A stretch of DNA of 64,000 nucleotides, taken from NCBI GenBank assembly GCA_964019335.1, contig OZ025719.1, positions 310,001 through 374,000 on the forward strand, given 5' to 3'. The translations under genes and the position numbers were made by a program. This DNA is from Diplonema japonicum. Lineage: Eukaryota; Protista; Euglenozoa: Diplonemea. This document shows, piece after piece, positions 1-64,000 of the stretch (position 1 is its first letter; each line of letters starts with the position of its first letter). Under the pieces are notes generated by a model, which ran no database searches, was not told where the DNA came from, and worked only from the letters and a program-made list of their open reading frames with translations.

Positions 1-272
1 ACCCCCACACCAACATGGCGAAGGCGTCTCTCAACATGATGACCCGTACGTCTGGGAGGGACTATGCTGGGGCTGGTATCTACATGAACTCAGTCGACAC
101 CGGTTGGATTACCGATGAGTCGCCTTATGACAAGCAGCAGCGCCGTCTCGCATCGGGCTCCCTCTGCCCTTTGGACGAGATCGACGCCGCCGCCCGTGTC
201 TTGGATTTGGTTTACATTGACAGCTCGGAGCACTCTAAATTCTGGAAAGACTACCACACCATTCCTTGGTGA
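1..272 (+). CDS. Short-chain dehydrogenase/reductase, C-terminal part (5' end outside window)
   Basis: Frame open from the window edge: PHTNMAKASLNMMTRTS...IYMNSVDTGWIT...PLDEIDAAARVLD...FWKDY..IPW, a typical SDR C-terminus. Confidence 0.8.
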   Translation, partial: PHTNMAKASLNMMTRTSGRDYAGAGIYMNSVDTGWITDESPYDKQQRRLASGSLCPLDEIDAAARVLDLVYIDSSEHSKFWKDYHTIPW

Positions 273-573
273 TTTTCTTTTTTTTTTTTTCTTTTTTTTT
301 ACTTATCATTTTTTTTTGTGTCCCCCCAACCCAGAGGATTTTTTTTTTTACCCATAATTACCCTTTGTGTGCATTTTTGCGCCTCCTCCCCTATCCTTGC
401 CCACATTTGTTATTGAAGGGGAGGCCGTGTCGACAAAGATTTTCAAAGGGGTTTTCTTTTTTTTTCCTCCCTACCCAATTGAAACCCCCTTTATTGTTCT
501 CCTCCCCCCCCCCCCCCTTTTTCTTTTTCCGACCTCGTATATTAAAGCAGGGGGGGAGGAAAACAAAAAGAAA

Positions 574-1368
574 ATGGAGGGCATGAAAAGCCAGGAAGAG
601 ATCTGGAGGCTCTTTGTGAGCGCGGTGAGGCATTCTGGGCTGACGGAACGCGATCTTGTCAACGTGTCCGAAGGAACACTGAAGGCGCTGGCAGGGCATG
701 CGGGCTTCGCGGCCAACCCAGTTGACATGGCAAGAATAGAAGTACAATGGAGATACCTAAGAGACACAGGATTGCTAATGGGTTCCTCGGTGTACAGTAA
801 GAGCCCGGCAAGAAGTATAAGAAGTGTTGAAAGAAGCAGAAGCCGTAGCAGAAGCCCACTGCCAGCAGGGGGGAATCCCGAGGAGTTCGTGGTACCTAAG
901 GCGAAGGTTAAGCCTGGGTTTAGCACGAGAAAGCCTTTAGGGGATCGAAGGCCGATAAGAGGGATCACTCCTGAACCAGGAGAAGATCGTGGGAGGAGAG
1001 AGCTAGCTTCGTCAAGGTTCTCCCCTCATGACTCACCACTGCCGCCTTATCACTGCGGTAAGTCCACTGCAGTGCCTGTCACACCCCCTCGATTAACGGT
1101 GAAGCCTGCTCCTAACACCTTTGACCGAACCATGACCAACCATCTCCATCGGTCAGTGTCTTCTGATTTCCCTGCGAGAAAAAGCCGTGCTTCCTCGTAC
1201 TCCCCTCAAAGGAGGGAGCCCGTTCCATCTTCCAGGGCCCGATCGCCCAACCATGTCCACAACTTTTCGTCAAGTATCCTGAGCCCCCCAGAGGCCCCTC
1301 ATAAGAACACCAGGAGAATGGCTTATCTCTCCAAGGCTACGCAGTCTAGCTTGACCACCTTGCGGTAG
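574..1368 (+). CDS. Hypothetical Ser/Arg/Pro-rich protein
   Basis: ATG at 574 after an A-rich leader; 264 codons plus stop with no homopolymer runs; RSRSRSP low-complexity segment. Confidence 0.7.
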   Translation: MEGMKSQEEIWRLFVSAVRHSGLTERDLVNVSEGTLKALAGHAGFAANPVDMARIEVQWRYLRDTGLLMGSSVYSKSPARSIRSVERSRSRSRSPLPAGGNPEEFVVPKAKVKPGFSTRKPLGDRRPIRGITPEPGEDRGRRELASSRFSPHDSPLPPYHCGKSTAVPVTPPRLTVKPAPNTFDRTMTNHLHRSVSSDFPARKSRASSYSPQRREPVPSSRARSPNHVHNFSSSILSPPEAPHKNTRRMAYLSKATQSSLTTLR

Positions 1369-1793
1369 TTTTTTTTTTTTTTTTTCTTTTTCTTTTTTTT
1401 TTTTTTTTTTCACCTCCCCTTTGTATTGTACCTTTTTTTTTTTTTTTTTTTTTTTTTCCTTTTAAAATAAGTCCTTTTACCCCTCTCATTCTGTGTTATC
1501 TATTCCCTTTTAGTTTTTTAGTTTTTTCCTTTCATTCTTTTCTATGTTTCAACAATTGAAAAAAAAAAAAAACAAAAACAAAAAAAAAAAAAAACAGGTT
1601 GGAGGGGGGAAGGGGGGGGTTTCAGAAAGAAAAAAAAAAAAGAAACCCTAATTGACATTGTTTTGTACTAAAAAAAAAAAAAAAAAAGAAAAAGAAGAAA
1701 AAAAACAATCACATACAACCCCCCCCCCCCCCCCCCCCCCCCAACATAACCCCCCATTTTTTCCCCTCTTGAATTAAACTCGAGGGGAAGGGA

Positions 1794-2868
1794 ATGGGCC
1801 ACGATGGCGAGTTAGTAGTAGGCTGGAAGGCTGAGGCCAACTGGTGGAGATTTAAGAAGAACACGGAGATGAGCCGCACAGGTAGGGTGGTTGCAAACCA
1901 ATGGGAGAACAAAGTGAGGGGCAAGCACCAACCGAGACCAAGAAGCGGGCACACCATCGCAGTCCTACAAAACAAAGGACTAGCTGTGATGTTTGGAGGG
2001 CTGGGCGACGATGTAGGTGAAGTAACAAGCGACCCAGTACTCAATGACGTGTGGGTGTATAACCTTCAAGAGGACAGCTGGGAAGAGATATCAGTAAATG
2101 GCGAAAAACCAGATCCAGTCTTCGGGCACACTGCCGAAGTGCTTGAAACAGAAACCCACGGGGTGTGTATGGTAGTCTTTGGGGGCCAGTCGGTTGCTGG
2201 TGTCCTTGCAGGGGATGCCTACATCCTCAAAGATCTTCTCTCTTCTCCTACTTGGCACAAGCTCCCATCCTCAGATACAATCCTCCGCTCTTCCCTCTCA
2301 CGCTGGGGCCACACAATGGTTCCCCTTCACGAACCAGGTTCGACAATTTCCCTCATAACTGGTAAGCCTGTTCCCCCGGAAGGCAACCTCCAGCTTATCA
2401 TCTTCGGTGGGATGGCCGAGTCCTACGAGTCTCTCGGCGACATTCTCGCCCTGGACGTCGCCAGCCTATCATGGTCTGTCATAGATGACAGTGCGTCCGA
2501 GACACGGCCAGTTGGGCGTCGAAGGCACATCGCAGCTATCGATCCTGCTGATTATTGCATGTGGGTATGAAGACCCCCCCCCATACAATTTTCTTTTTTT
2601 ATAAAATTGTAATAGGTGTTCGGAGGACGAAGCGAGTGGAACTCTTTCCACTCGGACCTGTGGAGGTTTGACCTCAGGTCGCACACTTGGACAGAGGTTC
2701 ATGCTGCGAACTCCCCTTTGGTATTGTTTTTTTTTATTTTTTTATTTATTTTTTTAAAACACCCCTTAGCCACGCACTGGGCATTGCGGGGCCATGCACG
2801 GAAGCTGTCTATATGTTTTTGGGGGTTTCGAGCTGAGAGGACCGGTCGAGGGAGAGTGGGTATACTTG

Positions 2869-2910
<42 letters not shown>

Positions 2911-3443
2911 AGGACTACATGATATACAACGACCTGCATCAGTTCAACACGATGACGAGGGAGTGGGAGGAGGTGGTCCCCAATCCTGTGGGATGTGCTG
3001 GGGAGATGGGCGTGCACGAGAAAGGCAAGCGGGCATCGTCACGACAGGTACAGAACAGCAGCACCAGCGGGAGCAACCCGCAGGCAAGACCTGTGGTGAC
3101 ATGGGGAGAGACAGGCACTTCAAAGGGCGAAGAAACTCCTGTGGAAACAGGACAGTCAGGGGTACACATTTGCCCCGACCAGACAAAGCCTTGTGTCGCC
3201 CCCAGACAGCGGTCAATGGCCTCTTGCTTCATATACCAAGACAGGTTCTACCTACACGGAGGCAGGGACAAGCTTCAGGCCTTCAACTGTGCCTTCAGCG
3301 TTCCGTTAATCCCTACAAATCATTGTTCTTTAGTGGCTCATGTTGCTAGGTTTTTGGTAGACGAACAAGTCCAGTACTGTGATGCAGGGCTTGCAGATGA
3401 TTTGAATAACTACCTTGATTCACTTTTCGCTGCACCAGTGTAG
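1794..3443 (+). CDS. Kelch-repeat protein (4 exons: 1794-2564, 2616-2720, 2770-2859, 2913-3443)
   Basis: Repeated PRSGH/FGG/ND.W kelch motifs. Three phase-0 GT-AG introns (51, 49, 53 nt) rejoin the motifs (MW|VFGG, PL|PRTGH, EW|DYMIYNDL). Confidence 0.85.
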
Positions 3444-4277
3444 TGAAGCGGACGCAAGGGGGGGGGAACGGGGGGAGGGGGGGAGAAAAAAAAAAAGGGA
3501 AGGGGAAAGAAAAATTTACCCTCCCCATTCCACATACTTGTATTGATTAGTTACGTTTTCTTTCTTTTTATATTTTTTTTTTCCCCATTTTTTTCTGGCT
3601 TTCTTTTTTTTTTGGTTAGGGGGGGGGTTCGTGGCTAACATTTCTTTTTTTTCCCCCTCCCCCTGTTCCCCCCTTCCCTACATAATGATTAATAATGTGT
3701 GATAAAAAAAAAAAAAGATTGAAAAGAAAAGAAGAAGAAAAAAAAAAAAAAAAGCTATTCTAAAGAAAAAGATTGAAGAGAAAAAAGAAGAAGAAAAATC
3801 TAAAAAAGGGTAGTATGTGGGTAACAGAAAAAAAAAGGGAGGGTATTTATTAATCCAAAAGAAACCAAGGGGGGAGGAAGAAAAAAAAAAAGAAAGAAAC
3901 AAAAGTGGCACCCTCCCCTTCAAGCCAGTCAAGGTGAGAGGGAGCAATGCAACACTTTTGCCTGCCCACGAAAGCCAGCAATGCAACAGAGGAGGGGCAA
4001 AGGGAGAACAATATACTATGCCAAAGCCGAGTAACTTAACCTCACAATTTTAACCTTTTGTCTTTGAAGTTTTGCCAGCAAAGTGTGGTTTCGATTTTTT
4101 TTGTTCCCCCCCGCTACATACCGTAAGCTAAGTTTCTCTCCCCCCCCCCCCCTATTTCCTCCTTTTTCTAAAAGAAAGAAAAAAGAAAAAAATAATAGGG
4201 AGTAACTTTTCGTTAGAAGCGCAGAGAAACAAATAACTTTTTTTTGTGCACAACAAAACGCCAGAATAGGTTTTCCT

Positions 4278-4311
<34 letters not shown>

Positions 4312-5182
4312 TTTCTTTTCTTTCCCATCCATTTTTTATTCCACACAAATGAAAGAAATATGAAGTATAAAAGAAAATAAAAAAAATAAAAAAAATAAAA
4401 AATAAAAAAAACACACATTAAAAAAAAAAAAATTAACATACGGAGATAGTGTTTCCTGCTTTAGTTTTGGTCCTGTTTTTTTTTTCTCCTTTTTCTTTTC
4501 TTTTTTTCGTAAAGCAGACCAAAACTAGTTTTCAGATAGCCTCGAAAACCCTCCACTTGTCTTGTAAGCCCCTTCCGTTCTTATCCCCGTTTTTTTTTTC
4601 TTCTTTTTTTTTATTTCCTGGTTCGGATAAAATATAGCTCTTTAGGGCCACCAACCTTTTCTCTTTTATGGTTTGCTTTCGCCAATATCTTTTTCTTCTC
4701 CCCTCCCCGCCCCAGTATGTATGCAGAAGAGAAGAAAGAAGAAAAGGCCGTATGTCTTCAACAAAGGAGGGGAGGGAAAGGGAAAAAAGCGAGAGCGCGG
4801 GGAGAAAATAAAATGGGGGACATAAAAAGTTAGTTATGTTTAAGGCGCACGGAAGGGGCTTGGCTGCCACAAACCGAGCTGTCCCAGTGCTTGAGGGGGC
4901 GGGGGGGCGGGGATGTTCCATTGTTTCATCCAGCGGCGGCTCCATTTTCCCCTGAACCACTTTCCCTCGTCCTTTTTTTTTTTTTTTTTTTAAGCACGCC
5001 CACACGAGAAGAAAAAAAGGGGGGGGGGACAAAAAGAAGAAAAAGTTTTTTTTTATATTTCCCCCCCCTCATACGCAAGCCCCGCCTCCAATTTTTCCTT
5101 CTTTATTATATCCCCCCCCCCCATTGTTGAGGGTGTTAAAAAAAGAAAAAAGATTAAAAAAGAAAAAGGGGGGAAAAAAGAA

Positions 5183-5839
5183 ATGACCGCGCTCTTGGAG
5201 CAATTAGCAGCAGGGAATGAAGTGACAGCACAGTTGATTTTGGTAACAGGTACTAATATATTTAGCCTGCCTTGTGTTTATGCGTGTTTCAAGCACGAAT
5301 GTTATTTTGAAATGTGGGTCGGGTTGGGTACGGCCTTTGTGTCCGTGATGTACCATTCAGCAGAGGCTCTGAAGGAGCCATTGCTGGGGATGAACGATGG
5401 GAAGTGGCACAGGCTTGACAATGTTTTCGCGATTATGTCGTTCGTTTCCCTCATGCTGTGGTTGATGGACAACAAGAACAGAAAACACGATGAATTTCTC
5501 AGATGGTTTTTCTTCGTCTTGGTCACATGGGCACAGGAACGTGGTCCCTGGATCCTATTCTACACGGTGGCGCCCATCCTTCTCGCCTTTTCGCTTCTCA
5601 TCTTGAAGTATATTGTCACCCTCCAGCTCCCTATCTTTATCAAAAGCCCTTCCGAGCGCAACAAGTTCCTCAAAGGCCTTGGCCTCCTCGGCATTGCAAT
5701 TTATTTCTTCGCACTGGGCCTCAACGAAAGGGCGGACTACCTCCGTTGGCACCACGGGATGTGGCACCTATTCTGTGGATTAGCATTCTACCAGTTTTTC
5801 CAAATCCAAGTAGCAGGGAGGAAGGTGAAGGCCGCTTAA
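5183..5839 (+). CDS. CREST-superfamily multi-pass membrane protein (TMEM8/myomaker/DUF3522-like)
   Basis: TN..SLP, S..YH, W.RLD and H.MWH motifs with about 7 hydrophobic segments. Confidence 0.7.
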   Translation: MTALLEQLAAGNEVTAQLILVTGTNIFSLPCVYACFKHECYFEMWVGLGTAFVSVMYHSAEALKEPLLGMNDGKWHRLDNVFAIMSFVSLMLWLMDNKNRKHDEFLRWFFFVLVTWAQERGPWILFYTVAPILLAFSLLILKYIVTLQLPIFIKSPSERNKFLKGLGLLGIAIYFFALGLNERADYLRWHHGMWHLFCGLAFYQFFQIQVAGRKVKAA

Positions 5840-5959
5840 AAAAAAGATTTTTTTTTTCTTATACAAAGTGTATACCCTTTCCTCCTTTTTGCCTCACCAA
5901 AAAAAAGGGGGGGGAGACATTACAAAAAGAAAAGAAAAAAAGAGAAAAAAAGAAACACA

Positions 5960-8900
5960 ATGACCCGCGACCCGCACAAAGGGGTGGGTGCAGAGGACAG
6001 GACCATTGATGAACTGGCGGCGTTCTACGGAGTGGACGACAACGAGAGCGAAGGAAACGAAGCGAAAGGGTTCAGCGCGATGGAGCTGAGGGAAGGGGAA
6101 AGAAAACGGCTGAAAAAGGAAACGAGCAAGATGAACAGAGAACAAAAGAAGGCGAAGGAGAAGGCAGACGCAGAAGAGAGGAAAAAGAGAGAACAGGCCA
6201 TCAAAAAGTCAGAATTGAAGGAGAAACAACAGAAGATCTCTTTCCCACTGCAGTCCATGACAGACTCAATGCCACACCCAGAGGACGAAGAGAGCGACGA
6301 GGAAGACATCGACAAGTACCTGATGAAGCAAACAAACACCACAACAGTTCTCACGGACATGGACCTCGACGAAGAAGAAGAAACACCTATGGGGGGAACC
6401 GCTTCGCTCTTCTTCGGAGATGACGATGATGAACCTCCGAAAAAAACAGCAGCGAAGCAAGAGGATTCCGACGAAGAAGGAGCCTACATGGAGGAGGCAC
6501 CGAAGCCCACAAGGAAGCAGCCCATCACCAACCCGCCTCTCCCCGAAGCTAAACGGAAGCGAACAGACCATCCCCAAACCAAGGTGAACTACACCGTGAA
6601 GACAGACCGAATGGTTGCTGCGTCCAGTGTTGACACCAAGACGGATGTTCGGTTCACCCAGTCACATGCTGCATCTACGCAACGTGTTGCCGACACCGAC
6701 TCCCTCAGCATGTACTGGTTCGATGCCCGTGAGGACGGCCATGGCCTCCTCGGCACCGGTGGAAGCACCGCTCCAGGCACCGTTTACCTCTTCGGCAAGG
6801 TGCGGAACGCTAACGGTGAGATGATCTCGTGTTGCCTGAGGATCGGCGGCCTGCAGCGCCAGGTCTTCTTCCTCCCACGGAAGACCCACCCCGACACCGA
6901 CGAGCCCATCCCCATTATCGACGCTCAACGTGAGATCATGAGATTCTGTTCCGCACAGCAGATCATGAAGCGCAGGGTCGACGTCCGTGACAGGTGGTAC
7001 GGCTTCGAAGACGAAGGCATCCCCCGCGACTGTGAAAAGTGGATCAAACTATCTTACTCCGCAGCCTACAAGGAACTCGGCATCACGCCGACCGCATCCT
7101 CAAATGTACAGAAGTACCTCTCCACGGTCACACACGCCTTCGGTGACGGGAGGAGCTTCCTTGAGATGTTCATGCTCAAGAAGCGTCTGAAAGGCCCTTC
7201 CTGGCTGAACGTGAACGGCTTCAAAAGGGTCGAGAAGTCCGAGCAGATGTCGCACTGCGCAGTGGAGTACGTCGTGGACACATACAAAAACATCAAGCTA
7301 GCAAAGGACTGGGAAAGTTTGCCAGCACCGCCTCTGAAGGCGTTGTCTGTGTCCTTGTTCACCGACTTGCGCAACAATGTGAATGAGATCATCTCAGCGT
7401 CGGCGGTGTTCTACAAGAAGCTTGATGTTGACAAGCCGTCTCCCAAGGAGGCCCCGTACAGGTGGGCGGGAATCAGGCCTCTGCCCGGTGCGAAGCTTCC
7501 CACGCCACACGTGGTAGAGGCTGCTTTCAAAAAGAACAACGTCCCCCCACCCACGCAGGAAGCCAACGAACACGCGCTGCTGACCCGCCTCATCAGCGAG
7601 ATCGTGAGAGAGGACCCTGACGTCATCGTGGGGCACAACTTCTTGTCCTTCGACCTCGACGTTCTTCTGCACAGGATGAATGACCTCAAAATCAACACAT
7701 GGGACAGGTTGGGTCGCCTCCGCCTGCGACATATGCCTAAATTACAGCACGGTGCAGGTGGTACCGGCGACAGTACTTGGGAGGAGCGCAGCGTCCTCGG
7801 AGGGAGGGTCATCGCTGACAGCTACCTGCTGGCCAAGGAGTACCACAAGACCAACAGCTACAAGCTGCGCAACCTTGCATTCGAGCTGAACCTAGGCGTC
7901 TCCGAAGAGAACGTTACTTTAAAACCTATCGGCGATCTGGAAGGTGCGTTGGGACAGCCTGACGGCATGCTGGAGATCGTGACGAGGACCGACCAGAAGG
8001 CTCTGCTCAGCTACTTCGTTGTGGACAAGCTGCAGGCCATCCCGTTGACGAAGCGTCTTACCTTCCTGGCGGGAAACCTGTGGACACGTACCCTGACAGG
8101 GTCCCGAGCAGAGCGAACAGAGTACCTCCTCTTGCATGACTTTTATCGCCAGAAATACGTCCTCCCTGACAAACGGCGCATCAGCTACGTGAAGCCAGAC
8201 GACGCTGAAGGGAAGCGCCGCGCAAAGTACATGGGCGGGATGGTGCTGGAACCCAAGAAGGGGCTATACAGCGACTACGTGCTGCTTCTTGACTTCAACT
8301 CCTTGTACCCGTCCATCATACAAGAGTATCAGATCTGCTTCACAACATGCGAAAGGCCGGAAGGTGATGACATCCCCAACGTTCCGGACAAGTCTGCTCT
8401 TCAATGCTCGAAGTGCGGGGAGGGCACCGAACCGTGCGTCCATAAGTGCGTCTTGCCGAAGGCAATTCGCGCGTTGGTGAACGACAGGAGACAGATAAAG
8501 AACTACATAAAGACAGAGAAGAACCCGGAGATGCGCGCGAAGTACGACATCATCCAGAAGGCGCTCAAGCTGACCGCAAACAGTATCTATGGATGTCTGG
8601 GGTTCCAACATTCGAGGTTCTATGCTAGACCGTTGGCGCAGCTTGTCACACAACAAGGCCGTGTTGCATTGTCGAGCACGGTGGATCTTGTAGAAACCCT
8701 GCCAGAGCATCAGCTCAGTGTTGTGTATGGTGACACGGATTCTGTGATGCTCAAGACAGACATTCCTAACACAATGCACGTTTCGCAGGCTGTCGCAAAA
8801 GCGCGGTATGTGAAGGAGGCTGTGAACCGAAGGTACTCGAACCTAGAGATCGACATCGATGGAGTGTTCAAATCGATCCTTTTGGTGAGGAAGAAGAAAT

Positions 8901-10194
8901 ATGCGTCAACCATCGTGAAGGACTGGCAAGGCGACGGGAACATCATCGAAAAGGAGATCAAAGGTCTCGACATGGTGAGGAGGGACTGGTGCCCTTACAC
9001 ATCGGAGGTTCAAGAGAAAACACTGGACTTCTGTCTCTCGGGCAACGACGAGGAAACCGTGCGGTCGAACATCATCGAATACCTCACAGAAGTCGGAGAG
9101 GTCGTGCGAAGCAACGACGCGGAGCTGGAAAAATTCCTGATCACGAAATCTTTAACAAAGGACCCCGCCTTGTACGCCAATTCCACAGCACAGCCACACG
9201 TTATCGTCGCTCTTAGAATGCAAGAGAATAAAATACCAGTCAAGGTCGGTGACTTCATCCAATACATCATTTGCACGGAGGTCAACGATTCCGGGGAGAA
9301 GAAACTGTCATCACGAGCGTTCACAAAAGACGAGGTTGTTTCAAAGAAGCTGACCATCGACAAGGAGTGGTATCTAGCCCAGCAGTTCCACCCGCCCATC
9401 TCAAGGCTGACTGAGAGCTTCGAAGGCCTCGACTCCCATGTTATTGCTCATTGTTTGGGTGTTGAAATGTCCTCACATATACACCACATTAAGACAACCG
9501 ACTCTGTTGACTACTCGATCACCGCTTCAGGCCGTCGTGCTGTCACTGAGCGGTACTACCCTCTGGAGCTTCGCGTGATGTGTCAGTCCTGCAAAACAAC
9601 AATCGTGTTCAACCCCCATGAGATTATCCTGAAGAAGCTGTCCGAGTGGAACGATGCCGAATGCCAGCCACGTGCGGGACTGCTTCGTTGCAGGTCGTGT
9701 AAGGCTATGTTGAACCTACGGTGCATTGGCAACCAGGTTGTGCGTGAGATTCGCGCGAGGCAAAAAGAATACTTCTCCGGTCTCGAGGGGTACGAATCAG
9801 ACTACTACAGAGACGCGGCGAGAAAATACAACGAACGGCATACAAGGGACTACGTGGATTTCGTAAGGGCTTTGTTCAGCTTGAACGAATGGTGCCAGGT
9901 GGTTATACATTATGTCAACACCGCACCCGAGGCACAGGTTATCGCGATTTGTGGTGAGTTAACAGATGCGCCGAGAGTGGCGGTGGAGAAGGTGTACGCA
10001 CTTTTGACGGATCCTGAGTTGGTATGAGAGGGGGGAGAAAGAAGAAAAGAGGAAGAAAAAAAAAAAAAAAACAGGAACAATTCATGCTCATTTCCCGGTA
10101 CCTTAAGTCCATCACTGAGAAGTTCGCCGCCACGCACGTTGACGTCGGGTCCATCTTCGATGTTGTTACGCATTTTTCAGGCAGGACTCGTTGA
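5960..10194 (+). CDS. POLA1: DNA polymerase alpha catalytic subunit (exons 5960-10021, 10075-10194)
   Basis: Family B motifs DPDVIVGHN, YMGGMVLEPKKG, LDFNSLYPSII, KLTANSIYG, YGDTDS, KKKY, KGLDMVRRDWC. A 53-nt intron (10022-10074) restores a C-terminal ...HVDVGSIF. Confidence 0.95.
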
Positions 10195-10481
10195 TAGTAA
10201 TGGGTGTTCCTCCCCCTTTTTTTTTCCCTTTTTTTTTTCTCCCCTCCCCCACATTGTCTAGTTTACCCCCTCTTCCCTCGTTGTCGATTTACTTCCCCCC
10301 CCCCCCCCCTGTCTTCATTTCTTTCAAATGTTTTTATCCCAATTTTCTAGAATTTCTTTTTTTAAACCCTCGATCCATCTTCCCCCCTTTTTTTTTGTTG
10401 CATCTTTTTGGCCACCTTCAGGGGGAAAAAGAAAAAAACAAAACAAAAGCACACACCAAGTGCCCAACAGAACCGAACCCA

Positions 10482-11861
10482 ATGGGCGGCACAACCTCAA
10501 CAGAAGTAAAACCGAAGGAGCATGTCGCGAGGGATATAACAAATGTGGACTACACAGCCGAGGTAAAAGGGAGGGTAGGGTGCCTGTGCGTTCTCAGAAA
10601 AGCGAGTGTGATCCTCGTGAGCGTGGGCCAAGTCGTTATGGGCTGGGAACTTGATACAGGGAAGTTCTTCCGAGAATGGGATTTAGGTGGGGAAGTAACG
10701 GCATTGGGAGAGTGCGTGTCGGGGTACCATTTCTACGCCGCAGTAGGGGAGTACAAGATACGGAAGATCCTTCTAACAAAACGGCTCACCATCTCCGCCT
10801 TTGAGGACATCACGTCTACAGGAGTACGCCGTCCTGAGGCAGACCACCAAGACGAGATTTTCGACTCCACCTTCCACATTACCATCCCGAAGGACCTCAA
10901 GTGTCTATCTGTTGAGGACTACCAACCTTCGCTGAACCATTCTGCCATTCACCACCCGCATCTTGTCTTAGACGCCATCAGCCTGATCATGCCTCATCAA
11001 ACACCCGTTAGCAACGACTCCGAAACACTTACAATATGCGCTGCCCCGCACGTTATAATCTGGGACCTCAAAAACAACAACAACAACACCAACAACGGTC
11101 CTTCTGGGAATCTTATCAAGGTGCACAAAGGGTTTTACCCGTCGGGGTCGACAGGCGTTTGTCTTTTAGAAGACGACCGAACAGTGGTGGGGGGGAGGGG
11201 GAAGGTTGTGGTGTTGAACTGGAAAAAAGCGGTAGATGTCCCAGTGCACGGTGTGCGATCGTTGGTGGAGAAGGTCGTCGCGAAGGGGAAAATACTTTTC
11301 CTGTCGATGGGATCTGAGGTTGTAAAGTACAATTTACTGTCGAAACAAGTTCTGTTCAGGTGGAAAGCGGTGGGAAGGGTTCGGAGCTTGACATACGAAT
11401 CAGGCATCCTCATCACCAGTTCAGAAGCTTCGTACGGGTTCGAAGTTTGGGATGGAAAGTGCGGGCGTTCCCTCGGTAGGTACGACACGTCAGCCGTACC
11501 TATCTTGCATGACACTGTGAGGATCGAAAGGGGAAAGCTTTTATTTGTGGACGTGCCTTCCCACGGGCAAGGCTACCAGACACTCCTCAAGTTTTACCTT
11601 CTTTCGAAGTGGCTCGCTACGTCGCCTTTTGTCTCGCTTTACTCTTCTTATTGGGCTCGGTTTGCTAGTCGTGCTCCTGAGCAGAATCCAGTGCTCAGTC
11701 AGGTTCTGTTTGATGGTATGCTGGCGCCGACGATTACGGCAGCGCAGACGCCCTCTGCGCCGGCTTGCTTCCCGATGCCGTCCGCCCAGCCTGTCAAGCA
11801 CCTCACCCTCGAGAGGAGAAAGAGCGTCAGGACCGTTATGTTTACAATAAGACCTGGTTGA
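10482..11861 (+). CDS. Beta-propeller (WD40-like) protein with possible N-myristoylation signal
   Basis: MGGTTS start shortly after a CAG; repeated W(E/D)L.TG and VWD...G patterns. Confidence 0.6.
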   Translation: MGGTTSTEVKPKEHVARDITNVDYTAEVKGRVGCLCVLRKASVILVSVGQVVMGWELDTGKFFREWDLGGEVTALGECVSGYHFYAAVGEYKIRKILLTKRLTISAFEDITSTGVRRPEADHQDEIFDSTFHITIPKDLKCLSVEDYQPSLNHSAIHHPHLVLDAISLIMPHQTPVSNDSETLTICAAPHVIIWDLKNNNNNTNNGPSGNLIKVHKGFYPSGSTGVCLLEDDRTVVGGRGKVVVLNWKKAVDVPVHGVRSLVEKVVAKGKILFLSMGSEVVKYNLLSKQVLFRWKAVGRVRSLTYESGILITSSEASYGFEVWDGKCGRSLGRYDTSAVPILHDTVRIERGKLLFVDVPSHGQGYQTLLKFYLLSKWLATSPFVSLYSSYWARFASRAPEQNPVLSQVLFDGMLAPTITAAQTPSAPACFPMPSAQPVKHLTLERRKSVRTVMFTIRPG

Positions 11862-11934
11862 AAAAAAAAAAAAAAAAAAATCCTCTTCGTTTACATGTCG
11901 GGGTCCTTTATCTGGTTTTGAAGTCTTTAGTCGT

Positions 11935-11971
<37 letters not shown>

Positions 11972-12103
11972 GCCCATAAAAAAAAAAATGCAAAATAACA
12001 CACATAAAAAGGAGGGGGGTGGAGGGGGCAGAGGGATAGCGGGGAAGGGGGTGGAAGAAAGAGAGCGATAGAGAACAAGAAAAGAGGAAAGGGGGGGGAG
12101 GAA

Positions 12104-12618
12104 ATGGCAAACTTAACTAGCGACGCGTTGCGTGATTTAATCCGTGAGAAGGTATTTAAAAAAAAGGGGGGGGGGAAAGAAACTGAGGGTGGAGGGGGGT
12201 AAAGAAAAAAAAATGGGGCAATATAACTAGACCTGTATTCCTTTATTCAGAGCTATACAACATACGGGTAAAGGCTGCCTCAAAGAAGAAAATAGCGGGG
12301 AGAAAAAAACAAAAATGAAACCATTTCATATTTCAAAAAAAAAAAAAAAAAAAAACCCACAAATAACAGATAAAAGAAGAGCGGCAAGACAAAGTGCAGC
12401 AAGCAATGTTCAGCGACAAGGATTTCCAAGGGATAATCGACAAGGCGATCATGGAGAAGGCAGGGGACAAGGTCTCAGAGGCGCAGCTTGAAGAAGTGCG
12501 GCGGAAGGCCATTTTTTACTTATCTGAGAACACAAGGGACAGCCAGATGGCGAAAATAAAAAGGTGCAAACCAACCCAACGATCAGAGGAGACACCACAG
12601 ACGAAGGACGAAACATAA
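12104..12618 (+). CDS. Small hypothetical helical protein (exons 12104-12151, 12370-12618)
   Basis: MANLTSDALRDLIREK|IKEERQDKVQQAMF... joined in phase 0 by a GTAT...CAG intron of 218 nt. Confidence 0.5.
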
Positions 12619-12684
12619 AAAAAAAAGTTCTTTCCCCCCCAACATTTTTTTTCTAGAGAAAAAAGAAAAAAAAACAGGGAAAAA

Positions 12685-13719
12685 ATGCCCGATTCATGGC
12701 AAGGCATCAAGGACCTTTCGTACCAAGCAGGCGACATCCCAAACGGAAAATGGAGAGACAGGGTCAGATGCTTCGCTGAAGCAACCTGGGTAGCCAGGTG
12801 GGTGTTCGTCCTTTCTTGTTCCGCAGTCTCAATCGCGTGTATTGTCGAAATATCAAAGGCGCAGACAAGCGGGCATGAAACAATTCAAAAAACTGTGAAT
12901 GGCAAACCATGGAGGCTGCCGCCATACGGAGGCCCGAACAACGATTTTGCACAACTGAAATTTTACGGAGGCACCCCTGCTCTGAGCGTACCGTTTTGGA
13001 ACATCACCGTCAACCACTTTTCACAAGGGGCTGCCCTCTTCGCAGCCGCCATAACAGAGTGTGAGCAAGGCTCATTTTTCATAGCTGCAATATTTGCCCA
13101 CGATCGAAAAACAATACATGTAACAACAGGTGAGGTGGTCAATGTAGGCAAAGCGTCTTTATCCATACCCCTTCAGGACGAGGCAAATACACTGTGGTTT
13201 GAAGGTAAAACCCTTCGCCTGACGATGAAGGACAGAAATGGTTTGTTGTTGTCCGTTGATTTCGATGTTAAGCAGAGCATTGGCCTTGTTATGTCTCATT
13301 TGTACACAGACCCCAATGTGAATTTTTCATCGATGGTGTCAGAAAGTGTCTCTGTTGTGTTTAAAGATAATGGGGATTCTGTTCAAATAGGTTCAAGTAA
13401 CGTGTACTCCTTGCCTTACAGGGCAGCCGCTTATTATTTGGCTGAGAGCCGGTCTGTTCTCACCTTATTGTTTAAAACAGTGCCGCTTGTACTGGCGTCG
13501 GTAGAGGTCGTGCCGTCTGCTAGGTTTCTCGGGGTGAGGTCGTTTGGTGTGGTGTTGCCCTCTTCTGTGTGCGCTCCTTTGGGTGTTACGATGCCGGGTG
13601 GTTATTTGTTCCATGATCCTGACGGGCACTACCCAAGCCCCTTCCCGCAACCGTGGGGCCTTCGTGACCCGGTGGCGACGTACTCTCCCGGTATGCTGTG
13701 CGTGCGCGAGGTTGAATAA
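12685..13719 (+). CDS. Hypothetical protein with N-terminal transmembrane segment
   Basis: 344-aa ORF after an A-tract; hydrophobic stretch WVFVLSCSAVSIACIV. Confidence 0.7.
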   Translation: MPDSWQGIKDLSYQAGDIPNGKWRDRVRCFAEATWVARWVFVLSCSAVSIACIVEISKAQTSGHETIQKTVNGKPWRLPPYGGPNNDFAQLKFYGGTPALSVPFWNITVNHFSQGAALFAAAITECEQGSFFIAAIFAHDRKTIHVTTGEVVNVGKASLSIPLQDEANTLWFEGKTLRLTMKDRNGLLLSVDFDVKQSIGLVMSHLYTDPNVNFSSMVSESVSVVFKDNGDSVQIGSSNVYSLPYRAAAYYLAESRSVLTLLFKTVPLVLASVEVVPSARFLGVRSFGVVLPSSVCAPLGVTMPGGYLFHDPDGHYPSPFPQPWGLRDPVATYSPGMLCVREVE

Positions 13720-13749
13720 AAAGATAGATTTATAAAAGATTATTTCCCT

Positions 13750-13785
<36 letters not shown>

Positions 13786-14103
13786 TTTTTAAATTCTATT
13801 CTCCTCTCACCATTTACCCGAACGAGAAAAGAAAAAAAAAAAAGAAATGTATGCTTATTTTTATTTTTATTTTTTTATTCGCGAAAGTTCGACAAAAAAA
13901 AAAAAAAGTCCGAGACGACCTTTTTATTTTTCTTCTTTTTTATTTTTTCGGTCTTCGAGAAAGATTTGTGTGGTCGGAGAAAGAGAAAAAAAAAAGAAGT
14001 AGAAGGCTAGGGACAAAGAGCTTTTTTCTGAGTATATTTTTTACACCGCTGTGCGACCCACCAAACACCCAAAACCAAATCAAAAAGAAGGAAGAGGACA
14101 AAA

Positions 14104-17100
14104 ATGTCGTTAAAGGAAGAGGCGCTGCTGACGGGGCACACAGACCGGGTGTGGTGTGTGTCTTGGGGAAAGTACGGGGAGCTGGCGAGTGCGTCCGGTG
14201 ACGGGGACGTCCGTGTGTGGGGGGAGGTCGATGGGAAGTGGAAATGCAAACAAGTGCTGAAGGAGCACTCAAGAACGGTGCGCAGCGTTTCATGGGCACA
14301 CGAGGGGAACATGCTGGCTTGCTCTAGGTATGCATTTCACAATGAACCCAAATAAAAAAAAAAAATAAATAAATAAATAAAAAAAAAAAAAAAGCTTCGA
14401 TGCGTCTATCAGCATCTGGCAGCGTGAGTCGCCTGACGCAGACTTCGAAATAATATCATGTCTGGAGGTATGTGTTTTTTTTTTTTTTTTTTTTTTTCTC
14501 CATTTTGCTGCTTTTCTCAAGCGGCTCGTCCACATTTAAGAAGCGTCGTTGTTGGCTTCTCCTGCCTCCCAGTCTTCCCATTAAAAAAAAAAAGATTTCT
14601 TTTTCCAAAAACAAAAAAAAAAGTCAAAACAAAAAAATAGTTTGCAACCCCCCCCCCCCCCCCCGTGTTTAAAAAAGAAACCCCCCCAAGGACACATAAT
14701 AAAAAAGAGAGGGAAAAAAAAAAAAAGAAAAAAAAAATGTCTGCTACGATCGAATCTACGGCTCCTGCGGTTGAGCCCACGAGTACCTCGAACGAACGGG
14801 ACTGGATGGACAAAATTAAGAGACCCCCTCCTGACAAGAGGAAGCAGACGGAGGACGTGACGAACACTAAAGGGATGGAGTTCACCGACTACTTCTTGAA
14901 CCGGGAGCTGCTGATGGGCGTGTACGAAAAGGGTTTTGAAAGACCGTCCCCGATCCAAGAAGAGTGCATCCCCGTTGCACTGACCGGAGCTGACATCCTC
15001 GCAAGAGCGAAGAACGGAACTGGAAAAACCGGAGCATTCTTAATCCCAGCTTTACAAAAGCTAGACACCAAGGAGAGCAGGACACAAGTAGTGGTTCTAA
15101 CCCCAACAAGAGAACTAGCACTTCAAACCGCACAGGTTGCCAAGGAGCTCGGAAAGCATCTGGAGAACGTGCAAATCATGGTTACCACAGGCGGAACATC
15201 ACTTCACGATGATATCCTTCGCCTGTACAATCCTGTTCATCTTCTGGTGGCCACCCCTGGAAGATTGGTAGATTTGGTGACTAAGAACGTAGCCAACCTA
15301 GACAAGTGCGAGCTTATTATCTTGGACGAAGCTGACAAACTTCTCTCACCCGAGTTTGCTCCCCTTGTCGATCAAACTCTAACGTTTCTTCCCAAGGCCA
15401 GGCAGGTTCTGTTGTTCAGTGCTACGTTCCCTGTTGGCGTACAGCGATTTGTTGAGAAGCACATGGAGTCACCGCATCAGGTGAACCTAATGGAGGAACT
15501 GACTTTGAAGGGGATTAGTCAGTTTTACGCTTTTGTCGATGGAAAGCAGAAGCTGCACTGTTTGAACTCGTTGTTCTCCAGGCTGCAAATCAACCAGTCT
15601 ATTATTTTCTGTAACAGCGTTAACAGGGTGGAGCTTCTCGCCAAGAAGATTACGGAACTTGGTTACTCCTGTTTTTACATCCACGCGAAAATGTTGCAGG
15701 CGCACCGCAACCGGGTTTTCCACGATTTTAGGCAGGGCGTGTGCAGGACGCTTGTTTGTTCCGATTTGTTTACCCGGGGTATTGATATACCTTCTGTCAA
15801 CGTGGTTATAAACTTCGACTTCCCACGTAACTCTGAGACATACCTTCACAGAATTGGAAGATCTGGTCGCTTCGGGCATTTGGGGCTTGCGATTAATTTC
15901 ATCACGTACGACGACAGGTTCAACCTTTACAAAATCGAGCAGGAATTGGAGACCGAGATCAAACCCATCCCCTCTGAAATCGATAAGGCGCTTTACTGTG
16001 AATAGACAGGAATTAACAAAAAAAAAAAAAAAAAAAAAAAAAAAGAAATTACACCGTAATATAAGAGTGAGAAAAAAAAAAAAGTGGGGGGAAAAAAGTG
16101 TTTTTTTTTGAAATAAAAAGAAGTAAACGGTTAGAATAGGATGGGGGGGGGGGGGGGGGGTGCCGTTATTCATAATATTATTTATGTTCTACTTTTTGCT
16201 CGATAGTTTTTTTTTTTGTTGTTACCCTTATTTTGGAATGACATAAAAAAAAATATTTTGAGGGCAATATTGAGTTAAATACCAGGATTAAAAATTCCAG
16301 ATTGGTGTTGTGCACAATGTGGTGCTATGAATACGGTAAAAGAGAAAGAAAAAAGAAAAAGAAAATAAAGAAGAAGAAAAAAAAAAAGTGTGTGTTTTTT
16401 TTTTTTTAAATCCCCCTTTTGCCCCCTCCCTTTGAACTAGCCCAACCCGAAGCCACCCCATTCTATTTTTTTTTCTCCCTTTTTTTTTATTTTTCTGTGG
16501 TGAGAGGTATATTTTTTTTAACCTTTTCATTATAGATTTTTTCCCCCCTCCCAAAAAAAAAGTTTTTTAACCTCCTCCCTGTTGTTGGTTTTTTTTTCTC
16601 ATTTTTTTTTTTAAAAAACCTTGAGCATTCCCCCCCCCCGTCCCTCCCCTCTTTTTTTTTTTCTGACTGAAATCTTTTTTAAGGCCATGGGAGTTAACGA
16701 AAAAAAAAGAAGAAAAAAAAAAAAACGACACAATGACGCCATTAAAACATTATTTCTTTAAATTTATTTCTGAGGACCTTTTTTTGGAAGAAACGGAATT
16801 CAAAAGGAAAGCTGTGCCGACTGAAGCCTATATTACTAGTACGTGCTCCTTAGAAGAACGCCTGGCTGTTGCCACTTCCCCATCTCCTCTCCCCGACCCA
16901 GGTTTATAAATGATATTCTTTTTTATTCCCACCCCCTTGATCCCCCCCCCCCCCATGCTCCTGCCTTATTTTTTATGCCATTTTCTTTCCCCCCTTGTCC
17001 CGTCTTTTAAAAAAAAAAAGGAAAACAAATTTATAATTTAAAAAACGATGCTCCGGGTACTTTCTCTCTTTTTTTTTTCTCCCCCGTTTTTTTTTTCTTA

Positions 17101-17923
17101 TTTTTATTCGTACACGCTATTCAACCCCCCCCCCCCCCCCCCCCCACATCACGCAAACTTTTGGGAAATTTCTTTTTTGGGACCAAAAATATTCTTTTTA
17201 TTTTTTTTGGGGGGGGAGGGGGCCAAGAAGAGGGGGAAAAAAAAAAGGAAAAAAAAACCACAGGGCCACGAAAACGAGGTAAAGGCAGTATCTTGGAATA
17301 TCGAAGATAAGCTATTGGCAACCTGCAGCAGAGACAAAACAGTCTGGATATGGGAAAGAGGTGAGGAGGGTTTCGACGAGGCAGAGTGTGTGGGAGTGCT
17401 GACAGGACACTCCCAAGATGTAAAATTCGTCAGGTGGATGCCCAACGAGGACAAGGTAGTGTCCTGCAGCTACGACGACACAGTGAAAATCTGGGAAAAC
17501 GTCGGCGATGACGACTGGGAGTGCACACAGACGCTGCATGGCCACAACTCCACAGTGTGGATGGCGGACTTCTCTCCTGACGGGCAGCGCATGGTGACTT
17601 GCAGTGACGATTCTAGCCTCATCATCTGGGTAAAATCCCCCGAAGGACAGTTCCTCAAAGAAGCAACTCTCGCCTCTGAGCACACCCGGACCATATATGC
17701 GGTGGCATGGTCGGAACACGGTATTCTGACCGCTTCAGGCGACGATGCCATTCGTCTCTTCACACCCACCCCTACCCCTGGGGGCCCTCCTTCCTACCCC
17801 CTTGCCCACCGCGTGCCTCACGCTCACCTGGCCGATGTGAACTGTGTCAAGTGGGGACCCCACCAACAAGCTGCGTCTTGTTCCGACGATGGGTGTATTA
17901 AGATTTGGAAGCTCGCTGAGTGA
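14104..17923 (+). CDS. CIA1: Cytosolic Fe-S assembly WD40 protein CIA1/CIAO1 (exons 14104-14327, 14395-14467, 17264-17923; 318 aa)
   Basis: [22 protein letters not shown]|[10 protein letters not shown]|[63 protein letters not shown]. Both introns are GT-AG and phase-compatible. Confidence 0.9.
14737..16005 (+). CDS. DHH1: DEAD-box RNA helicase DHH1/DDX6, nested in CIA1 intron 2
   Basis: [77 protein letters not shown]; intronless, 422 aa. Confidence 0.97.
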
Positions 17924-18060
17924 GAAAAAAGGGATCATCTAGTGTTTTTTTTTTTCTTCTTTTGTTCTTCCCCTCTTTTTTTTTCTTCTCTTCCCCCCCC
18001 CCCCCCCCCATTTCTTTTCTATTGATAAATATAAGTAAAAGGGAAAGGGAAAAGAAGGAC

Positions 18061-18315
18061 ATGGGGGTTGGTTTCGAAGCGACGCTGATGTCGCACGGGA
18101 GGAAGATCACCGATTTCGGCAAACACACCTACAACATCCCCCGGCTGCGCGTCAGCAAGGTCAGCATGAACGACGTACATGTGCCGCTGGTCAAGGCGCA
18201 CGGGATGGGCGGGGGCGGGCTGAAGAGCATAAAGCCAGGACGGCTTGACTTCGGGAGGGGCATCAACGTCGACGACCACCTGAACCGCGCATGGACCACT
18301 ATCAAGAACACATAG
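18061..18315 (+). CDS. Small hypothetical protein (84 aa)
   Basis: GC-rich coding-like island starting at ATG 18061 after a purine tract. Confidence 0.55.
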   Translation: MGVGFEATLMSHGRKITDFGKHTYNIPRLRVSKVSMNDVHVPLVKAHGMGGGGLKSIKPGRLDFGRGINVDDHLNRAWTTIKNT

Positions 18316-18444
18316 TATCCTTTACACGGACCATTACACGGAGCGTTCAGTAGAGTTTTTTTTTCTTCTCTTTCTTTCTATTAGTCTTCTTTTTTTTTTC
18401 TCTTCATTCTTATATGTTAGTTTGAACCCACAGATTACCGCAAA

Positions 18445-20505
18445 ATGATTTCGCAAGTGCTCCTGCTGTCCCTTGCGGGACTTGAGGTGCCAGACCATCT
18501 TGGGGACGACATAGGCTTCCCCCCGCTGGGACAGGAGATAGCATCTCCTGAGTTCATAAACTACACAGATGCGATGGGCAGGTGTGTGTGGCAGCAGCCT
18601 GCTGTGTATGCCTCTGTGTCCACCATGAACTGGTTCACCTACAAGATGAACAGGAACTCAACGACGGGGGCTCACGTGCTCTCCCCGATGCCCATGGTGC
18701 TCCCAGTAGCCACATCGGGGATGTACGCAGCCTGCGACGTGATGGGGGGCTCCTTCTGCTACGGGACGGGGGGCATCTTCGCGGCGGCAGCGCAAATACA
18801 GAACACTGTGTGCGTGCTCCCGACCTGCACAGAGGAAGACCTGAACCTGCTTCTGGAGAAGGTTCTGCGCCCCCTTGTTGCTCAAGGTGTGCTCCCCGAC
18901 CCCACCGGTGCGGCCGCTTCGCTCACGGGATTCTCCTGCCACAACGAGGACCCGATGTTCAAGGACGACAGCAATGCAATTGGTGTTGTGGCCTTCCTGT
19001 CTGCCTTAGGCTTCGTCTCTATCCTGTGTTCCCTTGTGTGTAGGCTGTATGAAGCAAGGGACCCCCTCTTCTATCGCAAGGACGATCATGACGATGAGCT
19101 GGGTACAAACGAGGCGACCAAACTCATGCCATCCCCTGTGAACAGGCAGAGCGACGTCCCCGCAGTCCCGGCAGAGATGCCCTACCTGATAAAGCTGTGC
19201 TACTGTTGGGACTTGCACGCGGGGCTTTCTGAATTGATGTCCATAACGAAGAGGCCGACAAACTTCTTCAACATGATGAAGGTAGCCTCCAGCGTGTGGA
19301 TCATCTACTTCCACGCACCTGGCCTGCCCTACGAGAACGGGATCGACAACTTGGAAGACGTGGTTGAGTACTACAAGGAATTCAGGTCGCTGCCCAGCCT
19401 TGCTGGCCTGTACGCGGTGGACACCTTCTTCTTCATGAGCGCGTTCCTTCTTGCGATGATCGGGACACGGTCCTGGCCGCATAAGGCGGCAGCACCCGTG
19501 CAAGCAAAGCGTGTTGGGATGTCGTACGTCGACAGGTACGTGCGCATTGTGCCCGCCTACGGGGTGTGCCTCCTTGCTGCTTACAACGTCTTCATGTACA
19601 TCTCGAGCGGACCTTTTACGAGGCTGGCTGTGCATGGGGGCAGCATGGCGACTGAGTGCGGTGACAAGTGGTGGCGAAACTTGCTTTTCATCAGCAACTT
19701 CGATGAAAATGGGGGCTGCTTCGGGCACTGCTGGTACCTTGCTTGCGATTTCCAGCTGCTGATTCTTGGTGTCCTCCTTGTCCTAGGGTACGTGCACTGG
19801 TCGCGTCCGACGGTCGTCTTCACTTCATTCCTTGTGCTTGTTTCCCTCGTCGTGTGCTTCTTCAGAACGCGTGGCACCAGCAGCCCTTTTGTCGGTGGGT
19901 TCAACGAGAACTACATGGTGCCGTGGATCAGGGCCCCGCCCTACCTGTACGGGCTGCTGGCTGCCTTCGCGTACAGCTCAAAAGATGTGAACGAGAGGGT
20001 CAAGGCGGTCGTTGAACGTACTGCAATGAGGTACTGTGGGTACTGCGTAAGTGCTGCGATCATGATCGGCTGCTGCTTCATCCCGTGGAGTGCTCAGAGG
20101 GACGTATTCAGAGGCGAGATGTGGAGCAAGGACCAGATCGGGTGGTCGCAGGTAGCCTACCATATGCTGTGGGGGGTCGGGTTGGCAATCTTGACGCTGA
20201 CCTTCGTGAACGGGCACGGGGGGTGGGTGAAGGACATGATGGCGCACCCTGTGTGGGAACCCCTCTCGAAGCTCACCTTTTCCGTGTACCTTATCCACCC
20301 CATGATTCTGGGTATCGTGAAACTCAGTTACGGCCCGAACCTCGTGCACTTCAGCAGCTGGTGGCTCGCCCTCATTACGGGAAACGTGACTGTAGGCTCA
20401 TTTGTAGCCGCGGCACTATTGTTCCTGTTTGTGGAGAGGCCTGTCGCCTCCACCTGGTCCCTTGTCAGCGGTAGGGCCCAGCGAAGGGCAGCCGTCCGAA
20501 AGTGA
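18445..20505 (+). CDS. Acyltransferase-3 family membrane protein (NRF-6-like), copy 1
   Basis: Cys-rich N-domain, AVDTFFFMSAFL, RYVRIVP.Y, C...WWRNLLFISN, WYLACDFQL, W.PLSKLTFSVYLIHP, VERP. Confidence 0.9.
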   Translation: MISQVLLLSLAGLEVPDHLGDDIGFPPLGQEIASPEFINYTDAMGRCVWQQPAVYASVSTMNWFTYKMNRNSTTGAHVLSPMPMVLPVATSGMYAACDVMGGSFCYGTGGIFAAAAQIQNTVCVLPTCTEEDLNLLLEKVLRPLVAQGVLPDPTGAAASLTGFSCHNEDPMFKDDSNAIGVVAFLSALGFVSILCSLVCRLYEARDPLFYRKDDHDDELGTNEATKLMPSPVNRQSDVPAVPAEMPYLIKLCYCWDLHAGLSELMSITKRPTNFFNMMKVASSVWIIYFHAPGLPYENGIDNLEDVVEYYKEFRSLPSLAGLYAVDTFFFMSAFLLAMIGTRSWPHKAAAPVQAKRVGMSYVDRYVRIVPAYGVCLLAAYNVFMYISSGPFTRLAVHGGSMATECGDKWWRNLLFISNFDENGGCFGHCWYLACDFQLLILGVLLVLGYVHWSRPTVVFTSFLVLVSLVVCFFRTRGTSSPFVGGFNENYMVPWIRAPPYLYGLLAAFAYSSKDVNERVKAVVERTAMRYCGYCVSAAIMIGCCFIPWSAQRDVFRGEMWSKDQIGWSQVAYHMLWGVGLAILTLTFVNGHGGWVKDMMAHPVWEPLSKLTFSVYLIHPMILGIVKLSYGPNLVHFSSWWLALITGNVTVGSFVAAALLFLFVERPVASTWSLVSGRAQRRAAVRK

Positions 20506-20783
20506 AATTTTTAAAAAAAAAAAGAAAATGAAAGGTGTCGCACCTTTTATTAAATGTATCCGAAAAAAAAGAAAAGAAAAAAAAGAAACCTCTCATTCTC
20601 TACTCCCTCTCTTGCTTAACTCAATTTTTTTCTAGCTCCTTTTTGAAGCTCTCTCTCGCCACACGTTCGATATCTTGTGGTTTTTGTTATGTTTACAACC
20701 GTCAATATTTAAAGGTTTAGTCACAGCCTGACGTATCCTTTTAATGTTTGCGCTAGCTCTTTTTTTTTTTCTTTTTGGAGGGA

Positions 20784-20842
20784 GGACCAATGTTTCCAAC
20801 CTCCCTGGTGTGGTTTGGAGGGACACACAAGCGAATGGGAAA
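20784..20842 (+). ncRNA. Degenerate HDV-like ribozyme remnant
   Basis: P1 GGACCA(A)/(G)TGGTTT, P2 TTTCCA/TGGGAA, P3 ACC/GGT, GG for P1.1 and J4/2 GCGAA. L3 is only 5 nt (TCCCT) and there is no clear P4. Confidence 0.4.
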
Positions 20843-21382
20843 GTCTCGTTCTGAAGCCATGCACGTGTCACAAAAGCTTTTGCCGACTTTTCACATGACA
20901 GCAACATCGTCTACTCTTTTATCTTCTTTTTTACTTTGGTTTCTTGAAAACTATTACCTTTTTTCCTCCCACAAGTTTAGAAAGGCAAAATATCTACTGT
21001 AAGGGCTCTTTACTGATAAAAACACAGATATTGTGCCGTAAAAGAAATAAATAAATAATAATAAAAACCTCAATGCCAACTATGTCGTAAAATGGTCCTT
21101 ATAAACTCTGATGTGGATCGCTTGGTCGGTGTGCTCGCGTCTCCTTTTTCTTCTTCTTTTTTCGTTCCTTGTTTTTTTTTTTTTCTCTTTTTTTTTTTCT
21201 TTGCAGCGACGCCACACATTTACATATTTGGACCCTTCTATTTTTTTTTCTTCTCTTCTTCTTCCCACGACAGGCGGGTAGGTAGCACATTTCTTTCTTT
21301 GCAAAAAGCCCTTTTTTTTTTTTTTTTTTTTTTTCAATATGCAAATGTTCGCCCTTCTTTTCCTACTCTCCAACAGGTTTTA

Positions 21383-23452
21383 ATGTTGATTCTTCACGCG
21401 CTTCTGCTGACATTTGCTACCCACGACGATGTGGCGGAACTGCTGAACAGCGTAGACGTCGGGTTCCCACCTCTTGCACAAGAAATCTCGTCTCCTGAGT
21501 TCGTGAACTACACAGACGCGCTGAACAGGTGCGTGTGGAAGCAACCAGCCGGTTATGCAGCAGTTTCCACGATACACTGGTTTAGCTACAAGCTGAGCAC
21601 AAACAACGTGGGAGGACCCTTTTTAGACCCTATGCCAATAATGCCATATGTCCCGTCTGCTGGGTTGTACACCGCATGCAACATCATGAGCGGGTCATTC
21701 TGCTATGGGGTGAACCGCGTCGCAGTGGTGGGAAGTGTATGCGTGTGGCCCTCGTGCACGGAGGCGGACCTGAACATGCTTTTGGAAAACGTGTTCCGCC
21801 CTCTTTACGCGAAGAAGACCATCCTCGACCCCACAAACCTGGCCGCCACGATAAAGGATTTCAAATGCCACCTCGAGGACCCAAAATTCGAAGACGATAA
21901 AAACGCTCACGGGGTGGTGGCCTTGCTTGTTCTCATTGGGCTCACGTCTTTCCTGTGCATGGCTGTATGCAGAGTGTACGAGGCAAGGGACATGATCGCC
22001 AAGATATTCAAGCGGGGGGGTGACAGCAGTGGCAGCGACACCACCAGTGACTCTGAGAACGCAGTGTACATGACCCCCATCGATGCTGACACCAGGCAGC
22101 CCATTGTAAGCGAGCCGAAAGTAAAGCAGCCACCGTACATTATAAGACTGTGTTACTGTTGGGACCTTTTTAGTTCCATCTCCGAGATGATGGCCGTCTC
22201 CGACAGGCCCACAAACTTCTTGAACATGTGGCGTGTTGTGTCAAACGTGTGGATCATCTACCTCCACGCAGGCCCCATGCCCGATGAGATAGGGATGGAG
22301 AACTACCAAGACTTCTACGCCTACGAGAAGTCCTTCGCGAACTATTTCAATGCCTCGGGGCAGTACGCGGTGGACACCTTCTTCTTCATGAGCGCGTTCC
22401 TTCTTGCGATGATCGGGACACGGTCCTGGCCGCGAGAGGCACGTGCAGGCGTGCAAGCAAAGCGTGTTGGGATGTCGTACGTCGACAGGTACGTGCGCAT
22501 TGTGCCCACCTACGGGGTGTGCCTCCTTGCTGCCTACTACCTCTACATGTACATCTTGAGCGGACCTTTCTTGAGACTGGGCATGCATGGAGGTGTTTAT
22601 GGTCAGAGCTGCGGCGACAAGTGGTGGAAGAACTTGCTGTTTGTCAACAACTTTGGGATAACCGGTGGCCTTTGCTTAGCGCACACTTGGTACCTTGCTT
22701 GCGACTTCCAGCTTATGATAGTGGGGGTCCTCCTTGTCCTAGGGTACGTGCACTGGTCGCGTCTGACAGTCATCCTCATTGCCGTCCTTGTGGTTGTCTC
22801 TCTTATCGTGTGCTTCTTCACGACGAAGGACAGCGGGGACCAGTACGGCGGTGGCTTGGACGCGTACGTGAAACCGTGGAACAGGGCCCCGCCTTATCTG
22901 TACGGGCTGCTGACGGGCTTTGCTTACACATCGAAGGTTAACGAGAAGGTCAAGAGCTTCATGAACAACCATGCGTGGAGGTGGCTGGGGTACTTTGTGA
23001 GCGCAGGCATCATGATCGTGTGCTGCTACATCCAGTTCCGAGCGGTGGTGGACCTCTATAAAGGAGATATTTGGAGCCCGCGAAGGATTGGGTGGTCACA
23101 GGTAGCCTACCACCTACTGTGGGGCTTCCCATTGGTGTTCTTGACGTTGTCGTTCGTGAACGGGCACGGGGGGTGGGTGAAGGACATGATGGCGCACCCT
23201 GTGTGGGAACCCCTCTCGAAGCTCACCTTTTCAGCTTACCTTGTCCACGGCATGATGCTTGGCCTTCTGAAGCTTACCTATAGCCCGAACTTGATCCATT
23301 TCAGCAACTGGTGGCTAACGTTTTGTACTGGGATGGTTACCGTATCCTCTTATGCAACTGCTGCTGTGTTTTTTGTTTTTGTTGAGAGGCCTGTTGCTGC
23401 AACATGGTCGCTGGTGAGCGGCAGGAGCCTGAGACGTGTTGGTAGTAAGTAG
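21383..23452 (+). CDS. Acyltransferase-3 family membrane protein (NRF-6-like), copy 2
   Basis: Same motifs as copy 1. ATG 21383 (MLILHALLL) follows a pyrimidine tract and CAG; the upstream ORF extension is homopolymer-derived. Confidence 0.9.
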   Translation: MLILHALLLTFATHDDVAELLNSVDVGFPPLAQEISSPEFVNYTDALNRCVWKQPAGYAAVSTIHWFSYKLSTNNVGGPFLDPMPIMPYVPSAGLYTACNIMSGSFCYGVNRVAVVGSVCVWPSCTEADLNMLLENVFRPLYAKKTILDPTNLAATIKDFKCHLEDPKFEDDKNAHGVVALLVLIGLTSFLCMAVCRVYEARDMIAKIFKRGGDSSGSDTTSDSENAVYMTPIDADTRQPIVSEPKVKQPPYIIRLCYCWDLFSSISEMMAVSDRPTNFLNMWRVVSNVWIIYLHAGPMPDEIGMENYQDFYAYEKSFANYFNASGQYAVDTFFFMSAFLLAMIGTRSWPREARAGVQAKRVGMSYVDRYVRIVPTYGVCLLAAYYLYMYILSGPFLRLGMHGGVYGQSCGDKWWKNLLFVNNFGITGGLCLAHTWYLACDFQLMIVGVLLVLGYVHWSRLTVILIAVLVVVSLIVCFFTTKDSGDQYGGGLDAYVKPWNRAPPYLYGLLTGFAYTSKVNEKVKSFMNNHAWRWLGYFVSAGIMIVCCYIQFRAVVDLYKGDIWSPRRIGWSQVAYHLLWGFPLVFLTLSFVNGHGGWVKDMMAHPVWEPLSKLTFSAYLVHGMMLGLLKLTYSPNLIHFSNWWLTFCTGMVTVSSYATAAVFFVFVERPVAATWSLVSGRSLRRVGSK

Positions 23453-23778
23453 ATCTTTAGTTCTTCCCCTCCCCTTCACCAAAGGAACTATTGATAAATT
23501 AATATAATGGAATGCCCAGCAAAAGTACTATTACCAAGAGGCACGGTAAGTGGAGTCGTTGTCCCTTGGCGGGAGGTAAGTGGTTTTCTCGATACTCTGA
23601 GATTACTTAGAGTAAATACTGGGAATTGAACCTAGGCAGAAAAGATTTAACGTTAAGTAATGGGCTCCTAGGTGCGTGGAGTAATTTCAGAATGAAAGAA
23701 AAGGAAAAAAAAAAAAAGAAAAGAAAATGAACGTATCATAAGCATTATTGCAGTGAGCGCATAGAAAATTCGTGATTC

Positions 23779-23812
<34 letters not shown>

Positions 23813-24171
23813 CTTTCGTCAACCTTTTTTTTTTTTTTTTTTGAACAAAAAAAAAAAATCTCTCGTCCCTCCCTTTTTTTTGTAAGCGCCTTGGGCCCCT
23901 CATCCCAGCTACGCAGCGTTGGGTTATTACAACGGCTCCGTAAGGGGCTACTCCTCTCGACCGGTATTCGCCTCCCGGCAACCCGCCATATCCTGAGAGA
24001 CAACTGTACAACTATTGTGTCCTTACCAACTTGGTTGAGGGTTTTATACCTAAGGCACCGAGGAGGATGAGCGAGGGGCCGAAGGCCACACCACAGCAGA
24101 AAGGTTCGATCAAGAGATAGATTGAGACTCTTCAGGCGTCCTGCCACATACCGCAGGTATCTTTAATGTCT

Positions 24172-24216
<45 letters not shown>

Positions 24217-24339
24217 CACGTCGGCGATGGTTATTTGCGAGCGCCTACAAGAATATTTGGACGATTCTCAGTACTAAAAGTAGAAGTTTTTTTTTTTTTT
24301 TTTTCCTCTTTTTTTTTTTTTTTTCGATGCAACCCTCCT

Positions 24340-24430
24340 TGACGAACAGCACGAGCGCAGAACCTTGGTTACCCGGGGTGCCCCTAATCAAGTAGACAGC
24401 TCGTGCAAAGCGCCACCAACACTGGCTCCT
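24340..24430 (+). mobile_element. Internally deleted fragment of the ribozyme-headed short retroelement
   Basis: GACGAACAGC...GAGCGCAGAACCTTGGTTACCCGGG and TCAAGTAGACAGCTCGTGCAAAGCGCCACCAACACTGGCT match parts of 45300-45487. Confidence 0.7.
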
Positions 24431-25514
24431 TTATATCTAGCCATAGGGTTCGAAAGGTGACATGCCGACAAGCCCCGAAGGGTTACTCTACACCTTAACC
24501 AGCAGGCTAAGACCCGTTCTAAGACGGGTTAAGCAAAGAATGGAGAAAAAAAAAAAAGAAAGAACGATTTGATAACTCTCTCTGATGGTCATTCGGAGGA
24601 ACTTTCCCTTCGACTTTCTATGAGGTCGATGTATTTCTTCAGTCTTGAACTGGTAAGATAGGGAAAAGCTTGGTCTAGGAGATGCATTCGTCATAACCCC
24701 CCCCCCCCCCCCCCTGCCACTTCTTGATGAAGGTTTTTTGCAGTACGCGTTGCTGCGATAGATCTCCTTTTACGGGGTTTAAGAAGGGTTTTCGCCTTCT
24801 TTTCTCACGTGATTTTGCTTTAAAAAAAAAAAAAAAAAAAAAAAAAAGTCGAGGGGCAGCTTTGTTCGGACTTTTTGCACAAAACGACATTTTTTGCGCA
24901 AAAAAAACAAAATGCCCAGCTCCTTCTTTTTTTTTTTTTTTCTCTTCTACCCTCCCCTTTGTTTTGTTAATTATTCTTGTTCTGGCGGAAAGTAAGTAAT
25001 TTTGTCTCACTTTTCAGAAATTGCGTCGCTCGGTTGACTGGAAAAAAAAAAAAAAGGGCCCCACAACCTTTGTTGTGATGCTTTTTTATGTGGAAATGTC
25101 GCGATTGTAACAACAATAGAGTGTTCTGCTTACTGCAACAGTCTGAGCTGGAGTCGTTGTCAGACTGTTCTACTTTTTTTTTTCTTTTCCTCCAGCGCAG
25201 GGATCGGCGCTAGACAGTGTGGTTAAGGGGTAGTGGGTTCAACCTGTTTCGCGATCAAATTATAGCGCCAAAAAATCAAAATTATGAGACCCTCCCAAAA
25301 AGATAATAGGGGCTTCCGGAGTGAAGAAATTTTTGAAAAGTGAGATCACTCATTGTTGACAGTGCAGTGAGAAATGAATAACTCTCGTGCGCACAAGCAA
25401 AAAAAAAAAAGAAAATTAGAAAAGAAATTAGGCATTTGGCTTCTTTTATTTGGTCCGCATCCCAGATTTTTTTTTTTTTTTGTTATGTTTTTGTTTTCGC
25501 TTTTCAAACCCCTT

Positions 25515-25548
<34 letters not shown>

Positions 25549-25721
25549 CCTCTTCGTATTTACCCTTTAAAAAAGTTTTTTTCTGAAAATTTTCTGAAAA
25601 AAAAAAAAAAAAAAAAAAAACCCTTGAATAAAAATAAAAGAAGAAAAAAAATTGTCTCGATTTTAGTGGTGCCATGCAGTAAAAAAAAAAGACGGGAGGA
25701 AAAAAACAAAAAAAAAAAAAA

Positions 25722-26732
25722 ATGGTATTCGCCCAAGCCTTAGCGCCGTCAAGCGATGCCGACATGGTGCTGACACGAGATGACATGACAATCAGAAAAG
25801 GATCAACCCGGCAAGGAGGGGTGAGCATATCCTTGGAAGGGAAGGAGGAGGGGTACATTCCGAACATTTTAGGGATGCCTTTCGTGTATTCAGAAGTAAG
25901 CTTAAAGATACCCGTCCCGCTACCGCCGGTATGGGACTCTGCGGGAAACGGAAACGTGGCTAAGCTACAAAAATGCCTTCAAGAAAGCGTGTCATTCCAT
26001 TACGAAGCAACGGTGGCGAAAGACGGCGGCAGCGGCCGTGCAGTCCTGACACCAGAAATCGAAGCAACCTCTTCAGGGGCTTTTAAAGAATGGTCTTCGT
26101 CATTGACGGAGTTACAGGACTCAGTACAACAAGGCACGGCACCTTACGGTATAATAATGAATAGACAAGGGTTGAACTCGGTGTGGTTCCTCACCAAGAA
26201 TACGTGTACGGTTGTGGGGGCAACGAGAATCATCGAAAGGGTAAAAGAGCTATGCGATGCAGCTAGAGTTGTCCCGTCGTCTCTGAGCAATCATTCTTTG
26301 CAGCTGCATGGTTATGTGGGGATGGGAATAGGTGTGAATTCAATTCTGGACACTCTGCCGATCCAGATAGGGTTGAAGCTTCCCTTGCTCCTTGCGCCTG
26401 TTCATTTTTTAAACTCCACGTCGCGGTTACCTACTATTCGTACTTTTACGGATTCGTCTAGCCGGTTTGAGCCTCCTACTCACTATGTTAAGCTTAGCGG
26501 GCGGATCCTTCCGCATTCTCTTGCTTCCATCTTCACCACCGCCCGTCTTTTGGGGTCTTTCGAGTCCGATCTCTCCCCCAACCAAGGGACTTCTATCTTC
26601 TCCTATGCCGTTCCCTTTCAAACCCCGTGGAACCCAAACACCGACCTACCGACTGCATCCACGCAGCAATGCCCTAGAAGACTTGTCGTGCATGAAAACT
26701 GTCTTAATGTATGTAATTTGGGGGGGAAATAA
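25722..26732 (+). CDS. DONSON (downstream neighbour of Son)-like protein
   Basis: C-terminal LPLLLAPVHF.NST and YVKLSGRILPHSL resemble the DONSON motifs PTLLSPVAF and LEITGPI.PHSL. Confidence 0.55.
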   Translation: MVFAQALAPSSDADMVLTRDDMTIRKGSTRQGGVSISLEGKEEGYIPNILGMPFVYSEVSLKIPVPLPPVWDSAGNGNVAKLQKCLQESVSFHYEATVAKDGGSGRAVLTPEIEATSSGAFKEWSSSLTELQDSVQQGTAPYGIIMNRQGLNSVWFLTKNTCTVVGATRIIERVKELCDAARVVPSSLSNHSLQLHGYVGMGIGVNSILDTLPIQIGLKLPLLLAPVHFLNSTSRLPTIRTFTDSSSRFEPPTHYVKLSGRILPHSLASIFTTARLLGSFESDLSPNQGTSIFSYAVPFQTPWNPNTDLPTASTQQCPRRLVVHENCLNVCNLGGK

Positions 26733-26952
26733 AAGCGGGGGGAAATAGGTTGCTGGTTTCAACGTGTCACGGCCTGAGTAGAAATCTTTTTTTTTTTTGA
26801 ATTTTTTGTCAGTCCGGAACGTGTTCTCCCGTTCGGATTAGAGTATTTTTATGTTTTTTTTTTTTTTTTTTTTTTTTTTTGCCAAGAAACCCCACCACTG
26901 GTGTCTGGAAACCAGATTCTTCAAGACAAAACGAAGGGAAAACAAAAAGAAA

Positions 26953-28380
26953 ATGAAAAACTACCAGAGGATAAAGAGACAGGCCGGCTGTGCCATCGCG
27001 ATGGTCCTGCTGCTGCTGTGGGTGACGAAGTCCAGCACGATACGAACGGAGATGACGAACGAAAAAACCATGGACGCGGAGGCCGTAAAGCAAATGATCA
27101 GACACTCATGGAAGGGCTACGTGGAATGCGCATGGGGTCACGACGAGGCTGCACCCGTAGGATGCAGCTCGGTCGACTGGGGTGACGCACCCATCGGTCT
27201 AACCATCATCGACTCCATGGACACCTTACACCTAGCGGGAATGAAAAACGAGTATCAGAAATGCATTGAGTACCTTCAGAGCCCAAAGCACACCTTCGAC
27301 GTCGACGTGACCGTCTCTTTCTTCGAGGCCACTATAAGGATTCTAGGCGGCCTGCTCACTGCATACGAGCTCACTCCCCAACAACCGTTACTGGATAAAG
27401 CTGTTGATTTGGCAGATCGACTGATGAGCGCGTACACCGGGGGGAACGGGGTGTTACCAACAAAGTACGTCAACTTAAAACACAGAAAAGGCCTGGAAAA
27501 AAAGAGGAAAACGCTTTGCCTCGCAGAAGCGGGGTCCGTCCAGTTGGAGTTTTGGAAGCTGTCGAAGCTCACGGGGAACAACACCTACAAGGACGTGTCG
27601 GGGAAAGTTCTCGATTTTCTGTACGAAAACAAACGGGAAGACAACCTCTGGCCGGTGGAAATCGACTCCAAAACATCCCTCCCCTACGGAAGGGTGACGT
27701 TGGGGGGAAGGGGCGACAGCTTTGTGGAATACGTTGCAAAGTTATACCTCGCAACCGGTGACGAGAAACACAGGCACATCTTCGAAGGTATGGTGCACGC
27801 GATCCAAACCAACTTAATGGTCGATGGGAAGCTCATTGAACGCAACGAAACAAAGATTATTTACAAAATGGACCACCTAGCCTGTTTCCTCCCTGGGCTC
27901 TATGCGATGATGTCAGTCAAATGCAAGGCGTGCCAGTACAAAGAGGAGATGCTGTCCTCTGCCATCGTTTTGGGTGATCTGTGTTATGACATGTACGAAA
28001 TATCGCCCTCAGGGCTCGCTCCAAATGCGGTTTACTTCTCCGACACCCCTCCGCACCCTATTGTGTCCCCTTTGAAGAAGTCATTGTGGAATCTCTTACG
28101 CCCTGAGGCGCTTGAAGCATGGTACTGGCTATCCCTTGCAACCAAGGATGCGAAGTACTCATTGTATACGCAAAGAGTCCTTAGATCATTCAATGAGCAT
28201 TCAAGAGTAGCGTCGGGTGGTTACACCTGCCTGAAGGACGTTACGCGGCCTCGTGTCAAGATCGACCACATGCACTCCTTTTGGCTTGCCGAGACGCTGA
28301 AGTACGGGTTGCTCACTCTGTCCGGCACCGAGCTCGAAGGAAAGGTCTTCAACACAGAGGGGCACGCCTTCAAGATTTAG
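26953..28380 (+). CDS. Glycoside hydrolase family 47 alpha-1,2-mannosidase (type II membrane)
   Basis: HSW.GY..AWGHDE, TIIDSMDTL, FEATIRILGGLL, LAEAGSVQLEF, GGRGDSFVEY, HLACFLPG, LRPE, SFWLAETLKY, FNTEGH. Confidence 0.95.
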   Translation: MKNYQRIKRQAGCAIAMVLLLLWVTKSSTIRTEMTNEKTMDAEAVKQMIRHSWKGYVECAWGHDEAAPVGCSSVDWGDAPIGLTIIDSMDTLHLAGMKNEYQKCIEYLQSPKHTFDVDVTVSFFEATIRILGGLLTAYELTPQQPLLDKAVDLADRLMSAYTGGNGVLPTKYVNLKHRKGLEKKRKTLCLAEAGSVQLEFWKLSKLTGNNTYKDVSGKVLDFLYENKREDNLWPVEIDSKTSLPYGRVTLGGRGDSFVEYVAKLYLATGDEKHRHIFEGMVHAIQTNLMVDGKLIERNETKIIYKMDHLACFLPGLYAMMSVKCKACQYKEEMLSSAIVLGDLCYDMYEISPSGLAPNAVYFSDTPPHPIVSPLKKSLWNLLRPEALEAWYWLSLATKDAKYSLYTQRVLRSFNEHSRVASGGYTCLKDVTRPRVKIDHMHSFWLAETLKYGLLTLSGTELEGKVFNTEGHAFKI

Positions 28381-28549
28381 TTTTTTTTTTTCTTCTTTTT
28401 TGGGATGAGCTGCACACCGCACGGAGGACACGACTGGGCTCCTTTTAACTCTTATCTTTTCGTGGTGATCTGCCGACGCCCTGCTCTTATCTTACTATTT
28501 TGTTTTTTGAAATACCGTAGAAAACCCCATTTTCATCCACAGACAGAGG

Positions 28550-29893
28550 ATGTCAGGGCGCGAGTATCGACGGAAATGCCCTGTTCACATCCAGGCTCTA
28601 ATTGAGCTTGCTCAGCATGGCAGATTCATGGTGGTGGCCAGCACAGGGCCGACTAGCTATGTAATCAAGTTAGAAGGGGACGAAAAGAAGTACAAAGTAA
28701 TGGTGGGGAACCCGCACAAGTGCAGCTGCAGGGCATCGGGGGATCTGTGTTTACATGTTCTGTTTATTCTCTTGAGGGTGTTCAAGGTGCCGGAGGAAAG
28801 CGAAGTCTGCTGGCAGAAGGGGCTCACAGACAGACAGATCCAGTCGCTCCTGGACGGCAGCATCACCATGCAGCGCAGGGCAGTCGTTCAGAAGCCGAAG
28901 GGAAAGCGAAGCAGCGTAACCCGCCAGCCCTTGGAAGAGGCGGACGAGTGCCCCATATGCTACGACACCCTTTCGCACTCAACGGACATCGTGTGGTGCC
29001 GCAAGGGGTGCGGCAACAACATCCACACAGCATGCATGAAGGAGTGGTCACTGCACTCCGGCTCGGGCCCGATTACATGTCCGTACTGCCGGTCAGACTG
29101 GGGCACCATACGTGATGTGAAGCCGAAGAAGGACACTCCCAAGGAGGTCCCGAAGTCGCATGAAGCATCGTGCAAGCAGTGCGCGGACGGAGTACCGATT
29201 GTTGGGCCGCTCTTCACTTGCACGCACTGCATCTCGTTCACGCTGTGCTCAAGGTGCGTGGCAGACCCGCTGGTGCACCCCAACCACGGATTCGTGGTGG
29301 CAGCAGTGCCTGGAGGGCAGAGGAGACACGTGGACAGGTCGCGGCTGACAAATAACAACATAGGCCTGGCACGGGCAGGGGTGGTAGGGACGGGGCTGCA
29401 AGGGGGGCGGGCACTGCTGAGCGCGAGGAAGATGTCTGAAGGAAAGCCGAAGACGCCACATGCTGAGGAAAGCGTGTCTCTTGATGAAGAGAATGTGTGC
29501 CTGCAAGTCAGCAGTAGACGTATCGAACCCCCCCCTGCATCTGCACCTGCACTTGCACCTGCACCCCAGGCATCTCAACCACTGCTGACACAGGACTCTG
29601 TCAACATGCTGCCCATGACGCAGTGGACAGGCGGCCCTGGTGCCTGTGGTGTGTGTCATGAAGCCTTTGAGTATCTAGACACCCTGCGTACCCTTCCGTG
29701 CACCCACACCCTCCACACACACTGCTCCACATGGTGGCTTACCAACAACTCCTCCCATTGTCCCACCTGCTCTACTCCTGTTTTACAACAGCCTAGACAT
29801 GTCTCCTTCGAACCGCTCCGAGCAAAGACTTCTGCAACGCACCACACATTTCCCTACAGACGGCCGTCAGCGGCTAGGAGATACTACAGGTGA
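28550..29893 (+). CDS. ZSWIM2/MEX-like E3 ligase (SWIM, RING, ZZ, RING-H2)
   Basis: CSC......CLH SWIM; CPIC..C..GCGNNIH..C RING; C..C...IVGPLF.C..C ZZ with HP.H; C..C..LPC.H..H..C...W..CP.C. Confidence 0.85.
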   Translation: MSGREYRRKCPVHIQALIELAQHGRFMVVASTGPTSYVIKLEGDEKKYKVMVGNPHKCSCRASGDLCLHVLFILLRVFKVPEESEVCWQKGLTDRQIQSLLDGSITMQRRAVVQKPKGKRSSVTRQPLEEADECPICYDTLSHSTDIVWCRKGCGNNIHTACMKEWSLHSGSGPITCPYCRSDWGTIRDVKPKKDTPKEVPKSHEASCKQCADGVPIVGPLFTCTHCISFTLCSRCVADPLVHPNHGFVVAAVPGGQRRHVDRSRLTNNNIGLARAGVVGTGLQGGRALLSARKMSEGKPKTPHAEESVSLDEENVCLQVSSRRIEPPPASAPALAPAPQASQPLLTQDSVNMLPMTQWTGGPGACGVCHEAFEYLDTLRTLPCTHTLHTHCSTWWLTNNSSHCPTCSTPVLQQPRHVSFEPLRAKTSATHHTFPYRRPSAARRYYR

Positions 29894-30115
29894 AGGGTGG
29901 TGAAGGGATGCGCATAACGCACTTTTTTCTTCTACTTCTTTACTTCTTTGTTTCCCAAGTACAGTTTTCTTTCTTTTTTTTTTCCTTCTTCCATTCCCCT
30001 CCCCCCTTTTTTTGTATCAGTTAATTTGACTTCTTTGCTGTAAAGTGAACGCAAACCTTCTTTTTTGTTGTTGATTTTTCTTTAGTACCACGAAGCGCAC
30101 CGAAGTAAAAGGAGC

Positions 30116-30682
30116 ATGGATATGGGGGACATTTTGCGCGGGGAAGGCGAGTGGGAGATGGTGCCGGTGGCAGTACGACGGGCCTTTGGATATGTACTAT
30201 CGTCGTTGGAGGAGCTGAAGCAACAGATAGAGACGAAAGCAGAGGTGCCCGACGTGTTTCACAGCCTGCAGGCTAAGGCAGACACAGCAGTGGTGAGGGA
30301 CATGACGGTTTCGCTGGGGGAGAGAGTTGCCTATGTAACGAATAGGCTGAACAGCATGGAGGAGGGCTTGCGCGCTTACAACACTCCGAACCCCCTTGGC
30401 AAGAAGGTCGCCCAGATCGAGGAGAACATGAAGTTCATCTCAGCAGAGATTCTGAAGGACAGGGATGACTGGGCAGATGTGAACATACGGCTGGACTCTA
30501 TCGCTACTTACATAGAGTCGGAAAAGCAAGATGGACAGAGGCACATCAAACAACCACCACAATCACAACTACCTCAGCAACCACCTCCTCCTTTGCCTTC
30601 TTGCATGTCCGGTGAGCCAAGCGATGTGGTTCTTAACCTGTCAGAAGAGACGCTTTCGTTCGTGGACCGGAGGTTAGAATAG
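30116..30682 (+). CDS. Hypothetical coiled-coil protein
   Basis: 188-aa ORF with coding-like composition and KA(E/D) repeats. Confidence 0.65.
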   Translation: MDMGDILRGEGEWEMVPVAVRRAFGYVLSSLEELKQQIETKAEVPDVFHSLQAKADTAVVRDMTVSLGERVAYVTNRLNSMEEGLRAYNTPNPLGKKVAQIEENMKFISAEILKDRDDWADVNIRLDSIATYIESEKQDGQRHIKQPPQSQLPQQPPPPLPSCMSGEPSDVVLNLSEETLSFVDRRLE

Positions 30683-30806
30683 TTTTGGTGGTTTTTGTAT
30701 TTTTTTTTTTTTAACAATTTTTTTTTTTCCATATGTTTTTTTTTATACAAAGTCACTACAAAAAGAGAACAGGGAAAAGAGGGGGAAAAAAAATTTAAAA
30801 AAAGAA

Positions 30807-32447
30807 ATGAGCAATGCAGCACCCGACTTTTCGGATTTTGGATACAGGGCGCTGCACAGATTCGCACCCTCCGAAGTGTATGTGGTGGGATGCTTGAAGA
30901 CGAAGAAGAGGTACGGGATGAAGCGGGTCAGGGTCAAAAGCAAGGACGAAATAGTCCCAGTATTCAAAGCACTGCAAGAAGTACAAGAGATCGAAGGGAT
31001 AATGCGTGTTGAAGGTATCGAGGACGGAGAGGACAAGCTAGGATACTTCAAATGCATGCTTTTAGAACTATGTGAAAACGGAACACTAGCACAACACGTG
31101 GGGAACCTAACCAAACGAGGCGCGCTCTTCAGCGAGCAAAACATTGTAAGAGTAGTCCAACAAATCTACGAACCCCTCTCGAGCCTTCACGAGAAAAGCC
31201 ACGCGCATCGAAACCTAACACCGGATTCTGTTTTTTTCTCATCGGCGGTTCGGTTAGTGCTCGGATCGATCCAACCAGAAGTACAATGTGGCCACGTTCC
31301 ACTCCACCCGTACCTTCCCCCAGAATGTTTCTCAGATGACACCGATCCAAAAACAATGGATGACAGAAGGGTGGACATGTGGGGTCTCGGTGTTATTATC
31401 CTCGACATATGTCTCATCCCTCACTCCTACGATGCGTCCCTTACTCACCAACGATGCATTGCAAACCAGCGTTCTGAACATTCTCGAATCAGAGCGTTAT
31501 TCAAAGAACGTGGATACTCCTCTTCATTGTCCTACGTTGCAGTGAAGCTTCTCGATAAGAAGCCGGAGGAACGGTATACTATAAAGGATGTGAAACGATT
31601 TCTTGATGGGGATGCAGGGGGTGGGTACCCTGATTTCACCCAGTTTGGTTTCAAATGTCACGGGGTGATCGGTAAAGGAGGGTCTGCAAAAGTGTTCAGC
31701 GTGGAGGAACTTAAAACTGGAAATCGTTTTGCTTTGAAGCAAACGCATATTTTGGACGATTCTCAGGCGACTAAAGACCTTGAAAAAGAAAAGGAACTGC
31801 TTGAACGTGCGGCGCACCCTTCTATTGTTAACTACCACTCCTCGTTTTACCGCGAGTCTGGGAGGGGCGAGAGGTTTTTTTGTATCGTAATGGAGCTTTG
31901 CAGTAATTCTCTGGATGGGGTCATGGGCGAACACCCTAAAGGTTTCCCGGAAGACACCGTTATTTCATATTTAAAACAGCTGTGCGAAGCGATGCGCCAT
32001 CTTCACAGTATGAAGATCTTCCACAGGGACATCACCCCAAAGAATATTCTGGTTACCAACGATGACAAATTGAAGCTTGGAGATTTTGGCATCTCAAATA
32101 CGTTTGGAGAAATGGCGTCTCACCCCAGGCACACGCGTATCGGGACTCCGAATTATGTTTCTCCCGAGGTTTTCGCGGGGGCAAGCCAGTCCGAGAAAAT
32201 AGACATGTGGGGAATTGGTGCAATATCTCTTGATCTGACAGGTTCGTTGCACTTAAGTGAGAAGCAGGACCTCCATGAGAGGATCAAGCATGATGAGACG
32301 GGGGAGCACTTGAAGGTTCGCTCGGAGCTCGTTCAAAGGGGCTACAGCAAAAAATTCGCCGACCTGTGCACACAACTACTTCGTTGCAGCCCCACGGAAC
32401 GGCCTTCCGCTGACGAGGTCCTTTTGATTCTGGAAAAAGAGTTTTGA
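30807..32447 (+). CDS. Tandem kinase-domain protein (N-terminal pseudokinase plus NEK-like active kinase)
   Basis: Domain 2 has GKGGSA, ALK, HRDITPKN, DFG, GTPNYVSPE, DMWG. Domain 1 has HRNL and LGS and no G-loop. Confidence 0.9.
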   Translation: MSNAAPDFSDFGYRALHRFAPSEVYVVGCLKTKKRYGMKRVRVKSKDEIVPVFKALQEVQEIEGIMRVEGIEDGEDKLGYFKCMLLELCENGTLAQHVGNLTKRGALFSEQNIVRVVQQIYEPLSSLHEKSHAHRNLTPDSVFFSSAVRLVLGSIQPEVQCGHVPLHPYLPPECFSDDTDPKTMDDRRVDMWGLGVIILDICLIPHSYDASLTHQRCIANQRSEHSRIRALFKERGYSSSLSYVAVKLLDKKPEERYTIKDVKRFLDGDAGGGYPDFTQFGFKCHGVIGKGGSAKVFSVEELKTGNRFALKQTHILDDSQATKDLEKEKELLERAAHPSIVNYHSSFYRESGRGERFFCIVMELCSNSLDGVMGEHPKGFPEDTVISYLKQLCEAMRHLHSMKIFHRDITPKNILVTNDDKLKLGDFGISNTFGEMASHPRHTRIGTPNYVSPEVFAGASQSEKIDMWGIGAISLDLTGSLHLSEKQDLHERIKHDETGEHLKVRSELVQRGYSKKFADLCTQLLRCSPTERPSADEVLLILEKEF

Positions 32448-33299
32448 AAAAAAAGAAAAATAAAATAAAAAAGTGTGTTTTTCCCCTAATTTTTTTTTAA
32501 TTTTTTGCAGTGTGGGGGGGGGGGGGGGGGGGGTGTAATGAAAAAAGTGTGCAAAAAAAAAAGTAAAAAAAAGGAAAGAAATGTGGCATTTTTTGTTTCC
32601 CCCCCCCATTATTTCTAATTGCTCCATTTATATCTTTTTTGTTGAAACCAGCAAAAAAAAGGGGGGGAGGGGGGGTTATTTTTTGTTTGTGCGTGCGGAA
32701 GCTTATGCTGATTGAAGGATGTGAGCCTCTCCTTTCACTATATTCTTTTTTTTTCACTCTTCACTGAAGGAGGGGGGGGGGGGGGGGGGGGGGGCGACTC
32801 TATGTAAATGCGTTGAGGTTAAGACATGTGGCGAAACGAATGTGAGCGGGTTCTTTTGTCAAGAATATCGGATTTGTCACATTACAGTTATTTTTTTTTT
32901 ATCCCGTGTCCCGATGTTGCAAGCCTTTTCTCCAAAAGCCTCGAATTGTCTTTTTTTTATTATAGTAAATTATTTCTTATTCTTCCCCACACACCTCCCA
33001 TCACTCCAGCAACGCACAACACACGAAAAGGAAAGGAGGAAATTAAAGACGAGCATTTTCCTTTTTTTTTTTTGTTTTTGTTTTTGTTCCCTTCCAAAAA
33101 AAAACCAAAAAAAAAAAAATGAGAGAAAAAAAAAAAAAAGTAATTTTTTGTTTTTTCCTGCAAAAGGGAAGAAAGAGAAAAAAAGAAAGAAAAAAAAAAA
33201 TATAAAAATAAACGAGGAGAGCACTAACGAAAAGAAAAAAAAAAAAGGGAAAAGAAAAGAATAGAGATCAATGAAGAGGATAAGAGAAATAAACAAATA

Positions 33300-34235
33300 T
33301 GAGCTCGTCCGGACGAAAATGTCAACACTTTTTGGGCACTTCCGAAAGTTTCTTGTTTTGATTATTTGAGCAAAAAAAGGGCAGCATGCAACCATAGGAG
33401 GATGACATATATGGTGTACATGACGCCGTTCTTTCAATTGCGATACTTGTTTTGCCATGAGGGTTGCAGGCTTTGCAACCGGCTGCCCCGGGAAGCGAAA
33501 AGTAGAGGTCAGAAAAACGGCGAAAAATGTTTAAAATGCAATTTTATTGCTTAAAATGCAGCATCTAGGGTGCCTAAAATTGGTGCTCAAGCGCACTTGT
33601 GACCCCTGGGTACTGTTAAAAGTACTTAGCGAAAAATATATGGTGCCGCATAGCCCCCGAAAATCCGGTTTTTTACACCCTATTTTTTGGCTTTTTCAAG
33701 GGGTTCCTAAGGGATTTTGGCCTTTTTTTCAGAAAAACCAATTCTTAACACTTGCCTGCTCATGCAGAGCTTCGACATTGGTATCTTTGGGGTCAAGGTT
33801 TCATTCTCTACCCATCTGCTGAGGTTTTTTCCTTTTCTTTTGCACTCATAATACTTTAAAAGTGAAAAATTTGCTAGGGGTTTTAGTCTAAAATAGGCCA
33901 AAATGGCACTTTAAGGGTAACTTCTCCCCACGACCCCAAAGGTTTCACAGATTTTCAATCTGCGTCCATTCCTCCTGTCGCTTTTCACGGAAAAATGAAA
34001 ATAAAAAAATGGAGTCTGGGTTATTCGTAACTACCAAATTGAATCGTTTGCCAAAAACCATTCTAAAAAACATGTTTTTGCACGTGCGTTTTAAAAATAA
34101 AACAAACGGCGAGCATTTTGTGCTCAAGCTTAGGCTGCATTTCTGCACAGACTACTTTTTTACTTAGAAATTTAACGGGGTTTTTCTGCCGCATAGGAGG
34201 GTCATTTGTTGACAATTTTTTCCCGGACGAGCTCA
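33300..34235. mobile_element. Non-autonomous DNA transposon (MITE) with TIRs and TA target duplication
   Basis: Left end TA|TGAGCTCGTCCGGACGAAAATGTCAACA; right end TGTTGACAATTTTTTCCCGGACGAGCTCA|TA; no transposase ORF. Confidence 0.85.
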
Positions 34236-35240
34236 TATAATAAATAGCACCCATCTTCCTTTTCTTTCTGTCTTTCTTTTTTTTCTTCTCCTTTCTTTCC
34301 CAAGTAAGGCTCATAGGAAAGGGAACAGCATCAGGAGGAGGGGGGAATTTATCAAGGGAACAGAGGGACGGGGGGGTTCTTTTATGGTCCAAGTAACCGG
34401 CCGGTTCCTCTCTTGAAAGACCGATGTTTAACATCTTGTATTAAAAAAAAAAAAGAAAAAAGTGTGGTACCAATCTCAAAACCACCATTACCTTTTTTTT
34501 TCTCTCTCTTTTTTTTTCTTCTTCTTTTTTTTTTCCCCCCTCTTCCTCTCTGCGAGGGACCCACACCTGTACAAATGTCCCATCAAAACACCACTTAGTT
34601 CACTTTCTTTTTTTGTTTTGGTTTTTTTTTTTTTTTTTTTTTTTCATATTTTTTTTTATTTGGTCTTCTTATTTCCCATCTCAAAAAGAAAAGGACAAAA
34701 AAAAAAAAAGAAACGGGGCCAGAAAACTCTTTATGGTGGGGTGGCCCCTTCTTTTTTCTTCTTCTTCTTTCTTTCTTTCTTTCTTTATCTTCTACCTTCT
34801 CTTAACCCCTCCGTAAGGCCATTCTTTTTTTTTTTTTCTTATAGCCCCAGAGAGAGGGGGCTTCTTGAACTGAGTTAGAAAGAAGTTGACGCTGTCCGTT
34901 GCTGGAGACCACAACAGGTAGCACCCTAGTGGAAGAACCTATTGCGGGGCTGCAGAGGTGAGATGAACTGCTTTATTTTTTAAAACAGGGGGAGGAAAAA
35001 AAAAAGAAGAAGAAGAACGAATAAAAATACTCTCACGCATTTAATTAAAAAAAGAAACAACAACAACTTGGTAAAAAAAAAAAAAATAAGTTTTTTTTTT
35101 AAACAGTTTCGGAAAAGAAAGAAAAAAGAAAGTTAAGAAGGTCCAATGGAGCCCCCCCCCTCCCCATCCCAGGTTTTTATATTGTTCTCTTGTTCTTCGT
35201 TTTCTTTCTGCTATTTCTTTTGTTTTGCGTTGACTCTTGT

Positions 35241-35277
35241 CTGGTCTTTGTAAAAGCGGCCTTTAAATGTGTAGTGC
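35241..35277 (+). repeat. Short dispersed repeat (second copy near 38353-38391)
   Basis: CTGGTCTTTGTAAAA(A)GCGGCC...ATGT..AG.GC occurs at both sites. Confidence 0.5.
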
Positions 35278-35340
35278 CAGACGGTAACCAATCTGATTTT
35301 ATTTTTTTCTTAAGTGCTTACATCGGTACAAAAAAAAAAA

Positions 35341-35386
<46 letters not shown>

Positions 35387-36025
35387 GGAACATCTTATTA
35401 ATCACTTACCCACCCCGGACATTTTTCCCTTTCGAATGAGGTTTAAACCCTAATTGAACAAAATATATTAATAAAGTGTCTGTATTGCGGACGTGAAAAC
35501 AGTGCATCTCAGTTATTCACTTCCCCCCCCCCTTTTTTGTGACCCTTGTTACCCCTTGTCGTGAACGTACTTTTTTTTCAGATTTTCTTTTTGTCAAAAA
35601 TAAACTATTAATTCATGTAAAAGAGAGAGAAACAGATTTTTTGAGGAAAAAAAGAAATTAAAGGGGTGAGGGGGGGGGTTTTTTTTGTTGTAAACTAAGC
35701 CTTTTCATTCTATGCTGCATAAGATAAAGCACCGCAAAAAAAAAAAAAAAGAAGAAAAAAAAAAGTAGGGAAAAAAAAAAGCGGCGAAAGGGGGCTTCCT
35801 GTCTTTCTCCAACGAGACGCAAGAAAAAATAAGGAAAAAAATAAAAGGAAAAAACGAGGAAGGAGGAGTGCAGAGCCAAAAAAATGATGCCCGTGCTAAA
35901 TGCCTTTTTTTTTTTTTATTTTTGCTCTGTACCGATACGGCCGATATTCTTGTTTTTTTTTTCTTTTTTTTGGCGGGCCGTTGCTAACCACTTCGTTCCT
36001 ATCATAGTGAATTCTTTTTTCTAAA

Positions 36026-36090
36026 AGGTGCAGATAGAAGAAGAGAACAAGGGGGCGTCTCACAATAACTTCCTTTTAACTCATACATAT
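36026..36090 (+). mobile_element. Extreme 3' remnant of the non-LTR element (GDRCR subfamily)
   Basis: GGTGCAGATAGAAGAAGAGAACAAGGGGGCGTCTCACAA...TTTAACTCATA matches 38209-38266 and 62729-62768. Confidence 0.75.
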
Positions 36091-36262
36091 ATTTTTTTTT
36101 CTTTTCTTTCTGGTCCTCATCGCCCTCCCTGTCCACTCAAACTATTTCTTAAAGCGGAAATCCGGAAAATAAAAGAGAAGAGGGTGGGAAAGAAAGAAAG
36201 CAAAAAAAAAAAAAAAAGAACACTTAGAGGCTTATCTATCCATCCTCTCGGGGAGTTTTTTT

Positions 36263-36410
36263 CAAACTGCACGAGCGCAGAATCTTGCTTACCCGGGACG
36301 CCCCGGCTGGGGTTGAGCACACCGCACGCATTAAGGACACGACGCGGAACGCAGAAGAAGCTACTGCTCGGCCGAGGAGCGCCCCCTGTAATCAAGTAGG
36401 TAGTTCGTGC
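36263..36410 (+). mobile_element. 5'-truncated copy of the short retroelement
   Basis: Closely matches 45313-45463 (AAACTGC.CGAGCGCAGAATCTTG.TTACCCGGGACG...GAACGCAGAAGAAGCTAC...TCAAGTAG). Confidence 0.8.
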
Positions 36411-36715
36411 TTCATTGCACGCTTAACGCCACCTAGTGTTGCAATCAAAGCCTCATTTTTTTTTTTTTTTTTTGCACTCCTTCAAGCCTTTTTTTTCTTC
36501 TCTATTCATCGCTTTGCGCAGGTTTTACTGTAAAATTCTCCTAGTTTTTTTGTCCATGAAGAACAGAATTCCGAAAAGATTGTTTACCCGACGTTTTGGT
36601 TTAGAGGGGGGGGGGGGGGGGGGGGGGGATAAAAGAACAAAGACAGAAACTTCTTCTGACGCGTCCTTCCGGAAAAGAAATTAGGAGATTTACAGTAAAT
36701 ATTTTTTATTTTTTA

Positions 36716-36825
36716 GGGGCTGGATATTGGGTTGGAATTAACAAAATCCCAATCAATCATGGCTGGGGAACCTCCAAGTGGTGGCCCTGGGTCTTCTCCC
36801 TCAGGAGGAGAGCAAAAACCCCAGC
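36716..36825 (+). ncRNA. HDV-like ribozyme at the retrotransposon 5' end
   Basis: P1 GGGGCT/GGCCCT (first pair G.U), P2 GCTGGGG/CCCCAGC, P3 ACC/GGT, L3 TCCAAGT, P1.1 CC/GG, P4 TCTTCTCC/GGAGGAGA, putative catalytic C at 36813. Confidence 0.75.
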
Positions 36826-37300
36826 AGGGGGCAGCACCTTCGTGGGTGCAGGTAGCGCGGGCGAGACCAGGGAAGGGGAAGGTGGTACGCGCGGTGAGGG
36901 TAACGGCAGAGGCGGGATGGCCGAAGACACATGGCAAGCAGCAGCAGGAACGCTGGATGGACGAGGACGAGGACGAGAACGCCACCGAGGTGCTGAGAGT
37001 GGTATGGAGGCGACCGGCGGCGGGGGAAGGGAGCAGGTCGAGGCCGACGCGAGAGAGCACACGAAGAAGGTGCTCGGAACCATGGGGATCGGGACCCGAG
37101 GGCTGTCAGACCCGAGGGGCGAGGGGTGGGACGGCAAGCTCACCAAGATGGACCTCCTGGTCTATCTGTCGGCGAGCGACGCGAAGAAAGCGAAGCAGGC
37201 CGGGGGTGCAGAAGGTACCGGTATGTACATCGAAGAACGAAGGAGGAGGAAGGAGGACGCGCCACCGTTGTGGCTAAAGACGTGGACGTGTCGGAGGGTA

Positions 37301-37477
37301 GGGGCACCCTTGTAGGATTCCATTTGTCGTGTGGAACTCCTCTCCAACGCCCGTGGCGTACCTGAAACGTCTCCGCATGCCCGCGTACATCCCCTTCAGC
37401 GCCCTTAGAATGCCCGTCTCCATGCCCATGTCCTCCACCAGCTCCATCACTAGTTGCTGCGGTACGCTGTCGAAGTA
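37301..37477 (-). pseudogene. Inverted reverse-transcriptase fragment
   Basis: YFDSVPQQLVMELVEDMG..GILRALKGMYAGMRRRFRYATGVGEEFHTTNGILQGCP matches the non-LTR RT 'FD.V' to 'G..QG.P' segment. Confidence 0.85.
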
Positions 37478-39048
37478 CGACAACGGGAGGCACATGCAGG
37501 CACGACACGAGCAGGCCTAGAACCGTGCATGAGGCTCCATGGCATCCTCCCGAGGGAAGCGGCCAAGGAGGACAAGGACAGGCTCGAGAAGACCCAGCGT
37601 TACCTGCTGGCTGTGGTGGGGGAACGCGACGCAACCTTGCAGGCAAAGAGGCAGCAGATCTACCGGACACACCAATGGCTGGAGATCACGGAGGGGGAGG
37701 CACACCCAGCACCAACAGAGGAGGAGTTCGCGAGGCTGCAGACCGGCAACACCCTGAAGGAGTACACGAAACCGGTGCTGAAGTGGCAAGCAGCTGCGCT
37801 GGTATGGAGGGAACAGAAGCACGGCAGTGTCGACGGTGGAGCTGGCGCTGGATTTCGAAAACGTGACCCAGAAGTCCCTTGGAGGGAAGCTAGGGGAGTT
37901 GGCAGAGGTGCGACAGAAGGCCAGAGAAAACGTGACCCAGAAGACTGCACACGGTGATGAAGAAGGTGTGGAACACATGGGAGCTAGGGAGACTGCAGAA
38001 GAAGGTGAGAGGAAGGAGGGCCTTCCCTGCTGAACCAAGGCGGTGATCGGGTGGAGTAGAAGAGCAATGTTTGCATCAACGAAGACCAAGTACGACCTGG
38101 AGGAGCTGGGGAAGCAATGGGCAAAGGAAAGAAGGGAAAAAGTAGCCAAGCTGGGGAGGAGGCCGGCACGACCACCGAAGAAGGAGAAACCGCTGCTGAA
38201 GGGGGATAGGTGCAGGTAGAGCATGAGAACAAGGGGGCGTCTCACAAAGACTTCCTTTAACTCATATATATTTTTTTATTTTCTTAAATGTCTCTTTTTA
38301 TTTTTTATTTTTTATGAACTATAAAGCATTGCACCCACGTGACATCGACTAACTGGTCTTTGTAAAAAGCGGCCCTTCCTTAATGTAGCGCTTGTTTTTT
38401 TATCCCTATCCAATTTTTCTTTTTTTGGAAAAGAGTAAAATGCAATATGGTAAGTGGAGTGTGTACACAAAAGAAATTCTTCTCCATTTTTTTTTTTTTT
38501 TTTTCGGGCTTCGCGTCCGGGGGAACAATTAGTGCGAACCCCCAACGCATGAATTAAAGATTTTCTTTTTTTTTTTTTTTTTTTTTTTTGATCGGAGTTC
38601 TTTATCTGTGAAAGTAAAGAACTTTGATATTCTTTTTCAACCCCACTACCTTGTAAGTAACAGAGGACCAACCATAAAAAAAAAAAAAGGAAAAAAAGAA
38701 TTTAAAAAAATAAAATAAAAAACCAAAATAAAAGAAGGAGAGAAGAAAAGAAAAAAAAAGGGGGGGGGGAAGTGAAGTCTTTTTATTTGGCGAGGGAATT
38801 GGTGCATAAAACGCAAAAGTTAACAATCCCTCCCATCATAGTGATTTTTTTTTTTTTTGCACCTTCTTCCCCCCCTTTTTTTTTCCTTTTCCCCTGCTTC
38901 TTACCCATTATAGCCACCTGACTTTCTTTTCCTATCCCCCTTTTTTTAACAAGAAATACACCTTGCAAAAAAAAAAAAAAAAAAAATAAATAAAAATAAA
39001 TAAATAAAAACACACAAAGAAAGGAAAAGAAAAAGGGGGGGAAAGAAA

Positions 39049-39564
39049 ATGGGTGAGGATAACCTTTGCTACAACTGCAAGAAACCGGGGCATTTTGCAA
39101 GGGAATGCCCAGAGAGAGAAGGAGGGCAAGACAAGAACGGGGGCAGGCGAGGCCCAAACCACAGCAGAGACAGCATTCTCCGTCCGCCTGACTTGGGCTC
39201 CGAAACGGGGGTAAGAATGGGAATGGTGAAGGGGAGGTATAGTCGGAAGAAAAAAAAAAAAAAAAAAGGGAAAAAAAAAAAAAATAACGTAACCCCCCTA
39301 TCACCCTTTTTTTTAAATTCTAGATGCTACAGAATCCCAGTCAGAGAAACGAAGAAAATGCATGAAGAAGAAGCAGGCTTAGAAAACGCAGACCTGGGCC
39401 TGCAGTACGAAGAAGAAACCGGCCAGTACGAACTCAAGATGAAGGAGGTATTAAAGAAAAAAAAAAAGTTCTTTTTTTCAAAAAAAAAAAAAAAAATAGA
39501 TCCGACCGGAATACTACAAATTCATAATTGGATCCAAGGCGGCAACCTTACAACAATTGGAAAA

Positions 39565-39614
<50 letters not shown>

Positions 39615-40448
39615 CCCTTCCCATAGGACACAGGAGCGTCGATCAAAGTCCCCAAGACAAAGAAAGAAGAAGCGGACGGTGTAGTCGTGCGCGGGCTTAA
39701 TGAGCAAGCGGTAGTTGACTGCAAGCACAGAATAGATTACATAGTTGAAAAGAGTAGAGAGAAGCTTCCGTTTACACATTTCGTGGGAATCCCATTGGAC
39801 ATGGGCTCCCTTGTCCCGAGGGTCGATAAGCTGCTGAAGACCATCAAGGAAAACTTCTGCAACGAGAAAACCCGACTCCACCACAGCGTGGTGCAACGGC
39901 CTGAGAAACTACACCTAACCCTACTGGTTTTGAGGCTGCACAACGATGAGGACATCAAGAAGGCGGCGCAGGTCTTGAAAGAAGCGGAAGCTGACATCAC
40001 GAGGATTTTCAACAGCGAGGACAGAATATCTGTGAAGGGAATCAATTGCATGAACGACGACACAAGTACTGTCAATGTAGCATACCTAGAGGTTGTCAAG
40101 GATGTTGTCCAGCAAAAGATTTTAGAGCTCTTGGAAGCCCTTTCTCAACGATATATTCTAGCTGGTCTATGCACCTCACGCGACATCGAAGGCAACAGGC
40201 TGCTCCACGCCACCATCCTTAACTCGAAGTGGCGGAAGGTGGACGCCGTCGCTGATGACTCCGACTCCGATGAGGATCTGCGGACGAAGAAGACGGAGCG
40301 CATCCCTTTCGACATCACCGGTCTGCTTGAAGAACACGAGAACATTGACATGGGCAGCCACAAGCTAATGCGGCTTGAAGTGTCCACCATGCAAGATAGA
40401 GGCGAGACCGGGTACTACAACGCTGTACAGTCGATTGCATTCCCGTGA
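39049..40448 (+). CDS. ASCC1: ASCC1-like protein: CCHC knuckle, KH domain, 2H phosphoesterase (exons 39049-39236, 39324-39447, 39500-39565, 39627-40448)
   Basis: ILRP..GR|CYR, YKFIIGSK...LEK|DTGASIKVP, PFTHFVGIPL, LHLTL, LHATILN, PFD..LL. Three phase-compatible GT-AG introns. Confidence 0.85.
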
Positions 40449-40548
40449 AAAGAGGGGGAAAAAAAAAAAAAAAAAAAAATGGAGTGTGTGTGAAGTTTTT
40501 TTTTTTTTTGTTTTTTGTTTCATATTTTTTTTTTTTTTTTTGCTTGAA

Positions 40549-40584
<36 letters not shown>

Positions 40585-40632
40585 ATACCAATACGGGAAA
40601 AAAAAAAAAAAAAAAAATACAAAAAAAAAAAA

Positions 40633-41989
40633 ATGCCTCTCAAGCAGGATTTTCACATCTCCGCCGAGGACGCAGAGAAGAAGATTCTGACCCCTGACTG
40701 CACTTTGACAGATGTCTTGAGAGCATACCAGCACGCGTCCGGTCCCCTGCTGGCGTACGCCGACGCGGTGATGGGAGCCGACGGCCCGTTCGTGATGGGG
40801 GAGAAATTCTTAATGGCGGCTTTCACCTCAAAGCTCTCTAAATGCGGGATGTGCCAACGCATCCAAGAAACGGCGGCCATCGTCAGCGGTGTCGAAGAGG
40901 CTCTGGTCGACCGCCTCGCTGAGGACATCGACTCCTCTCCAGTGGCACCACGCCTGAAACCCGTGTTCCATTTCATCCGAAAGCTCATTGAACAACCATG
41001 GGAGGTGGACGAGAAGGACCACGACAACCTCATGAACCACGGGTGGTCAAAGCGTGCTGTCTTCGATGTGGTCGAAATCGCCGGGCTCTTCAAAAAACTA
41101 GCCATGATGGTCCAAGGCCTCAACCTGACCATTCCTGAAGACCCTGCTGACCAGAAAAGCAACGGGACGATCCTTGCCAAGGTATATAAAAAAATATTTA
41201 AAAAAATAAAAAAAAAAAAGGAGGGTTTTCGAAAATTCGCATCATCGATGGAACTCACCGCACCATACGCACCGCCTTCCTCGGATGAGGGTGTGGGACA
41301 AGGGAGGTTTGGGTCAAGCCGTTCAGAGTTACTTCCTGGACAGAGGGTGACATTGCATGATTTGACAAAGGAGGTTCACAACGGGAAGAAGGCAACTGTG
41401 CTGGAGTACGTCCCGCACGCAGGGAACTGGAGGGTGGAGCTTCAAAACGCAGTAGTGATCCGTGTTGCAGCTGAGAACTGCACCGTCGAAAATCCACTCT
41501 CTGCATTTGTTGAGAGCAGCGATGAGGAATACCCGCCTCTCTCAGAGACACCCAGCAGCACCCAAACACCCCCCAACACCTCACAGCCTTTATCAGATGC
41601 GCTGAGCATTGGTGCTGCTCCGGAGAACCCAGCCAATCGTAAGGTCAACCTCGCATCGTCCCGATTTGTGAGGGTTCAGGAACGCCTTGCAAAGGAGTAC
41701 GCCGCGGTGCCCATTCTCGAGCTTGCCGAAGTGGATACCTCCGACAAAACGGAGGTGATCTATTTCAAGATCAACGCGAAATGGGACAAGGGTCGCAAGG
41801 CGCTGTTTGCAAAGTCGTATACCCGTTTGTATGAAATAGGGGGGGGGGGGGGGGGAAGGGAGAAAGTATTTATAAAAAAAAAAAAAAAAAGGTACAAAGA
41901 CGGTCAAAGAAAACTTCGCGTTCTGATTCTTGACAAGAATGACCAGGAACAGAGAGAAGCGGGTTTGGCTGGTCACAGCGATAGCGAGT

Positions 41990-41991
<2 letters not shown>
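40633..41991 (+). CDS. AhpD/carboxymuconolactone-decarboxylase-like domain fused to SH3-like and unknown domains (probable introns 41182-41220, 41829-41891)
   Basis: E.FLMAAFTSKLSKCGMC, RLKPVFHF..KL...P.EV...D...L...GWS..A..D; later PGQRVTLHDL....HNGK.A. Two in-frame poly-A/G introns with GTAT...AG ends. Confidence 0.7.
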
Positions 41992-42047
<56 letters not shown>

Positions 42048-42950
42048 TAATTTAAAAAAATAGGGGCAGGGGGGCGGGGTGGGCTACAAAAGGGTTTGAA
42101 GAGGTTTTTTTTCCCCCCCCTTGCTTTTTACTTTTTACTTTCAAAAAAGTGTAAAACCTCCTCTTTTTTTTTTTTTTTTTTTTTGAGGCGCCGTGAAGGC
42201 ACCCCAGAGTGGGGACAGGACAAGTGTCTGGTCTTTTTTTTTTTTCCCCGCGGGTCTTCACAATTGTTGCCATTATGGGTCAGTTTTCTTTTTTTTTTTT
42301 CCCCTTCCTCTCTGTGTAGTTGAGTGATTGATGTGTGCTTGTAAAAACTCGAAGTGGGGGAAGAAGAAGAAAAAAAAAAAGAAATGATGAACTAAAGAAA
42401 AGGTCAGGACTTCGAAGTTATAGATCATAAGAACAAAAAAAGGGGGGGGTATGCAATTTTTCTAGCTACATACTTGCTGCATACCCCCTCGTTAATTTTT
42501 TTTTATATATCTGTGAGAAGGTTTTTTTTTTAATCTTTACAAAAAAGAAAAAAGAGTGCAACAAAAGAAAAGTATAGGGGAAAAAAAAAAAGGAGAAATC
42601 AATATTTGGGTGGTGGCATTGGGGTATGCTGCTCTCTGTGTCAAAACCACGCAACATGGTTTACTTTCTACTTTTCTTTTTTTTTTTTTTTTTTTTTTCA
42701 TTTGGCCCGTTGCTGCATTTCGCAAAAAGTCCCCCCCCCCCTTCTTCCCTTTGGAAGAAAAAAAGAGAGAAAAAAAAAAAGAAAAAGAAAAAAAGACCAC
42801 GCACTCTTTCCCCGCGTTTCACTGTCTTTGAATTTTGACTCTGATATGGTGGTTTCGTTAGATTTCCTTCCCCCCCCCCCTTTTTTTTCAAGCGGCGGGG
42901 ATAACACGGAGATATAAAGATGCATGTGGTGCGCCTCCTTTATCTCTTAT

Positions 42951-43004
<54 letters not shown>

Positions 43005-44400
43005 AAGTACGACTCTTTGACTTGTCTAAACAAAAGGGGAACGTTGGCAACGTGTTTCGGGTTGACAAACTTCTCCAGGTTTTACCCGGCACGTACAAAC
43101 AACGGCCAGTTCCTCTTTTCCCTTTTTTTTTTAATTTCCCGCAAATATATGACTACCAAAAAAAAAAAAAAAAGAAAAGAAACTGTCCACTGAATGGCTT
43201 TCACAGTTCTTGTGTCAAGAAAACAAAAGAAAAGGGGGGGGAGGGGGAAACGTTTGCAGCAGCTAGGCTTCTAACCCCAAACGGGGGGGATAAAGAAAAA
43301 TAAAAGGGGAGAAACCTGTTACCACCCCCCCTTTTTTTTACTTTTTGATGTGAAGCCTGACAGGGTGTGGTCCTAAAACCGCATCAAAACGAAAAAGAAA
43401 AGGAAGACAAACCCCCTTTCCTTACTCTCTCGATCCACAATTTTTTTTAAAAAAAAGGGGGGGGGGGGGGGGGGGGAGTACTCTCGAACGTCGTACCTTC
43501 TGTCTTTAAACGACGTGGCAGCACCTGCTTCTCCAGCCCTGTAGGACAGCCTACCAGGTGCTCCTATAAGAACGAGAAAAAAAAGAAGGAAAAAAAAAAA
43601 AAGAAGAAATAAAAAAAGAATTCCCCCCTTTCCGATTGCGTTGGTACGTTGGTTTAAACTTCTCCAGCATGTCCGGATCTACTATGCTTCAAGTATTTTT
43701 TTTTCTTTTTTTTTGTTACAAATATTTATCTTTCAGAAAATGATTTTATAACTATATGCAACTCGTGCCGAGCAAAAAACTTTCGCAGCTTTTTTAAAAA
43801 ACCTTTTTTTGCTCGTGCGAACAACAAAGACATATAGTCATAAAGAATTATTTTTCTTTTGGTCCGGGGGAAAAAAAAAGAAAAAAAAAGAAAAAAAAAA
43901 AAAAGGTGTATCAAGAGCCATTTTTTTGAGAGGGTTTAGGTCGAAATTAATTTTTTTTGCTGGAACAAGTAAACAAATTTTTGAAAAGAATTGTTATTGC
44001 AAAAAAGAGTAGAGGCAGCTTGTCCGTTTATCCCTACTGTAGGTGAAAACGGCTTTGCACAAACAATCAGCCGACTCTTTTTTTTTCCTATGAAGTCGGG
44101 AGGGGGCGGGGACGCTTTTTTTTTTTTTTTTTTTTTTTTGCATCACTTTTTTCCAGTTTTTTTTCCACCCACCCCCCTCCCCCATTGCCCACAACAAGAA
44201 TAAATTTGCCTATTCTTTTTTTAAATGTTATATTATGAGTGTATTGGAAGGGGGGGGACGAAAAAAAAAGAAAGTGGAGAAAAAAAAAAAGATGTAATCA
44301 AGGTGGTATCAACAATATCTAAATAGGTATTTCGATGACAATATTGTTGATATAACAAAGACTGCCTTTCACCCCATCTATTCTTTTTTTTTTTTCTTCT

Positions 44401-44431
<31 letters not shown>

Positions 44432-45144
44432 GGCAAGTATTATTATTATTATTTTTTTTCTTCTTTTTTTTGACGGTGAATTTATTTTCCCGAAGAAGAT
44501 TCTCCTCCCCCCCCCACTAACTGCATTTTGGACGATAGTACTATATGCTCCGATAATCACCTGGAGGAGGGGATGGCATGGAGTAATTTAAAAAAAACAG
44601 ATCTTTATATGTAGATGATCTTTTCAACGGGGCTCCACTAAGATGTCGATTTAGTACAACTTCAAGCCAGAACTGCCCTTTGCCCTCTTTTAACAAAGGC
44701 GGTGTCTCGCATAGACCTCCTTTAACCCATATATTTTGTTTTGTTTCGCTTTGTTTCGACTTTCTCTCTCCCACCACCACCCCCCTTTTTTTTATTGAAC
44801 ACTTCATCCAGAAAAAAGAAAAAAAAAGAAAACGGTGGGTGTAAGGCAAACCAGCGGAAATAAATGCTGAGTCTGCACTAAAGTTCCCTCCCCCCCCCTT
44901 TTTTTTATTGCGCATGGCCATTTGCTTATACTCTCCTCCCTCTCTTTTCGTAAGGGAAATACTAGTGTGTCTAAGAAGAACCCTCTATATGGTAAAGATA
45001 GTACATTTGTTAAAGGTAAAATTGGTTAGGGTAAAAAAAGAAAAGAAAGAAGGAAGGAAGAAAAAAAAAAAGAAAAGAAAAGAAGAACAAACAATTACAA
45101 ACACATGTACCCATTGTAAATATTGCGGCTATTGAAGGATGGGA

Positions 45145-45177
<33 letters not shown>

Positions 45178-45179
45178 GG

Positions 45180-45313
45180 GGTGGTGGGGATAACATGGAA
45201 ATATAAGAAAAACATCAGATGTGTTGTTCGCTGTTGACCTCCTCGTCGGTCATCACCGGTAGCGCCCGAGTGGAAGATCATAAAGCAGATGCTCAGGGTG
45301 ACGAACAGGCAGC
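45180..45313 (+). ncRNA. HDV-like ribozyme, copy A
   Basis: P1 GGTGGTG/CATCACC, J1/2 hairpin GGATAACA/TGTTGTTC, P2 GCTGTTG/CAG(G)CAGC, P3 ACC/GGT, L3 TCCTCGTC, P1.1 GG at 45258-59, P4 CGCCCGAGT/GCTC(A)GGGTG, J4/2 ACGAA with C at 45302. Confidence 0.85.
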
Positions 45314-45490
45314 AAACTGCGCGAGCGCAGAATCTTGGTTACCCGGGACGCTCCGGCTGGGGTTGAGCTGTACACCGCATGCATTAAGGACACGACGCGG
45401 AACGCAGAAGAAGCTACAACTCGGTCGCGGTGCGCCCCCTGTACTCAAGTAGACAGTTCTTGTGCAGGGCGCCGCCAACACCGGCTTTAA

Positions 45491-45493
<3 letters not shown>
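45180..45493 (+). mobile_element. Short non-autonomous retroelement (HDV ribozyme head plus LINE-like tail), apparently full length
   Basis: Similarity with copy B begins exactly at ribozyme P1; ends in TTTAACTCA(TA)n as the LINE does at 38256. Confidence 0.8.

Positions 45494-45570
<77 letters not shown>
45494..45570. repeat. (AT)n microsatellite at the retroelement tail
   Basis: Perfect AT run of about 77 nt directly after TTTAACTC. Confidence 0.95.
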
Positions 45571-45574
<4 letters not shown>

Positions 45575-45656
45575 ACCGTGTCACCTGAACCGTTAGCATG
45601 CTATTTCAGGAGGACCTCCAGGGTTGGTGCCCTCCTTTCTCTTTTATTATTTTTAT

Positions 45657-45690
<34 letters not shown>

Positions 45691-45768
45691 TTTCATGGAT
45701 ACAGTTTTTTTTTTTTTTTTTTTTTTTTGTCAGGCGTCCTGCCACATACCGCAGGTACCCTTAAATGT

Positions 45769-45800
<32 letters not shown>

Positions 45801-45805
45801 GATTA

Positions 45806-46022
45806 GGTGGTGGGGTACATCAGATGTGTTGTTCGCTGTTAACCTCCTCGTCGGTCATCACCGGTAGCGCCCGAGTGGAAGATCATAAAGCAGATGCTCA
45901 GGGTGACGAACAGGCAGCAAACTGCGTTACCCGGATCGCTCCGGCTGCGGTTGAGTTGCACACCGCACGCATTAAGGACACAACGCGGAACGCGGAAGAA
46001 GCTACAACTAGGCCGCAATGCA
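45806..46022 (+). mobile_element. Second ribozyme-headed short retroelement (ribozyme 45806-45918)
   Basis: Near-identical to copy A, with a shorter J1/2, one P2 mismatch and an internal deletion; putative catalytic C at 45907. Confidence 0.8.
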
Positions 46023-46205
46023 CCCCCCCTCCCCCCTTTCGGTTTGGAAGTTGGAACAACAAGGAAAGAAAAAGAAGAGAGAAAAGAAAACGGACAGTCT
46101 TTTTTTTTTTTTTTTTTTATTATGAGGTTCTTTTGACGGTGGTGTCGCAATGTAATTAAATAACTCTACAAGGGGAAGGGAAAAAAAAAAAACACAAAAC
46201 ACAAG

Positions 46206-46904
46206 ATGCCATCGTGCCTCCTACGGGATCTGGACGGACTGGAAATGGAAATAGAGACAGAGGCAGGGGACAGCTTGGACACTGTACAGGAGCGGCTTGG
46301 GGAGCTGGGGTACTGCATGAGCACGCTGCGTCTTGTACTACGGGCGACAGTGCTGAAGAAGGGCGTAACCGTAAAAGACCTGCGCATGGAGGAGGGGGAG
46401 TTTATAACAATCGTTGGGAAAAAGAAGGATGCGTCCTACGACAGTGCAGATATCTTTCCACCACTACCAGCACCACTTCCACCCCCACCTCCACCGCCAG
46501 AAGAAGCAAGTTCATGTTCCACTAGTTCGCTCGACGAAGGGACCACCGGGTGCACGGTTCACAACTTCTATGTGAACACAGATATCAACGATATACGGGA
46601 GGCCTTGATCCGTGAGGGCTTTGATATCCAGTTGGTTGAGATAATCGTGACGCAGGAGGCCCTGAACCAAGGAGAGTCCCTTGACTCACTCAGGGAGAGC
46701 CTAAAGGAACTCAGCCCCGCTTCCATCGAAGAACAGGACCCACCTGCCGGGTCCCGCCCTGCCATCGAGGAACAGCACATCGACAGCCTCCTCGCTATGG
46801 GCTGCCCTGGCTACAGCCGTGAGGACATCGCCGCCATCTACGACCGGGAGGGGAAGGATGTCACGGTTGCTGGAGATTGGCTCCTCGCAGGCGGCAATAT
46901 TTGA
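46206..46904 (+). CDS. Ubiquitin-like plus UBA domain protein (Rad23/Dsk2-like architecture)
   Basis: N-terminal UBL (LRLVL...VLK...TVKDL.M.EG.FI) and C-terminal UBA (I.SLLAMG..Y.RE......V..A.DWLL). Confidence 0.75.
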   Translation: MPSCLLRDLDGLEMEIETEAGDSLDTVQERLGELGYCMSTLRLVLRATVLKKGVTVKDLRMEEGEFITIVGKKKDASYDSADIFPPLPAPLPPPPPPPEEASSCSTSSLDEGTTGCTVHNFYVNTDINDIREALIREGFDIQLVEIIVTQEALNQGESLDSLRESLKELSPASIEEQDPPAGSRPAIEEQHIDSLLAMGCPGYSREDIAAIYDREGKDVTVAGDWLLAGGNI

Positions 46905-46916
46905 ACCAAACGGCTA

Positions 46917-46951
<35 letters not shown>

Positions 46952-46953
<2 letters not shown>

Positions 46954-48110
46954 GGGCACGCCTTTAGGGACGCGGTGAGGAAAGCCCGGAGCAGGTCACT
47001 GGCGAACGAAAGAAGCACAGTGAAGGGGATGGAGGCGGGAGCGGATCCCAAAACCAACCAACTGTGGAAGACAGCCAAGGACCCACTCATGTCCTACTGC
47101 CTGAGACGGGTGATCGCCGGAGGGGTCCCCTACCTTAGCCCGCATGCAGGTACGAGTCAAAGGAGCGTCCCCCTGGCACCAGAAGGAGATGGCACCGAGG
47201 AAGACGGGGACAGCATAGACCACGTCCCAACGACGGAAGTACCACGCACACAAGGGTTCAGGTGTGACCTGTGTGAGTCACCACACCCGGACACGGTAAC
47301 CTTACTCCGCCATCAGCTTTACGAGTGTGCCTGCGCACGGGACGAGCTGGCACAGGACGGTTTGGAACCGCTGCGCGACAGGACGGGATGGCCCCTGTGT
47401 CTTGAGCTACACGCAATACTGCCGAGAGGACATGCCTTTGCATACCTGGAAAAACTGCAACGATACTTGGCCGTGGTGGTTGAGAAGCGGGACGTGGAGC
47501 TCATGCAGAAGGAGGACGTCAACACACAGCCGCTACCGTGGGAACGAAATGTAGTAGGAAAGAGATGCCCCGTTCCGATAGCAGGCGAGCTCGAGGGAGT
47601 GGGTGGGGTCCTGTCCCAGTACCTGAACCCGCTGCTACAATGGTTGTCACAGCTGCGCTGGGTGGAGAAGGACACCGCCTCGGAGGTGTCGGCGGTGGAG
47701 CTAGCCATTGACTTCGAATGGACGACCGGTAAATCATTAGGAGGCCTGCTGGAAGATAGGGCACGCAGAATCAAGGCCCTAATCGTAAAGATAAACGCAG
47801 CGTGCAGGGCACGGAAGAAGCGACGCCCCTTCCCAGCGGATGAGCAGAAAAGGGTGAAATCCCTCATCGCCATAGGAGGAAAGGCAGCTATAGGCTTCTC
47901 CAGGAGGCCCATTTTTGCTACCCAGTCCACGCACGACAAGCTGATGGATTTGAAGGCCGCCTACAAGCGGGATCGCATCACACGACTCCGCAAGACGCTC
48001 ACAGCCACAATCGGGATGAAAGCAATGCTCCAGAAGGGGAGTATTAACAGATAGACCCCCCCCTCCCATAGGGCGGCCCTCTAGCGGGGGGCTTGTCCTG
48101 TACTTTGAGT
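46952..48110 (+). mobile_element. 5'-truncated non-LTR retrotransposon (KGSINR subfamily), ORF 46975-48054
   Basis: CDLC.......LLRHQLYEC CCHC finger, LRW...VSAVELAIDFEWTTG domain, and a 3' stem-loop AGGGCGGCCCTC/GGGGGCTTGTCCT. Confidence 0.8.
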
Positions 48111-48115
48111 TTTTT

Positions 48116-48195
48116 AGGAACGAAGGCTATGCTCCAGAAGGGGAGCATTAATAGATAGGAACTCACACCACAAGAGGCTGTCTTTTACTATGAGT
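48116..48195 (+). mobile_element. Tiny 3' fragment of the element at 55.2-56.2 kb, directly behind the previous copy
   Basis: TAGGAACGAAGGCTATGCTCCAGAAGGGGAGCATTAATAGATAGGAACTCACACCACAAGAGGCTGTC is identical to 56077-56144. Confidence 0.85.
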
Positions 48196-48304
48196 TTTTT
48201 TTTTTTTTTGTTCTTCTTTTTTTTTTTTTTACTAACCTTCTTGTATCTCTTTTGCCCGCCATGTTCCCGCCACTCACTACTGTCCTACAAGTGCCCATGA
48301 CTTG

Positions 48305-51214
48305 ATGTCTCAGCGTGGCGGTTCAATGCGGCGGGCGAGCAGCCTGCAGGTGCCGTTCGGAACGACAGCTGAGGAGCTGCTGCTCATGACACGCGACGCC
48401 GACGACATGATGGGGGAGTTCGTGGGGATGGACACGAAGCAGACAGCACAACGCCCAAGGCAAAGCATCGGCAGGGCGAGTATTTGGAACGCGGAGTCCG
48501 ACGAGTTCGACACCCTGGCGTCGCCTGTTGACGACCTCCTCCGACATCTGGACGAGCTGAGCAGCATGATCAGCAACGGACACCACGGTATCATAGACCC
48601 TTCGTTCGGGGGCCAGCCGCCTCACGATGTGATCACCTTCGTGCTCGACATTGTCACGAAGACCGACAAGTGCACCGCACTGGCCAGCCGTCTGTCTGAT
48701 GCCTTCGAGATAAAGTTGGACACTATCATAGACCTGGAGCAGCGTGACCGCACAAACACCACAAAGAACGACCTCTTGAGGAAACAGTTCGACGCCTCGC
48801 AAGAAGAGCTCTACAAAGCAAATGTCGGCATTCAAAAGATGAAAGCCGTGTACAACGAGGAGATGGCAAAGATTACACGAACGGCTTCGGAAGAACGCGA
48901 GTACTGGAGCAAACGGGTGGAGGTGCTGGAAGAGGCTGCGGAGATCAACGAGGAGTACGAGTCGCTGGCGTTGAAACTAAACGAAGCGGAAGAGACGATC
49001 GACAGTCTCGTTTCAACGAACCAGAAGCTTAAGGACATCCAGGACACGATGCAGCAAAAGGCGGACGGCGAGTCTAGAAGACTCCTCAACGAAGCAAGGC
49101 AACAGGTGCAGATTATGGAGGTGGAACTGCACAATGCCAAGGAGAATCTGCACGAGGTCACCGGGCAGCATGCAAAGTTTGCGGAAATGCTGTATGAGAT
49201 GGAAAAAGTGTGTGACAAGCGCACAAAAGAATTAAACCAAAAAACTCAAGAAGTGAAGGACAAAATAGACCAGATCTTCAACATAGAAGAGCAGTGTGGA
49301 GAGAAGGACAAGGTGATAGAGGACCTACGCGATGAGATCGGCATGCTGTCGGCTTCCTTTGAACAGCTGCAGTCCATGGTTGTCGAGGAATCTGAACCCG
49401 AGCCTGAACCTGTCGATGGCACAATGAAGCTAAAGCTCGACGAGCTGCAGAACGATCTGCAGAAGAGTTTCGACGAGAAGGCTGAGCTAGACGATCTGGT
49501 ACTTAAGCTCAGCACTGAGCTCAGTGAACGAGACAACAACAAAGTTGTACCACTACCTCCCCTGATAGGCCTCACGGCGGACCCGATTGTGTGCAAGTTA
49601 GTACTGCCCACTCCAGTGTCGTCGTCGTCAGAATCGCTCCCTCTCACGCTGCCACAGGAGCCCACACCTCCGTCCACCCCACGCGAGCACCCTTCTGTTG
49701 CCATCATTGCCACTATTCAGGATAAGGCCTGCAGACTGCTCCATGCATGTTTGAACAGGGATCTCATACACCGAGCGTACAAAGTGCTGATGACATTCGT
49801 TAGCAACGCCAAAGCCGCACGTAGTAAGGCCACCTACACGGAGAAGATCCGAGTCATGCAAGTAGCACACAAACGGCAAGTAGACGAACTTACTAAGGAC
49901 AAGGAGAAGAACACTGTGCAAATGATTTTCAAGGAGAGCGAGCGGTGCGCTTCGGAGTTCAAACATGCTTTGCGGATGTTTGCAGAGCACTTCAAAAAGA
50001 GGTTCACATTGAGAAGGCTAAACCTGAACACCTTGCTTGGCATTGTGCCCAACGAGAAAGTCCCGACGCACGTTCTGGTACTTAGGATGGGAACGGTCTG
50101 CGTGCAGCGGCTCATGACGGCCTTGCAGACGGAGCAGGCTATTGCAAAGACGAGACGCCGTGTCAACATGATGACCATAGGCGAGAAGCTACGTCTAAAG
50201 AGAATCGAAAGGAGAAAAGAAGCAGCCCCCTCGGAGCTTGCTGAAGTGTACAACTCTCAGATACAGCATACTGAGGACAAGATCGTGGAAATGGTGGAAG
50301 TGAGGAACGAGATACGAGCGGCAAAGGTGCAAGCCTTCAGGCAATCGGAGAACCTTGAGGAGCTGCCTGCGACTGTCGAAGAAGTTAGGACGTCTACAGC
50401 GAAGCTGGAAACCAGGATCCACCGCTACTGGGGCGACCAGATCTGTGAGGCACAGAAGTCCTTGGAGGAGCCTAACCTCGTGTCGTGGGCCTCAGTCGGT
50501 GCTCTAAAGCCAAAAGCACCGCACTGCTTAGTGACAGCCCACGAACCTCCCTCCGCACAGCTTGTCATAAACTCTCTTTCCGAAGACATCACCACACCGT
50601 GCGATGTGGATAACAAGCCCAAGGCCCAACAACGTGTTCCGTCCCAGACGCCTTTCGGTGACCCAATGCGCATCACCCATTGTGCAAGCAGCCCACGTAA
50701 GATCCCTCGAAACACGTACACGCCTCGGACTGACGCAGTGACAGGTGCTGGGTTTCTCTTGGCGTTGGTGGATGGCGAGTGCAGCCGGTTCAGTCTGCCC
50801 ACCGACAGAGACCAAAAGGTGCAACGCGCGCCCAAACTAGTCGGTTCAGCAGTGCGCCATGACTTTGCACAAAAGGAAAAGGAGCCGGCACCAGCACCAC
50901 TGAGCCCAATGACTGATATGCCACACAGGCCTGCAAGCAACCCCTCTTCGTTGTACACAATGCATGCCCACTCTCCCGTGATGCAGGACTCGTGCGACTT
51001 AGAACTGTGCAGCACAGCATGGTCAGCTGGTACCGAGAAGCCACGTGTAGACACCAAGCTGCGAAACTCAATGAGGTCGGCTGTAGGGCTTAGGAGGCAG
51101 TGGCAGCCCAGCAGAGCAGGCGGATGTGGGGTGTCCCTGCGCACCGTGTCGGCACGAAGGCGTCTGCACTCCTATACTCCTACCAGTGCAAATGTACTCC
51201 CAAAGCTATCTTGA
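48305..51214 (+). CDS. Large coiled-coil hypothetical protein
   Basis: About 969 aa; long E/K/Q/L heptad region and a low-complexity tail. Confidence 0.8.
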   Translation: MSQRGGSMRRASSLQVPFGTTAEELLLMTRDADDMMGEFVGMDTKQTAQRPRQSIGRASIWNAESDEFDTLASPVDDLLRHLDELSSMISNGHHGIIDPSFGGQPPHDVITFVLDIVTKTDKCTALASRLSDAFEIKLDTIIDLEQRDRTNTTKNDLLRKQFDASQEELYKANVGIQKMKAVYNEEMAKITRTASEEREYWSKRVEVLEEAAEINEEYESLALKLNEAEETIDSLVSTNQKLKDIQDTMQQKADGESRRLLNEARQQVQIMEVELHNAKENLHEVTGQHAKFAEMLYEMEKVCDKRTKELNQKTQEVKDKIDQIFNIEEQCGEKDKVIEDLRDEIGMLSASFEQLQSMVVEESEPEPEPVDGTMKLKLDELQNDLQKSFDEKAELDDLVLKLSTELSERDNNKVVPLPPLIGLTADPIVCKLVLPTPVSSSSESLPLTLPQEPTPPSTPREHPSVAIIATIQDKACRLLHACLNRDLIHRAYKVLMTFVSNAKAARSKATYTEKIRVMQVAHKRQVDELTKDKEKNTVQMIFKESERCASEFKHALRMFAEHFKKRFTLRRLNLNTLLGIVPNEKVPTHVLVLRMGTVCVQRLMTALQTEQAIAKTRRRVNMMTIGEKLRLKRIERRKEAAPSELAEVYNSQIQHTEDKIVEMVEVRNEIRAAKVQAFRQSENLEELPATVEEVRTSTAKLETRIHRYWGDQICEAQKSLEEPNLVSWASVGALKPKAPHCLVTAHEPPSAQLVINSLSEDITTPCDVDNKPKAQQRVPSQTPFGDPMRITHCASSPRKIPRNTYTPRTDAVTGAGFLLALVDGECSRFSLPTDRDQKVQRAPKLVGSAVRHDFAQKEKEPAPAPLSPMTDMPHRPASNPSSLYTMHAHSPVMQDSCDLELCSTAWSAGTEKPRVDTKLRNSMRSAVGLRRQWQPSRAGGCGVSLRTVSARRRLHSYTPTSANVLPKLS

Positions 51215-51276
51215 GTGCCGCTTCTTTACAGAACAGCAACAACTTTGTTATCTGTGACCCCTTAAAGCTCAACAGG

Positions 51277-53967
51277 ATGAAGCTACCGTCCATCGTAGCT
51301 AATGACACGAGTGTTGCTGCAGGGGACGTGGTGAGCAGCCTGCTGGAGGCGCTGGAGATGAACGAGATGGAAATGGAAATATTCAAGAGTGCGTGGGGCG
51401 GGGGTGCGTTGGGAGTGCAGGAGTTTGTGCAGATCATACAAAGCAAGATACAAGGTGGCCTAGAGGTGGAGCACAGGCTGCAGTTGTTATTCTCGAACAT
51501 TGATATCGATGGGTATGGGGAGGTAACGTGGGAAGATTTCTACGCACACGTGATGGAGCACAGCAGGGAGACGGCTGATTGCGTTGATGTGGGTGGTGAA
51601 TGCAAACTAGAGATCTTTAAGGAGGTCAACCTTCTCCCGCAAGCATATACGACTGACTTCCTACGGTCCTTGCGGTACTTCGAGCGAGGCAAAGATCTGC
51701 CCGTCCTTGCCGGCGTAAGCCATAACCGGCTGAAAGTCCTTGATGTGGATACGACCCTTACTAGCGCTTCGTGCACGATAAGTGACGAGGGCAAAACCCT
51801 CTCTTTCACGCACATCCCGTGTAGCGCTGCGCATGTCCCAGAAGGCGTCTTCGTCGCCAGCTGCTCTGACCTTTCCCTCCGCGTCATTCGTGCCAACGAC
51901 TTCAAGCAAACCAGCTTCCGTGTGGAGCCACCCTCACAAACAGTTGTGCGGTACTATTCTACATACAACCCTGACCACTTGCTTACTGGGAACAGGATGG
52001 GGTGCTTGGAAGCATTCTGCCTGGACAGGCTCATGTCGGGCGCACGAGAGACTGCTCGGAACGTAGTCAAAAAAAAGCACCGAAAAGTGGTTCTTCCTTT
52101 GGTGAAACCTGTGGCAAAATCAAAGCAATTACACAAAGACACGATCACAGAGGTGCTGTACGTCCAGAGAGACAGGATAGTGACATCAGGCGATGATGGC
52201 GGCGTGAAGTTAGTGGACCCTTTGAAGCTCACTATGGTGAGTGAGCTACAGGGGCATGCCGAGGCCGTGCATTGCATGGCTTACTCTAAGGACTATGAGA
52301 TCCTGGTATCTGGGGGCAGTGACGGTGTGCCTCTGTGCTGGCCCGCCATGAACGGCGGCGGCAGGATCGTTCCCACAGCGCTGCATGAGCACAGGGCAGG
52401 GCTTCCCAGCAGTACCATTGACATGGCGTTCGTCCCTCAGACACCCAATTTGATCACACTTGACTCTGTTGGCATGTTCAAGGTATGGGACGTGAGGACG
52501 TACAAAGTCGTGCAGAGCTTCAGTGTGAACAACAAAAGGTGCACGCCCTGTGGGTTTGTGTACATGGGGTGCAACGAGAGTGTAGTCAGCACCTTTGCAG
52601 AAGGGCTCTTTAAATGGGACAATGTTGTGTCGAAGAACCCCATGGTGGCAGAAGACTCACCAGTGGTGGCTGTCATGGTGCTTGCTGTACACGACTCAGA
52701 GCCCGACACCGTCCTGACGGTCTCCGCTGACAGCGTGAAGACGTGGTCTGTGGAGACGGGGACGTTGGTGCGGTCATATGCGAACTCTTCGACGTCAGAA
52801 GTTACGGCGGCGACAGCTGATTCTGTAAAGGGAAGGAAGGTGTACTTAGGCCATGCAAATGGGGGTGTCACCATACATAACCTGATGGCGCATATGATGC
52901 TGTTGCGCGAGATTCCTCTAGCGGAGCAGTCCGTGGCAGGCGAAGTCACTTCGCTCCACTATGAACATCAGTTGCGCAACCTTGTCGTGTGTTATGAAAA
53001 CGGAGATGTGGTGGTTGTCTGCGATGATAAAAGGAGCAGCAACTCCTTTGCCCCGAGGACAGCTGCAAAGGGGTGCGGGGTGGCCATTAAAATGCTCTCG
53101 ACACACACCAGCCTCCCGTTCATGGCATTGACGACTTCATCTTTCACCAGCGTGTGGGGATTGACAAGCCTTTCAATCATTGTGAAATACCAACCGTTCC
53201 GTGATACCGAGGCATCTTGCAGCGTTTTCGTGACAGACGTCCCCACTATGGCGATCGTGGCGGGGGGAGTTAACGGGGCATTGACCTTGTGGGTGTGCCA
53301 CCCCTCACGTGGGTGGGTGCACGAAATTGTGAAATGGCAGTCCATGAAGGGCGAGCACCCCATTACTGGAATCTGCTACAACCCAAAGTCCCAACACCTA
53401 TTCACGGTGGACGACAGGTGTGTTTTCACTTACTACGACATCTCACGAGTACTGAGCTCCAGCAACCTCGAAACAAGCAATGTTAAACCCATCAAGGTGG
53501 ACAGCGGCGTAGTTAAGGTTTGCGGGTGGTGGCAGGCGGACACGAAACATCCCTTTCGAAGCATTTTCTACCACGAGACACTTAAATGCGTGCTCGGGTG
53601 GAGCTACGAAGGGATCGTCGCGTTCTGGGGACGCACGGGGGCCTTCCTAGGTAGTTTGATGCAAGGCGGCCCCGGGTACTGGGGGCTCAATGAAAGCCAG
53701 AACGGCACCACGCCCGTCGACAGCCCGAGACATCACAATCCCATATGCACCCTCGAGCATTCCCTGCGCCCCCAACATCAGCGCCATAAAAGGTTCTCTT
53801 CTATCCTCCCAATCAAACGCCAATCGCGCCTCATCCAAACCCTCGATGCCCTCACGGAGGACCGTCATAGGAGCAGTTCTTTGCGTGAGACTCCCTTGGC
53901 GGAAGGGCCCAGCTTTTTGCCGAACCTAGCTTCACTGAAATGCGACATGTTCACACCAGGAATGTGA
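51277..53967 (+). CDS. EF-hand plus WD40 protein (WDR49/EFCAB8-like)
   Basis: LFSNIDIDGYGEVTWEDF EF-hand; GH.EAV.CMAYS and FKVWDVRTYK WD repeats; ATG directly after CAGG. Confidence 0.8.
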   Translation: MKLPSIVANDTSVAAGDVVSSLLEALEMNEMEMEIFKSAWGGGALGVQEFVQIIQSKIQGGLEVEHRLQLLFSNIDIDGYGEVTWEDFYAHVMEHSRETADCVDVGGECKLEIFKEVNLLPQAYTTDFLRSLRYFERGKDLPVLAGVSHNRLKVLDVDTTLTSASCTISDEGKTLSFTHIPCSAAHVPEGVFVASCSDLSLRVIRANDFKQTSFRVEPPSQTVVRYYSTYNPDHLLTGNRMGCLEAFCLDRLMSGARETARNVVKKKHRKVVLPLVKPVAKSKQLHKDTITEVLYVQRDRIVTSGDDGGVKLVDPLKLTMVSELQGHAEAVHCMAYSKDYEILVSGGSDGVPLCWPAMNGGGRIVPTALHEHRAGLPSSTIDMAFVPQTPNLITLDSVGMFKVWDVRTYKVVQSFSVNNKRCTPCGFVYMGCNESVVSTFAEGLFKWDNVVSKNPMVAEDSPVVAVMVLAVHDSEPDTVLTVSADSVKTWSVETGTLVRSYANSSTSEVTAATADSVKGRKVYLGHANGGVTIHNLMAHMMLLREIPLAEQSVAGEVTSLHYEHQLRNLVVCYENGDVVVVCDDKRSSNSFAPRTAAKGCGVAIKMLSTHTSLPFMALTTSSFTSVWGLTSLSIIVKYQPFRDTEASCSVFVTDVPTMAIVAGGVNGALTLWVCHPSRGWVHEIVKWQSMKGEHPITGICYNPKSQHLFTVDDRCVFTYYDISRVLSSSNLETSNVKPIKVDSGVVKVCGWWQADTKHPFRSIFYHETLKCVLGWSYEGIVAFWGRTGAFLGSLMQGGPGYWGLNESQNGTTPVDSPRHHNPICTLEHSLRPQHQRHKRFSSILPIKRQSRLIQTLDALTEDRHRSSSLRETPLAEGPSFLPNLASLKCDMFTPGM

Positions 53968-54099
53968 CCAAAGGGATCAGGGGGTTTTACAGCCGCCTGT
54001 GTCGCGTGACGGCATTTTCTTTCCCCTCTTTTTTTTTCCAGTGTCGGGTTGCTTCTATTCTCCGCTAATGTTGTTCATGTTGATGTCTTAAAGGCGAAG

Positions 54100-54750
54100 A
54101 TGCTGCGGGCGATGAGAGTTCTGCGGCGGGGGACGGAACTGGCACGTGGGGCGGTGCTGCCGAAGGAGCTGAGGGAACGACTGGAGGCAATCAAAGCGAA
54201 AAGGGAGGCTGAGGAGGCTGCTGTAGATGGGTGGGTGGATGAGAAAAGAAGTGTACAGGAATTAATAGCACCGAAATGCAGGTGCGCGTGCGGCGCTGAC
54301 GGCAGGCTGAGAACGGTCTGGAACGAAGAGCGAAAGCTGGGCCGGGCAGTGGTTTCTGTGAAGGAAGGTGAAGTGCTTGAGGGCGTGAAGCCTTGCGAAA
54401 GCCTGACTTCATTGCTACTTTGCCACTGTAGTGCTACTTCTATCGCATATAGCTACCGCCGAAGTGGGCTCAGCATTGGGCAGGGACCACCCTCATGGGA
54501 GGCCCTGGGCACCCCTAACTTTACGCAGCTCCCTGCGATAGAGCTCCCTGCTCATACCCCTGTGTACTTCACTGCTTCCGTCGAGGCAGTAGCTGGGTGG
54601 AAGTCCACCCTCTCTTTTACTGTCACCTCCCCTCAAGCCACACCACCCCTGCTGTACTCTGGTACTGTGGTCACCGTCCGTTCTAACTCCTCAATGACCC
54701 CAGTCTCCCCTTATTCTGTTGTTCCTAGGTGCACTGGTCTGAGCTCGTGA
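54100..54750 (+). CDS. Hypothetical protein with mitochondrial-type presequence (possible hotdog fold)
   Basis: MLRAMRVLRRG start; beta-rich C-terminal half. Confidence 0.6.
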   Translation: MLRAMRVLRRGTELARGAVLPKELRERLEAIKAKREAEEAAVDGWVDEKRSVQELIAPKCRCACGADGRLRTVWNEERKLGRAVVSVKEGEVLEGVKPCESLTSLLLCHCSATSIAYSYRRSGLSIGQGPPSWEALGTPNFTQLPAIELPAHTPVYFTASVEAVAGWKSTLSFTVTSPQATPPLLYSGTVVTVRSNSSMTPVSPYSVVPRCTGLSS

Positions 54751-55179
54751 CAAGGAACCGCCCTCCCCCATGTTTCATTCCTTGCAGTGCACAGTTTTTC
54801 CCAGCCGGTTTTTCTTTTTTTTTGAATTTGTTCCCCCCCCCCCCCCCCCCCCTTCCAAAATGTATATTTACACACTTGCCTATTTTTCTTCTTTTTTCCG
54901 ACAGTTTTTACCCCCCTTTTTTTTCATTTCACTGTTTTTAAAAAAGAAAAAAAGGTTTCCAATGGAAAACTATGGGAAAAAAAAGCTATTTTTGTTTATA
55001 GTTTTAAACAGTTCTATCGGCGAGACTAGTTGTTTTGGGGCAATCGGGCAACTTTTTTTTACTAGGTAAAGATAACGCTCGTGTGAAAAACAAAAAGCAT
55101 TTTTCTTTCACCTCCCCCCCCTACAATTTCCTTCTTTTTTTTTTTACAATGAAGACATTTTCTTTTTTTTTGCATGGTT

Positions 55180-56173
55180 TCAGGCCTAAACACAGCACGA
55201 CCTCGGCCAAAGCAGGACCAAAGTGTGTACCCCCCACGAATGAGGACGACGAGTCCGAGGGACGGAGCGAAGAAGAGGAAGATCAAGACGAGCCAGCGGC
55301 GCATGAAGGACAAGACGAGTCGGGATTTGAATGTGACCTCTGCCCGACCAAGCATGCGGACACAGTAACACTGCTACGCCACCAGCTGTACGAGTGCCCG
55401 CCAGCACGAGAGGAGCTGATGCGGGAGGAGATGGAACCACTGCGCGACAGGACGGAATGGCCGCTCTGCCTCGAGCTGCATGCCCTCCTACCAAGGGGGA
55501 ACGGGTTCGAACACCTGGAGAAGCTGCAGCGATACCTGGCAATGGTGGAAAAGCGGGACGAAGGGCTGATGCAGGCAGAATGCGGCAACAAAAAGCTACC
55601 ATGGGAGCGGGAAGTGACAGGCAAAGTGACCCCGGTACCGACGACAGCACAGCTGGGGACAGTGGTGGGACTGCTGGAGCAATTCGGGGAACCACTACTG
55701 GAATGGATGGGAAAGCTGCGATGGGTGGAGGGCGACACCGACTCGGAGGTTTCAGCAGCTGAACTTGCACTCGACTTTGAGGAGACAACCGGTAAGTCAC
55801 TGGGAGTCTACAACATGCAGAGGAAGGCACGCAGAATCAAGCTGTTGGTGGAGAGAGCCAACGCAGTGTGCAGAACGAGACGGATAAGATGCCCCTTCCC
55901 TGCGGACGGGGCAAAGAGGGTCAAGTCGCTCACAGCGATCGGAGGCAAGGCTGCAATAGGCTTTAACAGGAGACCGATCTTCGCATCAAGACAGACAGCG
56001 CAAAAGCTACAGGAGTTGAAAGGGACATACAAAAAAGAACGCGTGTCGAGACTACGAAAAGCTTTAAAGGCGACAATAGGAACGAAGGCTATGCTCCAGA
56101 AGGGGAGCATTAATAGATAGGAACTCACACCACAAGAGGCTGTCCTCAAGTGGGATTTTCTTTTACTATGAGT
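55180..56173 (+). mobile_element. 5'-truncated non-LTR retrotransposon (KGSINR subfamily)
   Basis: Paralogous to 46975-48054: CDLC..H..C finger, VSAAELALDFEETTG, KAMLQKGSINR*. Confidence 0.8.
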
Positions 56174-56380
56174 TCTTTTTTAACCACCCCCCACGCTCCC
56201 CCTTCCTTTTCCTTTTCCAGTTTCAAAGGAACAGAAAGATTTCGCAAAGAACTCCCAAATTTCCCCCCCTTTACTTTTTTTCCCCTTTTTTTTGATAGTT
56301 TTCTTATCTCTCTTATCCCAGCATTTTCTTTTTTTTTTTCTTTTTTGCACACAGCAAGCACCCATAGGTGTTGCTGCAGA

Positions 56381-58741
56381 ATGACACGAATAGCTGTTCC
56401 ACCAATACCAAAGCCTCCGGGTCTTCCAAAAAGGCAATGGCCTGTGGCAAAGGAGATAAGCTTACCGGAAATAGAGACTGTGAACACGAGCAATGGCAAA
56501 AAGATGATTTACAAGTACAAAGAGAGGAAAACAGAGGACAGTGCAGTGGCGATGTCGGTGGCGCTGTCATTAAAATGGAAGAAGCCTGTCGTTCGAAAGA
56601 AAACCACAACTCAAGACGACGAGAAGCAAGAGCTGGAACTGAAGATGATGCAAGCAAAGCTGCATGCACTGCAGGCACATGCCAATGAGAGGGAGCAGAA
56701 GCTCCTGGAGCTGAACAGCAGTAATGCAGGTTACAACGGTATTGCCTTCTTGCAATGGCGCCACGAGGAGACGCAGAACAAGGCGAAGATCAAGCAGCAG
56801 CTCCGTCCCACGCCTTCAAGTGTCACCATGGACTGCGATGTAGGCGGTCCTGAGGTTCTCCGCCAGATGCTGTTGAGCAATAAGTCGTTGGCCAAGCCGC
56901 CTTGTCGTGTCGCAACACCGCCGGTGAGAGCCCCGACCCCTCCTGCCCCACGGCCTTCTGCCACCGTACCCGGCTCTCGTCGTGTTTCCAAAGAAGAGCT
57001 CGAGCTTCGCAAGCTGCTCCACACCGTTAAGGACCCAGCTCACTCCAAGATCGCCCGTCTCTGGTGTGACCCCTCCGCCTACGCCCAGTCCCTCATTGAG
57101 GAACGTGTCAATGCTCGTGCCCCTGACTTTGGCAAAGCCCCCGACGTGACGGGCCGTGGCGTAAGCCGTGCCACCACCGAAGAGCTTGCACTCAACACCA
57201 GCCGCCCACCCTCAGCAGAGCAGCGAAGCAGAGACCGCAGACTGCAGGTCATCGTCAACAAAAAACACGCTTTAGAAAGGGAAGCCATCGCCGTCCACCT
57301 CCGGAACACGGTCCCCAAAAAAGGCAGAAGCTTGATGCAGCACTGCTACGCCATTGCCTTGGAAAACCCCGACAATTTGAAGGTGAAGTTCGGTGCCCTG
57401 AGGACACTTGCGAGACTATCAGTAGGCGTGTTCAGTAGGATTGAAGCGCTGCAGCTAGCGGCTGAGAAGACTATCACATTAAGGACGGAAGGGCAGAAGA
57501 AAAGGGTGCGTGGTTTGTTGCCAAACCTTTATGCTCTGGGGGAAGCATGCAAGAAGAAGGAGAGGAGATTCCCCACTTCAGACTTGCTCAAGTTGGACAT
57601 GCTGAGGCAAGCAAGACAGATCGGCTGTAGCAAGGCGCACCTTTGCACACAGGATGAACAGCATGATGAACCAGTAGACAGCGAGTACCCTGGCAGACAC
57701 CTTTTGAGCATGCTCACGGCTGCAGAGAGAACCTGCAATGAGACCGACAAGTGTTATCCACGCCTTGCGGCATTCCAAGGTCTGCTGCATGCGTCTGCAC
57801 CTTTGCCACTCCCGAGGTGGTATGCTATCTCATCATTACCGAAGTTCCCGCCCTTAATGGGGGTACTGAAGACGGTGAAGGGGCAGAACATTGCAGGGCT
57901 GGGGCCACTGAACGAAGCATGCCAGAGCGTGAATTCGTGCCTGCCGCTGCACGTCCTGCCGGTGCGTGTTGTGAAAGTCTGCAAGTTCAATGGAGTAAAG
58001 CAGCTGTTGAAATGCGTGGAGGCGGCGAGTACCCACACAGGTATCGCCTTACTGGAGCGTGCCTTGCAACAGCACCCAACTGTGAATTATCATTGGCCAT
58101 ATGTCAGGGCGTGCAACTGGGGGTTCTTGAGCGCCTTGCATGAGATAGTTGAAGACACGGTGTACAACGGCCTGGTAATGCTGTACAACTCTTTGAAGAA
58201 GGACCCCTTCGTAGGGTACAGGATGCCGGTGCTGAGGCGTTTCGAGGAACGGTACTGCGGACTAAGAGCACTTGCAATGCTGACAACAGAGGACCGGAGG
58301 TACGTGGAGAGCGACGCGAGGGGAGTGAAGGCGTTAGTGCTTACAGCCATTCCTAACGATGCAGGGAAGTACTACAGACACCCCGAGGTCCGACTTGGTC
58401 TTGGTTTGCAAATGCTTGCAAGGGCGCGGACCCCTGGTAGTGCTGCCTGCAGCGCTCTCTTCCGTGCACAGGCCATCAAGACCTATGAGAACTGTACTCT
58501 CGCCGACGTGCTGCTTCTTGCATCAGAAAAACACAGCGGTCTCGCCCTCCTTGCCAGCCTCCTAAATCCGAAGTATGCTTGTCTTGAAGCCTTGGTTCGG
58601 GTTGCTCCCAGCACAAGTGTGTACCTCAAGGCGTTGGTTGCAAGCACCAACTCTCCCATTCCTGGGGTTCAGGTGCTTGCTAGCATGATGGAGCCCCATC
58701 AGGAAGGCTTGAAATGCTTGTGGACCGCCGCGGGGAAATAA
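56381..58741 (+). CDS. Hypothetical protein (about 786 aa)
   Basis: Long ORF; ATG after CAG; Leu/Ala-rich helical C-terminal half. Confidence 0.75.
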   Translation: MTRIAVPPIPKPPGLPKRQWPVAKEISLPEIETVNTSNGKKMIYKYKERKTEDSAVAMSVALSLKWKKPVVRKKTTTQDDEKQELELKMMQAKLHALQAHANEREQKLLELNSSNAGYNGIAFLQWRHEETQNKAKIKQQLRPTPSSVTMDCDVGGPEVLRQMLLSNKSLAKPPCRVATPPVRAPTPPAPRPSATVPGSRRVSKEELELRKLLHTVKDPAHSKIARLWCDPSAYAQSLIEERVNARAPDFGKAPDVTGRGVSRATTEELALNTSRPPSAEQRSRDRRLQVIVNKKHALEREAIAVHLRNTVPKKGRSLMQHCYAIALENPDNLKVKFGALRTLARLSVGVFSRIEALQLAAEKTITLRTEGQKKRVRGLLPNLYALGEACKKKERRFPTSDLLKLDMLRQARQIGCSKAHLCTQDEQHDEPVDSEYPGRHLLSMLTAAERTCNETDKCYPRLAAFQGLLHASAPLPLPRWYAISSLPKFPPLMGVLKTVKGQNIAGLGPLNEACQSVNSCLPLHVLPVRVVKVCKFNGVKQLLKCVEAASTHTGIALLERALQQHPTVNYHWPYVRACNWGFLSALHEIVEDTVYNGLVMLYNSLKKDPFVGYRMPVLRRFEERYCGLRALAMLTTEDRRYVESDARGVKALVLTAIPNDAGKYYRHPEVRLGLGLQMLARARTPGSAACSALFRAQAIKTYENCTLADVLLLASEKHSGLALLASLLNPKYACLEALVRVAPSTSVYLKALVASTNSPIPGVQVLASMMEPHQEGLKCLWTAAGK

Positions 58742-58878
58742 ACTTTCGTAGCGCATTATACTTTTTGTACGTTCTTTTTTCCTCCCTTACCGGAGCACTT
58801 CCGTGCTCTTTTTAAGTGGCAGAAGTTCTTTTTTTCTCTTTTTTTGCTGCTGTCTGCAAAACGACACACACAGAGGAC

Positions 58879-60321
58879 ATGAGTGATGAGCCGTTGGGCG
58901 ACAGGCTGAACTGTGTTGTTTCTTTTGGGTGCACGTGCATCGGCGTTCCTGTATTAGTGTTGGGGATCACGGCACTGCATACCGTGTGCGATGTGTGGGG
59001 AGATGAGAAGTATTTCAGCACGTGGTCGCTGCTGGACTCTACGTTAGTTTGCTGCAACGCATCATGCCCAATGCTAGTGAAGCTGGACACCTGCGGCTGG
59101 GTCGGGCACAACACAAGTGGCGAGTACGGAGATGACTGCATCGTGGGTCACGAACCACCTTTCAAGTGGTGCTGGTCGGACAAGCGCTGTGAGCTAGGCA
59201 ACTACAACAACGTAGGCCTGGCTATCGTCCTCATCTCCTTCGGCGCTTTGTTCCTTGCAGGGTCTGTGGGCCTTGCTATCACTGGCATCTGCCCCAACGT
59301 TCCTATCATAGTCCGACGGCTTCTTGCAAGACGTGATGTTAACACGCAGCTCAAGACCCTCCGTAGCAGAGCCACCACTTGGCTGCTTGTGGCACACCAG
59401 CCCGGCACTCTTGTGCACCTCCCTATGGAGCTCAGCCTTCTCGTGCTTGAATATTCTATGAACGGCCCCTTCGACAGGACCCCGCCTTCCCCCATCGCGT
59501 CGTCCCTCGGGCTGCCCGACCCTGACGCCATCTCGCTTGACCATTCTCTCCTGCCCATGCCGTGGAGGGACCCTGCCATGTCAAAGCTGATCGAGAACAT
59601 CGTGCAGTACTTGAGGGACGGGACGCCGGGTGTGTTCCAAGGGTCCGTCACTGGGAACATGGCGCTGAGGGACTGCGAGGGCGAGGCAGTGATGGAGTTC
59701 ACAGGAAGGGGGTTGGAGCCGGTACCCTTGCAGGATGTGACTTCTGTGATGCTGCGGCATCCGCACATGGTAGATATCCATCAGACGGGAGGAGAGGTTG
59801 TGGTTGTAGGCTTGGGAGAAACAGACTGGGAGGCATGGTCAGTCATGCTGAAGTATGCAAATAAATATCTATGTAAATTATTCATCAGGTGCCTTGGGGT
59901 AGATGTGAGCTGGCGAGAAAGGTACGTCGCACAGGAGGACGTGCATGGGCTATCCATAGAGGACAGGGAAGCGGTCGAGGTCGCGCATATCGAGCCAAGC
60001 GTCTTGCGGCAAGTCATGATGCTCATCAGCAGCTTCGCGATGCCCTTCACGGAGCACCAGGTGCGGCAGTCAGGAATCCACGATCTGGACATCATGAGCA
60101 CTTCTGAACTACTCCAGCTCCTCGTCTCACGGAACACCCTCACCACCATCTCGCAGACCAGATGTGGCAAGTCTTGGACCACCTATGCCTACGCTGCTTC
60201 TCTTCTGTCTCACGGTTTCCGTCTCGATACACACGAGAGTTCCTTAGTGACTGAATGCGAGGATGAGGATGAGGATGAGGAGTACGCAGACGAAACGACA
60301 CACTTACTTGCTTGTAATTGA
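58879..60321 (+). CDS. Hypothetical two-TM membrane protein with Cys-rich loop
   Basis: Two hydrophobic helices flank a Cys/Trp-rich loop; acidic tail. Confidence 0.7.
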   Translation: MSDEPLGDRLNCVVSFGCTCIGVPVLVLGITALHTVCDVWGDEKYFSTWSLLDSTLVCCNASCPMLVKLDTCGWVGHNTSGEYGDDCIVGHEPPFKWCWSDKRCELGNYNNVGLAIVLISFGALFLAGSVGLAITGICPNVPIIVRRLLARRDVNTQLKTLRSRATTWLLVAHQPGTLVHLPMELSLLVLEYSMNGPFDRTPPSPIASSLGLPDPDAISLDHSLLPMPWRDPAMSKLIENIVQYLRDGTPGVFQGSVTGNMALRDCEGEAVMEFTGRGLEPVPLQDVTSVMLRHPHMVDIHQTGGEVVVVGLGETDWEAWSVMLKYANKYLCKLFIRCLGVDVSWRERYVAQEDVHGLSIEDREAVEVAHIEPSVLRQVMMLISSFAMPFTEHQVRQSGIHDLDIMSTSELLQLLVSRNTLTTISQTRCGKSWTTYAYAASLLSHGFRLDTHESSLVTECEDEDEDEEYADETTHLLACN

Positions 60322-60395
60322 AGTCATACCTCTTTTTCTTTAGTTATTTATTTATTTCGCTTTATAGCTGAACTAGACTCTGAGCTTTTTTTTTT

Positions 60396-61050
60396 GCGAG
60401 TGGTGGCGTTGCGTGACAGTAGAGCAGCGGAGAGGACGGTGCATGTTATAAGACCATATCCTTGGAAAGAGACGACGACCGGAACAAGATGCCCGGTACC
60501 GACGGAGGAGATGCTTGTTGCGCACGGAGCAACGGGTGAGATACTGAAAAAGCAGTTGAAACATGTGCTACCCTGGCTGCAAGGTCTGAGGTGGTACCTA
60601 GGATCGAAGAAGACGTCAATCACCACGATGGAGCTGGCAATTGATTTTGAGATGACGACCGGTATATCCTTATACGGGGAACATGGGGAGAGCAGTCTGT
60701 TGGAGAGAAAAGCCGCACGTCTGCGGTACATCCTCAATAGAGTGCAAGCATGTGCGGCAAAGGGCAACAAAAGCGGCTTCCCGGCAAGATGGATGACCAG
60801 AGTACACTCCCTGAGAAACCTGGGCGCACCAGCGATGCATGGCTACGACAAGAGACCCTTGTTCTCGTCAACCCAAACAGCCCCCTATTTGGAGGGACTG
60901 CGACCGATGTTCTTAGCGCAGATGCCGTCCATGACGGACAGGCAAACCCCGACGGCCGGCACCAGGATGCAACCGCAGAATGGTGACAGGCACGTGTAGG
61001 ATCCCCCGTCCACGGTGGGCACCAACCAGCGCACCGCAAAAATAGATCGA
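60396..61050 (+). mobile_element. 5'-truncated non-LTR retrotransposon (divergent subfamily)
   Basis: PW....G.RCPVP, LRWYLG..SITTMELAIDFEMTTG, FPA...RV.SL..LG....G..RPLF: same domain as the 47 kb and 55 kb copies. Confidence 0.75.
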
Positions 61051-61345
61051 GTTTTTTTTTTTTTTTTTTTTTTTTTTGCGGGAAATCGGGGGAAGGAAAA
61101 CAAGGAACTGGAAAAAAAAAAGTGAGAGAACGGGGAGGGAGGGGGAAAAAAATCTCCCTCCACCCCACCATTTTTTGACTTTATGTTTTCTTCTTTTTTT
61201 TAGACGCTCCCCCCCCCCCCTCCACCGACATGTAGTTTCTCTTCTTGTTTCCTCTATTTCTTTCCAATTTTTTTTATTGTACTGACTGCGAAAGAATTTC
61301 AAAAAAAATATTGGGAAAAAGGAAAAAAAAAAAAAAAAAAGAAAA

Positions 61346-62137
61346 ATGCCGGATTTAGATGTGGGGCAAGGTTCCGTAGTGATCAAGATACCTTCGAGGC
61401 TGATCCCACAGTTCTCGATCGCTGTGGCGTTGGTGACGATCTTGGGCAGCGTCATGTCGTGTTTCTACCACAAGCATGATTTTGGCGGGACGTACTGGCC
61501 TTACATCAGCGACACGGCAAAAGAAATGCCTCAGGCTGGGTTCTTCTCCTACGGGATGTCACTAACGAGTCTCATGATATTTATCACAGTCCTCATTCAC
61601 CACGGAAAGCTGAAACTGAACCTCTACGCGTTATCAGGACAGGAGAGTGACGGGGCTGGTTTTAAACGGGCGAAAATGGCCAGGTTCATGGGTTGCTTTG
61701 CAGCTCCAAACCTTGGACTCCTAGCCTGCTTCGACACCTCAAGGTCCCCTGGGCTTCATATGTTATTTGTCGTATTATTCTTCATACCCTGTCTAATCTA
61801 TTTCATGTGTATAATTTCCGTGTATCGAATGATGGTCGCAAAGCTTCACAAGCGGCGTAAGGAAGGATGCCCCAGGATTAAGAGGCTCTCTTATGTGTCA
61901 TTGGAAACTAGTCTCAGGTGGAAGACCCGGATAGGGGCCGCCTTCACTCTATTTTTCTTCCTTTACCTACCCCTAGGCATGTATCTGGTGACGGACTGGT
62001 ACGTGTACTCTAACGATGTGATTGTGCACAGCTTCCGAGCGGTGTGCCAACACATCACCGTGGCCTGCATCATCCTCTTCTTTGGGAGCATGTATTTCGA
62101 CTTTGGAGACCTCGTCTTCAGAATAGTCCAAACATGA
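61346..62137 (+). CDS. Frag1/DRAM/Sfk1 family membrane protein
   Basis: WPYISDTA...P...FFS, LA.FDT....LH and about 6 TM segments. Confidence 0.8.
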   Translation: MPDLDVGQGSVVIKIPSRLIPQFSIAVALVTILGSVMSCFYHKHDFGGTYWPYISDTAKEMPQAGFFSYGMSLTSLMIFITVLIHHGKLKLNLYALSGQESDGAGFKRAKMARFMGCFAAPNLGLLACFDTSRSPGLHMLFVVLFFIPCLIYFMCIISVYRMMVAKLHKRRKEGCPRIKRLSYVSLETSLRWKTRIGAAFTLFFFLYLPLGMYLVTDWYVYSNDVIVHSFRAVCQHITVACIILFFGSMYFDFGDLVFRIVQT

Positions 62138-62204
62138 TTTTTTTTTTGAAGAAAAAGAAGAGGGGGGGGGGGGGGGGGGGGGGTACTAAGAGGGAGGAAA
62201 AAAA

Positions 62205-62770
62205 AAGAACGGACAAGGACTTCGGCAAGCTACCGGCAGGGGATGTCCTACGGGAGTACACGAAGGAGGTGCTGAGGTGGATGCGGCAACTGCGCTGGTA
62301 TGCAGGCAGCAGGAACACGTCAGTGTCGACGGTGGAGCTGGCACTGGATTTCGAGAACGTGACCGGGAAGACCCTTGGAGGGAAGCTGGGGGATCTCGCA
62401 GAAGTGCAGCAGAAAGCGAGGAGATTGCATGGACTGATGAAGAAGATCTGGCACACATGGGAGCTAGGGAGGGTACTGAAGAAGGTGAAAGGAAGGAGGG
62501 CCTTCCCAGCTGAGCCGAGCACAAGGGTGCACACACAACGAACCATCGGGAGGACAAAGGCGGTGATCGGATGGAACAGGAGGGCGATATTTGCATCACC
62601 GAAGACCAAGCATGACCTAGAGGCGTTGAAAGGACAATGGGCGAGAGAACGAAGAGAAAGAGCGGCCAGGCTGGGGAGAAGGCCGGCAAGACCACCAAAG
62701 GAGGAGAAACCGCTGCTGAAAGGGGATAGGTGCAGGTAGAAGATGAGAACAAGGGGGCGTCTCACAAAGA
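62205..62770 (+). mobile_element. 5'-truncated non-LTR retrotransposon (GDRCR subfamily)
   Basis: LRWYAG..VSTVELALDFENVTG...LLKGDRCR*; nucleotide-similar to 37730-38250. Confidence 0.8.
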
Positions 62771-63130
62771 CGAACACAAAGAATTGTTGTAGCATTTGTT
62801 GGGGGGGGGGGGGGGGGGCTACAGGATTACCCCCTCTTCCCACAACAATCAAAAAACTTTTTTTTTTGTTCGACTTGTCACCTTGACATTAAAAGACGGA
62901 TTTTTTTTTTCCCCCTCTTGATTTTTTTTTTTGAATACAAATAACAAAAAACACTGTTATTTCGTAGTTTTCACAGGACGTTACAAAAAAAAAAAGAAGC
63001 TTTTCTTTTGTTTGTTTTAAGCAAGATAATCTCCATAACCTATTAGGGTTTTTTTTTCCGATACCCCCCCCCCATTATTTAGAAAAAACCCCCACCCCCC
63101 AACTACACAAAGGAAAGAGAGAGAGGAGAA

Positions 63131-64000
63131 ATGCTCACGTTACGGCGTGCAGTGCCCGTGGTGCGAAGGGCGAGCATAAACATAGTGCGTTGGTGTGGAG
63201 AACCGGCATGGGCGGCGGAGGCAAGAAAGAAATACGAAGAAGAACAGAGAAGAAGAGCAGCACGGAAGGCCCAGGTAGAACAGGTAGACCTAGCAAACGA
63301 AGTAGAAGTGGAAGATGAGTTACAAGTGGAAGACGCGTCTCACGAACTACCGGTCGTGGAGGACGACGGGTGGCTGCTGTGGCAAAACCATGATGCTTGT
63401 CCTTCTGACATGGGCACTCAATGGAACCCATCGAGCGACGACATCGCTGGCGGCGGCATCCGGTCTGTGGAGGAGGCGAAGTTCCACTGCATCAAGAACG
63501 GCTACGGCGGCTTCACGCAGAAGTGGTCCCTTATCTACTACTTCAAGTCAAACACCCCCCGCCGCCTCACCGCTGCCAGGCAGCACGTCAAGAAAGACGA
63601 GAAAGGCATGTTGCACCTGTACGTGGCCCCAACCCTAGACGGCGTCACCGCCCTCACCCCTGAACTTGACAAACGCCTCAAGGACGCAATTGCTGCAGGC
63701 ACCGCGCCTGTCAAGAAGGACATGGATATTGACCTTGATGACGATGATGAGGACTGGGACATCCCCGAGGACCTGAAGAGCCTTGCCGACAACGCGGAGA
63801 CAGAAAAGGAGACAGGGGAGGAAAAGCCGGCTGAAGCGGCAAGCCAAAACAAAGAAGAAGAGAAGAAGACCACGGCAGGCCAAAACAAAGAGGAAGAGAA
63901 GAAGACCACGGCAGGCCAAAAAAAAGAGGAAGAGAAGAAGACCACGGAAAACAAAAAGCAGCCTGTTGAAAAGCAGCCGTGGGGTCATCGGAAGGTCGGC
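63131..64000 (+). CDS. Putative mitochondrial protein, runs off the 3' end of the window
   Basis: MLTLRRAVPVVRR presequence; frame open to the window end; contains W..NHDA.P...EEAK..CIKNGYGGF...YYFK..LYVAP module. Confidence 0.7.
   Translation, partial: MLTLRRAVPVVRRASINIVRWCGEPAWAAEARKKYEEEQRRRAARKAQVEQVDLANEVEVEDELQVEDASHELPVVEDDGWLLWQNHDACPSDMGTQWNPSSDDIAGGGIRSVEEAKFHCIKNGYGGFTQKWSLIYYFKSNTPRRLTAARQHVKKDEKGMLHLYVAPTLDGVTALTPELDKRLKDAIAAGTAPVKKDMDIDLDDDDEDWDIPEDLKSLADNAETEKETGEEKPAEAASQNKEEEKKTTAGQNKEEEKKTTAGQKKEEEKKTTENKKQPVEKQPWGHRKVG
63845..63948 (+). repeat. Coding 36-bp tandem repeat x3 (Q[N/K]KEEEKKTTAG)
   Basis: CAAAACAAAGA.GAAGAGAAGAAGACCACGGCAGGC repeated nearly three times. Confidence 0.9.

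What the first reader, a model, noticed from the sequence alone, without database searches (positions are those of the whole stretch)
14104..17923. DHH1 nested on the same strand inside a CIA1 intron
Seen: CIA1 is split within the conserved LE|GHENEVK motif by a 2796-nt GT-AG intron (14468-17263) that holds the whole DHH1 CDS (14737-16005) in the same orientation. All other introns here are 39-218 nt. Inference: if mRNAs mature by SL trans-splicing and polyadenylation, making DHH1 would destroy CIA1 pre-mRNA unless cis-splicing happens first. The locus could therefore be a cis/trans-splicing switch, release DHH1 from an excised intron, or need trans-joining of CIA1 halves.
Basis: partly seen in the sequence, partly recalled or inferred. 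Interest (0 to 1): 0.85.

Follow-up and report, generated by a model that had tools for sequence, protein, structure and literature searches.

The report
Helicase gene nested inside CIA1 intron
In the marine protist Diplonema japonicum, the complete gene for the RNA helicase DHH1 sits, in the same direction, inside a 2.8-kb intron of the iron-sulfur assembly gene CIA1, and RNA data show that the CIA1 message is nevertheless spliced across it, which makes the locus a natural test of how this organism chooses between splicing over a gene and cutting it out.

Summary
CIA1 has three exons: 14104-14327, 14395-14467 and 17264-17923. They are separated by a 67-nt intron and a 2,796-nt GT-AG intron (14468-17263). 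The long intron holds the whole intronless DHH1/DDX6 CDS (14737-16005) on the same strand.

- **Splicing:** An independent Trinity transcript ORF of Diplonema japonicum (P0001, 318 aa) equals exon 1 + 2 + 3 exactly. Contigs of three RNA-type runs run exon 1, then 72 letters, then exon 3.
- **Copy number and assembly:** Both genes are single-copy in the 62.5-Mb HiFi/Hi-C genome, and no transposon or spliced-leader relic lies in the intron.
- **Splice signals:** They are species-typical (G|GTATG, A-rich tract, CAG), but the length is about 68 times the published median of 41 nt.
- **Context:** The locus lies in a one-directional gene cluster. Relatives add a spliced leader (SL) to essentially all mRNAs.

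My best reading is kinetic competition on a shared precursor between cis-splicing (CIA1) and SL trans-splicing plus polyadenylation (DHH1). The mRNA ends of DHH1 could not be seen.

The intron ends can pair over 45 bp, but this is not distinctive.

The scan noted a second same-strand nested gene elsewhere in this genome (s1-867071), which I did not verify.

The parts
14086..14087 (+). Probable SL trans-splice acceptor AG of CIA1, 16 nt before the ATG
   Evidence: RNA contigs of X8 and X2 start matching at 14087 and 14090 and carry 21 further unaligned letters. The AG follows an A-rich stretch. The site is inferred; the letters themselves were not shown.
14104..14327 (+). CIA1 exon 1 (codons 1-74 plus 2 nt)
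   Evidence: Translation. It equals the start of P0001. It has WD40 and CIAO1 matches. RNA contigs end at 14327.
14328..14394 (+). CIA1 intron 1, 67 nt, GT..AG with poly(A) before the AG
   Evidence: Sequence. It is removed in P0001 and in the RNA contigs. The DNA run X4 reads through 14327 into it.
14395..14467 (+). CIA1 exon 2 (73 nt)
   Evidence: Translation, and present in P0001. A 72-letter interval lies between the two laid pieces in X1, X2 and X8.
14468..17263 (+). CIA1 intron 2, 2,796 nt, GAG|GTATGT ... A10GGA9CCACAG|G; it hosts DHH1
   Evidence: Sequence. The junction is used in P0001 and three RNA runs. The signals match the species consensus (PMC12621601).
14475..14497 (+). T23 run 7 nt after the 5' splice site, starting a spacer built like an ordinary intergenic spacer
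   Evidence: T-runs follow stop codons and A/purine runs precede ATGs throughout the window.
14726..14727 (+). Candidate 3' splice (SL acceptor) AG for DHH1, after A13 and 9 nt before the ATG. If the exon 2 donor used it in cis, an in-frame CIA1(1-99)-KKK-DHH1 fusion would result.
   Evidence: One search lists all AGs in the spacer. Usage was not observed.
14737..16005 (+). DHH1/DDX6 DEAD-box helicase CDS (422 aa plus stop), intronless
   Evidence: Pfam DEAD and Helicase_C. It is 70-83% identical to proteins named DDX6/DHH1, and 96% to D. ambulator. The exact sequence is in EukProt. One RNA contig of X8 covers 14744-16006. It is single copy.
16018..16044 (+). A27 run 12 nt after the DHH1 stop codon
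   Evidence: Such runs are common here (12 A-runs of 20 or more in 64 kb), so it is not evidence of retroposition.
16006..17263 (+). 1,258-nt non-coding 3' part of the intron (homopolymer-rich, no transposon, no Rfam family)
   Evidence: only low-complexity matches elsewhere in the genome. X8 contigs lie on 16181-16334, 16427-16578 and 16735-17086.
17212..17262 (+). Purine-rich 3' end of the intron that can pair with 14471-14518 (45 bp, -45 kcal/mol)
   Evidence: It is the best partner of the 5' end in 64 kb. The 5' end ranks only tenth among partners of this 3' end.
17264..17923 (+). CIA1 exon 3 (219 codons plus stop)
   Evidence: It aligns to CIAO1 residues 103-333. It is 100% identical to P0001 and single copy.

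Best explanation
This is a genuine host-nested gene pair in Diplonema japonicum. The essential single-copy DHH1 gene lies, sense-oriented, inside the second intron of the essential single-copy CIA1 gene, in the middle of a one-directional gene cluster.

Shown:
- the genomic arrangement;
- the mature CIA1 mRNA joined 14467^17264;
- an RNA contig over the whole DHH1 CDS;
- canonical, species-typical cis-splice signals at both intron ends.

Inferred:
- Both genes are read from one long precursor.
- CIA1 mRNA arises when the U2-type spliceosome joins exon 2 to exon 3 in cis and discards DHH1 with the lariat.
- DHH1 mRNA arises when the spliced leader is trans-spliced to an A-run+AG acceptor a few nucleotides upstream of its ATG and the RNA is polyadenylated after the stop. 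This severs the CIA1 halves of that molecule.
- Each precursor molecule therefore yields one mRNA or the other, and the ratio is set by kinetic competition rather than by a dedicated switch.
For: - **Arrangement and junction:**
- **Single copy:**
- **Assembly quality:** HiFi plus Hi-C assembly (PMC13598402), with DNA run X4 covering every unique segment at even depth.
- **Splice signals:** G|GTATG, A-rich tract and CAG equal the published D. japonicum consensus.
- **Spacer form:** the spacer from exon 2 to DHH1 has the same T-run then A-run then AG then ATG grammar as ordinary intergenic spacers in the window, so DHH1 sits in a normal trans-splicing context.
- **Cluster:** 29 of 37 ORFs of 200 aa or more, and every non-overlapping one, are on the + strand.
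- **Spliced leader:** the SL exon is present 256 times in the genome against 0 for the reversed control. D. papillatum has an SL on essentially all mRNAs and probable polycistrons.
- **CIA1 5' end:** CIA1 RNA contigs carry 21 unaligned letters 5' of an AG at 14087.
Against: - No read shows the SL or poly(A) site of DHH1, a common precursor, a lariat or truncated CIA1 by-products.
- The nematode outron rule (my own knowledge, not re-read here) says that a 3' splice site with a 5' splice site upstream is used in cis. It predicts that the exon 2 donor, 250 nt upstream, should capture the DHH1 acceptor. How this is avoided is unexplained.
- In X8 the CIA1 contig is as deep as its neighbours (113 versus 89 and 124; DHH1 43). 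This does not look like a gene paying for DHH1, but the tool warns that contig depth cannot rank genes.
- Transcription start sites in diplonemids are unknown.
Confidence: 0.55

Rival explanations
1. Both mRNAs come from the same precursor molecule. DHH1 is cut out of the intron by SL trans-splicing and polyadenylation. The CIA1 halves, held together by tethering to the polymerase or by pairing of the intron ends, are still joined, in effect in trans.
For: The first 51 nt and last 52 nt of the intron can form a 45-bp duplex (-45 kcal/mol) that reaches to 3 nt from the 5' splice site and 1 nt from the 3' splice site. That 3' end is the best partner of the 5' end among about 21,000 windows of the 64-kb window. 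The CIA1 contig depth is not lower than that of its neighbours (weak). From my own knowledge, not re-read here: exon tethering and intronic microRNA excision show that a cut intron need not block splicing, and Giardia joins split genes through paired intron halves.
Against: The reciprocal scan is not specific. Nine other pyrimidine tracts, one of them inside the same intron (16381), pair better with the 3' end. Any U/C tract pairs with any A/G tract in this homopolymer-rich genome. No RNA evidence for cut intermediates exists.
Confidence: 0.13
2. DHH1 is transcribed from its own start site inside the intron, as nested genes are in animals. DHH1 and CIA1 mRNAs then come from different primary transcripts and hardly compete.
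For: This is the usual way nested genes work in Drosophila and mammals (PMC3814207 and PMC11694760, listed, abstracts only). Start sites in diplonemids are unmapped, so it cannot be excluded.
Against: The gene sits deep in a one-directional cluster with 100-800 nt spacers. Related diplonemids are thought to transcribe such clusters as units. Host transcripts would still cross the DHH1 processing signals, so the conflict would remain for them.
Confidence: 0.15
3. DHH1 mRNA is matured from the excised intron lariat after CIA1 has been cis-spliced.
For: It would give both products from one precursor. Intron segments are present as RNA-run contigs at lower depth in X8.
Against: The DHH1 acceptor is transcribed about 2.5 kb before the exon 3 acceptor, so trans-splicing can occur first. 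From general knowledge, excised lariats are normally debranched and degraded quickly. There is no supporting data.
Confidence: 0.05
4. Artefact: a misassembly, or a disrupted CIA1 copy while the working gene lies elsewhere.
For: Logan contigs (k = 31) break at every homopolymer, so no single short-read contig bridges exon 2 to the intron or the intron to exon 3.
Against: The assembly is HiFi plus Hi-C curated. No second copy of CIA1 exon 1, CIA1 exon 3 or DHH1 exists in 62.5 Mb. DNA depth is even, about 36-40, over exon 1, DHH1 and exon 3. The RNA is 100% identical to these exons.
Confidence: 0.02

Closest known systems
Same-strand nested (intronic) protein-coding genes of animals (Drosophila, mammals, C. 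elegans)
   Same: A complete gene lies inside one intron of a host gene, both genes are expressed, and the host is spliced across the guest.
   Different: In animals the nested gene normally has its own promoter. Here the pair lies inside a probable polycistronic unit of an organism that makes mRNA 5' ends by SL trans-splicing. Guest maturation therefore has to cut host precursors. I found no report of such a pair in Euglenozoa in the searchable literature.
Cholinergic locus (VAChT/unc-17 inside the first intron of ChAT/cha-1), from my own knowledge
   Same: The guest is sense-oriented in a host intron, and both mRNAs derive from a common precursor by alternative choice of a 3' splice site.
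   Different: There a shared 5' exon is spliced in cis to either gene. Here the guest would receive the SL in trans and the host uses an internal donor.
Cis- versus trans-splicing competition (nematode outron rule; the trypanosome PAP intron), from my own knowledge
   Same: A 3' splice site can take either an upstream donor or the SL, and the outcome depends on context.
   Different: Those cases concern one gene's own 5' end. Here two essential genes depend on opposite outcomes at two acceptors in one intron.
Introns with paired ends: euglenid and hemistasiid non-canonical introns (PMC12621601) and Giardia split introns
   Same: The long intron's ends can form an extended duplex that brings the splice sites together.
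   Different: This intron is canonical GT-AG. The pairing is generic pyrimidine-tract/purine-tract complementarity and not statistically distinctive. D. japonicum introns as a class show low end-pairing.

Membership tests
Host-nested gene pair (same strand) | The whole coding region of the guest lies within a single intron of the host | tested here: met
   DHH1 CDS 14737-16005 lies inside intron 14468-17263.
Host-nested gene pair (same strand) | Host exons flanking the guest are joined in mature RNA | tested here: met
   P0001 equals exons 1+2+3. Spliced contigs are present in X1, X2 and X8.
Host-nested gene pair (same strand) | The guest is expressed as its own mRNA | tested here: inconclusive
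   A complete 422-aa ORF is in the EukProt transcriptome, and an X8 contig lies over 14744-16006. The 5' and 3' ends are hidden by the repeat mask, so a separate SL-capped, polyadenylated mRNA is inferred, not seen.
CIA1/CIAO1 (cytosolic Fe-S assembly WD40 protein) | Full-length similarity to CIAO1, a seven-blade WD40 protein | tested here: met
   47% identity over residues 2-315 against mammalian CIAO1. The top natural PDB matches are 3FM0 CIAO1, 6TBL Ciao1 and 2HES Cia1. WD40 repeats are found in the exon translations. Blade number was not counted.
DHH1/DDX6 DEAD-box helicase | DEAD and Helicase_C domains and closest similarity to DDX6/Dhh1 rather than eIF4A or other paralogues | tested here: met
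   Pfam. It is 70-83% identical to proteins named DDX6/DHH1 (K12614). The next best locus in the own genome is only 42% identical.
Canonical U2-type intron of D. japonicum | G|GTATG donor, A-rich tract and CAG acceptor | tested here: met
   GAG|GTATGT ... A10GGA9CCACAG|G, against the consensus in PMC12621601.
Canonical U2-type intron of D. japonicum | Typical length (median 41 nt) | tested here: not met
   It is 2,796 nt, about 68 times the median. The authors note that long introns may have been missed in their draft assemblies.
SL trans-spliced gene in a polycistronic unit | Spliced leader on the mRNA 5' end | tested here: inconclusive
   The SL exon is in the genome. There are 21 unaligned letters 5' of AG 14087 on the CIA1 contigs. 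The letters were not displayed, and nothing is visible for DHH1.
Split gene joined by trans-splicing (Giardia type) | Specific complementarity between the two intron halves | tested here: inconclusive
   A 45-bp duplex is possible. It is rank 1 in one direction and rank 10 in the other.
Retrogene (processed-mRNA insertion) | SL relic at the 5' end, poly(A) tail and target-site duplication | tested here: not met
   No SL-like sequence occurs in the window at up to 3 mismatches. The only shared word is a low-complexity 12-mer. The A27 run is one of many such runs.

The most novel reading that the evidence does not exclude
One precursor molecule yields both essential mRNAs. DHH1 is excised from the intron by SL trans-splicing and polyadenylation. 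The severed CIA1 halves are then still spliced together, held by polymerase tethering or by the 45-bp pairing of the intron ends. This would be a hybrid of cis- and genic trans-splicing, and possibly one of a class of such nested loci in diplonemids.
Probability: 0.12. Interest if true: 0.85.

Novelty: new variant of a known kind. Interest (0 to 1): 0.55.

Why it matters
Diplonemids are among the most abundant marine eukaryotes. They combine many conventional introns with spliced-leader trans-splicing and probable polycistronic transcription. How the cell tells a cis acceptor from a trans acceptor in such a system is unknown, and in D. japonicum both kinds of site appear to share the same A-rich+AG form.

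This locus sets two essential single-copy genes against each other in one intron. The ratio of CIA1 to DHH1 mRNA, and the by-products, directly report that choice. The locus also warns annotators, because the D. japonicum genome is not yet annotated and gene finders limited to short introns would split CIA1.

Tried and rejected
1. **Retroposition of DHH1.** There is no SL relic and no target-site duplication. A-runs are ubiquitous. Rejected as unsupported.
2. **Transposon or structured RNA in the intron.** There are only low-complexity matches in the genome, no Rfam family near its threshold and only homopolymer repeats.
3. **Specific pairing of the intron ends.** It looked striking but failed the reciprocal scan. 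Kept only as a possibility.
4. **More split genes marked by 'AG|GT[AGT]TGTG + T-run' after long ORFs.** Five candidates were fetched. Two had clear Pfam matches with complete domains (an epimerase and a BMS1/Tsr1-type protein), one had only a sub-threshold match and two had none. Nothing pointed to truncated halves, so the lead was dropped.
5. **Synteny in relatives.** The metagenome scan gave only distant CIA1 genes of 52% identity or less. No D. papillatum CIA1 appeared in two protein searches. Synteny is therefore untested.
6. **Conservation of the intron position in other eukaryotes.** HSP breaks in metagenome loci did not cluster at residue 99/100. This is uninformative because of WD-repeat cross-matches.
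7. **Chimeric CIA1-DHH1 ORFs.** None appeared in the protein search. The database evidently lacks gene calls from this species' Logan contigs, so their absence means little.

I handed no self-joined CIA1 model to any search tool. Searches were made exon by exon by reference, or with the database protein P0001. The joined translation was only compared in memory with P0001.
Full report
**What is there.** Reading 13800-18300 and translating the pieces gives a WD40 protein in three parts. Exon 1 is 14104-14327, exon 2 is 14395-14467 and exon 3 is 17264-17923.

Between exons 2 and 3 lie 2,796 nt that begin GAG|GTATGT and end CCACAG|G. Inside this stretch, on the same strand, is an uninterrupted 422-codon ORF (14737-16005) with DEAD and Helicase_C domains.

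The exon 3 translation aligns to human CIAO1 residues 103-333 and exon 1 to residues 14-78. CIAO1, Ciao1 and Cia1 are the best natural structures.

**The organism.** A protein search with exon 3 alone found P0001. This is a complete 318-aa Trinity ORF that is 100% identical over exon 3, and its accession is EP01064_Diplonema_japonicum. The exact DHH1 protein is in the same collection and clusters with D. ambulator (96% identity).

The window belongs to a 62.5-Mb, 132-contig genome. This matches the published HiFi plus Hi-C assembly of D. japonicum YPF1604 (62.3 Mb, not yet annotated; PMC13598402).

**Is the junction used?** P0001 reads ...[38 protein letters not shown].... The in-memory translation of the three exons equals it exactly.

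I did not hand a self-joined sequence to any search tool. Searches were by exon reference or with P0001.

This is the size of exon 2 minus the G shared by 14467 and 17263. The runs were:
- X8 (same strain, no differences, 1,067-nt contig);
- X1 and X2 (two other labels, about 97% identical).

Run X4 behaves as DNA. Its contig runs from exon 1 into intron 1, all unique intron segments are covered, and depth is even (36-40) over exon 1, DHH1 and exon 3.

Short-read contigs break at every homopolymer, so they cannot by themselves bridge the exon-intron borders. The contiguity rests on the HiFi assembly.

CIA1 exon 1, CIA1 exon 3 and DHH1 each have a single locus in the genome. The next DEAD-box paralogue is 42% identical. 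P0001 aligns end to end with mammalian CIAO1 (47%), without a gap at the junction.

**How unusual is the intron?** Thakur et al. 2025 (PMC12621601) report the following for D. japonicum:
- 10,131 supported introns, 98.3% of them GT-AG;
- a median length of 41 nt;
- donor (G)/GTATG;
- an unusual A-rich tract in place of a polypyrimidine tract;
- a CAG 3' end.

The long intron has exactly these signals (G|GTATGT; A10GGA9CCACAG) but is about 68 times the median length. Intron 1 (67 nt) shows the same poly(A)+AG end.

The intron holds no transposon, no SL relic and no Rfam family, and its only repeats are homopolymer runs.

**Context.** All non-overlapping ORFs of 200 aa or more in the 64-kb window are on the + strand.

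The diplonemid SL exon (...GCTACAGTTTCTGTACTTTATTG|GT) occurs 256 times in the genome, against 0 for the reversed control.

For D. papillatum, Valach et al. 2023 (PMC10161547) report:
- one-directional clusters of up to about 100 genes;
- an SL on essentially all mRNAs, with inferred polycistronic transcription;
- introns of up to 72 kb that contain transposons.

Neither the main text nor the supplements of that paper mention nested cellular genes.

Spacers in the window follow a simple grammar. T- or pyrimidine-runs follow the stop codon, and A- or purine-runs with an AG sit just before the next ATG.

The 269-nt stretch from exon 2 to the DHH1 ATG follows this grammar exactly: GTATGTG-T23 ... 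A13-G-A9-ATG. The stretch before exon 3 ends like the region before any start codon.

Cis acceptors (intron 1, intron 2) and the probable SL acceptor of CIA1 (AG 14086-87, where RNA contigs stop matching and carry 21 more letters) all have the A-rich+AG form. The sequence alone therefore does not tell cis sites from trans sites.

**Mechanism.** The mature CIA1 mRNA, DHH1 RNA and ordinary cis signals are shown. The rest is inference.

The simplest model is a shared precursor on which two outcomes compete:
- cis-splicing of exon 2 to exon 3, which gives CIA1 and discards DHH1 with the lariat;
- SL trans-splicing at an AG just upstream of the DHH1 ATG plus polyadenylation, which gives DHH1 and severs the CIA1 halves.

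Candidate DHH1 acceptors are 14726-27 and 14706-11.

A difficulty remains. The exon 2 donor lies only about 250 nt upstream of those acceptors, and cis use of 14726-27 would make an in-frame CIA1(1-99)-KKK-DHH1 fusion. No such ORF turned up, but the database lacks gene calls from this species' contigs, so that absence is weak evidence.

**A test that did not hold up.** The intron's first 51 nt and last 52 nt can form a 45-bp duplex (24 U-A, 11 U-G, 10 G-C/C-G; -45 kcal/mol) that reaches to within 3 nt and 1 nt of the splice sites.

The 3' end is the best partner of the 5' end among about 21,000 windows of the 64 kb. The converse is not true: nine other pyrimidine tracts, one of them inside the intron, pair better with the 3' end.

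This is generic pyrimidine-tract/purine-tract complementarity. It could help, but it is not evidence for a tether or for trans-joining.

**Other leads.**
- A pattern search for donor+T-run sites found long ORFs that run without a stop into AG|GT[AGT]TGTG-T(n). Of the five I fetched, two had clear Pfam matches with complete domains and three had none above threshold. Nothing showed truncated halves.
- Earlier notes of this scan report a second same-strand nested protein gene in this genome (s1-867071). I could not locate it and did not verify it.

**Comparison and novelty.** Nested sense-strand genes are well known in animals, where the guest has its own promoter.

The cholinergic locus is the closest working analogue, because one precursor there feeds an alternative choice of acceptor.

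The nematode and trypanosome literature on cis versus trans choice concerns single genes.

In five literature searches I found no report of a protein-coding gene nested in an intron in any euglenozoan. I therefore class this as a new variant of a known kind. The arrangement is familiar, but the expression context is new: no separate promoter is expected, and 5' ends are made by trans-splicing.

**Limits.** The reads tools were capped at one call, and the repeat mask hid exon 2, the DHH1 ends and the intron borders. Contig depth cannot rank expression.

Noticed in passing
G000 genome-wide; examples L013-L018 (e.g. L018:1450-1620 and 2056-2220): The 38-39-nt spliced-leader exon followed by GT occurs 256 times dispersed over the contigs (0 for the reversed control). 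At least three different downstream sequence families follow it, so many copies are probably SL-headed retroelements or retrocopies rather than SL RNA genes.
   Followed up: partly
L120:2018-3235:-, L121:2005-3096:-, L117:2972-4033:+, L122:1988-3481:-, L123:1981-4926:-: Long ORFs (354-982 codons, among them a complete epimerase and a BMS1/Tsr1-type protein) run without a stop codon straight into AG|GT[AGT]TGTG followed by a T-run of 13 or more. Either the proteins end in a poly-Phe tail or a short terminal intron supplies the stop. The pattern is about twice as frequent as its reversed control.
   Followed up: partly
window, all intergenic spacers (e.g. 13720-14103, 17924-18061, 1369-1793): Spacers follow a regular grammar: T- or pyrimidine homopolymer runs just after the stop codon, and A- or purine runs plus an AG within about 5-30 nt of the next ATG. 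There are 24 T-runs and 12 A-runs of 20 or more in 64 kb, plus poly-C and poly-G runs of 12 to 24.
   Followed up: partly
window 14471-14518 and 17212-17262: The two ends of the long CIA1 intron can form a 45-bp duplex (-45 kcal/mol) that includes UGUG/CACA next to the splice sites. It is best-ranked in one direction only, so it is probably generic tract complementarity.
   Followed up: yes
window 13704-13719: The same-strain RNA-run contig (X8) over the upstream gene ends at 13704, 15 nt before the stop codon of ORF 12685-13719. DNA-like and related-species contigs continue to 13739. This may be an alternative 3' end or a splice site.
   Followed up: no
protein searches with window:17264-17920 and P0001: After the D. 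japonicum protein itself, the next CIA1 hit is only about 50% identical. No Diplonema papillatum or D. ambulator CIA1 is listed, although their DHH1 proteins are found at 75-96%. CIA1 may be mis-annotated or missed in those data sets.
   Followed up: no

What the first reader, a model, noticed from the sequence alone, without database searches (positions are those of the whole stretch)
45180..45493. Ribozyme-headed short retroelement: full HDV-like fold plus LINE-like tail
Seen: every HDV element is present in order. P1 45180-86/45251-57 (7 bp), J1/2 hairpin, P2 45230-36/45306-13, P3 ACC/GGT, L3 TCCTCGTC (HDV genomic UCCUCGCU), P1.1 GG, P4, and J4/2 A-C-GAA. Similarity to the second copy begins exactly at the predicted cleavage G. 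The 3' half loosely resembles the LINE C-terminus (GTLRLGLSCTP...QKKLQLGRGAPPVLK*) and ends in the same TTTAACTCA(TA)n. Known: R2 and trypanosomatid L1Tc/ingi elements use 5' HDV-like ribozymes. Inference: this is a non-autonomous element that cuts itself out of polycistronic pre-mRNA and borrows a LINE RT. I do not recognise the family.
Basis: partly seen in the sequence, partly recalled or inferred. Interest (0 to 1): 0.9.

Follow-up and report, generated by a model that had tools for sequence, protein, structure and literature searches.

The report
Ribozyme-headed SINE in a diplonemid
This is one copy of a short, very abundant jumping element in a marine protist (a diplonemid); its first 134 letters fold like the self-cutting hepatitis-delta-type ribozyme, a trick known from other jumping genes but apparently not yet reported in this group.

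Summary
Window 45180-45494 plus a (TA)38 tail is one copy of a ~319-nt non-coding retroposon.

- **Copy number:** the genome has 486 exact copies of its ribozyme core.
- **Boundaries:** about 45 aligned copies all start at G45180 and end in TCCTTTAACTCA(TA)n.
- **Fold:** nt 1-134 contain every HDV-like element, with the putative catalytic C at 45302.
- **Chance rate:** a full descriptor gives 0.14 chance hits per shuffled window. The real window has three hits, each on the first base of a repeat.
- **Partner LINE:** it encodes one 2036-2072-aa endonuclease plus reverse-transcriptase ORF. It ends in the same 12 nt plus (TA)n and begins with its own HDV-like ribozyme, which has different P1, P2 and P4 sequences.
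- **Other families:** two further families (C and D) repeat the fold, and Rfam's HDV-F-prausnitzii model hits them below threshold.
- **Constraint and orientation:** core positions vary about 7 times less than the SINE body. All 28 scorable copies lie sense to neighbouring genes.

Not supported: any similarity of the 3' half to the LINE C-terminus. Not shown: actual cleavage, because only contigs were available for the RNA check.

The kind is known (R2, L1Tc/NARTc). It is new for diplonemids, and it has long J1/2 inserts and swappable tails. Unchecked notes from this scan describe similar elements elsewhere in this genome.

The parts
45180..45313 (+). HDV-like ribozyme head of the SINE. P1 45180-86/45251-57. 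J1/2 hairpin 45187-45229. P2 45230-35/45308-13. P3 45237-39/45248-50. L3 45240-47. P1.1 45241-42/45258-59. P4 45263-45300. Putative catalytic C at 45302. Predicted cleavage is immediately 5' of G45180.
   Evidence: All genomic copies begin at this G.
45314..45481 (+). Non-coding SINE body. It is shared with the poly(T)-tailed subfamily. It has no tRNA, no Rfam match, and no similarity to the LINE.
45482..45571 (+). 3' terminal motif plus microsatellite tail. The family consensus is CCTCCTTTAACTCA, and this copy has lost 4 nt of it. The motif is followed by a (TA)38 tail at 45495-45571. The last 12 nt plus (TA)n are identical to the 3' end of the partner LINE.
45806..46027 (+). Second, older copy at about 86% identity. 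It has the same ribozyme but a shorter J1/2 (22 nt), an internal deletion in the body, and no recognisable tail.
36716..38271 (+). Internally deleted copy of the partner LINE (subfamily B). It contains LINE positions 1-600, an inverted piece, and the last ~850 nt ending TTCCTTTAACTCA(TA)n. Its first 110 nt (36716-36825) form an HDV-like ribozyme that overlaps the start codon.
36263..36473 (+). 5'-truncated copy of the sister SINE subfamily. It has the same body but an alternative tail, ...CAATCAAAGCC(C/T)CA(T)n. Full-length members carry the same ribozyme head.
62210..62771 (+). 5'-truncated 3' fragment of LINE subfamily A, 99% identical to a full-length copy.
44705..44731 (+). Short LINE-type 3' end (TCTCGCATAGACCTCCTTTAACCCATATAT), read as an extreme 5'-truncated insertion.

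Best explanation
WHAT IT IS
Window 45180-45571 is one copy of a ~319-nt SINE-like, non-autonomous non-LTR retroposon of a diplonemid (Euglenozoa).

PROPOSED MECHANISM
1. Copies sit in T-rich intergenic tracts, in the sense orientation of the long same-strand gene arrays, so they are transcribed as part of read-through transcripts.
2. The first 134 nt fold into an HDV-like double-pseudoknot ribozyme. It cleaves immediately 5' of G45180 (catalytic C45302) and gives the element RNA a precise 5' end.
3. The 3' terminal TCCTTTAACTCA(TA)n is recognised by the endonuclease/reverse-transcriptase protein of a LINE family with the same terminus.
4. That protein copies the RNA into T-rich targets by target-primed reverse transcription, often adding 1-5 extra A/C-rich nucleotides at the 5' junction.

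WHAT IS SHOWN
- The family, its sharp ends, its copy numbers and its orientation.
- The complete fold and its conservation, with compensatory changes, across at least four element families.
- The LINE with the shared tail and with its own ribozyme head.

WHAT IS INFERRED
- Catalytic activity.
- Release from polycistronic RNA.
- Mobilisation in trans by the LINE.
For: FAMILY AND ENDS
- The first look found 1439 candidates. The 40 that were scored are 95-97% identical.
- The genome has 486 exact ribozyme cores and 460 (TA)n-type 3' ends.
- Every aligned copy starts GGTGGTGGGG after an unrelated flank and ends ...TTTAACTCA(TA)n.

FOLD
- All helices and junctions are present.
- The full descriptor gives 0.14 chance sites per shuffled window, against 3 real sites, each on base 1 of a repeat.

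COMPARATIVE SUPPORT
- LINE-A, LINE-B, family C and family D all begin with the same architecture and share the ACC-UCCNNGU-GGU core and the CC/GG P1.1.
- P1 differs: GGUGGUG, GGGGCU, GGGGUC, GGGGCC.
- P2 differs: GCUGUU/GGCAGC, CUGGGGA/UCCCCAG, GGCUGCU/GGCAGCU, GGCUGCU/AGCGGCU.
- The P4 stems are unrelated but stable.
- Rfam RF02682 (an HDV-like ribozyme) is the best of 4227 families on families C and D, at E 0.004-0.009, on the predicted strand and position.
- Compact ribozymes in metagenomes share the core with further compensatory P2 changes.

CONSTRAINT
- Across 45 SINE copies, the P1, P3/L3/P1.1 and P4-stem sites carry 6 differences in 51 sites. The body carries 145 in 166 sites.
- Subfamily-diagnostic variants lie only in the J1/2 loop and the P4 loop.

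PARTNER LINE
- It has a single 2036-2072-aa ORF with Exo_endo_phos and RVT_1 domains.
- There are 339 tails but only 26 heads, the usual pattern of 5' truncation.
- It has the identical last 12 nt plus (TA)n.
- It shows the same T-rich targets and extra 5' nucleotides as the SINE.
- A transcriptome protein is 100% identical over residues 600-1600 of the LINE ORF.

ORIENTATION AND RNA LIBRARIES
- All 28 scorable copies are sense to the longest flanking ORF.
- Element sequence is present in marine RNA libraries.
Against: - No cleavage or RNA 5'-end data exist. Read laying served only assembled contigs, some of which run through the site from upstream poly(T).
- No Rfam HDV-type model hits the SINE itself, even at E<=10.
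- The nested MFE of the 134 nt is no better than shuffles (z = 0.49).
- Within the SINE family the helices never vary, so covariation comes only from comparison between families.
- The SINE has G1-C78 rather than the canonical G1-U wobble, and one unpaired G at the P2/P3 junction.
- The tail shared with the LINE is short, at 12-13 nt plus (TA)n.
- Target-site duplications cannot be separated from chance because the flanks are T-rich.
Confidence: 0.75

Rival explanations
1. The 5' fold is a conserved RNA (or DNA) element of these retroposons, but it is not a working ribozyme. It might be a binding site for the LINE protein, an internal promoter like the Pr77 DNA element of L1Tc, or a translation or stability element. 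In that case the sharp 5' end comes from transcription initiation.
For: - Conservation and covariation show selection on the structure, not on catalysis.
- In L1Tc the same 77 nt act both as promoter and as ribozyme (PMC3383444, listed), so a promoter role is plausible.
- The LINE ribozyme region is also coding sequence, which by itself constrains it.
- No RNA-end data are available.
Against: - Every catalytic-core feature of HDV-like ribozymes is kept in four families, while the helices change sequence. These features are G1 at the terminus, a 3-bp P3, an L3 starting UCC, a 2-bp P1.1, and a C followed by NAA before P2.
- Rfam's ribozyme model recognises families C and D.
- A protein-binding or promoter element would not need this exact topology.
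Confidence: 0.12
2. The ribozyme was functional in an ancestor, or is functional only in families C/D or in the LINE. In this SINE it is an inactive passenger, and the copies spread for other reasons.
For: - The SINE version deviates most from the canon. It has G1-C instead of G1-U, a long 42-nt P4 region, a junction bulge in P2, and no Rfam hit.
- The MFE is not exceptional.
Against: - The SINE is the most successful family, with 486 exact cores.
- Its core sites are about 7-fold less variable than its body among copies, and subfamily-defining changes avoid all helices. This argues for selection on source copies.
- Every full-length copy starts at G1.
Confidence: 0.08
3. The element really lies on the minus strand. 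The poly(T) run upstream would then be its poly(A) tail, and the apparent ribozyme start would simply be the 3' end of a conventional A-tailed SINE.
For: Most copies are preceded by long T runs, which are A runs on the other strand.
Against: - Several copies have no T run at the junction (L009, L010, L019, L030), yet all have the (TA)n end.
- The partner LINE has the same two junction types, and its ORF reads on the plus strand.
- LINE 3' ends outnumber 5' ends, 339 to 26. This fixes the (TA)n end as the priming end.
- Informative flank repeats such as TCTATTT bracket [extra nt + element + (TA)n].
Confidence: 0.02

Closest known systems
L1Tc / NARTc of Trypanosoma cruzi, with the L1TcRz ribozyme in the Pr77 hallmark. 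Also RIME/ingi and SIDER (PMC3185411, PMC3383444, PMC4035085).
   Same: - It is a Euglenozoan LINE plus short non-autonomous partner.
- Both begin with an HDV-like ribozyme that cuts at element position +1.
- It was proposed to release element RNA from polycistronic transcripts.
- The LINE has an APE-type endonuclease plus RT in one long ORF.
   Different: - L1TcRz is 77 nt, starts with C (CCCTG...), and has a 1-bp P1.1. Here the ribozymes are 110-134 nt, start with G, have a canonical 2-bp P1.1, and carry a 40-50-nt J1/2 hairpin.
- NARTc shares its first 77 nt with L1Tc at close to 100% identity. Here the SINE head and LINE head differ in P1, P2, P4 and J1/2.
- The tails here are (TA)n or poly(T). 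L1Tc/NARTc tails are poly(A), which I state from my own knowledge.
- The protein search found only diplonemid LINEs, so membership in the ingi clade is not shown.
R2 retrotransposon 5' ribozyme and R2-derived non-autonomous SIDE elements (PMC3774820, PMC3414825).
   Same: - An HDV-like ribozyme at the 5' end cuts the element out of a host co-transcript at the exact 5' junction.
- Short non-autonomous derivatives keep the ribozyme and the 3' end needed by the RT.
- Non-templated nucleotides occur at 5' junctions.
   Different: - R2 is site-specific for 28S rDNA and uses a restriction-like endonuclease. These elements use an APE-type endonuclease and land in dispersed T-rich intergenic tracts.
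- This SINE is not an internal-deletion derivative of its LINE.
HDV-F-prausnitzii (Rfam RF02682), an HDV-like ribozyme family.
   Same: Families C and D of this genome match the model from P3 to P2' in core sequence and structure: CACCUC..CGUGGU, GGCAACG, CGGCUAAGA.
   Different: - The matches are sub-threshold, at 26-28 bits against a gathering score of 44.
- The true P1 5' strand lies 40-50 nt upstream, behind a J1/2 insert.
- The SINE itself is not hit.
Large HDV-like ribozymes with peripheral J1/2 domains (PMC4908430).
   Same: A structured insert lies between P1 and P2. In that paper, such domains bring P1 and P2 together and activate the ribozyme.
   Different: - Here the insert is present in all four families of one genome, with unrelated sequences.
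- In the LINE it contains the 5' UTR and the start codon.
- Its role here is untested.
Stringent LINE/SINE pairs that share a 3' end with a short-repeat tail, such as eel UnaL2/UnaSINE1 (from my own knowledge, not checked here).
   Same: The SINE and the LINE share the terminal motif and a microsatellite-like tail instead of poly(A).
   Different: - The shared part here is only 12-13 nt plus (TA)n.
- The same SINE head and body also exist with a second, poly(T) tail.

Membership tests
HDV-like self-cleaving ribozymes | Nested double pseudoknot with P1, P2, P3, P1.1 and P4 in the canonical order. | tested here: met
   Searches show all helices present, with P1 7 bp, P2 6 bp, P3 3 bp, P1.1 2 bp and P4 10 bp. 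The descriptor hits exactly at 45180.
HDV-like self-cleaving ribozymes | Cleavage site 5' of G1 at the base of P1. The canonical G1-U wobble is expected. | tested here: inconclusive
   G1 is the first base of every copy. The SINE pairs G1 with C78, a Watson-Crick pair. LINE-A, LINE-B, C and D have G1-U.
HDV-like self-cleaving ribozymes | Catalytic cytosine in J4/2, followed by N-A-A before the 3' strand of P2. | tested here: met
   The SINE has C45302-GAA. LINE-A and LINE-B have C-AAA. Family C has C-CAA or C-UAA. The single family D copy has C-UGA.
HDV-like self-cleaving ribozymes | Base pairing kept through compensatory changes among relatives. | tested here: met
   Between families in this genome, and in metagenomic relatives, P1, P2 and P4 change sequence but stay paired. 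Each of the 5 P2 positions shows 4-5 standard pair types in 10 ribozymes. Within the SINE family the helices are invariant, which is uninformative. The count was made with my own structural parse, because MAFFT alignments were not in register for the count of structure pairs.
HDV-like self-cleaving ribozymes | A match to curated covariance models (Rfam). | tested here: not met
   The SINE gets no HDV-type hit, at gathering score or at E<=10. Families C and D get RF02682 at E 0.004-0.009, which is 26-28 bits against a gathering score of 44.
HDV-like self-cleaving ribozymes | Mg2+-dependent self-cleavage giving a 5'-OH product. | not testable with these tools
   The only RNA data served were assembled contigs, which cannot show RNA ends.
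SINE / non-autonomous non-LTR retroposon | A short, non-coding, dispersed, high-copy element with defined ends. | tested here: met
   The element is 319 nt with no ORF beyond chance. There are 486 exact cores and 460 (TA)n tails.
SINE / non-autonomous non-LTR retroposon | The 3' end is shared with an autonomous LINE in the same genome. | tested here: met
   The last 12-13 nt plus (TA)n are identical to the LINE-A and LINE-B end. There is no further similarity.
SINE / non-autonomous non-LTR retroposon | Target-site duplications. | tested here: inconclusive
   The few informative copies show flank repeats of about 5-7 nt (TCTATTT, TTTTAT, TTTTATT, TTATTT). Because the flanks are T-rich, randomly paired flanks give similar lengths.
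SINE / non-autonomous non-LTR retroposon | A head derived from a Pol III gene (tRNA, 7SL or 5S) with an internal promoter. This defines a classical SINE. | tested here: not met
   There is no tRNA and no Rfam family. The head is a ribozyme, so the element is SINE-like in the NARTc/RIME/SIDE sense, not a classical Pol III SINE.
Trypanosomatid Pr77-hallmark elements (L1Tc/ingi clade) | The 77-79-nt Pr77 signature at the 5' end. | tested here: not met
   L1Tc and NARTc start CCCTG... and their ribozyme is 77 nt with a 1-bp P1.1. These elements start GGTGG or GGGGC and are 110-134 nt. I made no alignment to a full Pr77 sequence.
Trypanosomatid Pr77-hallmark elements (L1Tc/ingi clade) | The partner LINE belongs to the ingi/L1Tc clade. 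| tested here: inconclusive
   The 48 protein hits were other proteins of this organism, Diplonema papillatum LINEs (30-48% identity), unnamed sequences and a few weak matches. No trypanosomatid element appeared, but the search is word-limited. No RT phylogeny was made.

The most novel reading that the evidence does not exclude
The sense-only, intergenic, ribozyme-headed SINEs and LINEs are not just parasites. They may form part of how this diplonemid punctuates its long same-strand transcripts. Each insertion would bring a self-cleaving site plus a fresh T-rich or (TA)n tract next to a gene, so that retroelement spread creates or moves RNA-processing signals. The same head and body has swapped tails to exploit two different LINE machineries.
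Probability: 0.12. Interest if true: 0.8.

Novelty: new member of a known kind. Interest (0 to 1): 0.55.

Why it matters
HDV-like ribozymes at the 5' ends of non-LTR retroelements are known from animals (R2, RTE and others) and from trypanosomatids (L1Tc/NARTc). Diplonemids are the sister group of kinetoplastids and among the most abundant marine eukaryotes.

The D. papillatum genome paper says that a rigorous identification of its transposable elements is still to be done. No paper in the searched library links diplonemids with HDV-like ribozymes.

This genome offers several things of value:
- At least four element families have canonical, easily testable ribozymes.
- It provides a natural series of compensatory variants.
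- Long J1/2 inserts bear on how peripheral domains tune HDV-like ribozymes.
- In one LINE the ribozyme overlaps the start codon.
- One SINE carries the same head and body on two alternative tails.

This makes two questions testable. One is whether ribozyme heading is ancestral in Euglenozoan LINEs or acquired repeatedly. The other is how retroelements cope with polycistronic transcription. It extends a known principle and is not a new principle.

Tried and rejected
- **Rfam on the window and the region:** no HDV-type hit for the SINE.
- **Thermodynamics:** the nested MFE z-score is 0.49, which is uninformative for a pseudoknot.
- **A LINE with the same ribozyme as the SINE:** the pattern for the ribozyme's 3' end followed by a non-SINE sequence gave one deleted SINE only. 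The partner does not share the head sequence.
- **Three abundant LINE families (ORFs of 1429, 1444 and 1435 aa; L043-L045):** no similarity to the SINE.
- **The 12 best RT loci:** none match the SINE.
- **Tail pattern excluding SINE context:** this led to old duplicated SINE variants and to the real LINE tail.
- **Similarity of the SINE 3' half to the LINE C-terminus:** rejected.
- **Minus-strand A-tailed SINE:** rejected.
- **A headless 195-nt family at 36263:** rejected. The window copy is 5'-truncated, and full copies carry the same ribozyme.
- **tRNA-derived head:** none found.
- **RNA 5' ends:** only Logan contigs were available, so there is no end information.
- **Tool-based pair counting and a covariance model:** MAFFT could not put P2' and P4 of the families in register. 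I used my own structural parse instead.
- **TSD statistics:** confounded by T-rich flanks.
Full report
**Organism and setting.**
The window has long ORFs almost only on the plus strand, separated by homopolymer-rich spacers. A DNA polymerase alpha encoded at 5960-10027 was searched with residues 600-1200. It is 100% identical to a EukProt transcriptome protein. Its next relatives include a Sulcionema-labelled entry (55%) and a Hemistasia-labelled entry (49%), then euglenids and trypanosomatids at 45-50%. The LINE proteins found later have Diplonema papillatum LINEs as their nearest named relatives. Element sequence also occurs in marine metatranscriptomes. So the genome (62.5 Mb, 132 contigs) is a diplonemid.

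**The observation.**
- P1 is GGUGGUG / CAUCACC, 7 bp.
- J1/2 is 43 nt and closes into a 9-10-bp hairpin.
- P2 is GCUGUU / GGCAGC.
- P3 is ACC / GGU.
- L3 is UCCUCGUC.
- P1.1 pairs the CC of L3 with the GG that follows P1.
- P4 is a 10-bp stem with one bulge.
- J4/2 is C45302-GAA.

My descriptor requires a 6-7-bp P1 starting with G, a P2 of at least 5 bp, a 3-bp P3, CC in L3, GG for P1.1, a P4 stem of at least 5 bp, and C-N-A-A. It finds 0.14 sites per dinucleotide-shuffled window on both strands. In the real window it finds three sites, at 36716, 45180 and 45806. Each is the first base of a repeat whose boundary was defined independently from multi-copy alignments. A chance hit on one given base has a probability of about 1e-6.

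Two results count against or are neutral. No Rfam HDV-type model hits the SINE. The pseudoknot-free MFE is unremarkable (z = 0.49).

**The repeat family.**
- A whole-genome search gave 1439 first-look candidates. The 40 that were scored are 95-97% identical.
- Exact-pattern counts give 486 ribozyme cores and 460 3' ends of the (TA)n type.
- In about 45 copies the similarity starts at GGTGGTGGGG, after flanks that are unrelated apart from being T-rich. It ends in CCTCCTTTAACTCA followed by (TA)1-38.
- Between the T-rich flank and G1 there are usually 1-5 extra, mostly A/C, nucleotides.
- A few informative copies show short flank repeats, for example TCTATTT. Statistically, though, TSDs cannot be separated from the T-richness of the flanks.
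- The window copy has lost 4 nt of the terminal motif and has an expanded (TA)38 tail.
- There is no tRNA-like part and no ORF of note.

**Partner LINE.**
A tail pattern led to 339 copies of ...TCTCACAAAGACTTCCTTTAACTCA(TA)n. These lie about 1.8 kb downstream of one class of RT hits.

Two full-length representatives are L070 (subfamily A) and L071 (subfamily B), which are about 77% identical. Each has a single ORF of 2036 or 2072 aa with Exo_endo_phos and RVT_1 domains. A transcriptome protein is 100% identical over ORF residues 600-1600.

Only 26 exact heads exist against 339 tails. That is the usual 5'-truncation signature, and it fixes the (TA)n end as the priming end. The LINE 5' junctions look exactly like those of the SINE: a T-rich flank, a few extra A/C nucleotides, then G1.

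The window itself holds an internally deleted LINE-B at 36716-38271 and a LINE-A 3' fragment at 62210-62771. The SINE and the LINE share only the last 12-13 nt plus (TA)n.

**Comparative test of the fold.**
The LINE begins with its own HDV-like ribozyme:
- P1 is GGGGCU / GGCCCU, with the canonical G1-U.
- J1/2 is 40-46 nt. It contains the 5' UTR and ends at the AUG.
- P2 is CUGGGGA / UCCCCAG.
- P3 is ACC / GGU.
- L3 is UCCACGU or UCCAAGU.
- P1.1 is CC / GG.
- P4 is UCCCCUCCC / GGGGGGGGA in subfamily A and UCUUCUCC / GGAGGAGA in subfamily B, with C-G to U-A changes between them.
- J4/2 is C-AAA.

A core-motif search found two more families:
- Family C has P1 GGGGUC, a (CA)n/(UG)n J1/2 hairpin, P2 GGCUGCU / GGCAGCU, and P4 CGUGCAC / GUGCACG.
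- Family D has P1 GGGGCC, P2 GGCUGCU / AGCGGCU, and P4 CGCGUG / UGCGCG.

Each again starts on the first base after a variable flank. On families C and D, Rfam's HDV-F-prausnitzii model is the top hit of 4227 families (E 0.004-0.009, 26-28 bits, below the gathering score of 44). It aligns P3, L3, P1', P4, the catalytic C and the start of P2' where I placed them.

A metagenome scan with the core motif alone returned 13 loci. Six of them (five distinct sequences) are compact HDV-like ribozymes, with a P1 5' strand at the right place and perfectly complementary but different P2 helices. Across ten ribozymes, each of five P2 positions shows 4-5 different standard pair types.

The SINE's J1/2 loop (ACAUGAAAAUAUAAG) and its P2 resemble family C rather than the LINE. 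So the SINE is a mosaic, not a deletion derivative of its LINE.

**Constraint within the SINE.**
Among 45 copies, the P1, P3/L3/P1.1 and P4-stem sites carry 6 differences in 51 sites. The body carries 145 in 166 sites. Variants shared by three or more copies occur only in the J1/2 loop (positions 19, 31, 32, 34) and the P4 loop (99, 101, 105) within the ribozyme. This fits selection on source copies to keep the core.

**Orientation.**
In all 28 loci where a flanking ORF of at least 150 aa could be scored, the SINE is on the same strand as the longest ORF. Along contigs, hits switch strand in long blocks. So copies are co-transcribed with genes whenever transcription reads through. The T-rich target probably sets this orientation.

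**A sister subfamily.**
The fragment at 36263-36473 belongs to a subfamily with the same ribozyme head and the same body up to about position 283. It has a different tail...CAATCAAAGCCCCA(T)n, with 359 such tails in the genome. The window copy is simply 5'-truncated. This suggests tail swapping between LINE partners. I did not find the poly(T)-tailed LINE.

**Mechanism, and what is shown.**
Shown:
- The family, its ends, its copy numbers and its orientation.
- The fold, its conservation and its covariation.
- The LINE with the shared terminus.

Inferred:
- Self-cleavage 5' of G45180 with C45302 as the general acid. This is by analogy with HDV C75, which I state from established knowledge.
- Release from read-through transcripts.
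- Trans-mobilisation by the LINE protein.

The RNA check could not be made. All runs served were assembled contigs. They show the element in RNA libraries, but they show no ends, and some contigs run through the site.

**Comparison with what is known.**
The principle is that of R2 and of L1Tc/NARTc. The differences are:
- These are canonical and larger ribozymes, starting with G and carrying a 2-bp P1.1 and a J1/2 hairpin, against the 77-nt L1TcRz.
- The head is not shared between the SINE and the LINE.
- The tails are (TA)n or poly(T).
- The targets are T-tracts.

No paper in the library holds both 'HDV-like' and 'Diplonema'. The papers that mention both diplonemids and ribozymes are by title on other topics; the one I opened uses the word for self-splicing introns. 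The D. papillatum genome paper leaves transposable elements largely uncharacterised. I file this as a new member of a known kind.

Other first-stage notes of this scan describe ribozyme-headed SINEs and LINEs elsewhere in this genome. They are unchecked and are not independent evidence.

**Limits.**
- The majority-rule reference of SINE copies was used only inside scripts, for coordinates and variant counts.

Noticed in passing
window 36716-36825; L070:1471-1584; L071:1482-1591: The LINE's HDV-like ribozyme overlaps its ORF. The AUG sits at the J1/2-P2 boundary, and P2, P3, L3, P1', P4 and P2' encode the first ~22 residues (MAGEPP[RS]GGPGS...). The stretch is therefore constrained both as RNA structure and as coding sequence.
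   Followed up: partly
L045:6070-6191 (= L111:71-192); L084-L090; L086:90-208: Two further ribozyme-headed families, C and D, with a (CA)n/(TG)n J1/2 hairpin. Family C has no long plus-strand ORF in the ~2 kb that follow its head, and possible poly(T) ends follow at L111:1093 and L111:2032. Its nature (long SINE, or 5' part of a LINE) is unresolved.
   Followed up: partly
window 36263-36473; L095-L097; L052, L058, L061, L063, L065: A sister SINE subfamily with the same ribozyme head and body but a different 3' module, ending ...CAATCAAAGCCCCA(T)n. The genome has 359 such tails. This implies tail exchange and a second, poly(T)-tailed LINE partner that I did not find.
   Followed up: partly
L071:1340-1400; L079; L095: The sequence ...ACCAACGATTCTAAAGCTACAGTTTCTGTACTTTATT occurs at several loci. 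It is empty in L071, followed directly by a LINE-A start in L079, and followed by a SINE start in L095. It looks like a recurrent insertion site inside another repeat.
   Followed up: no
L066 (G000:C18:719200-726600, minus strand): Old, CpG-decayed SINE relatives whose body carries 4-6 tandem copies of a ~48-nt unit (ATTAAGGACACGACGCGGAACGCAGAAGAAGCTACAAC...). They still end in CCTCCTTTAACTCA(TA)n.
   Followed up: no
L099, L102 (two copies 1213 nt apart), L105/L110, L108 (metagenome contigs): Compact HDV-like ribozymes from unknown organisms. They share the ACCUCCNNGUGGUGGCCCUGGG core and have a short (2-3 nt) J1/2 with no insert. Two of them sit right after (GT)n microsatellites.
   Followed up: partly
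window 45495-45571 and intergenic regions 42500-46200: The window copy's tail has grown to (TA)38. The surrounding spacers are packed with T, A and G runs of up to ~40 nt and with fragments of element tails. Much of the intergenic DNA here may be retroelement debris.
   Followed up: no
L010 and L011 (G000:C104:296697-297021 plus strand, and 4838-5162 minus strand): The same SINE insertion with identical flanks occurs twice, in inverted orientation, near the two ends of one contig. This is either a segmental inverted duplication or an assembly artefact.
   Followed up: no
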